A program made the position numbers and the translations under genes. From a virus: 64,000 nucleotides of DNA. Of this stretch, positions 1 through 64,000 are shown one piece after another. Every line of letters starts with the position of its first letter. Positions within the stretch are counted from its first letter, which is position 1. The notes below the pieces were generated by a model. The model worked only from the letters and a program-made list of their open reading frames with translations. It was not told the origin of the DNA and did not search any database. Location of the stretch: the IMG/VR virus record IMGVR_UViG_3300048583_000198, positions 1 to 64,000 of that record; one strand, written 5' to 3'.

Positions 1-2
1 AC

Positions 3-281
3 GGCAAAGATTGCGGCTTTTTCGTCGCAGCTTTGACTCGTCTCGGTTACAAGCAGAGCGACGAGACATTAAAAGATGAGTACATGACCCCTGGTTACAG
101 CGAGTGTCAGTACTGTGATAACGAAGTTCTCACCGGTCCATACCTCGATGGTAGATATCAAGGTGTGCTTGTCATGAACCGAAATGACGCCATCGTTGGT
201 CAAGGCTCTGATGAATTTCAAGCTCCTGGCGAATGTCAGTGCGATAACTGCAGAAATGGAGATGATGATGACGAGTACTAG
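3..281 (+). CDS. 3' end of a conserved phage protein truncated by the window start; probable paralog of 1233..2003
   Basis: Frame is open from base 3 (GKDCGFFVAALTRLGY...PYLDG), echoing FGD..L..KGY...PYFD in 1233..2003; has CxxC pairs. Confidence 0.55.
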   Translation, partial: GKDCGFFVAALTRLGYKQSDETLKDEYMTPGYSECQYCDNEVLTGPYLDGRYQGVLVMNRNDAIVGQGSDEFQAPGECQCDNCRNGDDDDEY

Positions 282-1236
282 GCCCGACGTTCCAGCGTTG
301 TACACGCTACTCACCTACCGCCGTTCACACGGTTCGGAGGGTGAAAAGAGGTACATCCAGAACTTCATCATGCCTCTTAACCCTCGCATCATCGTGTCGG
401 AGACAGAAACGCCAATGGCGTTTTTTGTCTATGTCGGCAAGAGTGACATCATGTTTACCAGTCACACTGACACAGTGCACATGACCAGTGAGAAGGTCTT
501 CCAGGATGTTGTCCTGGAAAACGGTCTCTACTGCAAGAAAGACAATCAGCCTCTCGGGGCAGATGACGCAGCCGGTAACTGGCTGATGTTCAACATGATC
601 CACAGGAAAGTTCCTGGGATCTATGCTTTCTTCCGTGGTGAAGAACGCGGTGGCATCGGTTCAAGCTACTGTGCTGAAAAGCGCAAAGACCTGTTCGAGA
701 ACGTCAAATGCGCTATTGCACTTGATCGTCGCGGTACAACCAGTGTCATTACGCATCAAGGCGCTGGTCGCGGATGCAGCGACGAGTTCGGTAAGAGCCT
801 TGCCCAAATTCTCAATATGGGACATGTGCTCGATGACACTGGCATCTACACCGACACTGCTGAATTCTTCGGCATTGTTCCCAATTGCACCAATCTCTCG
901 GTAGGGTATGACCGAGAGCACAGCAAGAACGAGACGCTCAATAAAGCGTACATCGAAGCTTTGCGAGACAGCCTCATCGCAGCTGATTGGTCCAAGCTGG
1001 ATCACACTCCGCCAAAGGCTGATCCGATTGAACGTGGTTATGGATTCAACAGTCGCAGCTATCCCTTGTTCAGCTCTGACCAGATTCAAGCAGCACGAAA
1101 TATCGTGCCAGATCTAGATATTGGTCCGCTGCAGATTGGTGACTTCCTGTACGACTACTCGGATCGCTTGCCTCCTGATCTTCGTGACAAGGCACTAAAA
1201 CTGGCGCAACGGATCTACAAGAGGTTCGAAATGTGA
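268..1236 (+). CDS. M28/M20-like Zn metallopeptidase
   Basis: Motifs SHTDTVH, LGADDAAG, GEERGG, DRRG, YTDTA, NLSVGY..EH; GGAG RBS at 258-261 favours ATG 268. Confidence 0.85.
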   Translation: MTSTRPDVPALYTLLTYRRSHGSEGEKRYIQNFIMPLNPRIIVSETETPMAFFVYVGKSDIMFTSHTDTVHMTSEKVFQDVVLENGLYCKKDNQPLGADDAAGNWLMFNMIHRKVPGIYAFFRGEERGGIGSSYCAEKRKDLFENVKCAIALDRRGTTSVITHQGAGRGCSDEFGKSLAQILNMGHVLDDTGIYTDTAEFFGIVPNCTNLSVGYDREHSKNETLNKAYIEALRDSLIAADWSKLDHTPPKADPIERGYGFNSRSYPLFSSDQIQAARNIVPDLDIGPLQIGDFLYDYSDRLPPDLRDKALKLAQRIYKRFEM

Positions 1237-2003
1237 TGAAGCGGTTCAAGAAGAAGCACACCAAGATTCCTTCCAAACAGGCCGTGGTAAGGATGCTTCG
1301 ACGGATAGATCCAGATCTGGCGGAGATGTACAAGGACGACTTCGATAGCTGTCCCAGCATTTTCCCTGAAGCAATTCGGGCAGTTACTTTGCCAGAGTTT
1401 GATCCAGGCAAGCGCAGCAACATTTGCTACTACCCGGATCTGCACAACTACAGACTTCACGAATGTCCCAATCGTAGTCTGCCAATACCGAAATTCTTGG
1501 CTTTGTTCCGCCCTTACATCGACAGCGCAGTACTCGATAAACTTGAAGTCGATTTGACGAACTATCGTCTCGAGTTCTACACCGATCCCGATAAGTGGAC
1601 GGAAGTCTATGCACATGAAGAAGTTGATTCGTGCATGACAGGAACTAACATTGTGCGTTGCTACGCGCACCCACAGAACAAACTTGCGATTGCTGCGCTT
1701 TATGCTCCAGGCGGCAACAGACTCGTTGCACGCAGCATTGTCAATGTCGACGAGAAATGGTGGATTCGATTGTTTGGCGATTCCACACTTCTTGCTGAAA
1801 AGCTGATGGAAAAGGGATATGGCCGACTCTCCGGCGTTCCCAAAGCTTTTCGGATGTACGGTTGGGCTGGTTACCGGTATGTCCGGAACGAAGTCCAATA
1901 TCCGTATTTCGATTTCTCATTGCAGAACGTCGAAATTCTGCATGACACTCACAACCCCGACACGGGGCTCATCGAAGTCATCATCAACCCAGGTAACACG
2001 TAA
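1233..2003 (+). CDS. conserved hypothetical phage protein (DSCM motif family)
   Basis: 256-aa ORF coupled to the peptidase stop; DSCM, ARSIV, RLFGD, PYFD motifs. Confidence 0.7.
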   Translation: MMKRFKKKHTKIPSKQAVVRMLRRIDPDLAEMYKDDFDSCPSIFPEAIRAVTLPEFDPGKRSNICYYPDLHNYRLHECPNRSLPIPKFLALFRPYIDSAVLDKLEVDLTNYRLEFYTDPDKWTEVYAHEEVDSCMTGTNIVRCYAHPQNKLAIAALYAPGGNRLVARSIVNVDEKWWIRLFGDSTLLAEKLMEKGYGRLSGVPKAFRMYGWAGYRYVRNEVQYPYFDFSLQNVEILHDTHNPDTGLIEVIINPGNT

Positions 2004-2383
2004 TGAAGAACGTTTTCCGCAAGTGGCTCGGCATCAACGAAGATGTCGAAGCAATCGCCGCCGACATGAACATGCTTCACGAACGCGGTCAGAGCACTGC
2101 TCTGCAGGTGTTCGAGCTGTTCCATGCCATGCCCTTTGCCTCTGCCGCCATCGGCATGACGGCTAAGGACGCTGCCATGCTCACCGCCCCAGACGGCATC
2201 CAGGCTAACAGCCTGACGGCCATTCTCATGGGCATCCTGCTCAACGCCCGTCAGGGTAACAGCGTGATGCAGGTGGTCGGTGAACTCTCTGACACCGTTC
2301 GAGCCACTCTCGAAAAGCGTGGCTTCAAGGTGGAAGACACCGAAGGTACGGGTGGCAAAGTCACTCACATCCTCTGGACCTAA
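2003..2383 (+). CDS. hypothetical protein
   Basis: TAATG coupling; codon style matches neighbours. Confidence 0.7.
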   Translation: MKNVFRKWLGINEDVEAIAADMNMLHERGQSTALQVFELFHAMPFASAAIGMTAKDAAMLTAPDGIQANSLTAILMGILLNARQGNSVMQVVGELSDTVRATLEKRGFKVEDTEGTGGKVTHILWT

Positions 2384-2385
2384 CC

Positions 2386-2487
2386 ATGTGGTGGATTCTC
2401 GGTGCCCTTGTCTGCATTGGCGTGGCTCTCTTGACGGGAGCCATGATTCGCTTCGGCAATCCTTGGGGTGATCACGATGAAGATTGA
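2386..2487 (+). CDS. small membrane peptide (33 aa)
   Basis: MWWILGALVCIGVALLTGAMIRFG fills the gap between two genes; one hydrophobic helix. Confidence 0.5.
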   Translation: MWWILGALVCIGVALLTGAMIRFGNPWGDHDED

Positions 2488-3196
2488 AGTCCTGGACCAC
2501 GGGTACGTGGAGTTCATCGAAGCTTGGGGTACAGGACGTGAAACCGATCCTGCTCAAGAAGTCGACTTCGAAGTAGGCATCATCGAAGCAGCGCGTCAGT
2601 CTACGCAAGGAAACTTCCGTGGCTGGGACAACGACCTCAAGCTTCTGACGTACCTGTACAACAACCAACACAGCACACCATTTGAGTTTGCTGGGATGGT
2701 AATTGAAGTCCAGGCTCCCATTTTCGTCTTTCGTGAATGGCATCGTCACCGTACTCAGTCGTACAACGAGATGAGTGCTCGTTATACGGCTCTGCCGGAC
2801 CTTTACTATCACTGTCATGTGGATGAGGTAATCGAGCGTGCCAAGGCTGTCACCACGAATAAACAAGCTGGTGGTGTCGGCAAGGTCCAGGAAAACCTGA
2901 TCACCAACTGGGTTGCCATGGATTTGGAACTCAACCAAACGCTCGAGACCCATTACCAGCAAGGTTTGGCCATTGGAGTACCTAAAGAACTGGCTCGCAA
3001 AAAAATGCCAGTCGACCACTACTCCAAGATGCGAGCTTCAGCCAACCTCAGAAACTGGCTGTCATTTATGACGTTGCGCTGCGCACCGAATGCTCAACGT
3101 GAAATTCGGGCTTACGCAGACGCTGTAGCCAACATTGTTGGCGAAGTCTTTCCACACACCTTCCATCTGTGGGCGAAGCAAACCTTCGGAGAGTAA
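2477..3196 (+). CDS. thyX: FAD-dependent thymidylate synthase
   Basis: ThyX signature RHRTQSYNEMSARY, plus HSTPFE, KELAR, NLRNW, AQREIR. Confidence 0.95.
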   Translation: MKIEVLDHGYVEFIEAWGTGRETDPAQEVDFEVGIIEAARQSTQGNFRGWDNDLKLLTYLYNNQHSTPFEFAGMVIEVQAPIFVFREWHRHRTQSYNEMSARYTALPDLYYHCHVDEVIERAKAVTTNKQAGGVGKVQENLITNWVAMDLELNQTLETHYQQGLAIGVPKELARKKMPVDHYSKMRASANLRNWLSFMTLRCAPNAQREIRAYADAVANIVGEVFPHTFHLWAKQTFGE

Positions 3197-3446
3197 AATG
3201 AGCCGCATGGGCGAATGGGCCGCTGAACATGAAGACGATGAAGATCTCATGCTTGCAGCTCTAGCCCATGAAGAAGAGCTTCATGAACAGTGGATCCGGG
3301 AGCAAGAACTATGTCAGCTGGGCTTGATAACACCACTCTCGTTCCAGTTGTCGAACTCTCCGCAGACGAACTCCTCGACGCCTGGGCAAGTCACCGTAAT
3401 GACCTCTACGGGGTCATGGCTGCCGAAGAAGGCATGAGGCGCGTTT

Positions 3447-3632
3447 ATGAACATCGTGCTCGTTCCCCCGAAACAGTTTTTGCTCTACTTGGTATGCGCA
3501 GGGTGCAACCGACGCCTAGTCCTAAGCAAGGCTGAACCCGACGTGTATGCAGACCTCGACGGTGATGCCTACAAAGCGTACTACTGTCCCCCGTGCATGA
3601 TGAAACTCACGCATCCTCAGGAATCAACATGA
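3447..3632 (+). CDS. small Cys-rich putative Zn-binding protein
   Basis: CxxC ... CxxC; ATGA overlap with the next gene. Confidence 0.45.
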   Translation: MNIVLVPPKQFLLYLVCAGCNRRLVLSKAEPDVYADLDGDAYKAYYCPPCMMKLTHPQEST

Positions 3633-3970
3633 CCACTGACTCTGAACTTCAGACGCTTCAAGAAAAAGTGAAGCGGCTCACGCATGACCGCGACGTTGCC
3701 ATGAAAATGGCTGCACGTAGCGATGAGCAGGTCAAAGCACTCAAGACGGAAGTGGAGAACTATCGTCGACTCTGGCAGCATGCCGAGTCTCGTAAAATCT
3801 ATGACCCATTGTCATTGGTCGATTACGATCCATATCAGTATGAGGTTCCCGTGATCGTCAATTCCCGCAAGAAGAAGCGAACCATCCACGATTGGATCTG
3901 GACTGGAGTATGGCTAATTGCTGCCGGTGCAGCAGTCTACGTACTCGGCTGGGTTCTTGTTTGGCCCTAA
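3629..3970 (+). CDS. coiled-coil protein with C-terminal membrane anchor
   Basis: Heptad-like N-terminus, hydrophobic C-terminus, AGGA RBS. Confidence 0.65.
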   Translation: MTTDSELQTLQEKVKRLTHDRDVAMKMAARSDEQVKALKTEVENYRRLWQHAESRKIYDPLSLVDYDPYQYEVPVIVNSRKKKRTIHDWIWTGVWLIAAGAAVYVLGWVLVWP

Positions 3971-3981
3971 GGAACATCACA

Positions 3982-4167
3982 ATGGCTACTGATTTCAAAG
4001 AAGAGCTGCGTAAGGCAGCTGACGAAGCCGCCGCAAGCGAGAAAAGCAGCGTTGAACATGCTCTGCGACAGGCGTTCTACAAAGGCGTTGAGTTTGAGAT
4101 GGCTCGTCGCCGTAAGGAGTTGGCCAATGCGCTCAGCAAAGCCAAGGCTGACAACACGCCCTCTTGA
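3982..4167 (+). CDS. hypothetical protein
   Basis: AAGGA RBS before ATG 3982. Confidence 0.55.
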   Translation: MATDFKEELRKAADEAAASEKSSVEHALRQAFYKGVEFEMARRRKELANALSKAKADNTPS

Positions 4168-4335
4168 TTACTTCGAACACAACGAACAACGTGGTGGTTC
4201 GAAAGTAGTACAACTCGACATCGTAGAGTGGGATATGCCTGATCCCGAACCATCTATTGTTGTCGAAGAGTCTCGCAACAACTTCAAGGTGAACGCTGTC
4301 AAGCGTGCCTGGGAAAAACTCATAGGAAAACGTTC

Positions 4336-4689
4336 ATGAAAGCTCTTGCTCGCATCGCTGCTACTCTTGCCGCTCTCGGTATTCAGCCGGGAGATGTCAA
4401 CATGTTGTCCCATATGGGACTGAATCGACGAAGCGTTAGCAAGCATGCCTTCAACAAAACAACCCGTGCAGCTGGACGCCGTAGCAAAGCCAAGCGCCTG
4501 AGAATCTCTCGTGGTGCCGGTTCAATCAGCGCAAAAGCTGACATTCTCCAACTCTGTCATATGGGACGGTGGGAGGATGCTGCTACCATGGACCAGGAAC
4601 ACGAGCACCGTTGTGGTGAACGTCTGTTCGGTCCTGAGATTCGCGCACAGTGGCGTGCATACGCCGTCGAAGAGGCTCTGACATTATGA
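4336..4689 (+). CDS. basic hypothetical protein
   Basis: AGGA RBS; ATGA overlap with the upstream ORF. Confidence 0.6.
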   Translation: MKALARIAATLAALGIQPGDVNMLSHMGLNRRSVSKHAFNKTTRAAGRRSKAKRLRISRGAGSISAKADILQLCHMGRWEDAATMDQEHEHRCGERLFGPEIRAQWRAYAVEEALTL

Positions 4690-4773
4690 TGGAACATGCT
4701 CCTCAGCTCTTTGTCGCCTCTCTCCTGGGCATCGCGTTGGTGCTCTCCCTCATACTTTATGTGACCACTCGCC

Positions 4774-5940
4774 GTGCTAAACCAAGATCAAATGAGAGCA
4801 GCCGATGAGCTGCAAGCGTTTCTAGCGAGTGATCGGCGTGAGTTTTGTTTGACGGGGCAAGCGGGTACTGGAAAGACCTACATGCTCCACTCCATTCTTG
4901 GAGACAACGCCACTTATTGCGCTACAACAAACAAAGCTGCCAGTGTGCTGCGTAAGCTCACTGGCCATGCGCAGACCATTCACAATCTGCTGCATCTCAC
5001 CGTGCGCAATGACTTCGCTACTGGCAAGACTTCTCTTGTTCGAGATCCTAAAGCCAGCAATATCCGAGGTCATGTCATCGTCGTAGATGAAGCGTCGATG
5101 GTCGATAAGACCCTCTACGCCATCACGAAGGAGATGTGCGAAGAGAGCAAAATCATCTGGGTAGGGGATGATGCGCAGCTCCCGCCAGTATCGAGCGGCA
5201 CATTTTCCGTCTTCAAGCTGGACATCCCAACAGCCAGTCTGTTTCAAGTCATGCGAAGCATTGACACTCCAGCCATCACAGAGCTATCCACAGCTCTGCG
5301 TGCTGCCGTATTCAACGGCAACAACATCACCATCTCGAGTCGACCGCCGCACATTCAACGTGTAACCGGCCCTGAAGCCCATGTGCTTGTCACTGATCTA
5401 GTACAGAAGGAGCAGTGGCACAACTGCATCTTGTTGTCGTACACCAACGCTCGCACAGCCTCAGCCGTGAAAGTGATTCGAGGTGCGGCTAAGAAACCTG
5501 CGGCCCTCATCCCTGGAGATTCTGTCATCGTGAACTCTGCGTTCCGATACTCACCGTGCCCAGGAACATGGGAGTGGATCCCTACAGATTCTATGGTTGA
5601 AATCCTGGGCATCTCGCCTGTCCCTGGATCACCGCATCTCATTATTGCTCATACTGATATAGGTGACTTGCCTACGTATAAGGACAACTCACGCTTGCAG
5701 GCTGACATCGCTAAGGCTCAATCCGATAAAGACTGGAATACGTACTTTCGATTGAAGGAAACTTTCATCGACTTGCGGCATGCAGAAGCCTTAACGATTC
5801 ATAAGAGTCAGGGCAGCACATTCGATACAGTGTTCGTGGACACTCCAAGCTTGTACTCTTGCAAGAACCCCAATGAGCGTCGCAGACTACTCTATGTAGC
5901 TTGTTCGAGAGCCCGAAACTTCCTCTATCTAGTGAGCTGA
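4774..5940 (+). CDS. SF1B (Dda/RecD-like) DNA helicase
   Basis: Walker A GQAGTGKT, ATTNKAA, VVDEASM, GDDAQLPPV, TIHKSQGST, LYVACSRA. Confidence 0.95.
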   Translation: MLNQDQMRAADELQAFLASDRREFCLTGQAGTGKTYMLHSILGDNATYCATTNKAASVLRKLTGHAQTIHNLLHLTVRNDFATGKTSLVRDPKASNIRGHVIVVDEASMVDKTLYAITKEMCEESKIIWVGDDAQLPPVSSGTFSVFKLDIPTASLFQVMRSIDTPAITELSTALRAAVFNGNNITISSRPPHIQRVTGPEAHVLVTDLVQKEQWHNCILLSYTNARTASAVKVIRGAAKKPAALIPGDSVIVNSAFRYSPCPGTWEWIPTDSMVEILGISPVPGSPHLIIAHTDIGDLPTYKDNSRLQADIAKAQSDKDWNTYFRLKETFIDLRHAEALTIHKSQGSTFDTVFVDTPSLYSCKNPNERRRLLYVACSRARNFLYLVS

Positions 5941-5943
5941 ACC

Positions 5944-6150
5944 ATGACAGATCATCCTCTTGTCTCGGCCTTGTCTGAGTTTCTCGAGACTCACAAGATG
6001 GAAGCAGGCTTGTTGCTAATTCCTGGTGATGGTGAGTTGCGACTCATCGGCTCTGGCATCGGCATGGCCGAGTTGATCGGCATCTCTCGAAGCCTTGATG
6101 GCTACATCAGTGCAATGCTTGAGCCTCCTCCGGATAGCAAGCCGAACTAA
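5944..6150 (+). CDS. hypothetical protein
   Basis: Fills the helicase-polymerase gap; TAATG coupling to the polymerase. Confidence 0.6.
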   Translation: MTDHPLVSALSEFLETHKMEAGLLLIPGDGELRLIGSGIGMAELIGISRSLDGYISAMLEPPPDSKPN

Positions 6151-8531
6151 TGAGCATTGGATACATCTGCCCACGCAGCTGCCCAGCACTGGTCGGCCAG
6201 AAGATCTCATTGCCTATCGGCAAGATCTCTGACGACTGGTTCAATGAGCTGGTTATTGGCAACGGCGAAATCACACACCTGGCTATCCAGGACTCTGCAC
6301 TGTTCAAGAAGTTGACGGGACGTGCTCGAGTTGTGAATACAACTGGCTACGTCTTCAAGTCCAAGTATGGTAACTACCATGTGTGTTACGTCCCGCCATT
6401 TAAATCCATCACTCTCGATGAACGAGTCCGTAACGAAGCTCGACTATCCATTGAGGCTCTTGAAGCACACCTTGCTGGCCGCTATGTTGAGCCAGGAACC
6501 ACCCGAACTGTGGTTGTCCACTCCGGTCAAGAATGGGCCGACTGGGTGGAGAGATTGCTATCCCTACCCCGGATCTCCGTTGATCTCGAAACGACAGGGC
6601 TCAAGCATCATGAGAGCACCATCCGAACGATCGGCTTTGGTATATCGGAGAATGAGGCGGTCGTCTTCGAATGGCATCAGGTAGAGGCCAGTATTCGGTA
6701 TTTTTTTGAGCAGTACACTGGCAAGATCATTATGCACAAGGGTGCATTTGATCTTACGCAGCTCATCCACAAAGTTTGGATGAAGAAACTATCTGATACG
6801 AACGGCATCTACGAAGGCTTAAAGCATCTGCAGTCAAAAACCGAATGCAGCATGATTCTCAGCTACGTTGTCACAAACACGTGTGCTGGCAATGAGCTAG
6901 GTCTCAAGCCACAAACACAAAGTGAGTACGGTGACTACGGAATTGATGAGCCGTGGAAAGCCCCACTCAAAGATGTCATCGAGTACAACGGCAAAGACTG
7001 CGCAGCAACACTGTGGCTTTACGACAAGCACATGGCAAACCTGGGCGAACTTGCCCATGTCTTCAAACGTCTGAACAGCTACCTTCGAGAGATCGTATGG
7101 ATGCAGCTCTGTGGGCTACCCATTGACCAGAAAGTAGCGGAAAAGAATGCCAGACTACTTTCGGATCGAGCCGATGAGCTGATTGAACTCATCACCAATC
7201 ATGAGTTCGTAATCCGGTATATGGTGCTTCATCGTGAACGATGGGCTGTGAAGCGCAATCTCAAGCTCAAGAAAAAGCGTGTCACTCCTGAAGAGTGTAC
7301 TGAGATCTTCAATCCGAACAGCCCTATTCAGCTCCAGGCACTGCTGTATGAAGTACTGCAGCTTCCTATCCTGGGTACCACAAGAACAGGACAGCCATCT
7401 ACTGATGGCGACACACTCAAAGCTCTCTGTAATCACAGCACTGAAGCAAAGGAGTTCTTGGAATGGCTGGTCGAACTCGCACAGATCGAGAAGCTTCTCA
7501 GCAGCTTTGTTCCGCACTTCGTAAATGCTCCAGCAGTGGACGGATACCACTGTCTCTATGGGTTCTACAACATTGGCGGAACCCAGAGCGGTCGGCTCAG
7601 CAGCGACAGCCCCAACCAACAGAACTTGCCGTCACACGAGAAGCACGGCTTCGATTACGCCATCTACATCAAACAGATGGTGAAAGCCCCCAAGGGTTGG
7701 CTCTTCGTTGGCGCTGACTTCGCATCTCTTGAAGATAAGATCATCACACTGCTGACTCGAGATCCCAATCGACTCAAAGTGTATGAAGATGGGTACGACG
7801 GGCACAGCCTGCGTACCTTCTACTACTTCCGAGATCAGATGCCAGACATTGAGGACACGCTAGAGTCAATCAATTCAATTGGTTCCAAGTACAAGCATCT
7901 GCGTTACTTGAGCAAGCCTCCTACGTTTGCCTTGACCTACTTTGGGACGTGGAAGACACTGATGACAAACTGTGGCTTCTCTGAAGAAGACGCCAAGAAA
8001 ATCGAGGCAAACTTTCATGAACTCTACAAAGCAAGTGACGAGTGGAACGCAGCTAAACTTGCTCGAGCCGCTCGAGACGGATATACCACCCTTGCTTTTG
8101 GACTTCGGCTCTTTTGTCCAGTTCTTCACGCAAGTGTTCATGGACGACTTCGACCGTCAGAAGCCGCTGCTGAAGAGCGGAGTGCTGGAAACGCTTTTGG
8201 ACAAAGCTATGGACTCCTCAATTCCAGAGCAGCTCACGCTTTCATGGACCGAGTGATTGAAGCCAAACTTTGGAACGACATTCGTCCAGCTGCACAAATC
8301 CACGATGCCCAGTACTACTGGGTTCGACGAGACGTGAAGCTCGTCAAGTGGGTAAATGACAATCTCATCCCAGAAATGGAATGGCAGGATTTGCCCGAGC
8401 TTGGACATCCCACCTTGAAGCTAGGTGGTGAACTCATTGTCTATGACCCCGACTGGTCTTCGGAACTTCATATTCCGAATGGCGCAAGCTATGGCCAGAT
8501 CGGTGACCTTCTCAACCGAATCAAGAAGTAG
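6150..8531 (+). CDS. family A DNA polymerase (N4 gp39-like)
   Basis: Exo I DLETTG, YNGKD, TQSGRLSS, motif A ADFASLE, motif B RYLSKPPTFALTY, motif C QIHDA. Confidence 0.95.
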   Translation: MSIGYICPRSCPALVGQKISLPIGKISDDWFNELVIGNGEITHLAIQDSALFKKLTGRARVVNTTGYVFKSKYGNYHVCYVPPFKSITLDERVRNEARLSIEALEAHLAGRYVEPGTTRTVVVHSGQEWADWVERLLSLPRISVDLETTGLKHHESTIRTIGFGISENEAVVFEWHQVEASIRYFFEQYTGKIIMHKGAFDLTQLIHKVWMKKLSDTNGIYEGLKHLQSKTECSMILSYVVTNTCAGNELGLKPQTQSEYGDYGIDEPWKAPLKDVIEYNGKDCAATLWLYDKHMANLGELAHVFKRLNSYLREIVWMQLCGLPIDQKVAEKNARLLSDRADELIELITNHEFVIRYMVLHRERWAVKRNLKLKKKRVTPEECTEIFNPNSPIQLQALLYEVLQLPILGTTRTGQPSTDGDTLKALCNHSTEAKEFLEWLVELAQIEKLLSSFVPHFVNAPAVDGYHCLYGFYNIGGTQSGRLSSDSPNQQNLPSHEKHGFDYAIYIKQMVKAPKGWLFVGADFASLEDKIITLLTRDPNRLKVYEDGYDGHSLRTFYYFRDQMPDIEDTLESINSIGSKYKHLRYLSKPPTFALTYFGTWKTLMTNCGFSEEDAKKIEANFHELYKASDEWNAAKLARAARDGYTTLAFGLRLFCPVLHASVHGRLRPSEAAAEERSAGNAFGQSYGLLNSRAAHAFMDRVIEAKLWNDIRPAAQIHDAQYYWVRRDVKLVKWVNDNLIPEMEWQDLPELGHPTLKLGGELIVYDPDWSSELHIPNGASYGQIGDLLNRIKK

Positions 8532-8536
8532 TCCAT

Positions 8537-9472
8537 ATGGCCTATACAAACGAACGTCGCATCCCGCTATCCATTGCGGTATGGCTCGCCAGGGATATGT
8601 ATTCACGCGATCCTGCGTACATCAGTGGTAGCGAACTTGAACGCAGCAATCGTCAGATCGTACTCAGTCGACGTACGACACAGGACATTGACCTTGCTCA
8701 GCTAATGGCTGCACGCCTGGGTAATGCGATCAACGATGCTATCGACGCTGCCTGGAAGAGCGACAGGCTCATGGAGTATGTGCGTCTCGCTGGCTACAAC
8801 CCGCTGTTCGAGTATGACGTGAATCCCGTCATTCCCGATCCGAAGAAAACTCCGATCTATATCCAGAAGCGGTATGAAGAACCGTTCATGGGTAAAGTGC
8901 TTTCGGGCGCACCTGACATGATCCTGGGTGGCCGACTGTTCGATTACAAGAGCACTGCTGTGTTCCTGTACCAGAAAAAGAAGCCCGAAGACTACTTGTG
9001 GCAGCTCACCACATACCGGTACCTGGCTCGTGATTACATCACTGATGATGTGGCTACTATTCAGTTCATCTTGAAGGACTGGAGCAAAGCTCGAGCCAAG
9101 GATCCAAATTACCCACAAACTCCGTGTCCAACGATGTTGGTTCCTGTGGGTTCGGCTGAACAATGTAAAGCTCGGCTTGAGAGTCGCATCAATGAGCTGA
9201 ACGCTCTAATGTCAGCAGATGACAGCGATTTGCCGCTGTGCACCGATGAAGAATTGTGGCTTGATCCACCGCGATTCGCGTACTATAAGGATCCCCACGC
9301 CGCTCCCAATGCTCGAGCTACACGTGTTTTCGACACGATGACTGAAGCCGTTGCATTCCAAGGATCGAAAGGTGGTGGGGGCCGCATCGACACACGCAAA
9401 GGCGAGCCAAGAGCTTGCGACTACTGCACCGCTTCAACTATCTGCCAACAGAGGGCTTCATGGAGTACGTGA
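8537..9472 (+). CDS. PD-(D/E)xK nuclease (N4 gp42-like)
   Basis: SGAPD...DYKST, QLTTY, C-terminal CDYC..C; N4 synteny upstream of primase. Confidence 0.8.
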   Translation: MAYTNERRIPLSIAVWLARDMYSRDPAYISGSELERSNRQIVLSRRTTQDIDLAQLMAARLGNAINDAIDAAWKSDRLMEYVRLAGYNPLFEYDVNPVIPDPKKTPIYIQKRYEEPFMGKVLSGAPDMILGGRLFDYKSTAVFLYQKKKPEDYLWQLTTYRYLARDYITDDVATIQFILKDWSKARAKDPNYPQTPCPTMLVPVGSAEQCKARLESRINELNALMSADDSDLPLCTDEELWLDPPRFAYYKDPHAAPNARATRVFDTMTEAVAFQGSKGGGGRIDTRKGEPRACDYCTASTICQQRASWST

Positions 9473-11616
9473 ACCAGCACCATCCGGCGCTAGAGGAGAT
9501 TTCCAATTTCCTCGTGACCAAGACTCAGAACACGGACACTCCCTTCTTTCGAATCATGACGGTGTACTTCCTTACGAAGTGCGTCAGCAGCTTGCGAATC
9601 AGCGTTCGCACGAGAGATCGTGGTGTCATTCCCATCAATACGTACGTCATCGCCCTGGCTCCCTCAGGCGCTGGTAAGGGCTACTCGGTCAACACGCTCG
9701 AGTACAACTTGCTGGGCAACTTCGCAGAGAAGTTTTGTGGCGAAATCATGCCAATCGTCGCTGAAGAAACCATTCACGAACTGGCTCTGAAAAAGGCTTT
9801 GTCTTCGCAAGATGATCTAGGCGTGATCAAGGATCAACTGCGAGACGAGCATGCTCGCTCAGGTGACTACCTGTTTAGCTTTGACAGCGGCACGGTGCCA
9901 GCCACAAAGCAACTGCGACAGAAAATCCTGATGATGGGTTGTGGAGCCATCAATCTTCAGGTCGATGAAATCGGATCCAACTTGATTCAGTCGACCGAGT
10001 TGCTGAATCTTTTCCTGGAGCTGTACGATCTTGGCTACGCGAAAGACAAGCTCATCAAGAACACGAGTGAGCAGAATCGTGGAACCATGCTCACAGGATC
10101 TAGTCCGGCAAACCTCTTGCTATTTGGCACACCTTCGAAGTTGCTGGACGGCTCGGGAACTGAGGACAATTTTTTCCAGTTCCTGGAGGCTGGCTACGCT
10201 CGCCGCTGTCTCTTCGCATGGGGTCACCCAGCAAAGCCTGATGATACGATGTCGCCGGAGGAACTCTTTGACTTGATGGTAACTGCCGCAAACGACAACA
10301 CGCTCAATCCTTGGAAGGAGCGGCTGGACGAACTGTGTGCAGCGGAGTATGCCAACAGCGTCATTGACGTGCCTCGTGAGACCAGCGTCGAACTGCTTCG
10401 CTACCGTCTCTGGTGTGAAAAGCGAGCTTCGGAGATGGGTGACCACGAAGAGCTGGCGAAGACCGAACTCAATCACCGTTACTTCAAATGTCTGAAGTTG
10501 GCTGGCGTTTATGCCGCTTTAGACCTTAGTAACCGTGTCGATCGACATCATATTCATCAGGCTATGACCCTCGTCGAAGAAAGCGGTGCAGCCTTTGGTC
10601 GACTGTTCCAGCGAGAGAGGCCCTACATGCGCCTCAGCAAGTTCCTGGCGCAGTGTCCGAACGAGATGACCCATGCGGACCTCATGGACGAACTGCCGTT
10701 CTATAAGGGCGGTAATACGTCCAGGAACGAAATGATCCAGATGGCTTCGGCCTGGGGCTATCGGAACAACATCATCATCAAAAAGACCGTGGTCGATGGG
10801 ATTGAGTTCTTCCGTGGCGAAACTCTGAAGCAGACCAATCTGAAGAAGCTTCCGATTGCCTGGTCCACACATGTGGCCTACAACTACCGGAACGAGTTTG
10901 CTCCCTGGGAGCAGCTCGGTAAGCTCACCAGCACCAATGGCCTGCACTGGATCAACCATCACCTGATTGCAGGTGACAACGGTGAAGGCCACCGTACTGA
11001 AGACAACTGCAAAACTGGCTTCAGTCTCATTGTGCTGGATGTCGACAAAGGCATGCAGTTGCCTGAAGCCATTGAGCTTCTGGCTCCGTACGCCTATCGC
11101 ATCTACACAACCAAGCGTCACGACGATGAGACCAATCATCGCTTTCGCGTCATCCTTCCCATGAGTCATGAACTCAAGTTGGATGCGAAAGACTACACCC
11201 AATTCATGTCAAATCTGGCGAAGTGGGTGCCGTTCGACATGGATGAAGCAACGTGGCAGCGATCTCGGAAGTGGGAAAGCTTCGACGGTCAGCAGTATGT
11301 CAATGATGGCGAACTGCTTGATGTTCTGCCCTTCATCCCACGTACGGGACGCAATCTCACGTACATGCAGAGCATCGAGAACCTCACTAATCTGCCTGCA
11401 GTTGAACGCTGGTTCGCAAACCAGATTGCTGAGGGCCTGGGACGTAACAATCTCTTGTTCCGTTACGGCACGATGCTAATGTCGAAAGGCAAGCCATACG
11501 TCGAAGCCGAGGCTATCGTCCGCGACTTCAACGCAAAGCTTCCAAACCCACTGAGCATCGACGAACTTCGTCGAACTGTCTTCACCACAATGGCTCGCAA
11601 GGCCAGAGAATCCTAA
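9460..11616 (+). CDS. N4 gp43-like DNA primase with N-terminal P-loop domain
   Basis: APSGAGKG, DEIG, AEP-like LDVD, YTTKRH, RFRVILP, C-terminal GRNNLL; ATG 9460. Confidence 0.88.
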   Translation: MEYVNQHHPALEEISNFLVTKTQNTDTPFFRIMTVYFLTKCVSSLRISVRTRDRGVIPINTYVIALAPSGAGKGYSVNTLEYNLLGNFAEKFCGEIMPIVAEETIHELALKKALSSQDDLGVIKDQLRDEHARSGDYLFSFDSGTVPATKQLRQKILMMGCGAINLQVDEIGSNLIQSTELLNLFLELYDLGYAKDKLIKNTSEQNRGTMLTGSSPANLLLFGTPSKLLDGSGTEDNFFQFLEAGYARRCLFAWGHPAKPDDTMSPEELFDLMVTAANDNTLNPWKERLDELCAAEYANSVIDVPRETSVELLRYRLWCEKRASEMGDHEELAKTELNHRYFKCLKLAGVYAALDLSNRVDRHHIHQAMTLVEESGAAFGRLFQRERPYMRLSKFLAQCPNEMTHADLMDELPFYKGGNTSRNEMIQMASAWGYRNNIIIKKTVVDGIEFFRGETLKQTNLKKLPIAWSTHVAYNYRNEFAPWEQLGKLTSTNGLHWINHHLIAGDNGEGHRTEDNCKTGFSLIVLDVDKGMQLPEAIELLAPYAYRIYTTKRHDDETNHRFRVILPMSHELKLDAKDYTQFMSNLAKWVPFDMDEATWQRSRKWESFDGQQYVNDGELLDVLPFIPRTGRNLTYMQSIENLTNLPAVERWFANQIAEGLGRNNLLFRYGTMLMSKGKPYVEAEAIVRDFNAKLPNPLSIDELRRTVFTTMARKARES

Positions 11617-12332
11617 TGTCAGAACAACTCATTCTCATCGAAGGCTTGTCGGCCTCCGGTAAGTCGCTGTCGCTGTCACATCTGCGAGAGCCGGAAGGCG
11701 TTATCCATCTGAATTGTGAGAACAAGCGTCTCCCATTCAAGCCTGGTAAGCTGCAGACGTACAACATTACCATGCCCGATCAGGTGATCGAAGGCATCCA
11801 GTACGCCGACAAGACGGCTTCCGTTCACACGGTCGTGATTGACACTCTCGACTTCCTGATGAACATGTACGAGACCAACATCGTTAAGAAGGCGGTCAAT
11901 GGCCAGAAAGCGTGGGGCGACTACTTCACGTACTTCCAAGAGCTGATGCAGGTACACATCGCCAACAGCACAAAGCAGTTCATCATCCTGGCTCACTCGC
12001 ACACCATTCTCGATGAAGAAGCGATGATGAAGACGACTGCTGTTCCTGTGAAGGGAGCCCTCAAGAACATTGGAGTGGAGAGCTTCTTCACTACCATCGT
12101 GATGTCGAAGCAGGTACCTCTGCGTCTGCTCGAACCCTACAAGAATCCTATGCTCAATGTCAGTGACGATGACAAGGAGCGAGGGATCAAATACGTCTTC
12201 CAGACCCGCATGACAAAAGAAAGTGCGGGCGAGAAGATTCGCTCCCCCCAGGACATGTGGACCAAGGATGAAACCTTCATCGACAACAACATTCAGTTTG
12301 TTCTGGATCGTTTGGCTGACTACTACAAGTAA
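11616..12332 (+). CDS. AAA ATPase (Sak4-like, N4 gp44-like)
   Basis: GLSASGKS, VVIDTL, ILAH, IRSP; sits between primase and SSB. Confidence 0.85.
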   Translation: MSEQLILIEGLSASGKSLSLSHLREPEGVIHLNCENKRLPFKPGKLQTYNITMPDQVIEGIQYADKTASVHTVVIDTLDFLMNMYETNIVKKAVNGQKAWGDYFTYFQELMQVHIANSTKQFIILAHSHTILDEEAMMKTTAVPVKGALKNIGVESFFTTIVMSKQVPLRLLEPYKNPMLNVSDDDKERGIKYVFQTRMTKESAGEKIRSPQDMWTKDETFIDNNIQFVLDRLADYYK

Positions 12333-12343
12333 CGAGGCAACTC

Positions 12344-13063
12344 ATGGCAAATCTCTTCAGCAATGCGACCAGCGAACTCGCTGGCTCTGAGAAGGAAAAG
12401 GATGTCCTTGGTGGACGTTCGCTCCTTCCCACTGGCGTGTACGAGGGCACGCTCGACGTGGTTTACATCACCAAGTCTCCGGGTGGTGCCACGGCTTTCA
12501 ACCTCGTGGTCGACATCGGCGGCAAGAAGGTGCGTGACCAGATCTACGTCACGAACCGCGCTGGTGGCGTCACGTACACCAAGGACGGGAAAAAGTTCCC
12601 GCTGCCTGGGTACTCTCTCATGAACGCTCTGGCCAAGCTCACGGCTGGCAAGGAGATCCCCCAGCTCGAGTTCGAGAAGAAGCTGGTGAAGATCTACAAC
12701 TTCGATCAGCGGAAGGAAGTTCCGACCGAAGTCGAAGTGGCCGTGGAGCTGGTCGGTCAGCCGGTGAAGCTCGGTATCGAACAGCATCGTGAGAACAAGA
12801 ACGCAAAGGATCAGGCTGGCAACTACGTGCCTACCGCTGAGATCCGCGAGTTCAACACGATAACTCGTGTGTTCCATGCGCAGACTGGCCAGACGGCTTC
12901 TGAGTACAACGCTCAGGCTCCGGCTGAGTTCCTGGCTCTCTGGGCCAAGGAATTCGAGGGCAAGGTGATCGACAAGACGGCGAAGGGGTCTGTTGCCCCG
13001 GCTGCCTCTGGCGGCACTACTGCACCGGCTGGCGGGAAGCCTTCGCTGTTCGGCGGAGGCTAA
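12344..13063 (+). CDS. N4-type single-stranded DNA-binding protein (gp45-like)
   Basis: KDVLGG, LPGY, KLVKIYNFD, low-complexity tail ending SLFGGG; synteny. Confidence 0.85.
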   Translation: MANLFSNATSELAGSEKEKDVLGGRSLLPTGVYEGTLDVVYITKSPGGATAFNLVVDIGGKKVRDQIYVTNRAGGVTYTKDGKKFPLPGYSLMNALAKLTAGKEIPQLEFEKKLVKIYNFDQRKEVPTEVEVAVELVGQPVKLGIEQHRENKNAKDQAGNYVPTAEIREFNTITRVFHAQTGQTASEYNAQAPAEFLALWAKEFEGKVIDKTAKGSVAPAASGGTTAPAGGKPSLFGGG

Positions 13064-13066
13064 CCA

Positions 13067-13417
13067 ATGAAGATCACCCTGGACGAAGCAACTCTGTCCA
13101 AGGCTGTGATCTCCTATCTTCAGGGTGTCGGAGTTCAATCCGACATCTTGAAGGTGGACTTCCGTTACACCCGTGTCCCGTACACAGTGTTTGCGGAAGT
13201 GGAGCTGGCTGAGGCATTGGCGACCAAGCCGGCAAAGACTCGTGTTGTGGTGGATAAAGCTGCAGAAAACGCGGATGAAACCGTAGTTGCTGCAATTCCA
13301 CCGCTGCCACCCGAGTCGCTTGTCGATCCCGACGACCTTCCTCCCGAGACTCCAGAAGATCCTGAAGAGCCTCGGCCCGAGACGCCTGCTGCTCCGCTCT
13401 TTGGCGGTGGTGGCTGA
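13067..13417 (+). CDS. N4 gp47-like protein
   Basis: MKITLDEATLSKAV start, acidic/Pro-rich linker, LFGGGG end; follows SSB. Confidence 0.65.
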   Translation: MKITLDEATLSKAVISYLQGVGVQSDILKVDFRYTRVPYTVFAEVELAEALATKPAKTRVVVDKAAENADETVVAAIPPLPPESLVDPDDLPPETPEDPEEPRPETPAAPLFGGGG

Positions 13418-13419
13418 TG

Positions 13420-13715
13420 TGGGCGTACCTCGGGAGATCCGTGTTAATTGCGGTGGCAACGACAGTTGTTCGCGTCGTGTTGACGCACAACTGGCGGAAG
13501 AAACGCTGAACTGAGGCTCATATCCTCAGCAGGAAAGCCGCAATGCGGCGCTTGTCCTACTACGTTGTGGACCCTGACACAAGACGCAACACGTAGACCG
13601 GTGACGGAGCCTTAACTCCTACTCTGTGCAACCGGAAGCTGGACATTGTTTGTGACAATGGCTGGGGAATTGGGGCCGAAAGGCCCCTGTTCCTTAATTC
13701 CCAAGATTCCAGGAG
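13420..13715 (+). ncRNA. candidate structured non-coding RNA or leader
   Basis: About 300 nt without a convincing ORF, tiled by at least seven stem-loops. Confidence 0.5.
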
Positions 13716-13753
13716 TTTGCGAGAGTATGTCTTCCCCAGCGGAGGACATTAAG

Positions 13754-14176
13754 GTGAAATTCGAACTCATCGAAGACTACGAGGATGTTCTCGAGCATTG
13801 GCCGGACTTTCAAGCTCCGCATGACAATGCCGACAAAATCCCTGGTGAAGACCATACGTATTGGTTACTGCAGCATGAAGGTCAGAACATTGGTTTGACC
13901 TCTGCAGTGTATCGGCCTGAAAAAGGCTATGTTTTCCTGAGTTATGCGATTATCATCCCGACCTGCAAGATCAAAGGACTGCAGCGGAAGATGATTCAAC
14001 ACCGTCTTCGCTGGGCAAAGAGACAAGGGGCGTACTACGCCGTGACCTACACTCTTCTGAAGAACTACCCGAGCATGATCAACCTTCTGCGTTGTGGCTT
14101 TCGATTTGCGAAAGAGCCTCGTGGATGGGGCAGCCTCGGAGAAGATGTTCACTATTTCGAGAAGCAACTCACTTGA
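13754..14176 (+). CDS. GNAT-family acetyltransferase
   Basis: Motif A-like KIKGLQRKMI and NYPSMINLLRCGF; GGAGGA RBS before GTG 13754 (ATG 13727 is an alternative start). Confidence 0.8.
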   Translation: MKFELIEDYEDVLEHWPDFQAPHDNADKIPGEDHTYWLLQHEGQNIGLTSAVYRPEKGYVFLSYAIIIPTCKIKGLQRKMIQHRLRWAKRQGAYYAVTYTLLKNYPSMINLLRCGFRFAKEPRGWGSLGEDVHYFEKQLT

Positions 14177-14182
14177 GGCTCT

Positions 14183-14479
14183 ATGACCGCGAAAGCTAAA
14201 AAGACTTCTGCATTGTCTTTGGAAGACCTGGACAAGCAGTACAACCCCAACGTGATCATCCCTGCTCGTATTCGTGCTGGCCTTGCCAAGCTGGGTGATC
14301 ATGCGATGACAGCCATGAACTTCCAGCACGAAGCCAACGTCACCACTGTGCAGCTCGCGCAGTTCTCCGAGATGTTCGAGAAACATCAGGTTGTCGTCCG
14401 TGATGGCGGCAAACCGAAGACGTTGTGGTGTGGCACTGAAGCCTTTGCACGTAAAGTGCGGGAGCGTTTAGGCGTATGA
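14183..14479 (+). CDS. hypothetical protein coupled to the phosphoesterase
   Basis: GAGG RBS; ATGA overlap with the next gene. Confidence 0.75.
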   Translation: MTAKAKKTSALSLEDLDKQYNPNVIIPARIRAGLAKLGDHAMTAMNFQHEANVTTVQLAQFSEMFEKHQVVVRDGGKPKTLWCGTEAFARKVRERLGV

Positions 14480-15975
14480 GCAAATTCACCCTCGACGAAC
14501 TGGATCGACAGTTCAACCCTGCGTATGTTCTTCAAACTCCGCAAACGGTCCTGGCACGAGATCTTCGTCCTGGGTGTAATCGCTTCATCATCACGTCGGC
14601 TCAGAACGGTACACCGGTACACGAGAATTTCTGGGCCTGTCTTCAGAGTGCTGCGAGACACTTGAATGCCGAGATCCTCGTCATTCCAATGCGCTACAAG
14701 AACCCGACTTCGGTGTTCTCTGGATCACAGCGCAACCTCGAGTGGTGGTCACCTGTTGTCACGCCGTTCCTTTGGAACCAGCGTCTTCAGCTAAACCGCA
14801 ATCTCGTTGTCATGGCTGACTATCAGCTGCAGCCAACTGCTGTTGATCCGTTGTCAGGCATGGATGGTGTCAGCGGCGACTTCTCTGGCATCTTTGGTCA
14901 TACCAAGATGCGTCTTCGATCTGTAGCCACGCCACAGAGCAAGATGGCTAAGACAATCACAACCACTGGTGCTTGCACCGTGGAAAACTACACAGCCAGT
15001 CGTGCCGGTAAGACCGCAGAGTTCCACCATGTATTGGGGGCACTGCTCGTGGAGCTAAGCGATAACGGTCGGCACTTCTGGCTGCGTCAGCTCTACTACA
15101 AGGAAGAGACCAATCGAGTTCTCGACCTTGATGATGCTTACTACGTGAACGGTCACCAGAAGGCTCCGCCATGCCTTGCTGGCATTGGTGGTGACACTCA
15201 CGTTCGCTTCATGGATCCCATGGTTCGTGATGCTCGTTTCCGTGAAGGCGGCTTCCTGGATACGATCCGTTGTCTCAACTGGATCGAGCACGACCTGCTC
15301 GACTCCTACAGCTGCAGTCCGCATCACGACAAGAATCCAATGATCTGGTTGGCCAATCGTTTGGCTCAACAAGATTCTATTGCGGATGAGATCGACGAAG
15401 TGGCGATGTATCTGGAAGGTCTTCGGGACAGATACCCGACGATGCAGATTCATGTCATCACATCGAACCACAATGACATGGCGACGCGAGCAGCCCTGGC
15501 ATTCATGAAGGGCGGCTTGAAAGCCATTCCTCAGGTTTCGCCTATCAACCTCCAGTGGCTCGGCCAAACGATAGCCGAGATGGCGGCTGAGTGTAAGCTC
15601 GAGGAATGGGGCACAAACTACCCGGATGCCCTCAGTCTCTACCTGCGTAAGGTGAAACTGGGCAAGCGAATCCACATGCTCTCAGACCGCGACAGCTTGA
15701 TGCTGGGCGGCATTGAGCATGCCATGCATGGGCACTACGGCCCCAATGGCTCTCGCGGCTCTGTGCGCAACCTGGCGCGTATTGGCGTGAAATCCTGGAC
15801 CGGTCATGGCCACTCGAAGGAAATCTTCGAAGGGGCCAAGCGAGTTGGTACAGCCACACGGCTCTTTGCTGACTACACCCATGGTCCCAGTTCTTGGACC
15901 AATGCCGATGGTCTGACCAATGCCGATGGCAAGGGACAGCTGATCGACTACATTGACGGTAAGTTCAGGCTATAA
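14476..15975 (+). CDS. calcineurin-like metallophosphoesterase
   Basis: GDTH, HDLLD, SNHND, HGH, GHGHS motifs in the C-terminal half. Confidence 0.8.
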   Translation: MSKFTLDELDRQFNPAYVLQTPQTVLARDLRPGCNRFIITSAQNGTPVHENFWACLQSAARHLNAEILVIPMRYKNPTSVFSGSQRNLEWWSPVVTPFLWNQRLQLNRNLVVMADYQLQPTAVDPLSGMDGVSGDFSGIFGHTKMRLRSVATPQSKMAKTITTTGACTVENYTASRAGKTAEFHHVLGALLVELSDNGRHFWLRQLYYKEETNRVLDLDDAYYVNGHQKAPPCLAGIGGDTHVRFMDPMVRDARFREGGFLDTIRCLNWIEHDLLDSYSCSPHHDKNPMIWLANRLAQQDSIADEIDEVAMYLEGLRDRYPTMQIHVITSNHNDMATRAALAFMKGGLKAIPQVSPINLQWLGQTIAEMAAECKLEEWGTNYPDALSLYLRKVKLGKRIHMLSDRDSLMLGGIEHAMHGHYGPNGSRGSVRNLARIGVKSWTGHGHSKEIFEGAKRVGTATRLFADYTHGPSSWTNADGLTNADGKGQLIDYIDGKFRL

Positions 15976-15985
15976 GGACTCATTC

Positions 15986-16525
15986 ATGTTGAAGCTGTAT
16001 AAATCGGGCAAGCACGTTGACCCGCTGAATCTTCGTCCTATGGACCTGGACATCCTCGACATTGCTCACAACCTGTCTTTGCTCTGTCGTTACACGGGAG
16101 CCTACCCATTTCACTACAGCGTCGGTCAGCACAGTCTCCTGGTTGCTGACCTGATGGCCAAAGACGGACATCCGCCTAACACCGTACTTGCAGGTCTGCT
16201 GCATGATGCAGCCGAGTACGTGTACGGCGATGTGAATTACCATCTCAAGAAACTTCCTGAGCTGGCTGAGTACAATCGACGCGAGCATGAGTGCAGCAGA
16301 ATGATCGTGGCTCACTTTGGCTCCACTTGTCACGAGCTTGATAAGGTCAAGCCTTACGACCGTCAGGCTGCCTATCTTGAAATGGATGTACGTGATGGAA
16401 AGTCGTTTGAGATCGTGTCTCACGCTCCCAAGACGATCTATCACCGCTTCCTTCTGAAGTTTGGAGAGTTGACAGGGAATGATCCCTACGACCACTCCTC
16501 TTTTCATCTCCCCTCTAATCTCTAG
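15986..16525 (+). CDS. HD-domain phosphohydrolase (YfbR/5'-deoxynucleotidase-like)
   Basis: DIAHNLS..CRY.G, YSVGQHS, LLHDAAEY.YGD. Confidence 0.88.
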   Translation: MLKLYKSGKHVDPLNLRPMDLDILDIAHNLSLLCRYTGAYPFHYSVGQHSLLVADLMAKDGHPPNTVLAGLLHDAAEYVYGDVNYHLKKLPELAEYNRREHECSRMIVAHFGSTCHELDKVKPYDRQAAYLEMDVRDGKSFEIVSHAPKTIYHRFLLKFGELTGNDPYDHSSFHLPSNL

Positions 16526-16532
16526 GGCTTCC

Positions 16533-16961
16533 ATGAAAACTCTCCCTGACGAATCGAAGGTGAGGTATCACTACCCCATCTCGAGTGGCTGTTTGGCCTA
16601 CTTTCCTGCAGCCTTAGCTGGTGTATCCAAACATTCGTATATCGGTGGAGCCAAGTACAACGACGGCGGTTTGGTGCACTTGCGCTACATTTCGACGCAG
16701 CACATGGACTGCGTACAGCGGCACCTGATGGACATGCAGGATCTGCTGGCAGCTCGGGAGCGTGGCCAGACAACTGTGCCTACGTACGTCTACAACTTCG
16801 AGAAGAAAGTCGAAGAACTTGTGGACCTGCCCATCGAAGAAGCCATCCTGATCGAGTGCAACGCTCTCAGCTGGCGCAGTTTGGCCATCTCTCAGGAACT
16901 GCACGAGAAGCTTGGTAACAAGCCGTTAGCCCCTGCTGCTCGATTGGAGCCTGCAAAATGA
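16533..16961 (+). CDS. dATP/dGTP diphosphohydrolase-like (DUF5664-like) protein
   Basis: YFPAALAGVSKHSYIGGAKY, DCVQRHL and W-R-x-L-A pattern. Confidence 0.65.
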   Translation: MKTLPDESKVRYHYPISSGCLAYFPAALAGVSKHSYIGGAKYNDGGLVHLRYISTQHMDCVQRHLMDMQDLLAARERGQTTVPTYVYNFEKKVEELVDLPIEEAILIECNALSWRSLAISQELHEKLGNKPLAPAARLEPAK

Positions 16962-17227
16962 ACACACTCAATATTGAAGTGAATCTCGATGTCGAAGTCG
17001 AGTACACCTGTATCTCCAAAGGACGACCAGCAACTGGTCCCACGTACAGCTGTGCTGGTGAGCCAGCCGAAGGCGCTGAATTTCAGATTGATAGGGTGAT
17101 GTGCAATGGCGTTGACATTCTCCTCGCTCTTTCAGAGGACACGCTTGATCTACTGCGTGATCATGTCGCGGATGATTACGAAGATCAGGAGCCTGACTAC
17201 GAAAACCGCGACGACGACGATTACTAA
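16958..17227 (+). CDS. acidic hypothetical protein
   Basis: GGAG RBS, ATGA overlap. Confidence 0.65.
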   Translation: MNTLNIEVNLDVEVEYTCISKGRPATGPTYSCAGEPAEGAEFQIDRVMCNGVDILLALSEDTLDLLRDHVADDYEDQEPDYENRDDDDY

Positions 17228-17240
17228 CCCCGAGGGCAAC

Positions 17241-17798
17241 ATGAACAGTCTACTGAACGAAGTCCTGCAGTATCTGCAGATCAACGGCTATCGCCGTGCA
17301 AGCTTTGACCGCTTGTGTGGAATCCTGCCGAGTGCGGCAACCTACCATCAGCTGTCGACGCTGATCGAGGAGTACCCGGAGATCTTCCGTTCCTCGAACA
17401 TCAAGGGCGGTCTCCAGGGCCTGGCTCTGCAGAACGATGTGTCGATCCAGGAAGCCATTGAGATGGCGACTCCTCCGCCGCCTCCGCCTGTGCCTGAGGA
17501 AGACGAGCATCCGCTCGTCACCAGCATGGCCATCGACGCTGAGATCGTGGATGACTACTACCGCAACCTTGGTAGTGCCATCAAGGCTCCGGAAGGTTCT
17601 CCGGCCTACAACACCACGCTCTGCGTGCTCGTGCTCCGCAACGGTTTCGTGATCGTTGGCAAGAGCGCCTGTGTCTACAGCGAGAACTTCAACGAAGAGA
17701 CCGGCAAGCGGTTGGCTCGTGAAGACGCTCTCCGTCAGATCGGCCCGTTCATGGGCTGGCGCGAGGCTGACAAGCGCGCCATTCTGTCGAGCTTCTGA
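17241..17798 (+). CDS. N4 gp49/Sf6 gp66-family protein with extra N-terminal domain
   Basis: C-terminal TLCVLVLRNGFVIVGKSACVYSENFNEETGKRLAREDA; poly-Pro linker. Confidence 0.8.
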   Translation: MNSLLNEVLQYLQINGYRRASFDRLCGILPSAATYHQLSTLIEEYPEIFRSSNIKGGLQGLALQNDVSIQEAIEMATPPPPPPVPEEDEHPLVTSMAIDAEIVDDYYRNLGSAIKAPEGSPAYNTTLCVLVLRNGFVIVGKSACVYSENFNEETGKRLAREDALRQIGPFMGWREADKRAILSSF

Positions 17799-17799
17799 C

Positions 17800-18003
17800 A
17801 TGGCAATCATGAATCGGGGAGGAGAAATCCTCCCCGGTTTTGATGCCGAGACCGGTAAAGCCATTGGCTTTACAGGAGCTGAGTGGCATTACCGTACCAA
17901 AGGCATGCGCCGTGAGTACAGTGTCGTCACCAACTCCATTCGTGTCTACGAAAACCAGAAACTACGATATGAGATCTACGCAACGGAGAGTGAACTTCGA
18001 TGA
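17800..18003 (+). CDS. hypothetical protein
   Basis: Tightly packed ORF with ATGA overlap downstream. Confidence 0.5.
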   Translation: MAIMNRGGEILPGFDAETGKAIGFTGAEWHYRTKGMRREYSVVTNSIRVYENQKLRYEIYATESELR

Positions 18004-18224
18004 TCGAACTCAAGCCTGATCTCACCGTTTCAGAAGCCATGAAGATCGACCAGCTTTGTGGCCGAATCCTGGGAGACATCGGAAGCATTCATGCTCGCAT
18101 CACGCCTCAACAGGCTGATGGAAAAGCTGGACCCATGTCACCTGAGCTAGTAGCTTTGCGTCGACATGTCAGGGAGATTTCCGATGCAGTCCGAGACACC
18201 TACCCAGAACCCTTCTTCAAATAA
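18000..18224 (+). CDS. hypothetical protein
   Basis: GGAG RBS, ATGA overlap. Confidence 0.55.
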   Translation: MIELKPDLTVSEAMKIDQLCGRILGDIGSIHARITPQQADGKAGPMSPELVALRRHVREISDAVRDTYPEPFFK

Positions 18225-18443
18225 GGTAAGGCCCACGGTGTTCTACCGTGCGGACAGACCCCACTCATTTCAGATTGGGCAAAGCGCCTACTGCTACCCG
18301 ATCAACCATCCAGAAATTTCTCGTGTGACAGGAGACGGCGAAACTCCTGCCAAGACTTCTCCTGTCGTCGCACTCAACCATGTTACCGGTGAGTTCTGGA
18401 CAACCAACACTCACTACGCTCCACTCATGCCATAGGATTTCTC

Positions 18444-19688
18444 ATGACCACTGAAAATTACAAGTACCTTGAAACTCAAGGTGCTCCGGTGAAGGCATGG
18501 GTGCACGGTGTGCAGCTCGAGGAAGCTGCCTGGAAGCAGCTGCGCAATGTCGCTGAGCTTCCCTTCATCTACAAGCACGTGGCTGCCATGCCTGATGTGC
18601 ACTGGGGTATGGGCGCAACCGTTGGCAGCGTCATTGCCACCAAGGGTGCAATCATTCCGGCTGCTGTCGGTGTCGACATTGGCTGCGGCATGATGGCTGT
18701 TCAGACTTCTCTAGTTGCCAGCGATCTACCTGACAACCTCGGTTCTCTTCGGTCTCGTATCGAAGCTGCCATCCCGCATGGCCGTACCGACAACGGTGGA
18801 GCCAATGACCGTGGAGCTTGGAGCAACGTACCTGCCATGGTGGAGTCGGAGTTCTTTGGCGGCGGTAGCTCTACTTCGCTGCACAGCTCTCTGCAACGTA
18901 TCGTAGCCAAGCACCCTTCCATTGCGAAGGCGGCTGAGCGTGCGCCTCGTCATGCCGGAACTCTCGGCACTGGCAACCATTTCATCGAGGTGTGTCTCGA
19001 TGAGAATGACAACGTATGGGTGATGTTGCATTCCGGTAGCCGTGGGATCGGCAACCGTATTGGTAGCCACTTCATTGAGTTGGCCAAAGAAGAGATGCGC
19101 CAGTGGCACATCAACTTGCCAGACATCGACCTGGCCTACTTGCCGCAGGGTTCCAAGTATTTCCTGGACTACTGCGAGGCGGTGGGTTGGGCTCAAGAGT
19201 TTGCCCGTACCAACCGTGAGATCATGATGCGCGAAGCACTCAATGCTCTCCAAACTGAGGTCAAGCCGTTTGACCTCACTGCAAAGGCAATCAACTGCCA
19301 TCACAACTATGTTGCGTGGGAGCGACACTTCGGTGAGAACGTCATCGTCACTCGCAAGGGTGCGGTACGTGCGCAGAAGGACGATCTGGGAATCATCCCA
19401 GGCTCCATGGGAGCCCGTAGCTTCATCGTTCGTGGCAAGGGCAACCGTGAGTCCTTCTGCTCTTGCTCGCACGGCGCAGGCCGTCGTATGAGCCGTGGAG
19501 AGGCCAAACGCACCTTCACCCTGGCCGACCATGCACAAGCCACGGCTGGCATTGAGTGCCGCAAAGACATCGACGTGCTGGATGAAACCCCCGGTGCGTA
19601 CAAAGACATTGATGCGGTAATGGCGGCTCAAGCCGACCTAGTGGACATTGACCACATTCTGCATCAGGTGCTTTGCGTAAAGGGTTGA
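18444..19688 (+). CDS. rtcB: RtcB RNA ligase
   Basis: MPDVHWG.G, VGVDIGCGM, GTLGTGNHFIE, HSGSRGIG, HHNY, IPGSMG, SHGAGR, DETPGAYK, VKG end. Confidence 0.97.
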   Translation: MTTENYKYLETQGAPVKAWVHGVQLEEAAWKQLRNVAELPFIYKHVAAMPDVHWGMGATVGSVIATKGAIIPAAVGVDIGCGMMAVQTSLVASDLPDNLGSLRSRIEAAIPHGRTDNGGANDRGAWSNVPAMVESEFFGGGSSTSLHSSLQRIVAKHPSIAKAAERAPRHAGTLGTGNHFIEVCLDENDNVWVMLHSGSRGIGNRIGSHFIELAKEEMRQWHINLPDIDLAYLPQGSKYFLDYCEAVGWAQEFARTNREIMMREALNALQTEVKPFDLTAKAINCHHNYVAWERHFGENVIVTRKGAVRAQKDDLGIIPGSMGARSFIVRGKGNRESFCSCSHGAGRRMSRGEAKRTFTLADHAQATAGIECRKDIDVLDETPGAYKDIDAVMAAQADLVDIDHILHQVLCVKG

Positions 19689-19704
19689 TGCTACACTTCC
19701 AATT

Positions 19705-19779
19705 CAGGGCGTAGTTCAGCGGTAGAATGTCTGCTTTGGGAGCAGATGGTCGAAGGTTCGAATCCTTCCGCCTTGACCA
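19705..19779 (+). tRNA. tRNA-Pro(TGG)
   Basis: Cloverleaf; TCTGC-TTTGGGA-GCAGA anticodon arm, GGTTCGAATCC T arm, encoded CCA. Confidence 0.95.
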
Positions 19780-19786
19780 GTTTCGT

Positions 19787-19873
19787 GGGTGAGCGGTGAA
19801 GTTGGAGAGTCACGGCAGACTGTAACCCTGCTGTCTTTTGGCTGAGTAGGTTCGAATCCTACCTTACCCACCA
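19787..19873 (+). tRNA. tRNA-Tyr(GTA)
   Basis: Acceptor GGGTGAG/CTTACCC, long variable arm, anticodon 19822-24, CCA; A31.C39 mismatch. Confidence 0.9.
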
Positions 19874-19877
19874 CTTT

Positions 19878-19953
19878 AGGAAGATAGCTCAGCTGGTAGA
19901 GCATTCGACCGATAATCGAAAGGCCGCTGGTTCGAACCCAGCTCTTCCTACCA
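19878..19953 (+). tRNA. tRNA-Ile(GAT)
   Basis: Acceptor AGGAAGA/TCTTCCT, TTCGA-CCGATAA-TCGAA arm, CCA; C at position 33. Confidence 0.92.
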
Positions 19954-19960
19954 TCCCTTC

Positions 19961-20146
19961 ATGAAACACATCAAATACAAATGTGGTTGCGTTGCTGAGC
20001 TTCACCGTGAAGCTTGGCATTCCCTCTGTCCGTTGCATGAGGCAGAATTCCAAGCCATCCATCAACGATGGGCTGAGGAGCACAAAGCACGTGTCCAGGA
20101 CAATTCGCAAGAAGTTGAAGGGAAAAGGCAAAGCTCGAGACGGTGA
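19961..20146 (+). CDS. small Cys/His protein
   Basis: CGC...CPLH pattern. Confidence 0.45.
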   Translation: MKHIKYKCGCVAELHREAWHSLCPLHEAEFQAIHQRWAEEHKARVQDNSQEVEGKRQSSRR

Positions 20147-20243
20147 GGATCTTCGTCCGTCTCGAGGCTGTCGCCATCACGGTCCCTGCGCGTGGTGTGC
20201 ACAGGGCCGTACTCATTCGACTCGTCGTCGAGCCCCTGCTTAG
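20091..20243 (+). CDS. small very basic Zn-ribbon-like peptide
   Basis: GAGGAG RBS; MSRTIRKK...CRHHGPCAWC..GRTH. Confidence 0.55.
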   Translation: MSRTIRKKLKGKGKARDGEDLRPSRGCRHHGPCAWCAQGRTHSTRRRAPA

Positions 20244-23200
20244 AACACCTTGGAGTGAATCGTCGCCGTAGGCGAACCCCACATCTGATCCAATCCCGTT
20301 GAGTTGTCGATGCCACGCTCGTAGATAGCACCGTCCAACGGTCCCGGAGTCCCCACAACATTGCCCAGCCCCTGGGACACAAAGAACGAAAAGGGATTTT
20401 TCCGGAAGCGGTTCAACAGCACGTTCTGTGCACGCAACGTGAACTGACTCCACCAAATCATTCCGTACGTTTCGAGCGATGCACGCATCCGGCCAGGGTT
20501 GGTCTGATACGAAATCAACTCATCACGCACTTCATCACGTGCCTTTTCAACGGTTGCACCGTTCTCAATCATGTGCTGGAAGATCGCATAGCGTGCCAGG
20601 AAGTCACCCGCCTGAATCGCCTTTGATAGCGCATCATGTAGAGTACTGTCCTTTGCAAACAGTGCATTGGCCAGAATGGTTGGTGCCTTCGGGTGAACCT
20701 TCTCACGCAGATGGTTGTTCATCCAGCCAGCCAGATCACCCAGGTAGCTGTGTGACGGACTCTCTTCGAGACCTTCCGGCAGATCACTCAGCTCACCGGC
20801 TTCGATCAATGGGTAGATCGACAGGCGCTCAATCGAACGACGCTTTGCCGTCTGTATGGTGCGGAGACGTTCTTTCTCCACATCATCGGTTGTGCCAGCA
20901 ATCTGGATGCGCAGCTGAATGACTTCCCGCTGCAGTCGGTTGTATGCCTGCACTTCCCGCATACCCTGTCGGTACCACTTCGCCATACGGGAAGGCGGTA
21001 CGCCGTTGGCAATGACGAGATGCATTGCGCTCTGGAAGTTCTGGTAGGCAACCACCAAGCTTCGAACGATGATCAAGTCCTTTGCGGTGGCAACACCTTC
21101 CTTAAGTGCCTGTTCAGCTGCAAGGAAAATCTGTGTGCCCTTCGGTCCAGCAAACACCGTCTGGATGAGACCCAACAGAATCTTGCGCGTATCAGGATTC
21201 AACGACGCATCGCCCGTGTAGATCTCGAGCGCACCTGCGTTGTGATAGCCAATCGTGTTGGCCAACAGATCCTTGCGGACCATCACTGGGCCACCAAACG
21301 CATCAGCCAGATCGCGCTTGATGTCAGCCGGGATGTTCTCCCACGCACGCGCCACCTGCTTGTCGGTGCTCGAATTCACCATTTCATATTCGGCTTCACG
21401 TCCAGCGTCTTTACCTTCCTTCCACTGGTTCACCATCAGCTTGATGGCTTCCTGGTTCAATCGACGAGCCATGTTCTCTTCGGTGATACGACCGAGCTTC
21501 TTGCCGATTGAAACGTGGAGAAGCGTGTTGTTGCCCTTCAAGCTCTCGCGGACGATGGTCGGGTCGAGCATGCGCTCGTAGCCCATCACTTCACCCTGGA
21601 AGTTGAACACTGCTACAAGGTTGCTGTCACGGCCCTTGGTGCGCTGGATATAGCTGACAACCTGCTGGTTACTCAGCATCGTCCCAACCTCCGGCGTCAC
21701 AGAAGCGGCGGTGGTGTAATTGATACCCATCGCGGTCTGCTGCACGGTTGCAATGATGCCCTGCGAGAACACTGGCGGCGGCGTGTAACGACGGCTGTAG
21801 TAGTACAGATCGCTTTCCGGATCGCCAGAAGTCTGCGGATACTTCTTGCCCTTGATGTAGCCGAGCTGCTCGAGCTGTGCTCCCTTAATGCCATTGGCGA
21901 TGACCACGGATGAACGTGGGTCAGTCGACATGGGGAGACTGTCCTTCCAGTAGACATACCGGTACTCAGTACGCTGGTGCTGCTGTTCAGCTTCCTTAAC
22001 GTGCTTGAGCATGCCCACGAGCTTGTCCATGGACTCGGGGTGAGCCCTGAAGTATTGGCCCACCTTGGCTCGCTCAGAGGCCGCCAGGTACTCGATGGCG
22101 TACAGGGTGACCAACTGATCGGCATCGGCCACAAGGCTGTCTGGAGCCGTTCTGCGACGGCCATTGAGGTCATCTGCGATGGCTCGAGCATTGCGCAGCA
22201 GTTCCTGGGCAATCCCCGGCTTCGGCTTGCGGTGCACGAGGTAGTAACCCAGGTTCTGAGCGTCGATGTAATTATCAACTTTAGATTCAAGAACGGTGAT
22301 CATCCGCCGACGCTCAGCATCGTTAAGGTACATCTCAGCCGCCGAGCTACCCAGCACACTGACATCCAACCGGCCAAAGGCTTCGAACAGCGTGTTCCAG
22401 CCGTCGAAGTCCTCCGGGAAAAGTTTGCTCAGTTCCCTGGGGAGCGTGTTGTCGAACATGGAACGGGTCTGGTTGATCGCCGTCATCATGGCGTTGTGCG
22501 CCCGATAGATGAGTCGGCCATCGCCCTTAGTGCCAGCCAAAGCAGCAACCAGATCCTGGAGCCAACGCTGATCGGTGTGCGTGTTCACAGCTGCAATCAG
22601 ACCGCTTCCAAAGGCCGCAGCGCCCTTCTCAGTGGTCAAGGCAGCGATGCCCTTGAGCAACGTGTCGACGTACTGTGGGGCACGTGGAGCGGCGTCAGCG
22701 GCTTTCTGGCCAAGCTTCTCCATCATCCGGTTACCAAGGCGGTCCAGACGGCTGGTCACCGTGGCGTAGTAGCTCTGCTCCAAGTCCTTCTCAACCAGCA
22801 TTGCTGAAATGGCTTCATTCAGCATGTTGCCGCCTGAATCCTGTTGAGCATTGTTGAGTGCCTTGTCTATTAAGGCATCAGCAAGAGTCTGCTCATCCCG
22901 ACCAGCCCACAGCCGGTTCAGCTGTGCACCGAAGGTCGGCTCAACAGCAGCCAGTGCCATGACGGCTGCTACGACATCAGGCGACTTGTTGAACAGGTTC
23001 TTCTGAGGATGCTTCGAGAACGTGGCATCCACAAACTGCTCGAGTTCGGGAGACCGCTGACCCACACGCAACAGCGTGTAGACACGGGTGAACAAACGCT
23101 GCTGTTCTGGCGACAAGTTGTATGCCGTCACTGCCATGGCTTGAGTAGCGAGGTTCTCGCGCTGCACGCCAGCCAGCTGAATGTTCTGTCCCTGGGCCAT

Positions 23201-26200
23201 ACGCTGGAACAGATCGACGTACGCATCTTCAGTCAGCTGCTCAAGCGTAGCCAAACCGTCTTCTGGGACATGCTGACTCAACCGAGTCGACACACCGTCA
23301 ACGAGTCGGGCATCAGCCGGTACGCTGTCAGTCAAACTGCGGAACACATCCATGGCTTCGTTGTAGAAGTCATTGGCCGGTTCAATCTTGATGATGAAGC
23401 GCAGGATTTGCTTGACGCGGTTGATCACGCGCTGAACAAAACCAGGCGACAATTCTTCGATCACCGCGTCTTCGGTGAACACGTACGCCAACATTTCGCC
23501 CAGCTCATCTTGTGGCTGACCGTGCCAGTCATACGAAGTCATGACTCGCTGCACAAACCCAACGCGGCCAACGGCTGGCAACTTCTTGAACCGTTCCATG
23601 AGCTGCACGAGATCGTTAATTGGACCACGCAGCTCTACTGGCACCTGATTGATGTTCGAGAAGAAGTTGTCGATGTGTCGCGTGAAGATTGTGTGAATCA
23701 ACTCATGCAGCATCACCGAGGGTGAAGCCACCTTGAGCATGATGAAGCTGCCGGACGCAACGCCGGTCGTCACGCTGAAGCGGTGCTTGTGCATGCCACG
23801 CTGTTCAATCGTGTTGTTCCAGGCTTCTTCCGTGTCAGCAAGTTCCACCGACAGGTCAGCTGGCAGCAGGTTACGGATACGCTTCCAGACCGTACGATGG
23901 ATGGCATTCTTCCATTTCATCGCATCCAGGGCAGCGATTACTGCCGCACGATCGAGCTTCTTGTTGTTCACTTCGAAGGAAGTCTTCAGACCCTGATCTG
24001 TTTTCACCGTGCTCACAGATGCCTTGCCCGTCAGGCGGACATTTCGGAATACGGGCTCACCATCGTCCGTCTGCAGATTGTCCGTGCGCAGAACTTGGTT
24101 CTCGCGGATCTTCTCTTCAAGTTCGGCATCGCTGTACCGAGACTCAAACGTGATGATGCCTGCTCGCTTAGCACGCAGGTACATACGGATTGCGCTCGGG
24201 TGAACACTCTTGTCCGAGTCGTAAGCCACCCCAGCATCAGCCGCCATCTGCAACACCTTCACCAGACGCCGCAGCCCCGCACTCATGCCGTTCACAAGGC
24301 TTGGCTTAGCCGTGAAGGTATTGCGACCACGCCAACGCGGTCCCTTCATAATCACGTCAATGAAGCCTTCCTCGTCTTCAATACGGGTGGCTTCCGGATG
24401 CTTGTACTGATCTGGGTAACGGCCAGCTTCACGTGGACCCACTTCAGAGATGTCAGCAACCTGAGTACGAGGAGCGTCTTCCTCGAGCGATAGCTCGAAG
24501 TCGAAATCAAGCGACGCACTGCTGCGCACTTCACCACCAGGCGTGTTGAATTTGCCACCACCACCCATTTGATAAACGGTGTGCTTACCAGCAAGCAGCT
24601 CTTCTTGGCCGGTACGCTGTTCTCGATGTAGCTGGTTAAACTCGTCAACCGCTTCATTGAACCGAGAAGCCCATGAAGCAAAATCCTCGATGAACATCTT
24701 CTCATTGGGCTGCATGCTGTTGAAGGTATCAACGAGTGCATTGCGCTCAGTCTCAGTCGCTGCATCTAACAAGATCCGCATATCAGCAACCATTCCCTGG
24801 AAGCTGTTCAGAATGTCAAAGCCAGCTGTGGCCCACACGGCTTCATTCAAGGCCGTTCCAGCGGCCTCAATGTCGGTGACCTTCAGATCAATACCGTCGA
24901 ACACGTTCGTGGCATTCCACGCTTTCTGGAAGAAGCGAACACCCATCGAAGCATCGCCACCCGAGATGGTGAGCAAGGCCAGGATGCTGACACCGACAGG
25001 ACGAGGCGCAGGCGAGTCGAGATTGGCATCCATCGAAGTACCAAGACCCGTGATGGACGTTGCGTTTGGATTGAAGTCAGTGTTGTTCAAGCTGACGGTC
25101 TTGGGACCGTTGAGCGTGTTGAACGACAGGTCAATCGTTTCAGACATCAGGCGGTCATACTCGTCACGGCTGAGATCGTACAAACCAGTCTTCTTGTACT
25201 TCTCAAGCAGCGCCGCATTCTCAGGCTTAGCTTTGATCCATTCCTGAAGCTTTTGGTCCCACTGAACCTTCTTCATCATGTAGGCAAAGTTGGTCAGCTT
25301 AACCAGAGTATTGGTGACCTGCACAACACGACCTTTCTCACCGCCGTAAGCTTTGCTCATTGCAGAAGCCAAACCATCTAATGAGCGATGCCAGCGCACA
25401 GCATCCCAATTTTTGGCCTTGCTTAGCTGCTTTACATCCATGCCAAAACTTTCGTGGCCACGGAGCAACGTCTCAAGATGGCCCATCTGAGCCACCAGCT
25501 GCTGACGACGAGTTTCATCCGTCGTTCGATCCAATTCGTTCTTGGCTTTGATCCAGTTGAGATTGATGTTACGTACAACATCACTCCATAGTTGACGTTT
25601 AATCCCTGTTGGTCCACCGCCATATTGAACAGGAATCACGGCCAGCTTACCGGCATCTCGACGGAAGAGAACTTGAGGAAGACCCTTCACCTCAACACGC
25701 TCGCCGTTGAATACAACGGACATGTTCGGCGTTTCCTTCGTTTGAGGCAACACCTCAATGAGTCCAGCTGCTTCAAGCAGGAACAACTGACCCTTCAGCG
25801 GATTGATCAGGTTCGGATACTGCTTGAGAAGATCAGCCAGTCCCTTCACGAAGTGATAGCGAGCACGCATGTTGATGCGGCCATAGAAGTCGTCGCTCTC
25901 GTATGCTTCACGCATACGATCACGCTCAGTCTCGTAGGTTGCATCCTGCTTATCCAGGAATAAGCCGCCCTGCTCAAGGTTGGCTCCATTACGCACACCC
26001 AAGCCGAAGAACAGTTCGGTGTTGAATGCACCGTTGGTCTTGCCGTCAATTTCGAACATCAAGTAGTTCGTGAACGTGCCCTTACCATCCTGAGCAAGGA
26101 TGCGACCGTAAGTCAACAGAGCCGCCAGCTCACGAGGGCTGTAAGGCTTGTCACGGTTTTCCTTCAGTGCTGCAAGCAGTGCAGCCTGATCAGTGCGAGC

Positions 26201-29200
26201 TGCCCATACCTTCTTGGCAAGAGCAGCGTGCTTACTGCGAATCTTCTCCCATTCACGAAGTACTGAAGCCGGATCATTGATGTCAGTCTTGACGCCAAAT
26301 GCCTGAGCCAAAGTCATCTGCATGTACTTGGCATGATTCGGATCGTCAAGATTCAACTCCTCTTCTGCGGAGGAGAACATGTCACGCACAAACTTGTTGT
26401 TCTGCGGACCCATCACGGTCTTGACGCGGTTGTTGATACCGATGTGGTACTTGTAGAACAAGCCCTTGGCACCACCCTCCGTTAGCTCGTGGTATTTGCG
26501 TACTGCAGCAAACTCCATCGTGAGTCGCTCGTTCTGGCTCTTGAGCCATTCACGCACGCTCGAGGGAACGGTGCCGTCATCTTTCTCGGGCACAGCGCCA
26601 TACCAACCGGTGAGAACCTGCTTCATCAGGTCATCGCCCAGCGTAGTGAACATGCCATACATGTCGCCAAACAGACCATGGCGAACCTTTTGCAGGTTCT
26701 CCAGGGCAGTCTGCATCGGTGCAGAAAGCTTCGTCCTGGTGTACTGAATCGTGTTGTCGACTTCAGTATGCGGCTCAGACTGCGCTTCCCATACACGCTC
26801 ACCATCCAGCTGTTCCTGCACAGCGTCGATGGTATTCATATTGTTCTTAGCAGCGTTCCGGGCAGACTCGGTTGGGACCAGAATCTGCATGGTATCCATG
26901 TACGAGGCATCGCTGAGCGTACCGTCCGAGGTCGCCTCCAGCGTGCGCAGATTCGTGTTGTTCCATGCATCCGTTTCTGGATTGAAGTCTGCCTTCATGT
27001 CGAAGTTTTGGGACTCAATCAGAGCAGCGAGCGTTGAGAGCCCATAAGACAGGAACGTGCCCTGCGAAATGTCGAGGCTGGCGCTACGCTTTGCCGTGAC
27101 ACCGAGCAAGGTCATCGCAACGTCAGCGATATCCTGTGCCCACACTTCCTTGAAGATGTCACGCGACAGTCGACCTTGCTCATCGACAAGCTCACCTGTG
27201 AACTTGGCGGAGTTGCGGAACATGACGATAGCGCCAGCCCAGGCAAATGCCTTGATCACTTCGTCAGGCACCGACATCTTGCCGCTCTCTTCTTTCTGCC
27301 AGAGTGCGGATGCAACGCCGTACGGCTTATCCAGGTAGTCTTCCTTACCGGACTGCGCGATATCGAGGATGCCCTGCTGGAGAATGCCACGACGAGTGCC
27401 ATCCTTGAACTTCGGACCCTTGCCAGCCAGCAGTTGATAAAGAGCACCGGCCTCACTGCGATAGAGATCGAACGCAGTTGAGGTCTCTTCACCACGGGTA
27501 ACGGTCATTGACTTGAACTTCTCAAGCCAACCATCAACCGTATTCGCTGGGTCGATGTTGAACCACGTGGCCAGACTGTCCCGCGCCCAGCTTGTTACTG
27601 CGAGGAGGGGGTTTTGCGTTTGAGGCTGCGGAGCAGATTCCTGAGCAGTGTTGCTATCAACCCCAGCGTCAGGAACACCAGCAGGCTCTGCTGGAGGATT
27701 CTCTCGAGCCAACCTGGCTTCAACATCTCGCTCGTAGGCTCGGACGGCTTCTCGTTCGGCTGCATCTTCCTTCTCCTGTTCTAGGCGAACTTTCTCTTCT
27801 GCAGCCAACTTCTCAGCCGCATCCTTTCGAGCAGCTGCTTCAGCTGCTTTCGTTTTCTTTTCGTCACGAGCAATCCTCTCTTCTTCAACCTTTTCAGTTG
27901 CCTGAATAGCTGCACGCTCAGCACGAGCCTCTCGCTCAGCTTCCGTTTCAGCCTTTTTCTGGGCAGCCTCCTCCTCAGCTTTCTTCTTGGCTTCAGCCAG
28001 GATAGCGGCATTCGGAGATTCTTCCTGAGGCTGAGCAGCAGCTTGTCGAGCAGCAATGATGGCATCGAGCTTAGCCTTCTCAGCGGCAGCTCGTTCCATG
28101 GATGCAGCAGCGAGCTGTGGGGCAGTCTTCGCAACTGTGTCCCACATGCGCTCAGCTTCAGCAACGTCAGCCAACACTTCATTGACCATGTTGCGGGAAG
28201 CTTCAGAACCACGGCCACTGATGTAGATGCGGAATGGATTACCCACTCGCTTGCCATCTTCATCTAGCGTGGCAGTGCCTTCGACTTCCACGTAGTTGGT
28301 CTTAAGGTATTCGGCGTACTCAGGCTTACGAACGTTCTCAGGCTTCCTAAGCAAGTCAACAAGTTCGCCAGCCTTCCTGAACGCTTCACCGCGTGCACGA
28401 AGATGTTGAAGGAATCCAGCCGCCTTGGTGGCTGCGCCAATCGGAGCCTTGGTGTCAGATACACCTTCGACACGCAGGGCTGAGGCAATACCGTTGATGT
28501 AGTCCAACATGCCACGCTTGCGAGTGGCTGCTTTACCCGTCGACCGATTCTCCCAACCCTTGTTGAGGATCTGTTCACGGGTTTCTTCAGTCTTGGAAGT
28601 CGGACCAGGACGAGCCACTGCAGCAGGAATCTTTTTGAGTTCCTGCACGAGCGGCTTCAGAGGCTCAGGGACAGCTTCAATCGGCAGACGGGCAATGTTC
28701 ACCGCTGCCACTGCCTGCACCGTCTGCTGGGCTTCTACGTCGCCCTGGTTGGCTGCTTCAACAGCTGCAGCGATCTCTTCGTCGCTCTTCTGAGCAATCT
28801 GTGCCTTGGCTTCGTCGATCTTACCGGCAGTTGCCAGTTCCTCAGATTGAATGATGGCCTTGGCCTGAGCCTCGTCTACTTCACCATCTTCAGTTCGAGT
28901 GATGTCAGCACGAGTCTCGAGTGCATTGGCCGTGAGGACAGCCTCTACATCAGAGTCGGCACTCTTTGCCGGAGCCACTTCACCAACAGGCAGTTTATAT
29001 GAAGTCGGTTGAGTTGCGTTCTCTTCCGTTGAAGGCTCAGAAACGACTGGAGCCGTTTCTACAGCGGGCTCACCAGATGAGCCTGTGCTGTCGGGAACCG
29101 TTTCTTCGACTGCCGCCGTAGATTGGATCACCTCCTCGGAATTCGGAGTAGCTTCGATTGCCTCAGAAGCAGCCGCAACAGCCGCACCTTCAGGCGTTTG

Positions 29201-30217
29201 AGCACGCGATTTGAGACCAGAAGCGGCTGCGGCCAGCCCTTGACGCACACCTGCGCCAATAGCCTGAGCTGAGTTCCTGACGAGTCCAGGAGCCCGCATA
29301 CCACCTGTGAACAGAGAACTGATAACGGCTGCTTCGCCAGTAGCCGCACCGACACCTTCCATTGGATCTCGACCGGCAAGCACGTTGTCGGCCACCGTTT
29401 GACCAATTGCCATGCCGCCTTCTTCGAACACTTCGGCACCGATGGCCGAGGCGGTAGGACGGATTGCATCGCCCAGGAACTGGGAAACAACGTTGGTGCG
29501 TCGACCCAGCGGATCGAGTTCGAATCCCGGAGTAAGCTTGCCAAGTACGGTACCCAAACCAGCACTGAATGCACCAGCCAGAAGTGCTTGACGTTCGGCT
29601 TCAGCTGGATCACCCGTCTCCTGCAAAGCTCGTTCATACGTTTGGCCATATGCACCAGCACCTTCCAAAACACCACTGAGTGCAGCCACGCGATTTATAG
29701 TAGCGAGTTCACCTGTACCGGTAGCTACACGGCTGAGCACTGTTGGAACAGCTGCTTTCGAAGCAACACCCATGGCTCGAGCAGCAGGACCGATCATCAG
29801 ATACGGAGTCTGCGAAGCCACATCAGCAATAACATTACCGCCGCTGAAGGTGTTGCCTACAGCTTCAACGAAGCCGGCTACTTCGCCTTCTTCAGCTGTA
29901 ACACGAGCATTACGGGCAGCATCATCTCTACGTTCAGCCAGATACGCAGGTGAACGGAGTTGATCAAGAGTCTGTGAGTTTCGAACGGCATCAGCCAGTT
30001 CATACGTTGGGAGAGTGGCCAGCGGAATGCTGCCAAGACTCTGCAACGTATCCAAGATACCAACGGCGGAATCGCCTACCGTGTTGCGATGACGATAGGC
30101 ATCGTTCTCTCGCAAGGCACCAACAAGGTCATTCGACTCGAGAACGGATGTGTCACGAAGTTCTGCCGACGACAGCAACTTGAGTTCTGGAAGCGAAGAC
30201 TTGATGTCGTCAGCCAT
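20240..30217 (-). CDS. virion-encapsidated RNA polymerase (N4 gp50-like vRNAP)
   Basis: 3325 aa, no Cys noticed on reading; motif A EIDGKTNG, motif B RDAGKLAVIPVQYG, motif C VFDG; synteny. Confidence 0.93.
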   Translation of the reverse strand: MADDIKSSLPELKLLSSAELRDTSVLESNDLVGALRENDAYRHRNTVGDSAVGILDTLQSLGSIPLATLPTYELADAVRNSQTLDQLRSPAYLAERRDDAARNARVTAEEGEVAGFVEAVGNTFSGGNVIADVASQTPYLMIGPAARAMGVASKAAVPTVLSRVATGTGELATINRVAALSGVLEGAGAYGQTYERALQETGDPAEAERQALLAGAFSAGLGTVLGKLTPGFELDPLGRRTNVVSQFLGDAIRPTASAIGAEVFEEGGMAIGQTVADNVLAGRDPMEGVGAATGEAAVISSLFTGGMRAPGLVRNSAQAIGAGVRQGLAAAASGLKSRAQTPEGAAVAAASEAIEATPNSEEVIQSTAAVEETVPDSTGSSGEPAVETAPVVSEPSTEENATQPTSYKLPVGEVAPAKSADSDVEAVLTANALETRADITRTEDGEVDEAQAKAIIQSEELATAGKIDEAKAQIAQKSDEEIAAAVEAANQGDVEAQQTVQAVAAVNIARLPIEAVPEPLKPLVQELKKIPAAVARPGPTSKTEETREQILNKGWENRSTGKAATRKRGMLDYINGIASALRVEGVSDTKAPIGAATKAAGFLQHLRARGEAFRKAGELVDLLRKPENVRKPEYAEYLKTNYVEVEGTATLDEDGKRVGNPFRIYISGRGSEASRNMVNEVLADVAEAERMWDTVAKTAPQLAAASMERAAAEKAKLDAIIAARQAAAQPQEESPNAAILAEAKKKAEEEAAQKKAETEAEREARAERAAIQATEKVEEERIARDEKKTKAAEAAARKDAAEKLAAEEKVRLEQEKEDAAEREAVRAYERDVEARLARENPPAEPAGVPDAGVDSNTAQESAPQPQTQNPLLAVTSWARDSLATWFNIDPANTVDGWLEKFKSMTVTRGEETSTAFDLYRSEAGALYQLLAGKGPKFKDGTRRGILQQGILDIAQSGKEDYLDKPYGVASALWQKEESGKMSVPDEVIKAFAWAGAIVMFRNSAKFTGELVDEQGRLSRDIFKEVWAQDIADVAMTLLGVTAKRSASLDISQGTFLSYGLSTLAALIESQNFDMKADFNPETDAWNNTNLRTLEATSDGTLSDASYMDTMQILVPTESARNAAKNNMNTIDAVQEQLDGERVWEAQSEPHTEVDNTIQYTRTKLSAPMQTALENLQKVRHGLFGDMYGMFTTLGDDLMKQVLTGWYGAVPEKDDGTVPSSVREWLKSQNERLTMEFAAVRKYHELTEGGAKGLFYKYHIGINNRVKTVMGPQNNKFVRDMFSSAEEELNLDDPNHAKYMQMTLAQAFGVKTDINDPASVLREWEKIRSKHAALAKKVWAARTDQAALLAALKENRDKPYSPRELAALLTYGRILAQDGKGTFTNYLMFEIDGKTNGAFNTELFFGLGVRNGANLEQGGLFLDKQDATYETERDRMREAYESDDFYGRINMRARYHFVKGLADLLKQYPNLINPLKGQLFLLEAAGLIEVLPQTKETPNMSVVFNGERVEVKGLPQVLFRRDAGKLAVIPVQYGGGPTGIKRQLWSDVVRNINLNWIKAKNELDRTTDETRRQQLVAQMGHLETLLRGHESFGMDVKQLSKAKNWDAVRWHRSLDGLASAMSKAYGGEKGRVVQVTNTLVKLTNFAYMMKKVQWDQKLQEWIKAKPENAALLEKYKKTGLYDLSRDEYDRLMSETIDLSFNTLNGPKTVSLNNTDFNPNATSITGLGTSMDANLDSPAPRPVGVSILALLTISGGDASMGVRFFQKAWNATNVFDGIDLKVTDIEAAGTALNEAVWATAGFDILNSFQGMVADMRILLDAATETERNALVDTFNSMQPNEKMFIEDFASWASRFNEAVDEFNQLHREQRTGQEELLAGKHTVYQMGGGGKFNTPGGEVRSSASLDFDFELSLEEDAPRTQVADISEVGPREAGRYPDQYKHPEATRIEDEEGFIDVIMKGPRWRGRNTFTAKPSLVNGMSAGLRRLVKVLQMAADAGVAYDSDKSVHPSAIRMYLRAKRAGIITFESRYSDAELEEKIRENQVLRTDNLQTDDGEPVFRNVRLTGKASVSTVKTDQGLKTSFEVNNKKLDRAAVIAALDAMKWKNAIHRTVWKRIRNLLPADLSVELADTEEAWNNTIEQRGMHKHRFSVTTGVASGSFIMLKVASPSVMLHELIHTIFTRHIDNFFSNINQVPVELRGPINDLVQLMERFKKLPAVGRVGFVQRVMTSYDWHGQPQDELGEMLAYVFTEDAVIEELSPGFVQRVINRVKQILRFIIKIEPANDFYNEAMDVFRSLTDSVPADARLVDGVSTRLSQHVPEDGLATLEQLTEDAYVDLFQRMAQGQNIQLAGVQRENLATQAMAVTAYNLSPEQQRLFTRVYTLLRVGQRSPELEQFVDATFSKHPQKNLFNKSPDVVAAVMALAAVEPTFGAQLNRLWAGRDEQTLADALIDKALNNAQQDSGGNMLNEAISAMLVEKDLEQSYYATVTSRLDRLGNRMMEKLGQKAADAAPRAPQYVDTLLKGIAALTTEKGAAAFGSGLIAAVNTHTDQRWLQDLVAALAGTKGDGRLIYRAHNAMMTAINQTRSMFDNTLPRELSKLFPEDFDGWNTLFEAFGRLDVSVLGSSAAEMYLNDAERRRMITVLESKVDNYIDAQNLGYYLVHRKPKPGIAQELLRNARAIADDLNGRRRTAPDSLVADADQLVTLYAIEYLAASERAKVGQYFRAHPESMDKLVGMLKHVKEAEQQHQRTEYRYVYWKDSLPMSTDPRSSVVIANGIKGAQLEQLGYIKGKKYPQTSGDPESDLYYYSRRYTPPPVFSQGIIATVQQTAMGINYTTAASVTPEVGTMLSNQQVVSYIQRTKGRDSNLVAVFNFQGEVMGYERMLDPTIVRESLKGNNTLLHVSIGKKLGRITEENMARRLNQEAIKLMVNQWKEGKDAGREAEYEMVNSSTDKQVARAWENIPADIKRDLADAFGGPVMVRKDLLANTIGYHNAGALEIYTGDASLNPDTRKILLGLIQTVFAGPKGTQIFLAAEQALKEGVATAKDLIIVRSLVVAYQNFQSAMHLVIANGVPPSRMAKWYRQGMREVQAYNRLQREVIQLRIQIAGTTDDVEKERLRTIQTAKRRSIERLSIYPLIEAGELSDLPEGLEESPSHSYLGDLAGWMNNHLREKVHPKAPTILANALFAKDSTLHDALSKAIQAGDFLARYAIFQHMIENGATVEKARDEVRDELISYQTNPGRMRASLETYGMIWWSQFTLRAQNVLLNRFRKNPFSFFVSQGLGNVVGTPGPLDGAIYERGIDNSTGLDQMWGSPTATIHSKVF

Positions 30218-30274
30218 GGTAAGTCCTGATTTTTCTCAACGGCGGGTTTAAGGCCCGACGAGGAGTATATCGAC

Positions 30275-31828
30275 TTACTGGAGACGAGCAAGCTCTGCTT
30301 TCAGCTTCGCCAGCTGTCGCTGTGCGTCTACCAGCACCTGACCGTTGATCTTTCGTTCTTGAACCAGGCGGGTGTACTCGTTCACAGACTGTTGAGCAAT
30401 ACCAATCTGAGCCTGCAACGAATCACGCTTAACGCCGGGATTGTTTTCGTAACGTTGACGAACTTCCTTTGGAATCTCGAGCGTGTTGTTGCTACTGGCA
30501 GCCGCCGCCGTAAGACGCAGATCTCGACCCAGCTTGGCCTTGTCCTTGGATGCGTTGGCATCAATCGCAGCCAGATCGGCTTCGACTTTCTCACGACCGC
30601 CCTTCGCATTGAGGTCAGCCACATCCGCGATGAGGGCCTTCGTGTTATCACCAATGACGCCAATGCTATCGAACGGAGTCATGCGATTGAGGGTGCTTTC
30701 CACAATGAAGTAGGCTTCCTCGCGCTTGATCTCCTGACCAAAGTTTTCCTTCGCGTAGTCCTGGATCAACTGGACACGCTGCTTGAAGTCTCCCGTGTCC
30801 CAGTCACGAGCAAGCCAGCCATCACCCGCACCCGTCTTCTTGATGAAGGCTTGTGCCGCATCTTCGTCGCCCATGCCCTTGTACGGATTCGGCGCAAGGA
30901 GTTGCGACGTACGCACAGCGGTGTCGTACTTCGACTTCTCGATACGAGTGTTCTCGTCGACTGCCGCCGCTTCCTTCGTGATGAAGTCGGTGTAAGCACG
31001 GGCACTGGTACCCGTCTTGGGGTCAATGCGATCCAGCTCCAGCTGGCTTGGCATGTTGCCAGCCAGACCAATGCCAGCCGCTTTTCGTGCGGTGTCGATC
31101 AAAGTCAACGGAGCACGATTGCGCTCAAGAATCTTGAGTACGGTTTCGTCACGATTGGCTTCGTCTTCCGCCAGACCTTCAGGCGTGGCGTAGTACTTGA
31201 TGATCTCGCTCAGAGCATTCTGACCGTTCTGTTCCTTGACACGATCCGCTCGAGCAGCTGCTGCCGCCTCACGACGGAGAGCAATCTCTTCGAGCTTGAT
31301 CTTGTTGTCGAGATGGTCTTTCGACCAACCGTCAATCGTGTCCAGGGCTTTCTGCCCAGCAACCGTTTGCCAACGAGGATCGCTCTTGTCGATTTCGAAC
31401 GGCTTGCCGTTGAGTGCAAGATCCCGATACGGCAAGGCCATGTCGGCGGCTTGTCGAATGTCTTCACGATCCTTCAACTGCGCATCGAGCATTTCAATGT
31501 TCTTGTTCGTGCTCTTGAGAGTTGCATCAACAACCTCAGCATCTTTCAGTTCTTTGGTACGCCCACTGGCGGCTTTGGCAATAGCCAAAGGATCAATGGT
31601 CCAGTCCTGAGGAGCAGCAGCAGCGGCAGCAGCCGGATCCTGGCTCAATGCAATGTCTGCAATGGCAGCGTCAGTAGCCGTCTTGATTTGCTGATTTCGA
31701 TTGTCGACAGCAACCTGGCCAATGTCTTTGATGCCCTGAGCGAGACGATCACCGCCTCGGCCAAACATTTCAATGGCAGCAGCATTGCCTCGGTAGGCGA
31801 CATCAGTCCACGTGATCGGACGAGCCAT
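30275..31828 (-). CDS. N4 gp51-like virion/ejection protein
   Basis: MARPITWTDV start; directly upstream of vRNAP. Confidence 0.75.
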   Translation of the reverse strand: MARPITWTDVAYRGNAAAIEMFGRGGDRLAQGIKDIGQVAVDNRNQQIKTATDAAIADIALSQDPAAAAAAAPQDWTIDPLAIAKAASGRTKELKDAEVVDATLKSTNKNIEMLDAQLKDREDIRQAADMALPYRDLALNGKPFEIDKSDPRWQTVAGQKALDTIDGWSKDHLDNKIKLEEIALRREAAAAARADRVKEQNGQNALSEIIKYYATPEGLAEDEANRDETVLKILERNRAPLTLIDTARKAAGIGLAGNMPSQLELDRIDPKTGTSARAYTDFITKEAAAVDENTRIEKSKYDTAVRTSQLLAPNPYKGMGDEDAAQAFIKKTGAGDGWLARDWDTGDFKQRVQLIQDYAKENFGQEIKREEAYFIVESTLNRMTPFDSIGVIGDNTKALIADVADLNAKGGREKVEADLAAIDANASKDKAKLGRDLRLTAAAASSNNTLEIPKEVRQRYENNPGVKRDSLQAQIGIAQQSVNEYTRLVQERKINGQVLVDAQRQLAKLKAELARLQ

Positions 31829-31830
31829 GG

Positions 31831-32328
31831 TTAACCCCTCATGCCGGAAGGTAGTTCAGCTTCCTTCAAGGCCGCCTGACGCTCTTCCTCGGTCGCATAC
31901 CAGCGACCCGTGGTGCGATCCTTCATCTGCGTGTTGTAGCTGTCCACCTGATTGGCCAGATTCGTCTTGAATGCCTTCTTCTCGAACTTGAGAGCATCCT
32001 TCGCAAGGCCCAGCTGCTGCAGACCGATGTAAGCATTGATGCCGCTACCGATGACGTTCGCCCAGTTGCCAATCGTCTGGCCATTCTTGCCGAACCAACC
32101 ACCGATCTTACCCAGACTGCCAAGGATACCGCCGCCACCAGGAGCAGTCGCAGCAGGTACAGCTGCCGTAAGAGCATCCCAGGAACCTTGGCCAAAAGCA
32201 GGAATCGTGCTCGGAGGAGCCATCACGCCCGTATTCGGGTTGAAACCCCCCGAAGAGGTCGGAAGACTGAGCTGGTTGAGATTGCCCCAGGTGTCGGGAA
32301 CGTAGTTACCGTTTGCATCAAAAGCCAT
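31831..32328 (-). CDS. N4 gp52-like small virion protein
   Basis: Gly-rich amphipathic segment then LAKDALKFEKKAF..N...QVDSYNT; synteny. Confidence 0.75.
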   Translation of the reverse strand: MAFDANGNYVPDTWGNLNQLSLPTSSGGFNPNTGVMAPPSTIPAFGQGSWDALTAAVPAATAPGGGGILGSLGKIGGWFGKNGQTIGNWANVIGSGINAYIGLQQLGLAKDALKFEKKAFKTNLANQVDSYNTQMKDRTTGRWYATEEERQAALKEAELPSGMRG

Positions 32329-32361
32329 GAGCGAATCCTCCGCAGATGTGCGTAGAGTGCT

Positions 32362-34662
32362 TTACTGGAGTCGAGGAGTCAATGTTATCTCGCTCATGAA
32401 CTCCACAGGAGCAATTAAGCGGTTTACTAAGGTATCAGTTGTCGATTGTGTTCGCGCTAACCAGTCTTCAAGTTTTTCAACCGGAGCTAGCCACATTTGA
32501 GCAGGTAAAGACAATTCAGGAAAATTCTCTTCCCAAAGTTCTTCAAGCTGCTTCATTTGAGTTTCACGTTCATCAGCATCTTCGCTCCACTTATCCCACT
32601 CTTCCTGGATGAGTTCCATTTCATATTGAGTGTATGCAGCGAGTCCCCCAAAAATAAATGATGCGGCGCTCATTAATTGTTGTGTAAGAGTGATTGGGGT
32701 AATGGGGATGTTTAAATAAATTTGACCCAATTGACCAATGCCCCAGGTCAATGCGACTGTGACAACAACTTGAACGATAGCCCCCCACACTGAGCCCCAT
32801 TGTTCTGCTGCCCATTCACCTGCTTCAACGGCCACATATTGAACTCCAATAACTACTGCAGTAACTACTACAGCAGTCAAAACCGTTGCAATTGCTGTTG
32901 CAGCGGCAATACTTAAAGTAGCTGGTAGCGCAGAGTAAATAGCTCCGTACAAAGCACCAACGGTCGGTCCCAGTGATCCAAGACTAATCACCGTAATTAC
33001 GAATGAAAAAGCTAACGTTACAAATTGAAAAAAACCGGTTTGATACCACTTTTCTTTTACGACTTTGTAGCAGTTAAAAACAATATGCAGCGCCTCTTGG
33101 GCAAGTTGTAGTTGTTCTCTTCCAGAAAGAGTGAGATAAGTTTCCATCTCAAGTGGAATAAGAAAACCAGTTCCAAAATCTCCATCGGGGTCGTTGAAAG
33201 CGTCCCATACGCCACTCGAAACGTATTTACCTTTGTAGACATAGTTTTCATGCCAAAGGCCGAAAATCATCAGCTCGGCATACGTTGATTCGGTAAGTCG
33301 CTTACGGATGTAAAACTTCGTGAAGTCGTAAGTTACTCGTTGAGTACCTTTACCTTTCCCGTAAGTAACTTCTTTTACAGAGTCTGTATCCCTACTGACT
33401 TCTGTTTCATAGGGTTGCGCTAAAGCTCCCGACTTTTCTTCATAAGTCATGTAACGCCAAGCAATTTCCATATTTACACATGATCCTGCGGTTTCCGGAT
33501 CAGTGATAGAAATGCTTTGAGAAGGGCAGATGTTGACTGATCGAACCGAAATAAAGTTGTACTTCGGATCTTTGTACGTGGGAATTTTTTCGTACCACGC
33601 ATCAAAAAGCGGTTTGTTGTCGGGCAAACTCAATCGTAAACGATTAAAGTAATTCCAGTGATATTCGTGAGCACACTGATTTGGTGATGCGATTTTTGTG
33701 CCTGGTTGAATAAACACATAGTCAATTTGCCCCTCATCTGGGCTTTCTTTGATTTGTGAAATCAAAGTAGGAATTTCTACACCAAGCTTACGTGCATACA
33801 CTTTGCTCGTTTTGTACGAACTAGTGTTTTTCCAAACACTTTCTGGAGGCGGTGAACCGGCATTCGAATGGAACTGCCACTCGTCAAACCAACGGTTGTT
33901 CTTCTTCAAAACAAGTCCTGGGAAGGTACCCGAACCATTTGTAGAAATGTTTTGAAGGAACAAATTTAATTGCGCATCTGACCCACCTTCAGTATAGGAA
34001 ATCGTTTGTGTAGGTCCGCCTGCTACAGAAATTTCAATAAATAGACGAGATTTGATGAGATCATCTTCGGTACTGAAGAGAGTTTTCAAATACCACTCAT
34101 CAAACGTGACAATCGTTGTATCAGGCTTTGTGAAAGTGAGACGCCAACCATATTCATCAGGATGATTAATAGGATCATCTTGAATAGCAAAAAGCGCCAA
34201 CGTCGAATCAACAGGAATACCAAATACTGTGGTGTGCACTCTTTGTAATGCAAAATCGTAGTTGTATTTAGTTTCAACTTGTTGATGCACAATTGTTTGA
34301 TGATTTGTAGTGCGAACAAGCGCAACAGATTTCAAATCAATAGAGCTTGGTGCATAGAGTGCTGTTAAATATTCAAGAGTCAGTACAGCAATCACATCTG
34401 GATCAGCAGAGTTGCTAATGTGAGCCAAACCGATGGGCAATCCTGAATAGTAGGATTTAGCTGCGTAAGCGTAAGCTTGCCGCAGCTTTATCCCTAGCCC
34501 ATCAATGATGGCTTTCTTGATTGCAACTGGTGTGTTTTGATTCTGAAGTTTAGAACCAATGACAGCAGTTTCAATCATGTCCGGAATTTTGTCCAACTCC
34601 GGACCCAACGGATAAATTACAGACGAGACGTAAATTGTTTCGTCACGGCTGAACAGTCCCAT
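32362..34662 (-). CDS. N4 gp53-like virion protein with hydrophobic C-terminal region
   Basis: MGLFS..TIYVSSVIY start, KEKWYQTGFF followed by hydrophobic helices. Confidence 0.8.
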   Translation of the reverse strand: MGLFSRDETIYVSSVIYPLGPELDKIPDMIETAVIGSKLQNQNTPVAIKKAIIDGLGIKLRQAYAYAAKSYYSGLPIGLAHISNSADPDVIAVLTLEYLTALYAPSSIDLKSVALVRTTNHQTIVHQQVETKYNYDFALQRVHTTVFGIPVDSTLALFAIQDDPINHPDEYGWRLTFTKPDTTIVTFDEWYLKTLFSTEDDLIKSRLFIEISVAGGPTQTISYTEGGSDAQLNLFLQNISTNGSGTFPGLVLKKNNRWFDEWQFHSNAGSPPPESVWKNTSSYKTSKVYARKLGVEIPTLISQIKESPDEGQIDYVFIQPGTKIASPNQCAHEYHWNYFNRLRLSLPDNKPLFDAWYEKIPTYKDPKYNFISVRSVNICPSQSISITDPETAGSCVNMEIAWRYMTYEEKSGALAQPYETEVSRDTDSVKEVTYGKGKGTQRVTYDFTKFYIRKRLTESTYAELMIFGLWHENYVYKGKYVSSGVWDAFNDPDGDFGTGFLIPLEMETYLTLSGREQLQLAQEALHIVFNCYKVVKEKWYQTGFFQFVTLAFSFVITVISLGSLGPTVGALYGAIYSALPATLSIAAATAIATVLTAVVVTAVVIGVQYVAVEAGEWAAEQWGSVWGAIVQVVVTVALTWGIGQLGQIYLNIPITPITLTQQLMSAASFIFGGLAAYTQYEMELIQEEWDKWSEDADERETQMKQLEELWEENFPELSLPAQMWLAPVEKLEDWLARTQSTTDTLVNRLIAPVEFMSEITLTPRLQ

Positions 34663-35747
34663 TACTGATCACCAGGCACATATGGATCAGCGTCAGCAGA
34701 CGGCGCACCAGTTGCAGGCGTATCTGGGTTGTTATACGCATGCGGCAGACCCAAGTTGTTGAGGTACTTGTTCATCGAAAGGATGAGGTTACCTGCCAAC
34801 GGTCCAGGGCTCTGCGTTGCATCATCGAGCGCCTTGGCAGAGGTCCACAAGTCAGCCACCATCTTGACTGCTTTGTTTTGACCATCATCCTTGTAGCTTT
34901 GGATCTGCTGCGTATAGAGCGACTTTTGTACACCCATAATGCCAGCCACTGGAGTGAGATCCGTGTTGGTATCGTAGGTTTGCGCACGCTGTACGTTTGC
35001 TTGACCAGTAAGCAGAAGCTGCTGCTTCTCAGCCGTAACCAAAGCCGCATCCTTAAGGGCAAAGTCCTTCTGCGCATGGCCACCGGGAGCACCACCACTA
35101 GGCATGGTGCTGTGAGTCTTGAGCCACGCATCATTGAATGACTCTTCGACAACTGCCTGCTGGGCTTCAGACAGGTTGATGTCCTGGAGGGTTTTCGTCA
35201 GCTGCATTTTGCCATTTGCATAGCTGAGCTGAGCCGTCACTGCATTCACCTGAGCAGTGTATGCATCCGCCTGCGCACGGAACATGGCGAGCTTTGCCGT
35301 TTCGATTTCAGCAACCAAACGGGCACGCTCGAGGAAAGCATTCTGTGTTTGAATCTGTACAAGCTTCGAAGACCAGTAGGACTGCTCACGACTGAGCAGG
35401 AACTGAAGAGCCTGCGGGAGTACTGTCTGGATAGCGGCAACGTAGACGTTGGCGATCTCACTCTTACCGATGATGCCATTGTCGTGCTGCGCAAGAATGT
35501 GCGCATTCACCGTGGTCATGATCTTGTCGAATACACCAGCACCGGAGACTGCACCCTGGGTGAGTTCCTCAACGGTGGGTTTGGCAACCTCGTCCTGAAG
35601 GTCGGCTGGCAATTCGCCAACACCAGGGATCGTCAGGACAGGCAGAGTTGGGAACTCTGGAAGCAGAGGCAACCCAGTGCTCAGACCTTCATGCAACGTT
35701 TCAGCCTCGGCCAAAGCTTCGGCTACCGTGGTGTAATCAAGCGCCAT
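34662..35747 (-). CDS. N4 gp54-like structural protein
   Basis: ELTQG.VSGAGVFD, GIMGVQKSLYTQQI; synteny. Confidence 0.8.
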   Translation of the reverse strand: MALDYTTVAEALAEAETLHEGLSTGLPLLPEFPTLPVLTIPGVGELPADLQDEVAKPTVEELTQGAVSGAGVFDKIMTTVNAHILAQHDNGIIGKSEIANVYVAAIQTVLPQALQFLLSREQSYWSSKLVQIQTQNAFLERARLVAEIETAKLAMFRAQADAYTAQVNAVTAQLSYANGKMQLTKTLQDINLSEAQQAVVEESFNDAWLKTHSTMPSGGAPGGHAQKDFALKDAALVTAEKQQLLLTGQANVQRAQTYDTNTDLTPVAGIMGVQKSLYTQQIQSYKDDGQNKAVKMVADLWTSAKALDDATQSPGPLAGNLILSMNKYLNNLGLPHAYNNPDTPATGAPSADADPYVPGDQ

Positions 35748-35819
35748 GAGTTGTGTTCCTCAGAAATGAGATCGGGCCAGGGATATTGAATCCCCGGCCC
35801 GAAGTGTAGCAGAACCGGC

Positions 35820-36356
35820 TTATTTGGCCAGCTCGTTGCCCAGAGCCTGGGCTTTGGCCAGCTCAGCCAGGTCTTCTGGCGTCGGCATCGGGTGATACAT
35901 GATGGCGTACTTCTTGAGCCACTGAGTGTTGAGGCGCTCAGGGGTTCCCGGCACACCGGTCGGCACCATGCTTGAGCGACAGAACATCTGCGCTTCCATG
36001 TGCTGGACCAGAATCTTGGGCATGTACCACTTGTAGCCAAATGGGATGGCCTTCGTGATCTGCCCCAACTTCCGGTTACCGACACTGACCAGAACACCCG
36101 TGGTTTCAGCATCAGCTGGATCCATGGAAGTAACAGTGACTGGGATCAAAGCCGTGGCTTCCTTGAGGAGACGCTCTTCTACCTGGGCCGGAGTCTCCTC
36201 TTTTGGCTTCGGGGCGGCAGCTGCAATGACATCCTGTCCGGACAGGAACTCGTCGATGTTCTGCTGGATCGTTTCTGCCTTCTGGGCCGGATGGTACTTA
36301 ATGCCCAATTCTTTGGCCTTGGCTCGGATTTCTTCGAGATCGAATTCAACGGTCAT
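35820..36356 (-). CDS. N4 gp55-like protein
   Basis: AKELGIKYHP start, EDLAELAKAQ end; GAGG RBS before ATG 36356. Confidence 0.78.
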   Translation of the reverse strand: MTVEFDLEEIRAKAKELGIKYHPAQKAETIQQNIDEFLSGQDVIAAAAPKPKEETPAQVEERLLKEATALIPVTVTSMDPADAETTGVLVSVGNRKLGQITKAIPFGYKWYMPKILVQHMEAQMFCRSSMVPTGVPGTPERLNTQWLKKYAIMYHPMPTPEDLAELAKAQALGNELAK

Positions 36357-36384
36357 GAGTGGCGTCCTCTGTGAATGAGATTTC

Positions 36385-36413
36385 ATTATGCATATAAATC
36401 ATTAAGATTTCAA
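36385..36413 (-). promoter_or_regulatory. sigma70-type late promoter
   Basis: TTGAAA-17 nt-CATAAT on - strand, in an AT-rich gap just after the capsid terminator. Confidence 0.65.
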
Positions 36414-36416
36414 CGC

Positions 36417-36444
36417 AAAAGAAAAGGGGCCTTGCGGCCCCTTT
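36417..36444 (-). terminator. intrinsic terminator after the major capsid gene
   Basis: AAAGGGGCC-GCAA-GGCCCCTTTTCTTTT. Confidence 0.85.
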
Positions 36445-36467
36445 CCTCACTCACTTGGAGTCCCAGG

Positions 36468-37688
36468 TTACACCGGGGCAACACCACGGAGCAGACCGAT
36501 CCAGTCGTTACGCTCGATGAGCGTGCCGTAGTAGAACTGGATGGAGGCCAGACCCTTGTTGCCGTACGGGTTGTCGAGGGTAACCATGTCCTTACCAGGC
36601 GGCTTGATGACCAGATTGAACTTCGGCGCTTCCGGCGAGTTCGTCTGGAAACCAATCGAGGTGAACGACTCCGCGCAGACCGCGAGGCAGTTGAACACAT
36701 CGTACCGGCTGGAGGTCGCGTAGTACCCAGGATTCGACGTGACCGAAGCACCGATCGGGCCAGTGGCCGAACCGTTGTGCTTGATCATTTCCTGGTGGAC
36801 GATCACACGGAAACCAGCAACCGCACCGATTTCACCTTCGAGGACGGTCGTCTGAGAAGCGTACTTCTCAACCGGCACGAACATCTCGGTGTCGTTGCTG
36901 TTCTTCATTTCCATGAAGGTCGTGATCAGCTCAGGCGGAATGAACAGCGCACGGCTGCCATTGACGGTCGCCGTGTCCGTCAGGGTCGAACCCTTCAGGA
37001 TGGTGAACCGCTTCGGGGCACGGTTGCTGTCCAGCGCAATGCTGAGGCGGATGACATCGTTGTAGTCGATGATCGCCGCACCAGCACCCTCAGCCGTGAC
37101 CGTGGCCAGCGACGTGGCGGTACCCGCATAGCGGACAACACCAGCACCGTTGATCAAGTCGAGCTGCAGGAGAGCTTCCTTCAGCTGCTCGGCACCCTTC
37201 ACCAGCTCGTCGGTGAAGTGGGTACGCATCGCCATGTCACTGTCGAACTGCGTGCTCTCGTCCGTCCAGTCAGCGAAGAAGCCGACTCGGGTGAGGTTGG
37301 CAGAGACCGACGTACGGGTGATACCGACGCGGTTCACGCGATCAGCACCTTCCGTCACGAGCGGGATCTTCGCCGTGATCACACCGAAGTCACGGCTGGA
37401 ACCATACAGGTTGCCGTAACCAGGATTGCCGCCACCAGCACCCGTCAGAGCCGCACCCGAGGCGTCGATGCCCTGGAGGTTCTGGTTCAGGTCGCTGAGC
37501 AGCGGGTAGTAGCGATACTTCGTGAACGTCTTGCCGTAGTGGGCCGGCTGGTTCTGGACCGAAGAGAGCTTCGAGAAGTGAGAGTACTTCACCGCCTCGA
37601 TGATCGCCTTGCGATTCAGATACTTGACGACTTCCTGCGTGCCGATGTCACTCGGAGTGCCCGGAGGGGCATTGTATTCCATAGCCAT
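36468..37688 (-). CDS. major capsid protein (N4 gp56 family)
   Basis: GNLYGSSRD, P.VTEGADRVNRVG, GEIGAV, NPYG..G; strong GAGG RBS. Confidence 0.95.
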   Translation of the reverse strand: MAMEYNAPPGTPSDIGTQEVVKYLNRKAIIEAVKYSHFSKLSSVQNQPAHYGKTFTKYRYYPLLSDLNQNLQGIDASGAALTGAGGGNPGYGNLYGSSRDFGVITAKIPLVTEGADRVNRVGITRTSVSANLTRVGFFADWTDESTQFDSDMAMRTHFTDELVKGAEQLKEALLQLDLINGAGVVRYAGTATSLATVTAEGAGAAIIDYNDVIRLSIALDSNRAPKRFTILKGSTLTDTATVNGSRALFIPPELITTFMEMKNSNDTEMFVPVEKYASQTTVLEGEIGAVAGFRVIVHQEMIKHNGSATGPIGASVTSNPGYYATSSRYDVFNCLAVCAESFTSIGFQTNSPEAPKFNLVIKPPGKDMVTLDNPYGNKGLASIQFYYGTLIERNDWIGLLRGVAPV

Positions 37689-37705
37689 GTTGCGTTACCT
37701 CAAGA

Positions 37706-38794
37706 TCAGATTTTCAGAGTTTTCCGAATGTGAGCCATCGCAGCATCGTCGTTCAATTCGTCGAGGTTGACCTGAGGCTTGGCACCGGGAGCAGAAGCTC
37801 TTGTCGGTGCGGCTGCGGCTGCCTGTTTCGAATTGGCGGGAGGCGTTGGCTGCACTGTCTTTTGGGCAACAGGAGTTGGTGTGGGAGTCGGAGTCGTACC
37901 GCCGAACGCCCCAGCCTGCATCATCTGCTGACCTACGCGGGTGTACGACTGAAGGAAGGTTTCGCCAGCGGGCAACTGTCCGAGGACTCGTGCACGATTC
38001 AGCTCAGCCACAATCAGGTCGTAACGACCCATTTCCTTCTGCTCGGTCAGGAGCTGCAAAACTGCCGGAGTTCGGTAGATCTCCGCTTTTGTGCCCTGGT
38101 CCCAAGCTTGGGCGTCAGAGAGCACTTTCCTTCCTGCGTCGGAGGCCGCTAGATCGGCCACAGTGGACTGGAAGACAACCTGCTCGTCTGTTACCCGATG
38201 ATCCGAAGGGGCGTAGGTGCTTGCCTCGGCTGAATCCAACGATAGCGGATCCACCTTGATTGAGTCAAGCAGCTTCTTGATAGCACCCGTTTTACCGGCT
38301 TGAACGTCGATGAGTAGCGATAGCTTCTCTTCATCGAGCAGGCCATTGTTCCGGAGCATTTCGACGTACTTCAGCTCCTTGTGCACCCGATTCATCTTCG
38401 AGTGGAAGCCGACACCCTTCTGGATGAGGCTGATGGCTTCATCCGGCGTGTTGAGGGTGATGTCCTGGCCAGCAGCACGAATGGGCTTGCCGAACAGCTG
38501 ATCGTAAATGGCCTTGTAGTCAGGCTCTTCTTTCGGCGGCGTAGCGGCGGCGTCACCGCTATTGTCCGAAGGAGCTGGCGTATTGTCTGTCGGCGCAGGC
38601 GTCGCAGCAGCATCCGCAGGTGGAGTTTCCACCGGGGGAGTTGCAGGCGGAGTCTCGACAACTGGCGGTGTTTCCACCGGAGGCGTCGGAGTCGGCGTCA
38701 CAGCAGGGGTCTCGCTGGCCTTGAGGTTGGCTTCGAGCTGCTTCTCGATTGCCGGGGCTTGAGCAAGAAATTCTTCGTCAGAAAGAATCGTCAT
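37706..38794 (-). CDS. N4 gp57-like protein (scaffold or 'tape measure' by N4 annotation)
   Basis: LSDEEFL start, Pro/Thr-rich linker, MLRNNGLLDEEKLSLLID. Confidence 0.8.
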   Translation of the reverse strand: MTILSDEEFLAQAPAIEKQLEANLKASETPAVTPTPTPPVETPPVVETPPATPPVETPPADAAATPAPTDNTPAPSDNSGDAAATPPKEEPDYKAIYDQLFGKPIRAAGQDITLNTPDEAISLIQKGVGFHSKMNRVHKELKYVEMLRNNGLLDEEKLSLLIDVQAGKTGAIKKLLDSIKVDPLSLDSAEASTYAPSDHRVTDEQVVFQSTVADLAASDAGRKVLSDAQAWDQGTKAEIYRTPAVLQLLTEQKEMGRYDLIVAELNRARVLGQLPAGETFLQSYTRVGQQMMQAGAFGGTTPTPTPTPVAQKTVQPTPPANSKQAAAAAPTRASAPGAKPQVNLDELNDDAAMAHIRKTLKI

Positions 38795-39081
38795 TGATTT
38801 CCGTCCTGTATCAGCTGCTGAAAGTTTTTGAGGTCGATATGGGCCTGTTCGGCTTCCGCCAGGATCTTGGTCAGATACTTCCGGAATACCTGCACACCCT
38901 TCAGGAACGTAACAGTACCACTTTCATCGCTGTTAATGTTAATGGACTGCAGGAGTACTTCGTCCCGAAGGAAGCCGTGAGCCACCACCGCCTGGAAGTC
39001 GGGGTTGCTGTTTAGGAGGGTATTAAGGGAAGCGCCCAGCCGAATACGGCGGTAGCACTCCGCGATTTCTTGGTCATACAT
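38791..39081 (-). CDS. N4 gp58-like protein
   Basis: NPDFQAVV.HGFL; between portal and gp57-like gene. Confidence 0.75.
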   Translation of the reverse strand: MYDQEIAECYRRIRLGASLNTLLNSNPDFQAVVAHGFLRDEVLLQSININSDESGTVTFLKGVQVFRKYLTKILAEAEQAHIDLKNFQQLIQDGNQ

Positions 39082-39084
39082 GCG

Positions 39085-41220
39085 TTATGCGCCCTTGGTG
39101 AGTTGCGTGTACCCGATGGCCTCATCCACTCGACCCAGATCGAGCAGGCCCTTGGTGATAGTGAGATCCTGGTTGGATTCACCTTGCGCTTCCATCTTGG
39201 CCATCTCACGGACATGCGATGTGCCAGTGCCCTGTTCGACGGTATCAAGACTCTGCTGATCGGTCTTCGCATTGAGCAGACGAGTCTGAGCTTCGTAGTA
39301 GGCTTTCTTGGCCACCTCGGTCTCGATCTCAGCCTGCAACTTTGCAACCTTGGCATTCGCTTCAGCGACTGCAAGAGGATCCGGCTGCGGCTCGTAATTG
39401 GCGATGTCATGAGCCAACTCAGGCATTTTTCGGAGCCGAGCCACCTCAGCCATCATCTTCTTCGTGATGTTGAAGTCGACCTTCGGACCCACGGTCTGGA
39501 GCATGAATGCCAGTTCCTGGGCCTTGAGGTTGTCCTCTTCCGCAGACGACACGTTCACAGTGATGTCGAACTTGCCATCAATACCATCACGAGTGATCGC
39601 AACGAACTGGTCGTTGGTGACGCGAACGATCTCTTCATCAGAGAGGAAGTCCTTCGACATCGAAAGGAACTTCATGCCGATCTTTGCCACGCCACTGGCG
39701 TAACGACGAAGCACAGACATTTCACGCTTGGCAGAAGCAGCTAAAGCGCCCTTCACGCCAGCTGCGACATCGCCCAACGAGCCAGCCGTCATGCCATTGC
39801 CCCAGCTCTGCTGACCGGTATAGCTCTCGGCATCGGAGTACTGCTGCATCATCAAAGCCATCGCACTCTGAGGAATCTCAGGGTACTTGTGCATGATGAT
39901 GAGCTGTTCCGGGTTGCCCATTGTTGGGTTGTATTCATAGTCCTCGCCGTTGTCGAACTTCGTACGGTTCGGTACGTCCAGGAACATCTTCGGCATACCC
40001 TGCTGACCGTTGGCACTGCGGCCCAACAGATCAATCATGCCTCGAGTGAGGGCACCAACAGTTTTCTGCTGTTCGATGAGCAGTTCACCATCCGGTTCGC
40101 CGTACCACTTCTTCGGGATGGGGTTCACCGGAATGATGACGAACGGAAACTCTTCGTCGCTGAATGGGCTGTTATCCAGCTGAATCAGGATGCCGTTGGC
40201 CCAAGTCGCCACAATTGGCTTGAGTTGGCCATTGCCCTGGATGTCCCACAGCGCATACATCTTGTACGCCACGAAACGCTTGCGCTCTTCATCGCTGAAC
40301 TGGAAAGAGTTCGGCGTGTTGGAATTGTGCTGAGCTTCGCCAGACGCAGCTGAAGCATTCGTGCTGACAGTGATGTGGTCGATGTTCTTGTAGCGACCAT
40401 CCGCACGCAGCTCACCCTTACTTGTTTCGAACGAGTAGGCAATGAAGCGAGCATCACTCAACTTGCCGTTGCAGCTGGGATCCACGAACAGATTCATCAA
40501 ATCAATGATCTGAACCGTTGGATGATTCTTGATAATCTTTTCGGAAAGAACCATCTGCACATCAGTGACGATGCCGATCACTGGAACGCCATTTGCCTGG
40601 GAATAAGCCACAGCCTCTTTGCGCTCAACTGGAAGCTTGTTGAACAGCAGCGGGTTGGCTATCAGCTGTGCATCAGCTTCAAGCTGTTGCAACAGGTCAG
40701 GACGATCTGGAGTGATAGGAAAGAACTGGATGGTTGGGACTTCGGTCGGAACCATCTCGGTAATGCGCTTCCAACCCACCTCGGCAACGACGGTGCCCTG
40801 GTTGTCACCAACACGCACCATCTCGTCGATGAATGCCACCTTGTCGACGTAACGCTCGAACTGGTGGTTGAGCAACAGCTCACTCTGCACTGCACCTTGC
40901 TTGTCTTCCCACGTACGAGGGGCCACATCAAACAGCTTGCTCGTGCTCAGGAATGGTTCCGACATGGACGGATGCCGCCATTCGGCGTGCTTCTTGATTA
41001 GCTTTGGCTGAACCTGCGAACGACCCTTCCTCTTGGGAGCAGCACCTTCGCCGGTTGCTTGGAGGTAATCCATCCACTTGCGCAGAAGGATGACGTACTC
41101 CTGCTGGGAAGGACGAGAGGCGTCCAGATCACCCTGGAGATTGCCAACACCTGGAGGGTTTGCCCAACCCGTTTCTTTGGCCAAATCGACGTAGATTGGC
41201 AAGCTGTCAGGGGTATCCAT
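39085..41220 (-). CDS. portal protein (N4 gp59-like)
   Basis: GRSQVQPKLI, TRGMIDLLGRSANGQ, KAQELAFMLQT. Confidence 0.93.
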   Translation of the reverse strand: MDTPDSLPIYVDLAKETGWANPPGVGNLQGDLDASRPSQQEYVILLRKWMDYLQATGEGAAPKRKGRSQVQPKLIKKHAEWRHPSMSEPFLSTSKLFDVAPRTWEDKQGAVQSELLLNHQFERYVDKVAFIDEMVRVGDNQGTVVAEVGWKRITEMVPTEVPTIQFFPITPDRPDLLQQLEADAQLIANPLLFNKLPVERKEAVAYSQANGVPVIGIVTDVQMVLSEKIIKNHPTVQIIDLMNLFVDPSCNGKLSDARFIAYSFETSKGELRADGRYKNIDHITVSTNASAASGEAQHNSNTPNSFQFSDEERKRFVAYKMYALWDIQGNGQLKPIVATWANGILIQLDNSPFSDEEFPFVIIPVNPIPKKWYGEPDGELLIEQQKTVGALTRGMIDLLGRSANGQQGMPKMFLDVPNRTKFDNGEDYEYNPTMGNPEQLIIMHKYPEIPQSAMALMMQQYSDAESYTGQQSWGNGMTAGSLGDVAAGVKGALAASAKREMSVLRRYASGVAKIGMKFLSMSKDFLSDEEIVRVTNDQFVAITRDGIDGKFDITVNVSSAEEDNLKAQELAFMLQTVGPKVDFNITKKMMAEVARLRKMPELAHDIANYEPQPDPLAVAEANAKVAKLQAEIETEVAKKAYYEAQTRLLNAKTDQQSLDTVEQGTGTSHVREMAKMEAQGESNQDLTITKGLLDLGRVDEAIGYTQLTKGA

Positions 41221-41228
41221 GAACTACC

Positions 41229-42770
41229 TCAAACGATGTAACTGGACAGCCCTGAGGGCTGCGTCGGCTGCAAAGTGTCCCACATTGTCGGGATGTGTGG
41301 CGGACTTTCCTCAACCGCCATGATACCCGGCTTTTGGGGGACAATGTGAATCAACCGACTTGTGGCGTCAATACAGTCGTCATGTTTAGACTTCAAACCT
41401 TGCGGCGACGCCAAATGGAACTCATGCATCAGCTCCTTCAGTTCCTTAATTTCCTTGAACTCGAGCGGGAAAATGATCTCCCCGCCCTTGAGCTGGGGCA
41501 GAACGTTCATGAAGTAGGCCAGCTTGTTGGCGGTCGGACGGGTCTCGATGATGTTGAACCAATACTGGTGTTCAACCATCTTCTCTCGGATCCAGGAAAC
41601 AAAGCCATACTGCTGACCAGCCACCTCGATGGTCACGCCCAGAGGGCGGTACTTCAGGGCCAACCGGAACAGTTCTTTGATGTTCAAGTCCATGGTCTGG
41701 CGAACCACCATACCTTCGACCCAACGCCACTTTCCGTCGTTACCATAGGCCCAAACAAAAATCACTGAGAAGTCATTCTTCAGTGACGCCTTTGTAGCGA
41801 AGTCGGTCGTGATGTAGTACGTGTACTTCTGCGGAAGCGGATGCGGTTCAGCATTGCCCCAAGTGATGTCGACAGGACGCACCAACTGGTTTTCTTCGTT
41901 GGTGATCCGCAGCATCATTTCCTGGTTAAAGCCATTGGGACTGGTCTTCGATTGATCCATGCAGTAGTCGTAGGTAAAGCGGTCGGGCCACGCACCACGA
42001 AATTCTTCTCGAGAGCAAGGCCACTCTTCGCACACTGGCCATACGTTCACGTCCCAGTGACCGGATTCAACCGCTTCAATCAACGGATCATTCTTGTTGA
42101 ATGGCGTTCCGTTCCAGATGATTTTGTGTCGGCTCGGATGCAGAGCGTACGGAATTTCTTTCGTGATCAAGTTGCGAATGTCGCTCATGATCGTCGGAGA
42201 TGCTGCGTCTTTGTCGTCCTTGATAAGGTCGTCCAGGATCGCAATCACCGGTCGGCTTGTACCGTCACGACTACCGCGAACCGAAGACTGAGCACCGTAC
42301 ATCTGGATGTGGAAACGATGCCCTTCTCGGTTGATCAGCGTGATGTGGTCATCACGAAACTCAGCATCAGGGATCCAATACTGCAGAAACTTGCTGTTGT
42401 TGTACTTCAATTCTACGTTTTTGCGTAGCTGAGCCACGCCTTTGTCCATAGAGTTACCAACAAAGATGGCTGCAGGAACATCTCCAAAATCAGGGATTCG
42501 ACCGAAAACACCCAGGTAAAGTACCAGATATTCCGAGAAAAGCGTCGTTTTTGCGCTACCGCGGAAGCACAGATTCACCGTACGTCGACTTGGTGTAGGC
42601 ACCTTGTCGAGCATCATCAGGTGAATCACTGGAGTTTCGTTCTCTTCTGGAAACTCTGCTGAGACCAGCTTGATGAAGTTCACAAACTCAAGAGAAAAAG
42701 CACTCGGAGCGTACTGGTACAGGACGCTGTAGTTCACTTCATTGAGAAGATCTTCGATGCTCTTCAACAT
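41229..42770 (-). CDS. terminase large subunit (N4 gp68-like)
   Basis: CFRGSAKTT, ILDD, GTPFN, nuclease DFA..., KHDDCID; ATG 42770 coupled to the upstream TAA. Confidence 0.93.
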   Translation of the reverse strand: MLKSIEDLLNEVNYSVLYQYAPSAFSLEFVNFIKLVSAEFPEENETPVIHLMMLDKVPTPSRRTVNLCFRGSAKTTLFSEYLVLYLGVFGRIPDFGDVPAAIFVGNSMDKGVAQLRKNVELKYNNSKFLQYWIPDAEFRDDHITLINREGHRFHIQMYGAQSSVRGSRDGTSRPVIAILDDLIKDDKDAASPTIMSDIRNLITKEIPYALHPSRHKIIWNGTPFNKNDPLIEAVESGHWDVNVWPVCEEWPCSREEFRGAWPDRFTYDYCMDQSKTSPNGFNQEMMLRITNEENQLVRPVDITWGNAEPHPLPQKYTYYITTDFATKASLKNDFSVIFVWAYGNDGKWRWVEGMVVRQTMDLNIKELFRLALKYRPLGVTIEVAGQQYGFVSWIREKMVEHQYWFNIIETRPTANKLAYFMNVLPQLKGGEIIFPLEFKEIKELKELMHEFHLASPQGLKSKHDDCIDATSRLIHIVPQKPGIMAVEESPPHIPTMWDTLQPTQPSGLSSYIV

Positions 42771-43261
42771 TAGCCGATCACTCGCCAACGGCTCGAAGTC
42801 GTGTCATACCAAATGTCGACTGCTTGATTTGGCGTAAGTGTGAAGTCTGCGGAGCCTGGGCAAAGAAAACGATTGGCTGCCGTACTTGTAACGTCGTGTT
42901 TTAGTACGCAGTTAAATCCACCCACGTTGAGTAGCGTGAGTCGTGTGCGAGAAGGTTGAGCAGTGATGCCCGTAAGATCTCGAGCTGCATCCGTGCTAAG
43001 ACGAATCTCAGCAGCTGTTGCCAGATTGGTGGGATTCCAATCATTTTGATTGGCAATGAGCTGGGATGGAGAAATTACCGCTACACGATTGCCATTTTGT
43101 GCAACACCGAGCGGACCTAGTTCAGCTCCAGTGTCGTCAATGACAAACAAACCTGCTGCAGTAAAATAGATTTTCCAATCGCCTGTAGTCGGCGTACTGG
43201 GAGGAACACCAACTTCATCAAATTTGATTACCGGGATGTTTGCATTTTCAAGGGAAGCCAT
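42770..43261 (-). CDS. putative tail/appendage tip protein
   Basis: Beta-rich fibre-tip-like C-terminus (LTGITA...LLNVG...YDTTSSRWR). Confidence 0.55.
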   Translation of the reverse strand: MASLENANIPVIKFDEVGVPPSTPTTGDWKIYFTAAGLFVIDDTGAELGPLGVAQNGNRVAVISPSQLIANQNDWNPTNLATAAEIRLSTDAARDLTGITAQPSRTRLTLLNVGGFNCVLKHDVTSTAANRFLCPGSADFTLTPNQAVDIWYDTTSSRWRVIG

Positions 43262-43264
43262 GAT

Positions 43265-44023
43265 CTATGCCTCTACGAGTACGTTGCCATTTTCATCTAC
43301 CAGCGGATCTCCACCGGAGGTCAGGATATCGTCGAAGCTGATGCTGACGGCTCCAGCCGCTTCAAGAATATCAAGTCTAGCATCAAGGGCATTGTCGGCG
43401 GCAATACGGGTTGCCGTTTCAGACGCCACTGCCCCCTCAACCGCAGTAAAGTCGGCAGACCATGTAGCAAACTCGCCGCTCAAAGCGGTGAAGCTCGCTT
43501 CCAGGGTTGTGAAGTCTAGGGCCAAAGCCGCCTGAGCTGCATCGACTGCTGCGATCTGTGCAGTGTATGCCGTAACAGTGGCCTCGAGATCTGCGAAATC
43601 AGCGTTAATTGGGGCTATTGCCGCAGCGATAGCAGCGATTCGGTTAGCCGTTTCAACCGCAATCGCAGCGTCTCGAGCAATCGGTTCAGCAGCAATGAGT
43701 GCACTCAATTCGACATCAAGTGCAGCCAGATCGTTGCTGATCTGGAGATCGGCAGCCACTCGAAGAGGGGGTTCAGCTGAAATCGACGCACCCTGGGCCG
43801 TAACAATGGCCTCAAGCACAGCCAACTGAACCGTCAGCGGCCCAGTCGTACCACCAATTTCTGCTACCGTTTCATCAATGATGTCCTGAAGCCCAGCGAC
43901 CTGAACGATCAACTCCTGGAGTCGAGCTTCATTGACGCCGAAATACTTGAACTCAACGACGTTGCGATCTTCGTCGGGAGTTACGGTGATGTTGGTCTGT
44001 TCGATTTCAACTTGGTCGGCCAT
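43265..44023 (-). CDS. coiled-coil fibre (fibritin-like) protein
   Basis: Ala-rich heptads with E..RIAAD repeats. Confidence 0.6.
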   Translation of the reverse strand: MADQVEIEQTNITVTPDEDRNVVEFKYFGVNEARLQELIVQVAGLQDIIDETVAEIGGTTGPLTVQLAVLEAIVTAQGASISAEPPLRVAADLQISNDLAALDVELSALIAAEPIARDAAIAVETANRIAAIAAAIAPINADFADLEATVTAYTAQIAAVDAAQAALALDFTTLEASFTALSGEFATWSADFTAVEGAVASETATRIAADNALDARLDILEAAGAVSISFDDILTSGGDPLVDENGNVLVEA

Positions 44024-44025
44024 GA

Positions 44026-44463
44026 TTACACGAGGCTCGTCGAGATGAGTCCGCTACCCTGAGCAAACCTCTCAACCACCACGCCCTCCGCATCGAGGAA
44101 CTCAACGACGAAGGCAAACGGCACATCCATTTCCATGTGATTCGGGCTCTTCGGAAGAACGATGCCTTCCCAGTCAGAGGCGTGAACCACAAAGGTGAGC
44201 TTGTCGCTGTTGGAAGCGTCGTCGGTAACAGTAAAGTTACCATTCTCTTTGGTGAGCACCATCAGATCGAGCGTGTCCGAAGGACGCAGCTTGATACGCC
44301 AGCGCATGCCGACTACCGTCGAGAAATTGCGATAGCTGTCATCCTCGAACTTGATTCGAAGACCAAACGAGTAGGGTGCCCCCTCAAACAGCTTGGGCAT
44401 CCGGACGATGTTGCTGCCGAAGACGTTCGGCGTACCATCAAATCGCATGTTCAGCGGGACCAT
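44026..44463 (-). CDS. putative virion structural protein
   Basis: Coupled ORF within the late operon. Confidence 0.6.
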   Translation of the reverse strand: MVPLNMRFDGTPNVFGSNIVRMPKLFEGAPYSFGLRIKFEDDSYRNFSTVVGMRWRIKLRPSDTLDLMVLTKENGNFTVTDDASNSDKLTFVVHASDWEGIVLPKSPNHMEMDVPFAFVVEFLDAEGVVVERFAQGSGLISTSLV

Positions 44464-45065
44464 TATGCAAACCCTCGATCAGTGAGCTTTCCATTCACCG
44501 GAGCGGTGAACTCGTTTGTCGTGTTGGTGTTCATGAACATCTGCTCGCAGTAGTTCGCCTGGCCCAGGAAATCGGCTGCCTTTACCAGCGCACTTTCAGA
44601 CTTCTGCGAAGCGAAGTAGCGATGGCAGACATATGCCTTGAGCCAAGGAACCAGCATCTCAGGCAGATCCAGCGGCGTGAGTGCATCGTCCTGGTCGAGC
44701 GTGTATTTGACATGCTTGACCTTATAGACCACTTCCAACGTCTGCATCTGCGGATATGGGAAGTAGATCGACTGACCCAGCACCTGATACTCGCTCTGCG
44801 GCAGCTCCTTACCATAGACGTTGATCAGCTCGATGACGGCCAGCAGATCAGTCGCTTCCAGGAGGTACTCGTGCGTGCCTTCAACAACATCCAGCATCTC
44901 GCTCGAGTACTTGCACTTCCACTTGGCGTACGCATACGTCATCGCAGAATTGATCAACGGGAACAGCTTGGATCGACTTTCGATCACAGCGTTCGGTCGA
45001 TTGGCCGGGAACATGTCCGACAGTTCGTCGTGATACAGCTCCTGGAGAAATTCTTCGATGGTCAT
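44463..45065 (-). CDS. head-tail adaptor (N4 gp67-like)
   Basis: L.HDELS, LEVVY..KH, YVCHRYF, KL.DRGF end; GAGG RBS before ATG 45065. Confidence 0.72.
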   Translation of the reverse strand: MTIEEFLQELYHDELSDMFPANRPNAVIESRSKLFPLINSAMTYAYAKWKCKYSSEMLDVVEGTHEYLLEATDLLAVIELINVYGKELPQSEYQVLGQSIYFPYPQMQTLEVVYKVKHVKYTLDQDDALTPLDLPEMLVPWLKAYVCHRYFASQKSESALVKAADFLGQANYCEQMFMNTNTTNEFTAPVNGKLTDRGFA

Positions 45066-45100
45066 TAGCGTGGCCTCAGCTCGGTGAAAGCATCCTACCG

Positions 45101-45661
45101 TCAATCGGGGTTCAAGACTACTGTTGTGCGTACACTGCCGGTCATTGTTCCAGTGATGCGGTCAGTCAGGCCATCAAGGCTCTTGAACTTAACGACACTT
45201 CCCACAATTTCCGTTCGACCCATAGCCTCAGCCACCAGAAGCCGAAGAGCGTCCTGATAGGTCAAATCACCTTCCATGATGTCACTCCAAGCTCCACTAC
45301 CACCTGTTGTAGAGATGCCCTGAGCCTGTACTGGAACCGTATAGTTCACATTCACCTGGAATGTGCCCAGAGTAGCCACGACTGGAATACCACCACCGTC
45401 TACGAACAGGTTGCCTGTGATAGTCAGGTTGTGGCTGCTCTCCATTGGACGAACTCGCCACCCATTAGACAGGAAGTAGTAGGGAGGAATGAGCAGACCA
45501 CTGCCAAGGTCGTCACCACCGGTTGATCGAAACGCAGGCAAATACTTCGCATTGTCTGAAAGCACAATCCAATCACACCACCGGCTGTAAAGCTCGGTGG
45601 CGGTGACTGAAGTGCTATCCAGGATGATGCGTTTGGCTGCTGGATCAAAGGTGATAGCCAT
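45101..45661 (-). CDS. tail/appendage protein
   Basis: LYSRW.DW, YYFLSNGWRVRP; N-terminus resembles that of the upstream 460-aa protein. Confidence 0.6.
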   Translation of the reverse strand: MAITFDPAAKRIILDSTSVTATELYSRWCDWIVLSDNAKYLPAFRSTGGDDLGSGLLIPPYYFLSNGWRVRPMESSHNLTITGNLFVDGGGIPVVATLGTFQVNVNYTVPVQAQGISTTGGSGAWSDIMEGDLTYQDALRLLVAEAMGRTEIVGSVVKFKSLDGLTDRITGTMTGSVRTTVVLNPD

Positions 45662-45670
45662 GACGCTGCC

Positions 45671-47053
45671 TTATGCGTAAACGCGGTCTTGTTCTGCCAC
45701 CAGAGACAAGGAGATGCCCTTCGAACGATTCAGCGTTCCTGTGGCTACCGCGAACTTGCCAAAGCCAGGTCGGATGCCAATCAACGTCACAGGACGATCC
45801 GTACCCCCTGCGTACCCACCCTGAGTGTTTCCATCGTAATCGTAGTCGAAAGCGATGGAGCCACTCGAGATGGTGCCGGTAATGGGCGTACCAGACGCAT
45901 CGTTCACCGTGATTGCACCCGCCTCACCGTAATCATTACCAGCGCCCGGAGGCGAGGTGAAGAACAAACGGTAGCTCGAGCCAGCACCCACAAGCACTGA
46001 GTTGAAGCTCATGGTACCCGCTGCCGTGTACAAGTTAGTCCGCAGCGTGTTGGTGTCATCGTAGAACTCAACACGGTTGGAGTCGGCTGAAAGCACGTCA
46101 TCAATGTAGACCGATTGTGAGGTAACAAGGGTGTCGCCCACAAAACGCAGGAGTTCGTCCTGAATCTTGCCGGTCTTCGTGCCAGCCGTACCGCCCGTAT
46201 TGATGTCGCTATTCTGCCGCAGAAGATACTGGATCTTCGCGTAGATCTGCTCGAGCGTACCGCCGTTGCCTTCAATGATGATCTTGAAGTCACGAGCCAC
46301 ACCGGCAACCGTACGAGATTGAGCCACTGTGTAGTAGGCCACAGTGATGTCGTTGTACGGTGCATTGGCCATCTCAGCATCTGCTGTTGCCTGCACTGCA
46401 CCAAGGAGTGTCGTGATCTTCAAGTCGTCTTCGTTTGAAACAAGAAAGTTGACCTTGTTTGCGCCGGTACCCGTTGCACCAGTATCCGCCAGCACCGAGG
46501 ACTTGAACTTCTTGCCGTACTCACGCACGAAAGCTCGAGCGTAAGTGCGCTTGTCGAAGTTGCCGTTCGCTGCGTTACCAAACACCTGGACGCCAACGTT
46601 GAACTGGTCAGTGAACGGGAAGTTGGTTGGAGCGTCTGTTGCAGCGATGTGGTAGTACGGCTGCACGGTCGTTGCGGGGGTAATCGAGCCCAGGCCCACG
46701 AAGCCAGCATACTGCCTCAGCAGGACACCTGAAGCGTCGTATTCAGACCAGCCACCGTCACGCAGAGCGTTACGAGTGTTCGTGTCAGCCCACGTCCAGC
46801 CCGAGAATGTTGCACCATCCGTGCCGATCTGGAACTGACCCGAGAGCGCGTCAATCGCGTACATCGGAAACGGACTGTCCTGATATGTCGAGGTAGCCCA
46901 CAAATCCACCAGCTTCGAGTAGAGCGCCTGCAGCGTCACACCGTCTTTGAAGACGAGGTTGCCAGCCTCAACAAGCTGGATGGTACGAGCTGGTTCGTTG
47001 ATCACGAGTTCCGTGCCCACGTTCAGCTGTGCTTTGCTGGTAATCTTTGCCAT
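45671..47053 (-). CDS. tail/appendage protein
   Basis: 460 aa, Thr/Gly-rich, GVTLQALYSKL..LW; ends DRVYA. Confidence 0.65.
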   Translation of the reverse strand: MAKITSKAQLNVGTELVINEPARTIQLVEAGNLVFKDGVTLQALYSKLVDLWATSTYQDSPFPMYAIDALSGQFQIGTDGATFSGWTWADTNTRNALRDGGWSEYDASGVLLRQYAGFVGLGSITPATTVQPYYHIAATDAPTNFPFTDQFNVGVQVFGNAANGNFDKRTYARAFVREYGKKFKSSVLADTGATGTGANKVNFLVSNEDDLKITTLLGAVQATADAEMANAPYNDITVAYYTVAQSRTVAGVARDFKIIIEGNGGTLEQIYAKIQYLLRQNSDINTGGTAGTKTGKIQDELLRFVGDTLVTSQSVYIDDVLSADSNRVEFYDDTNTLRTNLYTAAGTMSFNSVLVGAGSSYRLFFTSPPGAGNDYGEAGAITVNDASGTPITGTISSGSIAFDYDYDGNTQGGYAGGTDRPVTLIGIRPGFGKFAVATGTLNRSKGISLSLVAEQDRVYA

Positions 47054-47067
47054 GATCGTGAGCCTCT

Positions 47068-49647
47068 TTAAGCGTAATTGCGGTCAGGTGTCAGTGTAAC
47101 TGGGATGGACGAGTCCACCGCCGTCAAAGCCAAGTTCCGAATATAGTACGGCACGTACCCAGGCTTAAGGAACCCAATGTCGATGTTCTGCGCACCTGAG
47201 AACACAAAGCCATAGGAAGATGCTGCCAAAGCATCCCGCTGGTCAAGAATAGTCGACGTACCGGCTGTCAGAACCACAACGTCACAACCAGTCGGGAGAC
47301 CGGTGAACGTCACTGTGTTCGTATCAAGCGGATACAGATTGGCAGCCTGGGCCGCACCGGTACTGTCAGTCTGCACGCGGATGTAGGTGATGGCGTTGGT
47401 GGTACTCGCCGTGTCGCAGACGATGCGGTACTTGAGCTTGACGCCCACTGCCGGATCAATTGCGCCTACGCCGCTCAGGTTCGCCGCCGTCAGGTCGAGC
47501 CACGAGCCGTTCCAGCCAGCGCCGATGTCGTACTGGAAAAAAATGTCGTGGTTGCCCCAGTCTGGACCAGACACATAGGTGACGTTCGTACCCGTCACGA
47601 TGGGAGCAGTATTCGTGAAACCTGTAACGCCGAGCGTGAAGTAGTGCTGCTCGAAGATGATCTCATCGTTTAGCGCAGCCATCACGATCTGACCGGCGCT
47701 CGTAAATTTCGGCGTACCTGCGACAACTGTAATGTAGGCTGCTGTTTCAGCAGTCGGTTCATTCATCGGCAGTGTGATTCGGCCTACGGTGTCCGAGACA
47801 AACGCATCCCAAAAGTGCGTGCCGTAGACGGATGACTGACCCGTAACTGAAGTCGTACCGGCGCAATTCTTGGCCGTTTCATTCAGACCTGCAAGCACGA
47901 TGGCGTCAGCGCCGTCACCGTACACATGCTCGTAGAGGTTGCCCTTGTCCGAGTTCACGGTGCTGATCGCGCCCGTACGGGTCGGCGTTAGGTAGCACCG
48001 CTGCACCTTCACGTTCTGGTTGTTGCCGCCAGACACGAAGATGTATGCGGGCGCATTCGTCCCGCCTGCAAGGTTCGACGCTTTCGTGCCTGCGTTACGG
48101 AACTTGATGTTTTTTGACAGCGTGCAGTTGAACAAGCCTGAGTACGGATGACAGTTGGCAATCGCTCCATTCAACCCGAATGTCACACCATCAACAACAA
48201 TGTTTTCAGATGAAGCCGAAACTTGCACCGCGTATACACCGCTGGTCGTGTTGGTTGTACCAACATAGCGATCCACATGATCAAGATCATTGACCGTGCA
48301 ATCGAAGCAGGTTGTGAATGTCATGGGACCATTGAACTTACGACAATTATTGAACGTCAGTCCTGACGACTGTGCAACAGCAAACGGCACACCGGTGCTT
48401 CGAGCAAAGGTTACGATGCCGCTTTGCACGTTGGTGAATGTTTGCCCGATGCAATACAACACTTCAAAAGCGTGGTCAGTCGTACCTGCCGAGGAGCGAG
48501 GGCAGTTCCAATTCTGGAACGTGCCACCAGCAAAGTTGGAGGTGAGCGTCACCGTACGAGCGTCGAGCGATTGGCTGCAGCCGTTGCCACCGTCGTTGAT
48601 GTCGAGCGCCGTCGCACACTCCGAGATGTTGATGTAGTCGAATGTAGCGACATGATTGAGCTTCACGTAGTACGGCTGTGCGAACAGCAAGTACCAATTG
48701 GTCATGAAGTTTTCGATGTCGATGTAACCTGCGCTCGTCGTTACAAAGTCCACACGAGTTGCTGCGGTTGCGTTGGGAATAACGCTTGTTGCACGCGAAG
48801 CCGCAAGGGCTTCCCGACCAATCACGTTAGGGATGCGAACACGTAACCCACTGGCTGGCACCTTACCGACTGCCGTCGTGCCGTTGTGCCCGAAACGAAC
48901 GCTGCCATTGGTCTCCATGCAGACAACTTTGCTGCGGTCGTCGGTACCAAAATTCGTCGTGATCATCAAGGCCGCGTACACCGCAGGCCAGAATTCGTAC
49001 ACGCCAGACGCCACGCCGGTTTCTACCCAAACACCTGGAACGTAGTTGGTGGTGCTCCCGTTTGTAGGGGTCTGCATCAACTGGTTGGCACTGCCGCTTG
49101 TCGTGCCAATTTCAAACCAGTCGCCACGCACCGTGAAGTCGCCAAGGCGTGGTACTGTGATTGTCACGTTCTGGTCGTGAACCACTTCGATCCAGCCAAC
49201 AACATCGACGCCATTTGCCGTTGCGCCAATACCAGATAACACATCGTTGTCGACATAGGCTGCATCTGCTTCACGCAGCTTGATGAAACCTGTGGTCGGC
49301 ATGGCTGCACCCACAGCCGTGGGAGCACTGGTCAGCGAAGCCCATACACCAAGCAGGTATCCATTTGCACCACTCGTACCACCCGTAATGGTTGTACCAA
49401 TGGCAGGCACGTTGCCGGATCCAGCATCGTAGGCAAGCCAGCGAACATTGCGGCCATCGAGAATGTAGCTGCCACCCAGGGTGGCTGAAATCGTTACGGC
49501 AGCAAGCGTCCCGGTCATCGAAGCTGGGGCATTGGCATGCCAACGAGTATCAGAGCGAATCGTGAGCGATCCACCGTTGATAGTCATGGCTTCGCCAGCC
49601 GTCCTAGCAGCATCTTCCAAGTAGACCGGGGTGGTGATAGTTGCCAT
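47068..49647 (-). CDS. large tail spike/appendage protein with probable beta-helix
   Basis: 859 aa; central Asn/Cys-periodic beta-helix-like repeats; ends DRNYA. Confidence 0.65.
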   Translation of the reverse strand: MATITTPVYLEDAARTAGEAMTINGGSLTIRSDTRWHANAPASMTGTLAAVTISATLGGSYILDGRNVRWLAYDAGSGNVPAIGTTITGGTSGANGYLLGVWASLTSAPTAVGAAMPTTGFIKLREADAAYVDNDVLSGIGATANGVDVVGWIEVVHDQNVTITVPRLGDFTVRGDWFEIGTTSGSANQLMQTPTNGSTTNYVPGVWVETGVASGVYEFWPAVYAALMITTNFGTDDRSKVVCMETNGSVRFGHNGTTAVGKVPASGLRVRIPNVIGREALAASRATSVIPNATAATRVDFVTTSAGYIDIENFMTNWYLLFAQPYYVKLNHVATFDYINISECATALDINDGGNGCSQSLDARTVTLTSNFAGGTFQNWNCPRSSAGTTDHAFEVLYCIGQTFTNVQSGIVTFARSTGVPFAVAQSSGLTFNNCRKFNGPMTFTTCFDCTVNDLDHVDRYVGTTNTTSGVYAVQVSASSENIVVDGVTFGLNGAIANCHPYSGLFNCTLSKNIKFRNAGTKASNLAGGTNAPAYIFVSGGNNQNVKVQRCYLTPTRTGAISTVNSDKGNLYEHVYGDGADAIVLAGLNETAKNCAGTTSVTGQSSVYGTHFWDAFVSDTVGRITLPMNEPTAETAAYITVVAGTPKFTSAGQIVMAALNDEIIFEQHYFTLGVTGFTNTAPIVTGTNVTYVSGPDWGNHDIFFQYDIGAGWNGSWLDLTAANLSGVGAIDPAVGVKLKYRIVCDTASTTNAITYIRVQTDSTGAAQAANLYPLDTNTVTFTGLPTGCDVVVLTAGTSTILDQRDALAASSYGFVFSGAQNIDIGFLKPGYVPYYIRNLALTAVDSSIPVTLTPDRNYA

Positions 49648-49659
49648 GTCTTGCTCTCG

Positions 49660-50394
49660 TTACCAACCGCTAGGATACCAGCTGTTACCGCCGCCACCCC
49701 CACCTGCAGCCGGAACAATCGTCGTCCCGTTGAAGTAGAGATAGCCGGTAACACTCATCTCCGCGATGGCCGTGAGTCGCGGCGATGCTTCTTGCGACGC
49801 TTCTTGGGCGGCTTGGGCTGCTCCAAGGGGGTCGTATCTAGCATCGGCGTCCGCTCGAGTCGGGATGGATCCAGCTGCTCCAACTCCAAGGGCTCGCTTG
49901 GTGAAGGTGTCAGCTCCGGTTTGTTCAAGGACTCCTGCCGACGAGTCCAAAGCCGCCAACGCGCCCAGCGTTGCGTCAATGCCCTGGTACCGCGCATCAC
50001 CTTCAAGGAGGACGAGGTACTGAGGGTGTGGATCTGCGAGCCCTTCATGCGCAGCCACCGCCGCAGCCGGAGCCGCCGCTGATGCGTAGAGACTCGAACC
50101 TTCAGCAGCAGTGAGGTAGTTGGGATGTGGATCCGCTGCCAAAAGATGCGCGGCCATCGACGCGGATGTTGCTCCCAGAGCTTCAAAGAGCGCCGCAGCC
50201 TCGGAGTTGGTGAGGTATTGTGCATGTGGATCACCTAGTGCTTCATGGGCTGCAACCGCAGCTGGGCCGCTGCCATCGTCGGCAGCAGCATACAGTTCTT
50301 CGAAGTTCGCATTGATCTTCTCGTACGCCTGGTCTTTCCAGTCTGTACGTTTGAAGTCGAACTTGTCGTTGATGCGAAGATAGCGTTGCGCCAT
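49660..50394 (-). CDS. fibre protein
   Basis: KINANFEELY N-terminus, three AH....DPH..Y repeats, poly-Gly tail. Confidence 0.65.
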   Translation of the reverse strand: MAQRYLRINDKFDFKRTDWKDQAYEKINANFEELYAAADDGSGPAAVAAHEALGDPHAQYLTNSEAAALFEALGATSASMAAHLLAADPHPNYLTAAEGSSLYASAAAPAAAVAAHEGLADPHPQYLVLLEGDARYQGIDATLGALAALDSSAGVLEQTGADTFTKRALGVGAAGSIPTRADADARYDPLGAAQAAQEASQEASPRLTAIAEMSVTGYLYFNGTTIVPAAGGGGGGNSWYPSGW

Positions 50395-50400
50395 GGCTGC

Positions 50401-51018
50401 TTACTTCGCAACCCAACCGGCACCGTCGTCGTCAACACCACCATTCATGTTGTCGTACGTCCAGTTGCCTTGAGTCGTGGTCTCGGTCGTTTCGATGAGG
50501 CTACCTGCCGCACCTGGGGTGTTCGCCGTGACAACCATCGTGTCGCCAGCGCCAGCCGCTGCAGTGACAGTCGCATGCGCAACCGTACCGGTGCCATAGG
50601 TCGTACCCGCACCCGCCGTACCGTTGATGGCAGAGATGAGATTGTCGAGAGTGGCTGAAGGATCGACACCGATGAGAACATCACCGGCTGCATTGAGCAA
50701 AGTCTGGAACAAGTACACGCGACCGTCGATGGTCACCTGCTCACCCGCAATCGGGTTGGCACTCAGCGTGTAGGTGTTGGTCGCGGCTACCGGGGCACCC
50801 GCAGCTTCGCGGATGTACAGGGTCGTACCGGCCCCGCCGTCCTGGCGCAGATACATCGTGCCTTTGGGACCAGCCGCTGCGCCGGGGGCACCGTTGCCCC
50901 AGCTCACCTTCCCGTACAGCTCAGCGAACATCTCGTTGATCTTCTGGTAGGCCGAACGCCGGAAGTCCAAGAGATTGAAGGCAACAGGGGTAGACGCACT
51001 GAGCACTTGACGGGCCAT
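50401..51018 (-). CDS. fibre/decoration protein
   Basis: KINEMFAELY, G.GAP....G..G.MYLR.DGG fibre motif; GAGG RBS. Confidence 0.65.
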   Translation of the reverse strand: MARQVLSASTPVAFNLLDFRRSAYQKINEMFAELYGKVSWGNGAPGAAAGPKGTMYLRQDGGAGTTLYIREAAGAPVAATNTYTLSANPIAGEQVTIDGRVYLFQTLLNAAGDVLIGVDPSATLDNLISAINGTAGAGTTYGTGTVAHATVTAAAGAGDTMVVTANTPGAAGSLIETTETTTQGNWTYDNMNGGVDDDGAGWVAK

Positions 51019-51054
51019 GACACACCTCAACACCGTGGCAGGAAAGCTAGGACG

Positions 51055-51738
51055 CTACTCTACCTTGTTGCCTTCAATTAGCAACGGAGTTCGATTAAGG
51101 GAGACATTAGCGACGCTTTTCACGTTTCCGCCACTTTGAATGGCGGCCAACTGACGTTGAGCCAACTCAGTCATCATGACCTGCAGTTCCTGCATGCCAC
51201 CCTGGTTCTGCGTCACTTCCAGCTCGATCTTCGCGGCTTCTGGTCGCTTGATGTGGGCCAGCAGCTTATCTGCCGCCTCGGCTCGAGTGCGGGGGCTGGT
51301 ATCTTCGTTCGTCATCACGTCGACCAGGGTCTTGATGGCCTTGTGCGCCTCATCCTGGTAAAGCATGTAAAGCGGGATGGTCGACTGGGCCAGCAACTTC
51401 TGGACCAGCACGCCCTTGTGGTACGCGGCGACATGGCTCGAGATGCGCTGCTCGTCATACCCTTTGGCCACCAGTTCCTGATAGCGGTCGGCCAACGCAA
51501 TGCTATACGCCTGCTGATTGTTATGGCCCATCTGCTTGAGAGACACATACTTGATGGCAGTGGTGTACTGCTCCATAGAGTAGGTGCCCTCGCGCAAGAT
51601 GTTTGCATGCGTGAGCCAATTCTCACGCACGAGATCGGCCCCGTCAGATTCGAGGCCGTTCAACATCGAGACTAGCTCCTGGGAAGCCCAATTGCGCTTG
51701 CTTCCCAGGGCTAGTTGTACCTGCTCGGTCGTAACCAT
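51055..51738 (-). CDS. N4 gp69-like protein (putative terminase small subunit)
   Basis: Y.TAIKYVSLK.MG, AYHKG.LV, AADKLLAHIKRPE. Confidence 0.7.
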   Translation of the reverse strand: MVTTEQVQLALGSKRNWASQELVSMLNGLESDGADLVRENWLTHANILREGTYSMEQYTTAIKYVSLKQMGHNNQQAYSIALADRYQELVAKGYDEQRISSHVAAYHKGVLVQKLLAQSTIPLYMLYQDEAHKAIKTLVDVMTNEDTSPRTRAEAADKLLAHIKRPEAAKIELEVTQNQGGMQELQVMMTELAQRQLAAIQSGGNVKSVANVSLNRTPLLIEGNKVE

Positions 51739-52046
51739 TACGCAGGAGTTGCCGTCAGGCTGACGAGGGCACTCGGAGCGGTCGTGTCTTCGACCACAAA
51801 CACAGTCTCGAGCGGAGCCGAAGAACGGCCCTTCGTGTCGACCACGGTGCCACGGAACGTCCAGATACCGAAGTCGAGATCGGTGACAGGGATGCTGTTC
51901 ACTTCCGCGCCAAACGTACCGATCGGTGCCCAGTCAGCACCGCCATTCGCGCTCACCTCGATGGCGACGTGCGCAATGTCAGCAACCGCCAGGGGCTTGC
52001 CAGACTCACGAGTGGTGGGCAGTGCCCAGGAGAGAGTGATGTTCAT
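51738..52046 (-). CDS. fibronectin type III-like protein
   Basis: TLSWALPTTRESG.PL, VTDLDFGIWTF...VVDT.GR.S. Confidence 0.7.
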   Translation of the reverse strand: MNITLSWALPTTRESGKPLAVADIAHVAIEVSANGGADWAPIGTFGAEVNSIPVTDLDFGIWTFRGTVVDTKGRSSAPLETVFVVEDTTAPSALVSLTATPA

Positions 52047-52155
52047 GTTCAGTTACCTTCGTGTGTTGCAGAGAGATTCTTGAGGGGACTCGGGTTCGAC
52101 TTGTTCTTTCCGCGTTCAAGCCAGTTGAACAGTCGTTCCAGCGCCAGCAGCAATG

Positions 52156-52680
52156 TTACCCACAATCCGCCAGTGCCGCTGTCAATTTTGTACCAGACCA
52201 TGTGACAGCCTCCAAGGCTACCTTGTATTTTCCATTGACCGTCTGAGTTGCATCACACACGGTACCGATCGGCACGGTGTGAGACGTAGCAACGACGGTG
52301 ATGTTGCCACCCGATCTGAAGAACGTGTACACCTTGTTTGTCTTGGTAGTGAATTCAGTTGGTGCGATGGTTTTCTCCACCGTGATGAATTCACTGCGGT
52401 CGCCATCAGCGTTCACCGCTGCAAGGCTGAACCACCAGACGCCTGGAGCCAGTCCCGTAACAGTGTGAGTGAGTGGGGTAAGCGGCAAGTCGACCCGCTT
52501 CTGGCCGTACGTCATGTTGTACTTGGCCAGATTGGTGAGCAACGTGCCATCACAGTTACGAGTAGGAGCCGTCCAAGAAAGATCGGCTGTACCGGCACGG
52601 GCAGTAAGGGCCATTGCCAACAGGACCATCCCAAGCATGCCGAACATCACACCGTGGAATACTCGTCGTACAGAAAACAT
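52156..52680 (-). CDS. secreted FN3-like protein
   Basis: Signal peptide ending ARA; LSWTAPTRNCDGTLLTNLAKY, VTGLAPGVWWFSL.AVN; GGAGG RBS. Confidence 0.72.
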   Translation of the reverse strand: MFSVRRVFHGVMFGMLGMVLLAMALTARAGTADLSWTAPTRNCDGTLLTNLAKYNMTYGQKRVDLPLTPLTHTVTGLAPGVWWFSLAAVNADGDRSEFITVEKTIAPTEFTTKTNKVYTFFRSGGNITVVATSHTVPIGTVCDATQTVNGKYKVALEAVTWSGTKLTAALADCG

Positions 52681-52706
52681 GTGAACCTCCGAATTCAGTA
52701 ACAAGA

Positions 52707-52888
52707 CAGGCCCTCTGCAGAGATCGTAGCAAGGGACGCAAAGCCTCACGTTAGGATGCCCTTCTGACACATTTCCTTCCGTAAAACTCTCCACTCAGTT
52801 CCCTCCAGAGCAACGCAGGGGTCAAGCCCTTTGTCATGACGCGCTGGAGCAATCTGTACATGGGGGAGTCCATGCTGCAGAGGGCCTG
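52707..52888. repeat. perfect 14-bp inverted repeat closing a multibranch structure
   Basis: CAGGCCCTCTGCAG (52707-20) and CTGCAGAGGGCCTG (52875-88). Confidence 0.8.
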
Positions 52889-52890
52889 AT

Positions 52891-53316
52891 TCATCTCAAC
52901 GCCTTCAAGTTGATCACCGACCCTGGTTTTGTGTTCGCCGGTAGAGTGAATTCAAAGACGTTTGATCGTCCAATAGGGGCATCATCCATTCCGATAACTG
53001 TCGCAACATAGCACCAGCGTTGACCAATAGGAACGTAATTGATTCGCCCCAGGCTCTGTCCAGCTGCGATGTTCGTGCCACCTTGCATGTCTTTTAGCAA
53101 AGCAGCATCCCTTGAACATGTTCCATACATTACCTGGGTATGCTTGAAATCCTTACGCGGCACGAGCGCAACGCCATCTGCCCAGCGAAACACAGCAGGT
53201 ATCGTGACATTAACCGAAGCTGTCTTTGTCTGGGCACTACACTTGTCCATGACGAATAGCGTCGTCAACATGATGGCTGCTGTGACGACAAATCCAAGAA
53301 AGGTAGGACTCTTCAT
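52891..53316 (-). CDS. secreted or anchored FN3-like protein
   Basis: Hydrophobic N-terminus; P....ADG..L, YGTC, WCYVATV....GRSN. Confidence 0.62.
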   Translation of the reverse strand: MKSPTFLGFVVTAAIMLTTLFVMDKCSAQTKTASVNVTIPAVFRWADGVALVPRKDFKHTQVMYGTCSRDAALLKDMQGGTNIAAGQSLGRINYVPIGQRWCYVATVIGMDDAPIGRSNVFEFTLPANTKPGSVINLKALR

Positions 53317-53528
53317 TACAGTTTTCCTGTGAGACGGATTTTCCACACTGGTTCCCATTCTGGATTGACTAGCGTGCAGAAGCCTATCGCCAGCTCCTGG
53401 ATCCAGATGTTGAGCCGCATTACCGGCATGAGCCAACCAGCCCTAGGGCAAAGCTGTGGACTACCGCTGTACGGGTTGTTGATGAGCACCGGACAGAAAC
53501 CAAACCAACCTTTGTGGGTGTACTTCAT
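53316..53528 (-). CDS. hypothetical protein
   Basis: Coupled on both sides (ATGA and TAATG). Confidence 0.65.
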   Translation of the reverse strand: MKYTHKGWFGFCPVLINNPYSGSPQLCPRAGWLMPVMRLNIWIQELAIGFCTLVNPEWEPVWKIRLTGKL

Positions 53529-53716
53529 TCAGGTGCGTCCTGTTCAAACTTCCGTTGGGCCACGTTTGCCGCTGCGTAGATCGTCAGGGCTAAGGTCGAC
53601 AAGGCTACGTATGTGCCGCCGTCGATTTTCCCGATGAACAGGGCTATCGCTCCCGTCACCTGAACGAAGACGCTCTGTTGGAACTTTGTGCTTTTCCAGT
53701 TGGTTGTGTCGTCCAT
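53525..53716 (-). CDS. putative holin
   Basis: 63 aa, WKSTKF start, two hydrophobic helices, YAAANVAQ, charged tail. Confidence 0.55.
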   Translation of the reverse strand: MDDTTNWKSTKFQQSVFVQVTGAIALFIGKIDGGTYVALSTLALTIYAAANVAQRKFEQDAPE

Positions 53717-53898
53717 CTTCATCCTCCCAGACATCCCACCCTGTTCGCATGTACTTGCGCCATGCCGGATTGCTCACCCGCACTCCAGCGGTGTTGGTCT
53801 TTGCTTCCGGGAGCAACGGCGGAGCTTCAGTTTCACCCTGGTTCGGGCTTTGCGACCCGAGTTCCCCACGCCTGCGGAGCAACCCTTTGTTGGCCATG

Positions 53899-54129
53899 TC
53901 AGAGCGCATTCCACTCATCCTCGGAGCCACCACTGAATCGTGGGGCGAGGTAGAGCTTACCGTCTTTCCGCTTCACGTAGCCATGCTTTTCGAGCGTCTT
54001 GGTCCGGAGGAATGCAGCCACTGCTGTCACCTGCAGTTCCTTGCCAAGCACCGCATACGATGCGTCAACCCAACAACCCTTGCACCACTTGGCCAAGAGG
54101 TTGACGAATGCCAGTTGCTTTACATTCAC
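53899..54129 (-). CDS. small winged-helix-like protein, first late gene
   Basis: GGAGG RBS; KTLEKHGYVKRKDGKLYLAP wing motif. Confidence 0.6.
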   Translation of the reverse strand: MNVKQLAFVNLLAKWCKGCWVDASYAVLGKELQVTAVAAFLRTKTLEKHGYVKRKDGKLYLAPRFSGGSEDEWNAL

Positions 54130-54157
54130 GTGCTTTGTCCTCCGTTAAGGTGAAGTG

Positions 54158-54186
54158 ATTCTGCATGAGCCCGTGATATTTAGCAA
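54158..54186 (-). promoter_or_regulatory. sigma70-type late promoter heading the late operon
   Basis: TTGCTA-17 nt-CAGAAT; same ATGCA.AAT context as the promoter at 36385. Confidence 0.55.
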
Positions 54187-54271
54187 GAGACTTAACGTCC
54201 ATTTTTTGAGGTTGAATTTTGGTCAGGTGGGAGTTTGAGAGTTTGAGACCTTCAAACTCGAAACCTCCCCC

Positions 54272-54303
54272 CCGGATTACACGTGCACTACGTGCACATC
54301 GGA
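54272..54303 (+). promoter_or_regulatory. vRNAP hairpin promoter P1
   Basis: CCGGATTACAC-GTGCAC-TAC-GTGCAC-ATC-GGA; template loop C-GTA-G centred at -11, predicted +1 54301. Confidence 0.8.
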
Positions 54304-54332
54304 CCAACCTCGGTCCTTCCATGGAGTTCATC

Positions 54333-54542
54333 ATGTCCCTCATCAAGACCGCCTTCTCTGGCATGGTCCAGAAGATGCAGCTCGAGAACGCACTGCAGCT
54401 GCAGAAGCACCAGCACCTGCGTCCTCCGCAGATCCGACTGCAGATCGCACAGGGCCTCACCGCCATCGACGAGCAGCTCGCAGCTGACACCAAGCTGAAG
54501 AAGCGCTTCGACACCATCACGCTCACGTTGCCCACAACCTGA
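54333..54542 (+). CDS. first early protein (hypothetical)
   Basis: GGAG RBS, strongly biased codons, directly after P1. Confidence 0.75.
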   Translation: MSLIKTAFSGMVQKMQLENALQLQKHQHLRPPQIRLQIAQGLTAIDEQLAADTKLKKRFDTITLTLPTT

Positions 54543-54573
54543 GCTAACGGCCTTCCCTCGCAAGAGGGAAGAG

Positions 54574-54605
54574 CCGGAATACACGTGGCCTTCGGCCACT
54601 CAGCG
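54574..54605 (+). promoter_or_regulatory. vRNAP hairpin promoter P2
   Basis: CCGGAATACAC-GTGGCC-TTC-GGCCAC-TCA-G; template loop C-GAA-G, predicted +1 54603. Confidence 0.78.
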
Positions 54606-54727
54606 AAGCAGGACGATAGATCCTGTCTCTGGTGCATTACGCTGAGGGAAGTGAGCAGTCCGTACCAACCGCCTGTTGTACCCTTCACAGCACGTCCCAG
54701 AGTCCCTCTATCGTTCCTGTCCTTCGC
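54603..54727 (+). ncRNA. candidate rod-shaped early ncRNA
   Basis: The 5' end at predicted +1 pairs with the 3' end through nested helices. Confidence 0.6.
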
Positions 54728-54765
54728 ATGAACACCTTTAACGGCTGTGCCCTCTTGGGCATTGT

Positions 54766-54798
54766 CCGGACTACACATGCGCATTCGCGCACGTCGGA
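54766..54798 (+). promoter_or_regulatory. vRNAP hairpin promoter P3
   Basis: CCGGACTACAC-ATGCGC-ATTC-GCGCAC-GTC-GGA; predicted +1 54796. Confidence 0.72.
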
Positions 54799-54834
54799 GT
54801 GCAATCCCGCACTTCGTTTCTCTGGAGAAAGTTC

Positions 54835-55092
54835 ATGAGCATTGGAAACATCGTCGAGAGCGCCAAGCCTGCTGGCAAGCGCGTCACCTACGGCATCCTC
54901 ATCAAGGCTGGCACGTTCAGCCTGAACGAGTGGGGCCTCACCGAGAGCGATGCGAAGCAGGTGCACGAGATCCTCGTGGCCCGTAAGGACGAGCCGTTCG
55001 AGCTGAACGGTCTCACCTTCGCTCGCCGTCCGCCGTCCGACCTGTCGGCGCAGCTGGCCGCGTTCAAGGCCAAGGCTCCGGCAGCCGTCTGA
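54835..55092 (+). CDS. early protein (hypothetical)
   Basis: GGAG RBS, biased codons, directly after P3. Confidence 0.75.
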   Translation: MSIGNIVESAKPAGKRVTYGILIKAGTFSLNEWGLTESDAKQVHEILVARKDEPFELNGLTFARRPPSDLSAQLAAFKAKAPAAV

Positions 55093-55145
55093 CCGGAAAC
55101 AGCAGCGTCCATCCCATCACGGGGTGGGCGCTGTTGTATTTTCGG
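55093..55145 (+). terminator. long hairpin between convergent genes
   Basis: ACAGCAGCGTCCATCCC-ATCAC-GGGGTGGGCGCTGTTGT-ATTTT. Confidence 0.6.
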
Positions 55146-55563
55146 AGTGTTCTGCAACACACGATAGACCAGCCCAGGCAGTGCGAGCAGCATTGCCATT
55201 GGGCGGCATCACGGCCAAAGGATTGATCATGTAGATACCACGCTGAATGCGCCGTATCAGATCACATTCCATTAAGGCTGGCAGATGATTCTGCACAAAG
55301 CGACTGTCCACTTCAGGGGACAGCAGCCTGGTGCGTACCACCTCATTCGTATCCACATTGCGTGCCTTCACCATGGCACGGAAGAGCTTAATGCTCGAGG
55401 GTGGGAGGGACGCGAGAGTATCAAGTAGGTCCATGCTTGCACCGTTTCGGTTGGAATCGCCTGTTCCCACAATGAGGAACGGCGGCTTGGCATCACGCAA
55501 TCGTCTGCGTCGGTGCGTCACCAACTCCTCATCGTAGGAGAGATTTAGGATGCTATTAGGCAT
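55117..55563 (-). CDS. winged-helix DNA-binding protein, RepL-like
   Basis: L.ECDLIRRIQRGIYMINP; lone - strand gene in the early region. Confidence 0.6.
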   Translation of the reverse strand: MPNSILNLSYDEELVTHRRRRLRDAKPPFLIVGTGDSNRNGASMDLLDTLASLPPSSIKLFRAMVKARNVDTNEVVRTRLLSPEVDSRFVQNHLPALMECDLIRRIQRGIYMINPLAVMPPNGNAARTAWAGLSCVAEHSENTTAPTP

Positions 55564-55712
55564 GGCATTAGTCTATGCCTTCAACGACTAACAAACAAGT
55601 AGTTAATACTAGGCAGCCCATCATTTCGTCTGGGCTACCAAGTATTACCTCGCTTGTAAGTGATTGATTTCCCTCACAACCCATCTGCTGATTCATTCTT
55701 AGGAGAACCAAC

Positions 55713-55877
55713 ATGTTGCTAGCTTTGCTCACGTTGACCGGTGTACTCAGCATCGTGCTGATGATCCGGTCTGTCTTCGTCGTGCATGACAATTTCCTGG
55801 GTGCTGTCCTCATGGGCATCTTCGGCTTTGTCAGCTTCGTTATCACCGCTGTGCTCACCAATGTGGTGTCGTCATGA
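55713..55877 (+). CDS. small two-helix membrane protein
   Basis: AGGAG RBS; 54 aa, mostly hydrophobic. Confidence 0.65.
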   Translation: MLLALLTLTGVLSIVLMIRSVFVVHDNFLGAVLMGIFGFVSFVITAVLTNVVSS

Positions 55878-56050
55878 ACCTCAAGGAGATGATGCCTCTC
55901 GAGTTGCATGAGCGTCGGCTCAAGCTGCTCAAAGAGGTGAAAGAGATTGACGAAGAATTTCGTCGTCGCATTCATCCCATCGTCACCACCATTGACGAGC
56001 ACCGTGCCAGGGCTGCGCATTACGCCAGCATTGGCAAGCGTCCGTACTAA
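55874..56050 (+). CDS. small hypothetical protein
   Basis: ATGA coupling; MNLKEMMPLELHERRLKLL..., 58 aa. Confidence 0.6.
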   Translation: MNLKEMMPLELHERRLKLLKEVKEIDEEFRRRIHPIVTTIDEHRARAAHYASIGKRPY

Positions 56051-56063
56051 CAGGAGAACTCAG

Positions 56064-56372
56064 ATGCTCAATGGCATCGCAGTGTTTGTCATGCTCACCA
56101 TGCTGTTCATGTGGTGCGGCAAGAAATGGCGGCAACGCCTTGTCGGGATGGGATTCCTGACAGACATCTCGGTGCACATCCTGTGTCAGCTACTGCTCGG
56201 CGGTGCCAATGAGGGCCGCCTTGCAGTGCTGTTCGGGTGTGTGCTGTTCAATTTGCACTTGATGACCTACCGCAAGCTCTGGGGCTATTCAGCCTTCGAA
56301 GAGGGAGCATGGGTTTTCCATCGTGGTCTGTTCAACTTCCGGAGGAACCATGGAACATCTCAGGCTGGATAA
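56064..56372 (+). CDS. early membrane protein
   Basis: AGGAG RBS; three hydrophobic segments. Confidence 0.7.
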   Translation: MLNGIAVFVMLTMLFMWCGKKWRQRLVGMGFLTDISVHILCQLLLGGANEGRLAVLFGCVLFNLHLMTYRKLWGYSAFEEGAWVFHRGLFNFRRNHGTSQAG

Positions 56373-57993
56373 CCAGCGTTCACATGCTGTGAGTCTCGAT
56401 CCAGACACACAGCACATCTTCCACTACGTGTGGATACGGGGCCGATGCAGCTTGGTAGAGCTGTTTCCCGTGTTCGCACGTAAGGTGGAAGGATTCCTGG
56501 AGAAGCTCGAGAGCTTGCTGGTGCAGGGCCATCTGCATACAGATCTCAAGAGCATCTGGGCCAGGGACCGACAGATCGTGTTCACCGAAACTCCGCTGTC
56601 TCGACCGGAAGAGAGTGACAGCTGGGTGCTCAAAGCTCTGAACGAGCAGGTGCACGTCGTCGGTGATGATTTTACGTGGAATGGTGCCATCCACATCAAT
56701 CGTGACTTTCAGTTGCAGTGGCACAAGATGACGCTCAAGCCCGGAGATCGCTTCTATTTGGGCCATTTCGAGGATTTTCGTGGCCGCATCTACTGCAAGG
56801 GCCACATCCTCACGTATCAGGGCACCGACTTTCAGAAGTCCCTGATTCGTACTGAGCCCTATCAAGTGACAGACCTCGAGTGGCTGCACATGGACGTAGC
56901 TCGTAGCTATGGACTAGACAAAGCCACATGGGCAGAGCGTCTGGCATGGAGCTTGGACCATCCTGAGCTGCAACAAGGTGCCAAGGAGCCCTTCCTGTAC
57001 AAGAGCGCCTGGGAAGCTCTGCAGAAGGCTCTCAGGGGTGAAATGATTGATCACCCTGTCAGTCTGGATGCCACGGCCTCTGGCATTCAGTGCCTGTCGC
57101 TTATGGCGCAGGATCCAGTGAGTGCCTTGGCCGTCAACCTGGGTAGCCAGGTGGTCAACAATCCGTATCGGAAAGTCCAGGAGGAGATGGGACCGTACGA
57201 CTACGAGCGTGTGAAGCAGGCCACGATGACGCACTTCTACGAGAGTGTGCTCACACCCTTGCAGCTGTTTGGCGATGACTATCCTAAGTTCCTGGAAGCC
57301 ATGGAGAAATCCATGCCAGGGCCTACGGCTATTCGTGATGCCATCGCCAGCTGCATGACGTACCAGGATCGGTACAGGTGGGTGATGATGGATGGGTATG
57401 AGGTCGACATGAAGGTGACCACGCCCATTGAATGCACCATGGATATCGGTGCTGGCCATCAGATGACGTGGATAGAGCATCGACAAGCAGCCGTGGCCAC
57501 CAAGGGGCTCACTGCCAATGTGACGCATAGCCTGGATGCCCTCGTTCTGAGGGAAGTGCTGCGTCGTACCCACTGTCCCTACCAGTGGTACCAGCATGAA
57601 ACGCCTTTCGAAGAGCTGCGTGAGAAGGACATCCTGCTCATGCAGAGCATCATTCGGTGGCGACAGACTCAATTCCTGTCATTCGAGTTCATGGACCATT
57701 GTGATGGCATGAACCAGCATCTCGTTCCTCGAGAGCTGAGAGAGGCCGTGGACGCACGTACAAGCGCCGATTGCATGTACATCCAGCCCATCCACGACTG
57801 CTATCGAGTGAAAGCCAATGACGCCAGCCGCCTCTTCCAGATTGTTCGGGAAGTGATGGCTGACTTGGCGTATGCCAAGACGGCGGAATGGCTGCTGCCT
57901 CAGCTCGGATACAAAGGCAGCATCAAGGACGATGAATGCAGGAGAACGGCATTGAAGGAGCAAGTCCTTAATAGCCTCTACCTGATATGTTAG
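56350..57993 (+). CDS. T7-like RNA polymerase; N4 RNAP II subunits 1 and 2 fused in one chain
   Basis: DFRGRIY, YQG, DVARSYGLDK, motif A LDATASGIQ, motif B RVKQATMTHFY, HSLDA, motif C IHDCY; GGAGG RBS. Confidence 0.9.
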   Translation: MEHLRLDNQRSHAVSLDPDTQHIFHYVWIRGRCSLVELFPVFARKVEGFLEKLESLLVQGHLHTDLKSIWARDRQIVFTETPLSRPEESDSWVLKALNEQVHVVGDDFTWNGAIHINRDFQLQWHKMTLKPGDRFYLGHFEDFRGRIYCKGHILTYQGTDFQKSLIRTEPYQVTDLEWLHMDVARSYGLDKATWAERLAWSLDHPELQQGAKEPFLYKSAWEALQKALRGEMIDHPVSLDATASGIQCLSLMAQDPVSALAVNLGSQVVNNPYRKVQEEMGPYDYERVKQATMTHFYESVLTPLQLFGDDYPKFLEAMEKSMPGPTAIRDAIASCMTYQDRYRWVMMDGYEVDMKVTTPIECTMDIGAGHQMTWIEHRQAAVATKGLTANVTHSLDALVLREVLRRTHCPYQWYQHETPFEELREKDILLMQSIIRWRQTQFLSFEFMDHCDGMNQHLVPRELREAVDARTSADCMYIQPIHDCYRVKANDASRLFQIVREVMADLAYAKTAEWLLPQLGYKGSIKDDECRRTALKEQVLNSLYLIC

Positions 57994-58064
57994 TTAATGG
58001 TGGCCTTAGCAAGGATGCTGAAGGCCACCTGTCCCCTCACTTAACAACAGACTTAGGAGTTGAA

Positions 58065-58451
58065 ATGAACAGAAACGTCGAGTTTTCGGTCCTCGTGGGT
58101 AAGACCATCGAGGCCATCTGGGGCGGTGCTGGCGACGACAGCATCAAGTTCACGTGCACCGATGGTACCCAGTACCAGATGTATCACTACCAGGATTGCT
58201 GCGAGTCCGTCTATGTCGAAGACATCGCTGGTGACCTGCAGGATATCGTCGGCAGCCCAATCCTCGTTGCTGAGGAATTGAGCAGCAGTGAGGATCCGCC
58301 TGGGGTGAAGCTGAGTGACTACCGGGAATCCTTCACGTGGACGTTCTACAAGCTCGATACGGCCAAGGGGGGTGTCACCATCCGTTGGTACGGCTCAAGC
58401 AACGGCTACTACTCAGAGCGGGTCGACTTCCATGAGGTGACTCATGGCTGA
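58065..58451 (+). CDS. conserved phage hypothetical protein
   Basis: MYHYQDCCESVYVEDI, FTWTFY, WYGSSNGYYSE; AGGAG RBS. Confidence 0.8.
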   Translation: MNRNVEFSVLVGKTIEAIWGGAGDDSIKFTCTDGTQYQMYHYQDCCESVYVEDIAGDLQDIVGSPILVAEELSSSEDPPGVKLSDYRESFTWTFYKLDTAKGGVTIRWYGSSNGYYSERVDFHEVTHG

Positions 58452-58698
58452 GAAACCCAAGCCGTTCATCACCACCACTCAGGGAATGTCTGGGTGGTTC
58501 GCTGTCCAGTATTGGTGGAACGACAAGGACTTCCCAGGAGATGGCTTCTGGGAGCCTTGGGAAACGGGCTTTGGTCGCTATGCGAACGAAGAAAAGGCCA
58601 TCGAAGAAGCCCAGACATGGGCTGAAGCCGAAGGTCTCGAGTACCGTCCTCGTGTCACTACTGCTGACCATATGGTGAGCAATCCACCTCCAGCGTGA
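58444..58698 (+). CDS. hypothetical protein
   Basis: GAGG RBS, Trp-rich. Confidence 0.7.
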   Translation: MAEKPKPFITTTQGMSGWFAVQYWWNDKDFPGDGFWEPWETGFGRYANEEKAIEEAQTWAEAEGLEYRPRVTTADHMVSNPPPA

Positions 58699-58913
58699 TA
58701 ACGACGCTGTGTGGAAATCGTGCAGGCATCTGACGAGATGTCTCTCGTCCTCTTGGACCCAGAGCTAACCAGCTGGGTAGAGGGAACCCCAAACTCGGGC
58801 TGTGGTGGCCCAACTCAACTAGCTTGACGAAGCATCATGACAATTCAATCCGGCGTGGCCACAGCACCAGTAGTGCGGCAGTGGCCTTCCTTCAACTTCA
58901 CGGGAGAATGTCG

Positions 58914-59036
58914 ATGTTCAGCATGTCCACTCTGATCGACCTGGGCTGCATTGCTCTGGTCGTATTCATTGGCACAACGCTGTTGAGTGCTGGCGTCATG
59001 GCAGCCGCAGCGTACAAGACGTGGAAGGAGTTCTGA
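58914..59036 (+). CDS. small membrane peptide
   Basis: GGGAG RBS, one hydrophobic helix. Confidence 0.5.
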   Translation: MFSMSTLIDLGCIALVVFIGTTLLSAGVMAAAAYKTWKEF

Positions 59037-59182
59037 TGGAACTCCTCATCATCCTGGTCCTCATTGGCATGGTCGTGTACCTGCTGCCCTACATCATTGC
59101 CGGTGTGTTCATCGCAATCGGCATTGTTGGTGGACTGCTGGCACTCATTGCCATAGGCATCGGGAAACTGCTCAGCCGTTGA
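59036..59182 (+). CDS. small membrane peptide (48 aa)
   Basis: AAGGAG RBS, TGATG coupling, almost entirely hydrophobic. Confidence 0.6.
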   Translation: MELLIILVLIGMVVYLLPYIIAGVFIAIGIVGGLLALIAIGIGKLLSR

Positions 59183-59197
59183 TTGCTTCAAGTTTTG

Positions 59198-59233
59198 GTG
59201 TCGGCCCCTTCGGGGGTCGGCACTTTTTTTTTT
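59198..59233 (+). terminator. intrinsic terminator ending the early block
   Basis: GTGTCGGCCCC-TTCG-GGGGTCGGCAC followed by 10 T. Confidence 0.92.
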
Positions 59234-61238
59234 ACAACCAATCGAAAGCAATACTGCCAACAGGTTGGTGCACAAAAGGTCCACGAAGATTGATAGAAGC
59301 TGCTGAAACCTGTACAGGCCAAGGACTCACGCGATTATTTACAAGAACATAAAGCGGAATATCCCAAGGAGTTTTCCCTGAATTTGTAGCATTAGGTACA
59401 CCATATGTATCAAGCATACTAATGCTGCCTACTAAAGCATTGTTTCGATAAAAAACAATCTGCTTGTTTACATAGTCAATCAAACAACCCCACACATCTC
59501 CGATTAAAGGAGACACAACAGTACCTATTGTAATTTCATTGTTGTCAGCGTTAGGAATAGAACATTTTCCGTTTCTTGTATCGTATAGATACGAACCGCC
59601 TCCACCCATTGCTGCAAAATTAACACCCAGCTGGATATGTTTTGCGTTTAGCAAAGTTAGTTCGTAGTAATACTTTTGGAGTACTCCATTAATTCGCGGC
59701 ATTACAGGACGCGAAGAACTAATAATTGCTGCAGCATCGTCAGAAGTGACATAGGTTGCATACACTGTGTTGTATTCAACTAAACCGCATGTGTCACCCC
59801 AATTCCAGTAAGTCTCCATTACAGCAGGAGCAAGCTCTACATTTTTATTGAGCGCAAAAAGCAAATGATTACTCACACCGCCTGGGCAAGATTCATTTGG
59901 AGCACTGAATGAAAAATCGTCCCAACAAGACGCAAGTGCTCCATTTTTTTCTTCACCTGCCATTACAGGACCATTTGGCGTAGGAAGAAAATAAGCAGGA
60001 TCTTTTCCACGTCGAAAACATACTGCTCGAATATCACGATATTCGTTTGATGCTGGAGTGAATTCCCAAGCATAAGTATAACCAGAACCGTTCCAATAGC
60101 CTCGAGCAATACTAATTCGAAGCTTATATGTTCCAGTTGTTTGAGCAGTGAATGTTAAAATCAAAGTACAACCTGTTGTACTTGGATCACCATCTTCTCG
60201 CTCAGCAAGAGTTCTGTGTTCCCAAACAGAACCATAATCAGTTAGTGGATCAAGCACACTTCCCCATCTAGTTGTGCTATGAACAATTCCTCCTCTTTCA
60301 TTTCCAAGCGAATCTACATAAGAAACTCCAAGAGCCCCTTCATACCCGCTTTTCAAAGAACCGCGACGACTCAAGTGATACGTGTATTCTTCTCCTGCTA
60401 CAAGAGACACCTCATATTCAATGTAATGCCGCCCATATCCAAAACCACCTGGGCGCAAACGAGCATGATTATTCGCCATGGTTTTTAATCCCATAGCAAA
60501 AGAAGACCAACCCGCATCTTGTACAGAAGAAGTTGCTGTTTCCCCTGGAATCCAGTTTTCACCTTCTGTATTTGAAGCAACACGCCGCCCTACATAAAAA
60601 GCGTTGTATCCAGAGTCAACGATATAAGGCAAAGAAAAAAGCTGCTCATCAGCAAGCACAGGTCCGAGCGGTTGTTCTGATTGCAAACCCCAAGCAGATG
60701 AACTTGCGTCTGTACCTTTTGAACCTGTAACAAGGACTACAGGTGATCCCTCATGCCCAAGATGCATAAACAAAGGCTCAGTCTGACGCCAATCAGACGA
60801 TCCACTAGCTCGTGAAGTATTACGGTTTGCAAAAGGCATGTTTCGATGAATGTTTGTGTAAGCATAAGTCACAGAACAAACACGATAAATTCCATTTGTG
60901 TTTGGGCTAACAAACGTCGATACATAAAACGTAGCGGGATCAAGATCTTCTGCTGTCGCCCAACGATAAAAAATCACACTACCTGAATTGTTTGCATTTC
61001 GAAGACCAGGATCTGCTGCATAAATTTCCCATCCTTCTGGAATAGTTAGTGCAGCGCCTTCTCCCCAAGTTCGACCAGTGTTTGTTACACAAATCCAAAG
61101 CATAAAATAACCAACACGCAAATCAGCAATGTTAGTCGGAACAAAAGTAGTTGATGTACCGCACCCGTTATTGATGTAACCAGGAGGCGGTGGCTCAACA
61201 TAAAGAACTTGCGGTGGAATGTAATAGGTAGGCCACAT
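59232..61238 (-). CDS. putative receptor-binding/tail protein with C-terminal SPRY/concanavalin-like domain
   Basis: True start ATG 61238 (TAATG coupling); KYYYEL, GDVWGCLIDY...IVFYRN. Confidence 0.7.
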   Translation of the reverse strand: MWPTYYIPPQVLYVEPPPPGYINNGCGTSTTFVPTNIADLRVGYFMLWICVTNTGRTWGEGAALTIPEGWEIYAADPGLRNANNSGSVIFYRWATAEDLDPATFYVSTFVSPNTNGIYRVCSVTYAYTNIHRNMPFANRNTSRASGSSDWRQTEPLFMHLGHEGSPVVLVTGSKGTDASSSAWGLQSEQPLGPVLADEQLFSLPYIVDSGYNAFYVGRRVASNTEGENWIPGETATSSVQDAGWSSFAMGLKTMANNHARLRPGGFGYGRHYIEYEVSLVAGEEYTYHLSRRGSLKSGYEGALGVSYVDSLGNERGGIVHSTTRWGSVLDPLTDYGSVWEHRTLAEREDGDPSTTGCTLILTFTAQTTGTYKLRISIARGYWNGSGYTYAWEFTPASNEYRDIRAVCFRRGKDPAYFLPTPNGPVMAGEEKNGALASCWDDFSFSAPNESCPGGVSNHLLFALNKNVELAPAVMETYWNWGDTCGLVEYNTVYATYVTSDDAAAIISSSRPVMPRINGVLQKYYYELTLLNAKHIQLGVNFAAMGGGGSYLYDTRNGKCSIPNADNNEITIGTVVSPLIGDVWGCLIDYVNKQIVFYRNNALVGSISMLDTYGVPNATNSGKTPWDIPLYVLVNNRVSPWPVQVSAASINLRGPFVHQPVGSIAFDWL

Positions 61239-64000
61239 TACTTGTACACCCCGAGTGCACGAGCGTGCGCTTGGATCCGTGCTTCGCTCAGTACCGTTGT
61301 GTAGTAAGCCGCGCCTCCATACACGCCTGTCGCCGCGGGCGTGGCATCGCCGGGATTCCCCAGCAGCGAGAACACGCCGCTGGCGCCTCCGGTGTGCTCC
61401 TGTCCGGCCGTGTAGACCTGACTGCCGACTAGCTGCCCATCGATATATTGCTTTACTTGTCGCGTTGCGGCGTCTTTGGTTTGCACAAAATGATGAAGAG
61501 TTCCGTCGAGCCCGCCTCCGATAAACGATGGGGTTGCGGGCGCGTTCGTACCCGACCCGTACTCCCAAAACGTACCTAAGCCGCCGCCACTGCCCACCGC
61601 TAGCTGCATTGCAAAGTTTGCGGTTGATGTCTCTCCGTCTGCGCCGAGGCCGGCGATAAATCCGGCAGACGTGAAGGCCCCCCAAACCTCAACCGTGAAG
61701 GTTGTAACCGGCGCGGTCAGCCCCAGCTTCGTCGCGCTTACGGCATAGTTAAATTCACCGCCGTTGTTGACCGCCACCGTCTTTCGAGTCGGGAAGCGAG
61801 GATCGAGCGCCCTGAACTGGTATTGAGCGATCGGCGCGCCAGTGATCGTAAGCGTGTATCCATTCCCGCTGCTGTCGGCGAAGTTGCCGCTGGCCTCATC
61901 CAGCTTCCACCAGCCGCGCGGCGAGTCGGCGGCGATTTCGTCGTCGATGTTAGTGTCGTCGGCAATTTCCAGCACTCGAAGGATTGATCCGGCCATTAGT
62001 CTTGCGGGCGCGGCGCTGCTGGAAGTGTTTTGCGCAAACTGATAGGACAATTCCCCGTCGCTAGTAGTCTCGATCGTCCCGTAATAACGCGTTGAATATC
62101 TTGAGGTCACGCTATCTACCGCATCAACGGCTAACGCTGTAGAGAACGTGTGGAAGCTGAGTGACGTGCTTGCGATACAACCGAGGCGGGAATATGAGGC
62201 TCGGCTAACTGTGCCGGTGAAATTGAGCCGGTGCTTCATGTCCGGCGTCGCGTTAACGTGTGTATCCAACCAGAATTCAAACCAGTAGATTCGCCCTGCT
62301 TTCAACGGACATTTTAGATTCGTCGAGTCTACATAAGCGGTGCTACTCAACACATCTTGGTTCGCAACCTGTAGCCGCACCGACTCGCCCGCAACAACCC
62401 CCGCTGGCCCCTGCGCTCCCTGAGGCCCCGTAGGTCCGCTCATGCGGAAAATGGACAGCCGCCCATAGCACGTAGATGTTCCAGAGCGGTTCTGAACCAT
62501 CGCTTCGATGTAGTCACCGGCCGCGTAGTAGTCAATGTCTACGACTTCGGACTCGACAACGATTGCCGTTGAGCTTGAGCCGCCACGGTGCTTGTGCTGA
62601 GTGTTCGATAGCGCCGCGCCGTTTTTGCTGATGTATACGCGCTGAAGATCGTCGGCATCGCCTGACTGCGAAGCGGTGGCAACCACCTGATACCAGCCGT
62701 TCGCCGGAATCGTGATACGTGTCGGGTTGACCGCTGACCAGTAGTTTTCGTCGTCGCGAATCTCCGTGTCCCAACTGATCGCCTGCGCGGTCGTATTGAA
62801 GCTCTGCAGTGCCGCACGAGCGACGATACACCCCGACTGGCCGCCACCGCCGCCACCGCCTCCACCGCCGCCAGCAGGTGGATTAATCCATTCAAGACCT
62901 GTAGCTGCAGTAGAATTAGCTGCAAGAATTTGGCCATCAGCACCAACTGCTAGTCGTGCAGCAGCATCTGTTCCTGTACCTACAGCAAGATCGCCTTTCG
63001 CGTTCCAAAGAACATCGGTTGCAACATCTCCTGCAACACCTGGAATAAATTTGCTTGTAGCGGTGTCCCAAACAAGAGCATCACCATCTGCAAGACCGGC
63101 GAGATTTACATCATCAAGTGAACTTATAGCTAAATGAACAGGAATCCATCGACTAGTCGTGGTATCCCAAATAACAGTATCGTGGTCAATTACACCAGTG
63201 AGATTGACATCTCCGAGTAAACCAAATTCAAGACCCGTAAGTGATTCCCACGATACATCGTAGTCATCATCACTCAATTTAGTGAGAACTTGGCCTGTTA
63301 AACCACCTTCAGGCGTACCTGCAGGACCGGTTGGACCTGCTGGACCAACAGCACCAGGTGCTCCAGGAGGACCGGCTGGACCGGCTGGAAGAATTCCCCA
63401 ACCAGTACCTGTACCTGTGAAGTCAGGAAGAAATGAGCCTTCCCATACATTGTCAACTTCATCGTAAGCGGCATAAACAATATCAACAGCATTAGGAGCT
63501 GTTGAAAGAATAGGCGTAATGTCCATAATCCAACGAAAATTCGCTGGCCATGTGATGGTACGACCGCCTGTTGCATCTTGTTTAATTCTTAACTTGATAA
63601 CCTGTCCTTGAATCGGGTTATCAATTGGAAGAATCGTTCGATTACCTCCAAGCGTTAGGCGAAAAACATTTGATCCATGTCCATTCAATGAAATTGAAGG
63701 AGCATCGGTTAGTTGAACAGTTTTTGTGCCTTTACCTGCTTGATGTTGCCCTGGATGTCGTAAACGATCATATGCATAAGCTCCCGTTTCAGGATCAACA
63801 GCTTTGTATCGTGGAGCACCTGCATCTACTTCTTCATGAGTAGCCCATTCAATTTCATCACCACCAAGATCTGCTAATACTTTTACGTGCTCGTCACGAC
63901 TAGCATCCCAAAGCATAATGTAATCAGCAGATGGATCTACTGGTTCACTATGCGCAGGCAAAGTTGGGATGTCTGGACGGATATATACTTGTCCCTGGAA
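61238..64000 (-). CDS. modular tail fibre, 5' end outside the window
   Basis: Frame is open to base 64000; QDATGGRTITW module, Gly-X-Y repeats, C1q-like ITIP..GWYQV, LamG-like GWWKLDEASG C-terminus. Confidence 0.8.
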   Translation of the reverse strand, partial: FQGQVYIRPDIPTLPAHSEPVDPSADYIMLWDASRDEHVKVLADLGGDEIEWATHEEVDAGAPRYKAVDPETGAYAYDRLRHPGQHQAGKGTKTVQLTDAPSISLNGHGSNVFRLTLGGNRTILPIDNPIQGQVIKLRIKQDATGGRTITWPANFRWIMDITPILSTAPNAVDIVYAAYDEVDNVWEGSFLPDFTGTGTGWGILPAGPAGPPGAPGAVGPAGPTGPAGTPEGGLTGQVLTKLSDDDYDVSWESLTGLEFGLLGDVNLTGVIDHDTVIWDTTTSRWIPVHLAISSLDDVNLAGLADGDALVWDTATSKFIPGVAGDVATDVLWNAKGDLAVGTGTDAAARLAVGADGQILAANSTAATGLEWINPPAGGGGGGGGGGGQSGCIVARAALQSFNTTAQAISWDTEIRDDENYWSAVNPTRITIPANGWYQVVATASQSGDADDLQRVYISKNGAALSNTQHKHRGGSSSTAIVVESEVVDIDYYAAGDYIEAMVQNRSGTSTCYGRLSIFRMSGPTGPQGAQGPAGVVAGESVRLQVANQDVLSSTAYVDSTNLKCPLKAGRIYWFEFWLDTHVNATPDMKHRLNFTGTVSRASYSRLGCIASTSLSFHTFSTALAVDAVDSVTSRYSTRYYGTIETTSDGELSYQFAQNTSSSAAPARLMAGSILRVLEIADDTNIDDEIAADSPRGWWKLDEASGNFADSSGNGYTLTITGAPIAQYQFRALDPRFPTRKTVAVNNGGEFNYAVSATKLGLTAPVTTFTVEVWGAFTSAGFIAGLGADGETSTANFAMQLAVGSGGGLGTFWEYGSGTNAPATPSFIGGGLDGTLHHFVQTKDAATRQVKQYIDGQLVGSQVYTAGQEHTGGASGVFSLLGNPGDATPAATGVYGGAAYYTTVLSEARIQAHARALGVYK

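What the first reader, a model, noticed from the sequence alone, without database searches (positions are those of the whole stretch)
54603..54727. A virion-RNAP promoter apparently dedicated to a ~125-nt rod-shaped non-coding RNA
Seen: P1 and P3 are each followed by an RBS and gene, but P2 is not. From the predicted +1 the sequence folds end to end: GCGAAG/CTTCGC (54603-08/54722-27), CAGGA/TCCTG, CGATAGA/TCTATCG, a pyrimidine-rich internal loop (TCCTGT/TCCC), CTCTGG/CCAGAG, TGAGGG/CCTTCA, GCAG/CTGT. The terminal helix starts exactly at +1. Inference: an RNA made immediately after injection by the injected polymerase, needing no host transcription or translation. It could be a decoy for host RNAP (6S-like), a defence sensor or an RNA-binding protein. 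I know of no such RNA described in N4-like phages.
Basis: partly seen in the sequence, partly recalled or inferred. Interest (0 to 1): 0.8.

Follow-up and report, generated by a model that had tools for sequence, protein, structure and literature searches.

The report
Gene-less early hairpin RNA unit, N4-like phage
An uncultured N4-like phage has, among the three start signals for its injected RNA polymerase, one that is followed by a 125-base self-pairing hairpin instead of a gene; it probably makes a folded non-coding RNA, but no transcript has been seen and its job is unknown.

Summary
Bases 54603-54727 fold end to end with the helices named (MFE -47.3 kcal/mol, z -4.6). The fold starts 11 bases after the loop centre of a hairpin motif that occurs only three times in the 72-kb genome. 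No ribosome site or conserved reading frame lies inside it. The phage encodes a virion RNA polymerase.

Two close relatives keep the hairpin. L002 folds better on the + strand (-60.3, z -6.1). A DNA contig of run X14 adds 23 bases at the tip.

The support is limited:
- No base pair changed on both sides.
- The window's copy is no more stable than random mutants of L002's copy.
- Relatives at 46-65% protein identity lack the element.
- No transcript was seen.
- The pyrimidine-rich internal loop is closed in L002, so a 6S-like mimic is unlikely.
- A helix starting at +1 is shared by all three early units.

Best reading, at 0.38: a gene-less early unit that makes a stable hairpin RNA. A cis-acting leader or processing element is nearly as likely. 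Unchecked notes from this scan report gene-less early units in other N4-like phages.

The parts
54548..54576 (+). Hairpin t1 behind gene 1 (12 pairs, GCAA loop), ending 3 bases before TACAC of P2. It marks the end of the first early unit.
   Evidence: MFE -23.1, z -5.3. 5 of 12 pairs carry compensatory double changes between window and L002, and 24 of 24 cells are paired.
54580..54599 (+). Promoter P2: TACAC, then a 6-bp stem with a 3-nt loop (GTGGCC TTC GGCCAC). The loop centre is at 54592.
   Evidence: One of only three TACAC+stem sites in the 72-kb genome. Identical in L002. No difference is listed for X14.
54603..54727 (+). The 125-nt imperfect hairpin ('rod'), whose first base is the predicted +1.
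   Evidence: fold, z -4.6. (L002 version -60.3, z -6.1). (47 pairs, 94.6% of cells paired). (X14 version with 23 extra bases at the tip).
54728..54741 (+). Unpaired 14-nt linker. It begins with ATG 54728, which has no ribosome site in front.
   Evidence: The duplex test against the early-gene start regions gave background-level scores.
54742..54768 (+). Hairpin t2 (GC-rich, UCUU loop), ending just before TACAC of P3. It may be the end of the P2 unit, but it has no U-run.
   Evidence: MFE -15.8, z -3.3. Not called terminator-like. The only change in relatives is in its loop (54754, X14).
54772..54791 (+). Promoter P3: TACAC, one further base (A), then a 5-bp stem with a 4-nt loop.
54795..54816 (+). 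5' hairpin of the P3 transcript, starting at its predicted +1. It is followed by GGAGAA and ATG 54835.
   Evidence: MFE -11.7, z -4.6.. Relatives keep a hairpin here with different stem letters.
54835..55092 (+). Conserved 85-aa early gene, with its own promoter P3.
   Evidence: 11 homologues at 60-96% identity. Alignment A1. No Pfam or PHROG family.
55096..55143 (+). Long perfect hairpin followed by UUGUAUUUUC, a likely true terminator of the early units.
   Evidence: MFE -32.9, z -6.9.
54283..54316 (+). Promoter P1 hairpin (54283-97) and the 5' hairpin of its transcript (54301-16). Included for comparison.
54333..54542 (+). Gene 1 (69 aa), the first early unit.
   Evidence: Homologues stand upstream of the 85-aa gene in L002, L004, L007 and L011.

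Best explanation
The stretch is the body of a gene-less early transcription unit of an uncultured N4-like phage. The unit consists of hairpin promoter P2, a 125-nt imperfect hairpin RNA on the + strand that starts at or within 2-3 bases of +1, a 14-nt single-stranded linker, and a small GC hairpin.

Shown:
- the promoter motif;
- the fold;
- the absence of coding;
- retention of the hairpin in two close relatives.

Inferred:
- The injected virion RNA polymerase transcribes it in the first minutes of infection.
- The product is released as a discrete, stable RNA of about 125-170 nt, either by stopping at the small hairpin or by processing.
- It works through its long double-stranded stem. The tip tolerates a 23-base insertion and the internal loop can be open or closed.
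- The stem acts as a competitor or decoy for a host factor that binds double-stranded RNA, such as an RNase III-type nuclease or an RNA-sensing defence. This would need no translation.
For: - Promoter: TACAC plus a 5-6-bp stem occurs only at 54283, 54585 and 54778 in 72,442 bp. Three of 3 CCGGANTACAC matches in the window are these sites. A virion RNA polymerase is encoded (phrog_2206, E 7.6e-252).
- Fold: z -4.58, and stable in a longer context.
- Not coding: there is no SD plus start. L002 differs in length by 1 base, so frames are not kept. Of the 4 substitutions before the indel, 3 change the amino acid in the only long frame.
- Relatives: the L002 copy folds to -60.3 kcal/mol with z -6.13 on the + strand, against -52.0 with z -3.78 on the - strand. 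It has two U.G pairs (columns 24-101 and 15-109) that would be mismatches on the other strand.
- 1 of 2000 random mutants of the window copy reaches L002's stability.
- L002-specific changes lie in a loop, and X14's 23 extra bases lie at the tip.
- Unit architecture: the flanking hairpin t1 has 5 of 12 compensatory pairs. The 85-aa gene has its own promoter P3, as in all relatives, so P2 is not needed for it.
- No other copy and no antisense target exists in the genome.
Against: - No transcript has been seen.
- 0 of 47 pairs changed on both sides, so there is no true covariation.
- All 10 differences from L002 lie in the 3' part. Seven sit within 20 bases and may be one event.
- Read the other way, the window copy (-47.3) is typical of random mutants of L002: 45% are as stable. 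The window lineage may be drifting.
- The window's - strand folds better than its + strand.
- The hairpin behind the rod has no U-run, unlike the terminator at 55096-55143, so read-through into the 85-aa gene is plausible.
- The element is absent from 9 of 10 fetched relatives (L003-L011). It was not found by a 21-mer in the viral or genome collections.
- The decoy function has no direct evidence at all.
Confidence: 0.38

Rival explanations
1. Cis-acting leader or processing element. P1, P2 and P3 give nested transcripts that all end at the strong terminator at 55096-55143. The rod is then the 5' end of the P2 mRNA for the 85-aa gene, and an internal hairpin of the P1 mRNA. It would protect the 5' end from decay, or be cut by RNase III as the intercistronic hairpins of T7 early RNA are (recalled, not from a call).
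For: - t1 and t2 lack U-runs, while the hairpin after the 85-aa gene has one.
- All three early transcripts begin with a hairpin at the predicted +1. Relatives keep a 5' hairpin before the 85-aa gene with varying stem letters. The rod may be an enlarged version of a general 5' cap-like hairpin.
- LUZ7 drives its key early gene from two tandem early promoters (PMC9163698, passage).
- The lower helix has 30 pairs in L002, long enough for RNase III.
Against: - P3 with its own short 5' hairpin sits between the rod and the gene, and is sufficient in all relatives.
- A 16-22-nt hairpin does the 5' job at P1 and P3, so 125 nt with 47 pairs is more than this role needs.
- A processing site would not need its own promoter 3 bases upstream.
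Confidence: 0.3
2. By-product of a promoter whose job is mechanical. P2 loads the injected polymerase so that transcription pulls the genome into the cell. The self-pairing of the nascent RNA only keeps it off the template, because the N4 polymerase lacks the RNA-separation part of T7 RNA polymerase and needs host SSB for transcript displacement.
For: - The N4 review states that the first ~500 bp enter first, that early transcription brings in the genome, and that transcript displacement depends on EcoSSB (PMC4496689, passages).
- All three promoters lie within about 530 bp.
- All three transcripts start with a hairpin.
Against: - Short hairpins suffice at P1 and P3.
- This does not explain a 47-pair stem, or its greater stability in L002.
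- The physical genome end was not determined here.
Confidence: 0.1
3. A DNA-level element: an imperfect palindrome acting as a cruciform, origin or terminus-related site near the genome end. Any RNA made from it would be irrelevant.
For: - Both strands fold.
- The DNA fold has z -3.39.
- It lies close to the junction between the leftward late genes and the rightward early genes.
Against: - L002's gains in stability are partly U.G pairs that exist only on the + strand as RNA.
- The DNA-parameter centroid structure is weak (-4.5).
- The start coincides with a promoter's +1.
Confidence: 0.07
4. A neutral leftover: a palindromic insertion or duplication scar in a hypervariable slot, with no function.
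For: - Relatives carry other things in this slot. L004 and L007 have small ORFs behind the gene 1 homologue, L005 has a related small ORF upstream of the 85-aa gene, and L011 has a different hairpin.
- The element has a narrow distribution.
- The reverse simulation is compatible with drift.
Against: - It carries a full copy of the promoter motif, with a perfectly conserved promoter and 5' arm in three variants.
- z is -6.1 in L002.
- No other copies exist that would mark a mobile element.
Confidence: 0.08
5. It encodes, or controls translation of, a small protein. The candidate is the 36-codon frame from ATG 54728, which starts right after the rod and ends in a TGA that overlaps ATG 54835.
For: - The stop and the next gene's start overlap as ATGA.
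- The only two substitutions seen in this frame in relatives (54772 in L002, 54754 in X14) are synonymous third positions (my reading of the codons).
Against: - There is no ribosome site, although the neighbouring genes have GGAG.
- The frame runs through promoter P3 and its 5' hairpin, which explain the conservation by themselves.
- Two substitutions are too few to judge.
- Frames through the rod itself are not kept.
Confidence: 0.04

Closest known systems
Early transcription units P1-P3 of coliphage N4 (virion RNA polymerase hairpin promoters)
   Same: Three rightward hairpin promoters are clustered at the start of the early region. Each has a short stem with a 3-nt loop and sequence shared between the copies. 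A giant virion RNA polymerase is encoded (PMC4496689, passages).
   Different: The shared box is TACAC directly 5' of the stem, and the stems differ in sequence. One unit has no gene. The passages I read describe no gene-less unit for N4.
Putative small RNAs sRNA1-3 of Pseudomonas phage LUZ7 (N4-like)
   Same: Short non-coding transcripts of an N4-like phage (PMC9163698, passage).
   Different: Those are made late, between orf69 and orf70, and not from an early hairpin promoter. No sequence or Rfam link exists.
RNase III processing hairpins of T7 early RNA, including the one in the leader behind promoters A1-A3 (recalled, not from a call)
   Same: A long imperfect hairpin lies behind early promoters and between early cistrons of a podovirus.
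   Different: T7 sites are about half as long and have no promoter of their own 3 bases upstream. Cleavage was not tested here.
Adenovirus VA RNA I (recalled)
   Same: A viral RNA of about 160 nt, mostly double-stranded, with paired 5' and 3' ends. It is made without need of viral protein synthesis and works as a decoy for a dsRNA-activated host defence enzyme.
   Different: It comes from a eukaryotic virus and is a Pol III product with a specific central domain. The likeness is functional only and has no evidence here.
phi29 pRNA (recalled; the Rfam library searched gave no match)
   Same: A structured RNA of about 120-170 nt, encoded at the left end of a podovirus genome behind its own early promoter, with paired 5' and 3' ends.
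   Different: pRNA is a branched RNA that forms rings on the packaging motor of protein-primed phages. No Rfam match was found here, and this RNA is an unbranched rod.
6S RNA
   Same: Rod shape with a closing stem made of the two ends.
   Different: The rod is shorter, at 125 nt against about 180. It has no conserved large central bubble, because the window's loop is closed in L002. No Rfam match was found.

Membership tests
N4-type virion-RNA-polymerase hairpin promoter (for P2) | Inverted repeat giving a 5-7-bp stem with a 3-nt loop | tested here: met
   6-bp stem and 3-nt loop at 54585-54599.
N4-type virion-RNA-polymerase hairpin promoter (for P2) | Sequence shared among the phage's few early promoters, clustered in the first-entering part of the genome and pointing rightward | tested here: inconclusive
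   TACAC stands before the stem in 3 of 3 sites, within 505 bp, and nowhere else in 72 kb. The physical genome end was not determined.
N4-type virion-RNA-polymerase hairpin promoter (for P2) | The phage encodes and packages a giant T7-like RNA polymerase | tested here: met
   A 3324-aa ORF matches phrog_2206 'virion RNA polymerase', E 7.6e-252. Packaging itself is not testable.
N4-type virion-RNA-polymerase hairpin promoter (for P2) | Mapped transcription start about 11 nt from the loop centre | not testable with these tools
   No raw RNA reads were laid. In all three units a new helix begins 3 bases after the promoter stem, which is self-consistent but indirect.
6S RNA | Match to the Rfam 6S models | tested here: not met
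   No family matches the rod at E <= 10.
6S RNA | Conserved large central bubble that mimics an open promoter | tested here: not met
   The window's loop (UCCUGU/UCCC) is paired in L002. The largest loops there are 5 nt.
RNase III substrate (T7-type processing hairpin) | About two turns or more of mostly continuous double-stranded RNA | tested here: met
   The lower helix has 30 pairs with small bulges in L002.
RNase III substrate (T7-type processing hairpin) | Cleavage by RNase III, and processed ends in vivo | not testable with these tools
   -
Intrinsic (hairpin plus U-run) terminator, for the small hairpin t2 | GC-rich stem followed by a run of U | tested here: not met
   The stem is present (z -3.3), but only AUUGU follows. 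The scan does not list it.
Small protein-coding gene | Start codon with a ribosome site, and a frame kept in relatives | tested here: not met
   There is no SD. A 1-base indel shifts the frames, and the changes are mostly non-synonymous.
phi29-type pRNA | Match to the Rfam pRNA model, and a branched fold with ring-forming loops | tested here: not met
   No Rfam match. The fold is unbranched, with 0 branch points in model R1.

The most novel reading that the evidence does not exclude
The rod is a translation-independent immune decoy. As one of the first RNAs made by the injected polymerase, it would occupy a host sensor or nuclease that recognises double-stranded or structured phage RNA before any phage protein exists. 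That would make it a bacterial-virus counterpart of adenovirus VA RNA. Together with the unchecked notes of gene-less early units in other N4-like phages, it would point to a class of immediate-early anti-defence RNAs in Schitoviridae.
Probability: 0.12. Interest if true: 0.85.

Novelty: new variant of a known kind. Interest (0 to 1): 0.5.

Why it matters
Phages that inject their own RNA polymerase can act on the host before any protein is made. An RNA product of that polymerase would be the fastest possible effector.

Six literature searches listed no paper describing a non-coding RNA made from an early virion-polymerase promoter of an N4-like phage. I read passages from two of the listed papers and the abstract and outline of a third. 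The only small RNAs I found described for this group are late ones in LUZ7.

If the unit is confirmed, it would give a compact and testable case: promoter, 125-nt RNA, natural variants with an open or closed loop, and an extended tip.

If it turns out to be only a leader, it still documents a design rule of these early units: a hairpin before the promoter, the promoter hairpin, then an RNA hairpin at +1.

Tried and rejected
- **Rfam.** The search at E <= 10 on 53500-56000, both strands, gave three weak chance hits elsewhere and none on the rod.
- **Cultured phages.** blastn of 54200-55100 against 50,697 phage records found no match.
- **Single-protein scans.** Scans of viral contigs with gene 1, the 85-aa protein and the RNA polymerase II ORF found no relatives.
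- **21-mer scan.** The 21-mer from the rod's 5' end had 0 exact hits in viral contigs and 0 in genome contigs.
- **Covariance model.** Model R1, built from the 2 rods, found only the window's own copy in 91,503 bases of window plus L003-L011 at E <= 10.
- **Antisense or anti-Shine-Dalgarno idea**, a lead from note e1-6122080. The rod and tail have only chance matches of <= 12 nt in the genome. Duplex energies of the tail with the start regions of gene 1 and the 85-aa gene are -10.2 and -11.6 kcal/mol, and 38% and 23% of background windows do as well. Rejected for this phage.
- **RNA-library contigs.** I laid 4 of the 24 runs listed. Of the 6 pieces from the three RNA runs X16, X18 and X19, none overlaps 54603-54727. 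They cover gene 1 and the 85-aa gene.
- **Small shares in unlaid runs** are not used as evidence of habitat or expression.
- **L011 as an analogous RNA.** Its 144-nt slot folds into a ~95-nt hairpin (z -4.6). However, its 3' arm abuts the conserved 5' hairpin, exactly where L004 and L007 have long-stem hairpins. I do not count it as a counterpart.
- **The 85-aa protein.** The profile search against solved structures gave nothing below E 0.066. The AlphaFold model was weak (pLDDT 67.7), and I ran no fold search.
- **The X14 variant** was not folded, because that would have meant typing a changed sequence. My remark that its inserted letters look self-complementary is by eye only.
- **Supplementary files** of the LUZ7 paper (TSS and terminator tables) were not opened. 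They might list gene-less early start sites.

Full report
**Setting.** The window is bases 1-64000 of a 72,442-bp uncultured virus record. It encodes a 3324-aa protein that matches the PHROG family 'virion RNA polymerase' (E 7.6e-252). It also encodes a single-chain T7-like RNA polymerase that is 27-29% identical to the RNA polymerase II subunits of N4-like phages. The leftward genes end at 54129, and the rightward genes begin at 54333.

**The promoters.** A script that looked for TACA/ACAC next to a perfect 4-7-bp stem listed many weak 4-bp chance sites. Only three sites have TACAC directly before a 5-6-bp stem: 54283, 54585 and 54778, all on the + strand and within 505 bp. The longer box CCGGANTACAC has 3 matches in the window, all exact and all at these sites. 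The tool's chance figure of 2.65 refers to up to one mismatch. Relatives fetched through the downstream gene carry the same design, (T)ACAC followed by a short stem with a 3-nt loop, before that gene (L006, L008, L009, L010) or before gene 1 (L011).

According to the N4 review, the three N4 early promoters share -17 to +1 and have inverted repeats around a heptamer centred at -11 (PMC4496689, passages). In LUZ7 the start lies 13-14 nt from the hairpin centre (PMC9163698, passage), which would give 54605/6.

**The fold.** The 125 bases fold end to end, with MFE -47.3 kcal/mol. Shuffles give -32.1 +/- 3.3, so z is -4.58 and 0 of 200 shuffles do as well. The same structure is kept in a 248-nt context. 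The reverse strand folds about as well (-54.3, z -4.42), and DNA parameters give z -3.39. Rfam gives nothing on the rod at E <= 10.

**Coding.** No start codon with a ribosome site lies between 54603 and 54770. In L002 the rod is one base longer, so any frame through it shifts. There a different, 88-codon frame opens by fusion. In the only long frame, 3 of the 4 substitutions before the indel change the amino acid. The stretch is not coding.

**Relatives.** These gave 9 metagenome loci and 1 viral locus.

- **L002.** It aligns with window 53898-57374 at 95.4% identity and is the only fetched locus that holds the rod.
  - It differs from the window at 10 positions, all at or after 54659. The promoter and the 5' arm (54576-58) are identical.
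  - Its copy folds to -60.3 kcal/mol with z -6.13 on the + strand, but only to -52.0 with z -3.78 on the - strand.
  - On L002's structure, 47 pairs are drawn and 94.6% of cells pair, against 37-52% when partners are slid.
  - The changes close the window's pyrimidine-rich internal loop (pairs 21-104, 22-103 and 24-101, the last a U.G). They also add G57-C70 and turn U15-A into U15.G.
  - No pair changed on both sides.
- **X14.** The DNA contig of this run (a biofilter metagenome) covers 54546-55100.
  - It has the L002-type letters at 54659, 54703-5, 54710, 54719/20 and 54722.
  - It lacks L002's two loop changes.
  - It carries insertions totalling 23 bases between 54660 and 54669, at the tip of the hairpin.
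  - Its 5' arm shows no difference.
- **More distant relatives.** L003-L011 (46-65% protein identity) lack the rod by eye and by covariance model R1.
  - L004 and L007 have small ORFs in the slot between gene 1 and the 85-aa gene, and L005 has a related small ORF upstream of that gene.
  - In L006 and L008-L010 the 85-aa gene is the first gene behind the promoter.

**How strong is the conservation?** Starting from the window copy, 2000 random mutants with 9 substitutions and 1 insertion average -39.2 +/- 5.5 kcal/mol, and 1 of 2000 reaches L002's value. On the - strand 6.7% do. Run the other way, random mutants of L002 average -46.6 +/- 6.1, and 45% are as stable as the window copy.

The comparison therefore shows one of two things: selection for a better + strand hairpin in the L002/X14 lineage, or drift in the window lineage. 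Three unrooted variants cannot decide between them. What remains solid is this:
- The z-scores are high in both copies.
- The lineage-specific changes of L002 (a loop) and X14 (the tip) avoid the stems.
- The + strand asymmetry in L002 agrees with the direction of the promoter.

Seven of the ten differences lie within 20 bases and may be a single event.

**Context that changes the reading.**
- A helix starting at the predicted +1 is not peculiar to P2. The P1 transcript begins with GGACC-N6-GGUCC at 54301-16 (z -2.7), and the P3 transcript with an 8-bp hairpin at 54795-54816 (z -4.6). In all three units, three bases separate the promoter stem from this helix.
- Relatives keep a hairpin at this place before the 85-aa gene, with different stem letters.
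- Each promoter is preceded by a hairpin that ends at the CCGG of the box. For the one before P2, 5 of 12 pairs carry compensatory double changes between the window and L002, and all 24 cells pair. Part of the 'box' is therefore a stem. In L002 only P1 keeps the exact box.

The early region thus reads as three modules: upstream hairpin, TACAC, promoter hairpin, RNA hairpin at +1, cargo. The cargo is gene 1 (69 aa) behind P1, nothing behind P2, and the 85-aa gene behind P3. A strong terminator-like hairpin with a U-run follows at 55096-55143 (z -6.9).

**Mechanism.** The tip accepts 23 extra bases and the internal loop can be open or closed. Whatever the RNA does, it therefore depends on its long double-stranded stem or on its ends, not on a specific loop. 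This argues against a 6S-like open-promoter mimic.

Two readings are close:
- **(a) A discrete, stable hairpin RNA that acts in trans.** My pick is competition for a host double-strand-RNA-binding nuclease or sensor.
  - In favour: P2 exists, P3 is sufficient for the 85-aa gene, and the stem is far longer than the 5' hairpins of P1 and P3.
- **(b) A cis element of nested early transcripts**, serving as 5' protection or an RNase III site.
  - In favour: the hairpins behind gene 1 and behind the rod have no U-run, and LUZ7 uses tandem early promoters for its key early gene.

Lesser options are:
- a mechanical role, either in transcription-driven DNA entry or in keeping the transcript off the template (N4 review passages);
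- a DNA-level palindrome;
- a neutral leftover;
- the 36-codon frame from ATG 54728.

**Literature.** Six searches listed no paper describing an early virion-polymerase non-coding RNA in N4-like phages.
- I read passages of PMC9163698 (LUZ7: late small RNAs only) and of PMC4496689 (the N4 review).
- I read the abstract and outline of the 2026 Migulavirinae preprint, which covers protein anti-defence genes only.
- Comparisons with T7 RNase III sites, VA RNA, phi29 pRNA and 5' hairpin stabilisation are recalled, not taken from calls.

**Earlier scan notes.** Unchecked AI notes report gene-less units behind hairpin promoters in other N4-like phages (e1-5907678, e1-6122080). I tested the anti-Shine-Dalgarno idea of the latter on this phage, and it fails here.

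**Verdict.** The element is a real, lineage-restricted, non-coding structured element behind a genuine early promoter. Its expression as a discrete RNA, and its function, are unproven.

Noticed in passing
window 54548-54576: The hairpin between gene 1 and P2 shows 5 compensatory double changes in 12 pairs between the window and L002 (24 of 24 cells paired). Its outer stem uses the CCGG of the supposed CCGGANTACAC promoter box, and L002's P2 lacks that box. Part of the box is therefore a stem, not a promoter element.
   Followed up: yes
window 54301-54316, 54603-54727, 54795-54816; L003-L011 upstream of the 85-aa gene: Every predicted early transcript begins with an RNA hairpin three bases after the promoter stem. 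Relatives keep a hairpin of the GATGC-N5/6-GCATC kind before the 85-aa gene, with varying stem letters. This may be a general 5' design of the early RNAs in this clade.
   Followed up: partly
window 54266-54273; L006, L008, L009, L010, L011: A run of 6-8 C lies shortly upstream of the first hairpin promoter in the window and in five relatives. It may mark the genome end or be part of the first promoter module.
   Followed up: no
window 55117-56020 (- strand): Two leftward ORFs of 148 and 150 aa sit between the early units and the rightward RNA polymerase II region. The first has a weak RepL-like helix-turn-helix hit (E 0.0017, below the cut-off). L011 has rightward small ORFs there instead, so this looks like an inserted module.
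   Followed up: partly
window 56350-57990: RNA polymerase II is encoded as one 547-aa chain. tblastn matches span both subunit genes of N4-like phages at 27-29% identity.
   Followed up: partly
L011 3841-3984: The 144-nt gap between the gene 1 homologue and the 85-aa gene folds into a hairpin of about 95 nt (z -4.6). It has no sequence likeness to the window's rod. Its 3' arm abuts the conserved 5' hairpin, so it may be a long promoter or terminator hairpin rather than a counterpart.
   Followed up: partly
window 54728-54838: A 36-codon frame starts right after the rod and ends in a TGA that overlaps the ATG of the 85-aa gene. The only two substitutions seen in relatives (54754, 54772) are synonymous third positions. 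There is no ribosome site, and the frame runs through promoter P3.
   Followed up: partly
window 54788 and 54806: Contigs of two RNA libraries from different studies (X16, X18) begin at 54788 and 54806, with no loose end, while the DNA contig of X14 runs on upstream. This is a weak hint that RNA cover of the 85-aa gene starts near P3's predicted start (54795).
   Followed up: no
window 54835-55092: The 85-aa early protein is conserved (11 homologues, 29 invariant columns) but has no Pfam or PHROG family and no solved relative. The AlphaFold model has a beta-beta-alpha-beta-beta-alpha order at pLDDT 67.7.
   Followed up: partly

Follow-up and report, generated by a model that had tools for sequence, protein, structure and literature searches.

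A gene in a 64,000-nucleotide stretch of viral DNA (hereafter the window; positions 1 to 64,000 of IMG/VR record IMGVR_UViG_3300048583_000198) specifies an RNA polymerase (RNAP) of the N4 RNAP II type as one chain of 547 residues. We consider it likely that this is the one such enzyme of its phage, and that a labile subunit boundary explains how it came to be in one piece. The portions of a 2015 review that treat these enzymes describe N4 RNAP II as a heterodimer of separately encoded subunits comprising 673 aa and the N4 enzymes as minimal, with a reduced N-terminal domain; they ascribe a split RNAP II to all phages with a virion RNAP known by 2015, and state that the origin and advantage of heterodimeric versus single-subunit RNAPs remain unclear (PMC4496689, section 9). 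The window enzyme departs from the heterodimeric plan, being encoded by one open reading frame (ORF) with neither a stop nor a frameshift at the boundary between the equivalents of N4 gp15 and gp16. The gene and its parts are as follows, with residues numbered along the product:

56341-56346, plus strand: Shine-Dalgarno-like GGAGGA, read directly, 3 nt upstream of the ATG
56350-57993, plus strand: single-chain N4-type RNA polymerase II gene, an ORF of 547 codons and a stop
56350-56583, plus strand: small helical N-terminal remnant, residues 1-78, with helices at 18-30, 35-43 and 49-58 (DSSP on the AF2 model)
56584-56736, plus strand: short stretch in place of T7 RNAP 267 to about 410, residues 79-129 (VIA alignment ranges)
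56737-56862, plus strand: T/DxxGR block, residues 130-171, the sole stretch homologous in sequence to N4 gp15
56773-56787, plus strand: DFRGR, the T/DxxGR motif, residues 142-146
56851-56883, plus strand: junction TEPYQVTDLEW, residues 168-178, the gene boundary in N4 and many relatives
56869-57990, plus strand: gp16-equivalent palm and fingers, end to end, residues 174-547 (PHROG 2051 and 6dt7_B superposition)
57061-57084, plus strand: motif A, SLDATASG, residues 238-245, invariant, with catalytic D240
57208-57246, plus strand: motif B or O-helix, RVKQATMTHFYES, residues 287-299, with K289 and Y297
57784-57807, plus strand: motif C, QPIHDCYR, with IHDC at residues 481-484 and invariant H482 and D483

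The open frame extends unbroken on the plus strand from a GTG at 56323 to 57993 in the ORF listing. The start is placed at the ATG at 56350, which gives the 547-aa product, because all 17 full-length homologues aligned begin with MEH(L/M)R. At the junction, QGTDFQKSLIRTEPYQVTDLEWLHMDVARSYGLDK is read in one frame while stops close both others; the ORF, this frame check and BLASTP together bear out the preliminary description, which had reported one uninterrupted 547-aa ORF running through the gp15/gp16 boundary. The phage genome (72,442 bases, 98% complete) holds a single gene of the RNAP II type, as judged by its one match to PHROG 2051.

[quoted passage not shown] Every motif named at the outset (DFRGR, DATASG, motif B and IHD) is present, as is THSLD at residues 392-396, and all 32 aligned clade sequences share D240, K289, Y297, H393, D396, H482 and D483 without exception. 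The alignment places Tyr285 where N4 gp16 and T7 RNAP have the first O-helix Arg; since this Tyr is invariant in the clade, NTP binding may differ from that in gp16 and T7 RNAP. Existing knowledge of the catalytic mechanism of the family is left unchanged by the window enzyme.

Within the family, the closest relative in both sequence and structure is N4 gp16, matched end to end. PHROG 2051 is hit with E 4.7e-68, residues 173-547 covering its positions 4-401 of 401, and matches to PHROGs 414 and 2166 also cross the junction; a PDB sequence search returned 6dt7_B first (E 4.9e-25) and 6dt7_A with E 3.8e-4. BLASTP aligned residues 132-175 with N4 gp15 226-269, reaching the very end of gp15 (41% identity, E 1e-8), and residues 174-519 with gp16 5-378 (25% identity, E 7e-30). 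From these boundaries the gp15-equivalent part comes to about 172-175 aa, in keeping with the roughly 170 aa first estimated, whereas the N4 subunit has 269. The last residue of the gp15 equivalent is joined to residue 5 of the gp16 equivalent, with no added linker. By hhalign, residues 130-168 match gp15 224-262 with a probability of 97.9. Orthology to the split N4 RNAP II follows from the existence of split relatives at 64-74% identity.

The AF2 model of the 547-aa chain (pLDDT 87.4, pTM 0.83) has the right-hand palm and fingers fold and superposes on T7 RNAP. Its top Foldseek match is 6dt7_B (E 2e-21), which is also its top structural relative in VIA (Z 35.5, rmsd 2.9, 370 aligned residues, chain 5-404), residues 174-547 lying on gp16 end to end; T7 RNAP (1h38_A) follows with Z 27.7, rmsd 3.2 and 400 aligned residues, model 79-547 against T7 267-883. 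Our statements on the structure of N4 RNAP II are based on PDB titles and alignments (6DT7, 6DT8 and 6DTA). Measured against N4, with its gp15 (RNAP1, 269 aa) and gp16 (RNAP2, 404 aa), the window enzyme belongs to the same family, comes from a phage that likewise has a virion RNAP and is encoded in the early region; both enzymes are minimal with a reduced N-terminal domain, and the C-terminal end of gp15 has its match in the T/DxxGR block. The differences are that it forms one chain of 547 residues rather than a heterodimer of 673, that its part before DxxGR spans about 130 aa as opposed to about 223 with no detectable sequence homology between the two, that identity to gp16 is just 25%, and that Tyr285 replaces the O-helix Arg.

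T7 RNAP and the mitochondrial RNAPs are likewise single chains with motifs T/DxxGR, A, B and C, and the window enzyme is collinear with T7 RNAP from T7 267 to the C-terminus; however, the bulk of the promoter-binding N-terminal domain is missing from it, and about 90 residues of T7 268-448, which would correspond to the thumb, have no counterpart. The segment replaced by residues 79-129, T7 267 to about 410, presumably comprises the end of the N-terminal domain and the thumb. Model residues 80-170 align with just 90 residues of T7 268-448 (Z 5.8, weak), structural matches to the N-terminal part alone are weak throughout (Z 5.2-5.8), and the AF2 model predicts no long helix in residues 79-135. 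These alignment ranges suggest that the part before DxxGR has been cut to about 130 aa and that the thumb is apparently absent. The helical remnant at the very N-terminus is modelled with pLDDT 64-79 over residues 11-70 and below 50 over 1-11 and 72-80, and its winged-helix-like matches are weak (Z 3.5-4.0); residues 1-78 have no sequence match to N4 gp15, hhalign finding nothing before residue 130, and no sequence similarity of residues 1-129 to T7 RNAP or gp15 was detected by that program. In a greedy hhalign of the clade profile to T7 RNAP, confidence was close to zero everywhere except in residues 130-280 and motif C.

At 547 aa, with an expected mass of about 62 kDa, the enzyme has 62% of the length of T7 RNAP (883 aa, 336 longer). 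Its description as a one-chain orthologue of N4 RNAP II holds, as does its being much shorter than both T7 RNAP and the 673-aa N4 enzyme. It had also been proposed as possibly among the smallest single-chain enzymes of this kind. Among the shortest it is, although not uniquely so, given clade relatives of 545-546 aa (P0010 and P0013), a marine form of 548 aa (L105) and candidate junction-spanning representatives of 495-546 aa (P0122, P0147, P0151, P0119 and P0138).

One-piece RNAP II is common in uncultured phages, and the window variant is one real and not rare instance of it. By phmmer coordinates, 40 of the best 150 representatives at 50% identity span the junction, and the fused form occupies 14 of 54 viral loci and 34 of 80 metagenome loci, the viral-contig loci having come from an alignment query where a single-protein query gave none. 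A marine N4-like lineage has complete single chains of 548-580 aa, exemplified by L028 (580 aa) and L105, which resemble the window enzyme in crossing the same boundary, in length and in having all motifs, with a virion RNAP in both of the two contigs tested, each 100% complete. They differ in identity (25-26% in alignment A2), in lying in a separate part of the tree, in keeping a gp15-sized N-terminal part that puts DxxGR at about 217-254, and in being shorter after motif A; at the marine loci no split sisters were found as close as those of the window's clade. The INPHARED collection of cultured phages yielded no fused RNAP II, so the prospect raised at the start, that fusions might prove commonplace, is realized among uncultured phages and not among cultured ones. 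A 'hypothetical protein' of Klebsiella phage K17alpha62, considered as a cultured fusion, is instead a pseudogene annotation on the opposite strand. A literature search of main texts found no published description of a fused N4-type RNAP II, although gene tables in supplements may show one; in the main text of a metagenomic survey of N4-like phages, a term search found no mention of fusion or of RNAP1, RNAP2 or RNAPII (PMC10654107).

Fused and truly split forms coexist within the window's own clade at 62-81% identity, a finding that is new here. The census took in 59 clusters with an identity of at least 62%, of which 41 cross the junction, 16 begin at it and 2 are truncated, the status of each cluster being taken from protein length and alignment together with the loci retrieved. 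Relatives 62-81% identical to the window enzyme are fused, encoded by two overlapping genes that lie in different frames and have a Shine-Dalgarno site apiece, or encoded by two genes with a small gene inserted between them. The split relatives are real genes and not artefacts: in L001, whose pair has 173 and 379 aa, an ATG in a different frame, preceded by GGAGA, lies 2 nt past the TGA stop, in L065 the genes overlap with AGGAGA, a 46-62-aa ORF lies between the two subunit genes in L056, L063, L067 and L068, and L064 has a 680-nt insert there. In the fused relatives the conserved anchors are set apart by linkers of 13 to 45 residues, which fall into several classes that do not align to one another, and several independent fusions fit this lack of alignment. 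Some long linkers retain 'M(S/T)P.EWL', which fits either direction of change, and those of P0034-P0040 show a faint RG.xD resemblance, and nothing further, to the C-termini of the small ORFs in L063, L067 and L068. The mutational step is small, since 8 of 61 split loci elsewhere have a single in-frame stop between both ORFs. The gp15-like part has shrunk to about 170 aa throughout the clade, and its reduction is independent of fusion because split members share it.

At least six to seven switches between fused and split states are needed in the clade, and the hypothesis that the fused form arose just once is rejected. A tree of 64 rows requires 8 state changes, at least 6 of them forced by starred branches; 7 fall within the 55 clade rows, or 6 without P0041, a doubtful row whose contig measures 1275 nt and whose 'split' state may stem from faulty gene calling. 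The constraint that the 39 fused clade rows be monophyletic is rejected (delta lnL 334.9, AU p 1.7e-10). The subunit boundary would thus be labile in this clade, the window form representing its short-linker fused state, and we think small indels in a split ancestor a likelier source of the window fusion than a primitively unsplit condition, although the three trees are compatible with either polarity.

That primitively unsplit condition, with the clade keeping an ancestral one-piece N4-type RNAP II and its split members arising by secondary fission, is the strongest of the alternatives and still an unlikely one. It draws on a quick tree rooted with T7, in which the clade branches as the sister group of every other N4-type RNAP II (support 87), but this placement brings together two long branches, T7 and a clade stem of 3.3-3.4 changes per column, and carries a long-branch warning; the clade root in the same tree is a trichotomy of one fused row, a mostly split group and a mostly fused group, and within the last the most parsimonious history starts from a fused ancestor that split several times. 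A FastTree tree adds fused earliest branches after the T7 root (P0202; P0193+P0204) and a fused sister pair of the clade (P0093+P0109, weak support 82), yet with another outgroup set purely split lineages take the base (P0048, P0049, P0047/52/55, P0051, P0053/56 and P0054/57). Linker classes that cannot be aligned are unexpected from a single inherited fusion, and nothing marks the enzyme as an intermediate, because residues 1-129 match neither T7 RNAP nor gp15. The earlier suggestion that the enzyme links T7-type RNAPs to split N4-type ones is not borne out by the three trees, which need many fused/split changes and fit either polarity; the only one of them to place the clade next to the T7 root is the one under the long-branch warning.

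Fusion from a split ancestor across a labile boundary remains our preferred reading. A broader reading, one we would hold doubtful for now, is that the gp15/gp16 boundary may be a nearly neutral toggle, thrown by tiny indels or single stop-codon changes, and that the 547-aa, apparently thumb-less chain may near the minimum for a T7-family RNAP. Counted toward it are at least 6 flips inside this one clade (62-81% identity) and no fewer than 14 in the family as a whole; were the boundary indeed nearly neutral, the heterodimer would have no obligatory function. In a bolder form, the clade, which one tree puts beside the T7 root, would keep the ancestral unsplit state. The same enzyme fused, split with overlap or split by an inserted gene at 62-81% identity amounts to a natural experiment, and because close relatives hold all these forms, the question of heterodimer advantage becomes testable with a few cloned genes. 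A compact T7-family RNAP with so drastically reduced an N-terminal part may also interest those working on minimal polymerases or small enzymes for in-vitro transcription.

It is quite improbable that the fused gene yields two proteins after all, through initiation at Met181 or proteolysis, or that Tyr285 signals the loss of normal activity. An in-frame ATG (Met181) does lie just past the junction, and the former start Met survives in some fused relatives (e.g., MSPLDWL, MTPREWL), but no Shine-Dalgarno-like sequence precedes Met181, and the junction is modelled as ordered, with pLDDT 94 for residues 161-170 and 96 for 171-180. Replacement of the O-helix Arg might point to a crippled enzyme; against this, it is the sole RNAP II gene of the genome, and every member, whether split or fused, has Tyr285, which makes it a clade trait under selection and not decay. 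Conservation of 41 clusters over their full length, with invariant catalytic residues, tells against both ideas.

The one-chain gene in the window is confirmed as real and not an assembly artefact. Assembled contigs of four of four runs, from four studies, span at least 56794-56909 with no inserted or deleted letters, a span that takes in the interval 56820-56900 singled out for checking, and one 10.6-kb contig spans all 1644 bases with 41 substitutions and no gaps. That an assembly or sequencing error erased a stop or frameshift that separated two genes, a natural worry in a metagenome-derived record given that single-base errors are common in such assemblies, is scarcely credible in view of these indel-free contigs, of an identical junction in L057, an independent assembly 99% identical, and of 41 junction-spanning clusters from several sources. 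One run labelled 'metagenomic RNA-Seq', probably DNA, has a contig across the junction.

Two further features bear on the genomic setting of the gene:

20240-30217, minus strand: virion RNA polymerase gene, 3325 aa (PHROG 2206, E 7.5e-252)
54273-54599, plus strand: upstream hairpin region, with hairpins of 6-bp stem and 3-nt loop at 54283-54297 and 54585-54599

The 3325-aa ORF supplies the giant virion RNAP, and given this gene the phage is classed, from its sequence, as N4-like. Both hairpins are preceded by a CGGA(T/A)TACAC box and are candidate early promoters of the virion RNAP. The 12 kb around the gene had no megablast match among cultured phages, and PHROG, Pfam and PDB sequence searches found no homologues of gp1, gp2 or Drc among the neighbouring small ORFs, another point of difference from N4. 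Small proteins encoded nearby include that of a 97-aa ORF (54799-55092) and a DUF7448 protein (57987-58451). Cofactors of the gp2 and Drc type are poorly conserved, so that a lack of matches says little.

We infer the activity of the window enzyme, its single-chain state in vivo, its template preference and its cofactor need by analogy with N4, as portrayed in the relevant parts of the 2015 review (PMC4496689). Situated in the early region, with the candidate hairpin promoters upstream of it, the gene would be transcribed by the injected virion RNAP, and its product would in turn transcribe middle genes from locally single-stranded promoters. A small ssDNA-binding cofactor would presumably be needed, since little of the promoter-binding N-terminal domain is left and a thumb is apparently lacking.

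The preliminary description proposed that the RNA polymerase (RNAP) II of this phage, which in phage N4 is a heterodimer of gp15 (RNAP1) and gp16 (RNAP2), is made here as one uninterrupted and very compact chain, and this proposal is borne out. The gene in question is the following:

56350-57993 (+), single open reading frame (ORF) for a 547-aa N4-type RNAP II

Its start codon is the ATG at 56350, 3 nt past a GGAGGA, and 17/17 aligned full-length homologues start with MEH(L/M)R. The product scores above the Pfam RNA_pol cut-off; residues 173-547 cover positions 4-401 of the 401-position gp16-like profile PHROG 2051, and PHROGs 414 (T7-like) and 2166 (N4-like RNAP) align to residues 124-280, across the N4 subunit boundary. 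The top match in a PDB sequence search is the N4 RNAP II large subunit (6dt7_B, E 4.9e-25, residues 174-518), and residues 223-265 of the small subunit (6dt7_A) match window residues 129-171 only. By BLASTP against the N4 proteins taken from NC_008720, residue 175 aligns to gp15 residue 269, the last, and residue 174 to gp16 residue 5, with no extra linker between the two equivalent parts. Among the close relatives of the enzyme (the clade, 62-81% identity, fused and split), D240, K289, Y297, H393, D396, H482, and D483 are invariant in 32/32 sequences. A complete T7-family catalytic core is encoded in one chain, by the sole such gene besides that of the virion RNAP. At the first O-helix arginine position, presumably that of T7 R627, N4 gp16 has Arg whereas the window enzyme has Tyr285 (57202-57204), invariant in the same 32 of 32 sequences, split and fused alike; an Arg two residues past it is common, but not invariant, in the clade.

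The fusion is real. A 99% identical locus from another assembly (L057) has the identical junction, and in contigs of four sequencing runs, drawn from four studies, the junction is crossed every time (4/4) with zero inserted or deleted letters; one 10.6-kb contig covers the gene from end to end, with 41 substitutions and 0 gaps.

An AlphaFold2 model based on an 80-row alignment (mean pLDDT 87.4, pTM 0.83) places the junction in blocks with pLDDT 94 and 96. The best Foldseek match is again 6dt7_B (E 2e-21), and VIA-align superposes model residues 174-547 on residues 5-404 of that chain (Z 35.5, rmsd 2.9, 370 aligned) and residues 79-547 on residues 267-883 of T7 RNAP (1h38_A; Z 27.7, rmsd 3.2, 400 aligned). 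From the VIA-align ranges, the T7 counterpart of residues 79-135 amounts to ~148 residues. When residues 1-175 were modeled separately (pLDDT 68.8), 90 residues of segment 80-170 align within T7 268-448 (Z 5.8) and 98 residues of segment 74-175 within N4 gp15 118-269 (Z 5.6), both weak alone and both in agreement with the full-length alignment. To judge from these models, some 90 T7 residues and some 50 gp15 residues would be without counterpart in the window enzyme, a segment that, by the domain limits of T7 RNAP, would probably be the thumb. Profile-profile comparison of the N-terminal part of the clade with 47 gp15-like sequences aligned residues 130-168 (probability 97.9) and detected zero sequence homology for residues 1-129. 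The N-terminal part is extremely reduced, and since the split proteins of one relative (L001, a 68,757-base contig, 68% identity) measure 173 and 379 aa, its compactness characterizes the whole clade and is independent of fusion. A three-helix element at residues 12-68 (56383-56553) resembles AsnC/Lrp-type winged-helix DNA-binding domains at a level (Z 3.5-4.0, ~52 aligned) too weak for a claim.

One-piece enzymes are not rare in uncultured phages. An exhaustive HMMER search gave 1883 hits at E <= 0.001, and sorting of the 150 top-ranking cluster representatives (50% identity) put 40 in the class whose single chain (451-729 aa) runs across the junction and 101 in the class that begins at it; the other 9 are different forms or fragments. 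A motif scan found T/DxxGR and motif A together in one ORF at 14 of 54 loci from viral contigs and at 34 of 80 from metagenomes, figures that are not prevalences because the loci were chosen by conserved peptide patterns; at least 4 of the 34 (782-786 aa) resemble ordinary T7-type enzymes. Two marine proteins whose sequences were read whole, of 580 aa (L028) and 548 aa (L105), have all motifs, and a virion RNAP is present on both contigs tested (those of L028 and L041, each 100% complete and ~75 kb). Among cultured phages no fused form was found, the window and both marine proteins matching RNAP1 and RNAP2 there as separate features; one apparent fused gene in a cultured phage is an annotation artefact. 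A reading of the window enzyme as possibly the smallest of its kind, and not just among the smallest, is unsupported as stated, for five junction-spanning protein clusters have shorter candidate lengths: P0122 (495 aa), P0147 (529), P0151 (531), P0119 (539), and P0138 (546). P0122, P0147, and P0138 have T/DxxGR, motif A, motif C, and a normal tail of 57-63 aa past motif C. Among distant N4-like loci (L051-L054; L017, L019, L020, L043, and L050), some have a motif A ORF only 147-177 aa long, so that their large subunit is interrupted or split once more, and some have 400-770 nt between the genes for the two subunits.

Within the clade, the two states lie side by side. Of the 77 proteins found by a word-indexed protein search, 59 are at least 62% identical; by alignment, the junction lies within 41 of the 59 (545-570 aa for the complete ones), 16 start exactly there (372-382 aa, with starts such as MTPIEWL or MNFTPRQWL), and 2 are truncated. 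Where the DNA was read, the split state is genuine. The small-subunit gene of L001 ends PYVIGD-TGA, and the large-subunit ATG, preceded by GGAGA, follows 2 nt past the TGA in a different frame; at L065 the two genes overlap, with AGGAGA, and at L056, L063, L067, and L068 a 46-62-aa ORF sits between them. In L067 and L068 the inserted ORF starts with a hydrophobic stretch resembling a signal peptide and has conserved cysteines; what L064 carries instead is 680 nt of inserted DNA, with an ORF of 131 aa. In the fused forms, the anchor-to-anchor stretch is mostly 13-17 residues long (the window has 14), but reaches 24-29 in some and 34-45 in clusters P0034-P0040 and P0059; no alignment was found between several of these linker classes. 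At 8 of 61 split loci (L002-L006, L008, L018, and L126) the subunit ORFs lie in the same frame, one stop codon apart, as in the ...KE-TAA-ATC-ATG... of L002; on this reading of the DNA, a fused chain would result from one changed base or from read-through of the stop.

A quick IQ-TREE tree of the gp16-equivalent region (64 rows, 55 clade and 9 distant) requires 8 state changes, and starred branches force 6 or more of these. The 55 clade rows alone require 7, or 6 without P0041, a protein on a 1275-nt contig with a start at an internal-looking MDWL, whose split status may be a calling artefact. Forcing the 39 fused clade rows to be monophyletic lowers the log-likelihood by 334.9 units, and the AU test rejects it (p 1.7e-10). 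The window protein falls in an all-fused 7-row group (96*), nested in a larger group of alternating split and fused rows. With one outgroup set, purely split lineages branch at the clade base. Rooting on T7 and a marine T7-like enzyme makes that base a trichotomy and the clade sister to all other N4-type RNAP II, with a long-branch warning from the program. In a rough 148-row FastTree, which has 25 state changes (at least 14 forced), the sister of the clade is a fused pair with weak support (82), and the first branches past the root are fused. A window lineage that is primitively unsplit is an unlikely reading of these trees; the heterogeneity of the linkers and the small mutational step make us lean toward re-fusion. 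The proposed role of the enzyme as a link to T7 finds no support as stated, given the long-branch warning on the T7-rooted placement and the disagreement of the three trees on the basal state.

According to a review (PMC4496689), RNAP II was heterodimeric in every phage then known to have a virion RNAP, and it is unclear how the heterodimer originated and what advantage it gives. No account of a fused form was found in full-text literature, including the main text of a 2023 metagenomic survey of N4-like viruses. What this locus adds is a documented case, with statistical support, of repeated switches between one-piece and two-piece enzymes in a close clade, together with extreme N-terminal reduction.

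The virus record that holds the window comprises 72,442 bases and is an estimated 98% complete. The phage is N4-like, since its 3325-aa protein matches PHROG 2206, the virion RNAP of N4-like phages (E 7.5e-252). Megablast with 12 kb gave zero matches among cultured phages, and the best tblastn matches in Schitoviridae were <30% identical; by these comparisons the phage has no close cultured relative. Around the RNAP gene lie the following:

54283-54297, hairpin GTGCAC-TAC-GTGCAC
54585-54599, hairpin GTGGCC-TTC-GGCCAC
54799-55092 (+), upstream ORF, also conserved in L001
57987-58451 (+), next gene, for a 154-aa DUF7448 / PHROG 2650 protein

Each hairpin (6-bp stem, 3-nt loop) stands directly 3′ of a CGGA(T/A)TACAC box, 1.7-2 kb upstream of the RNAP gene, and the two are candidate virion-RNAP promoters. 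By analogy with N4, the injected virion RNAP would transcribe the early region, with the RNAP II gene downstream of the hairpins, and the 547-aa enzyme, once made, would transcribe middle genes. Lacking the bulk of the promoter-binding domain and, it appears, the thumb, the enzyme would probably need a partner that melts DNA or binds ssDNA, in the way that N4 RNAP II needs gp2; PHROG, Pfam, and PDB sequence searches identified none among the neighboring small ORFs. The DUF7448 gene and the end of the RNAP gene, with its stop, share 7 nt, and the downstream ORFs listed for L001 include no obvious equivalent. The upstream ORF (97-109 aa), present in the fused window and in split L001 (3188-3517), gave no match in family and PDB searches, and is a putative transcription cofactor.
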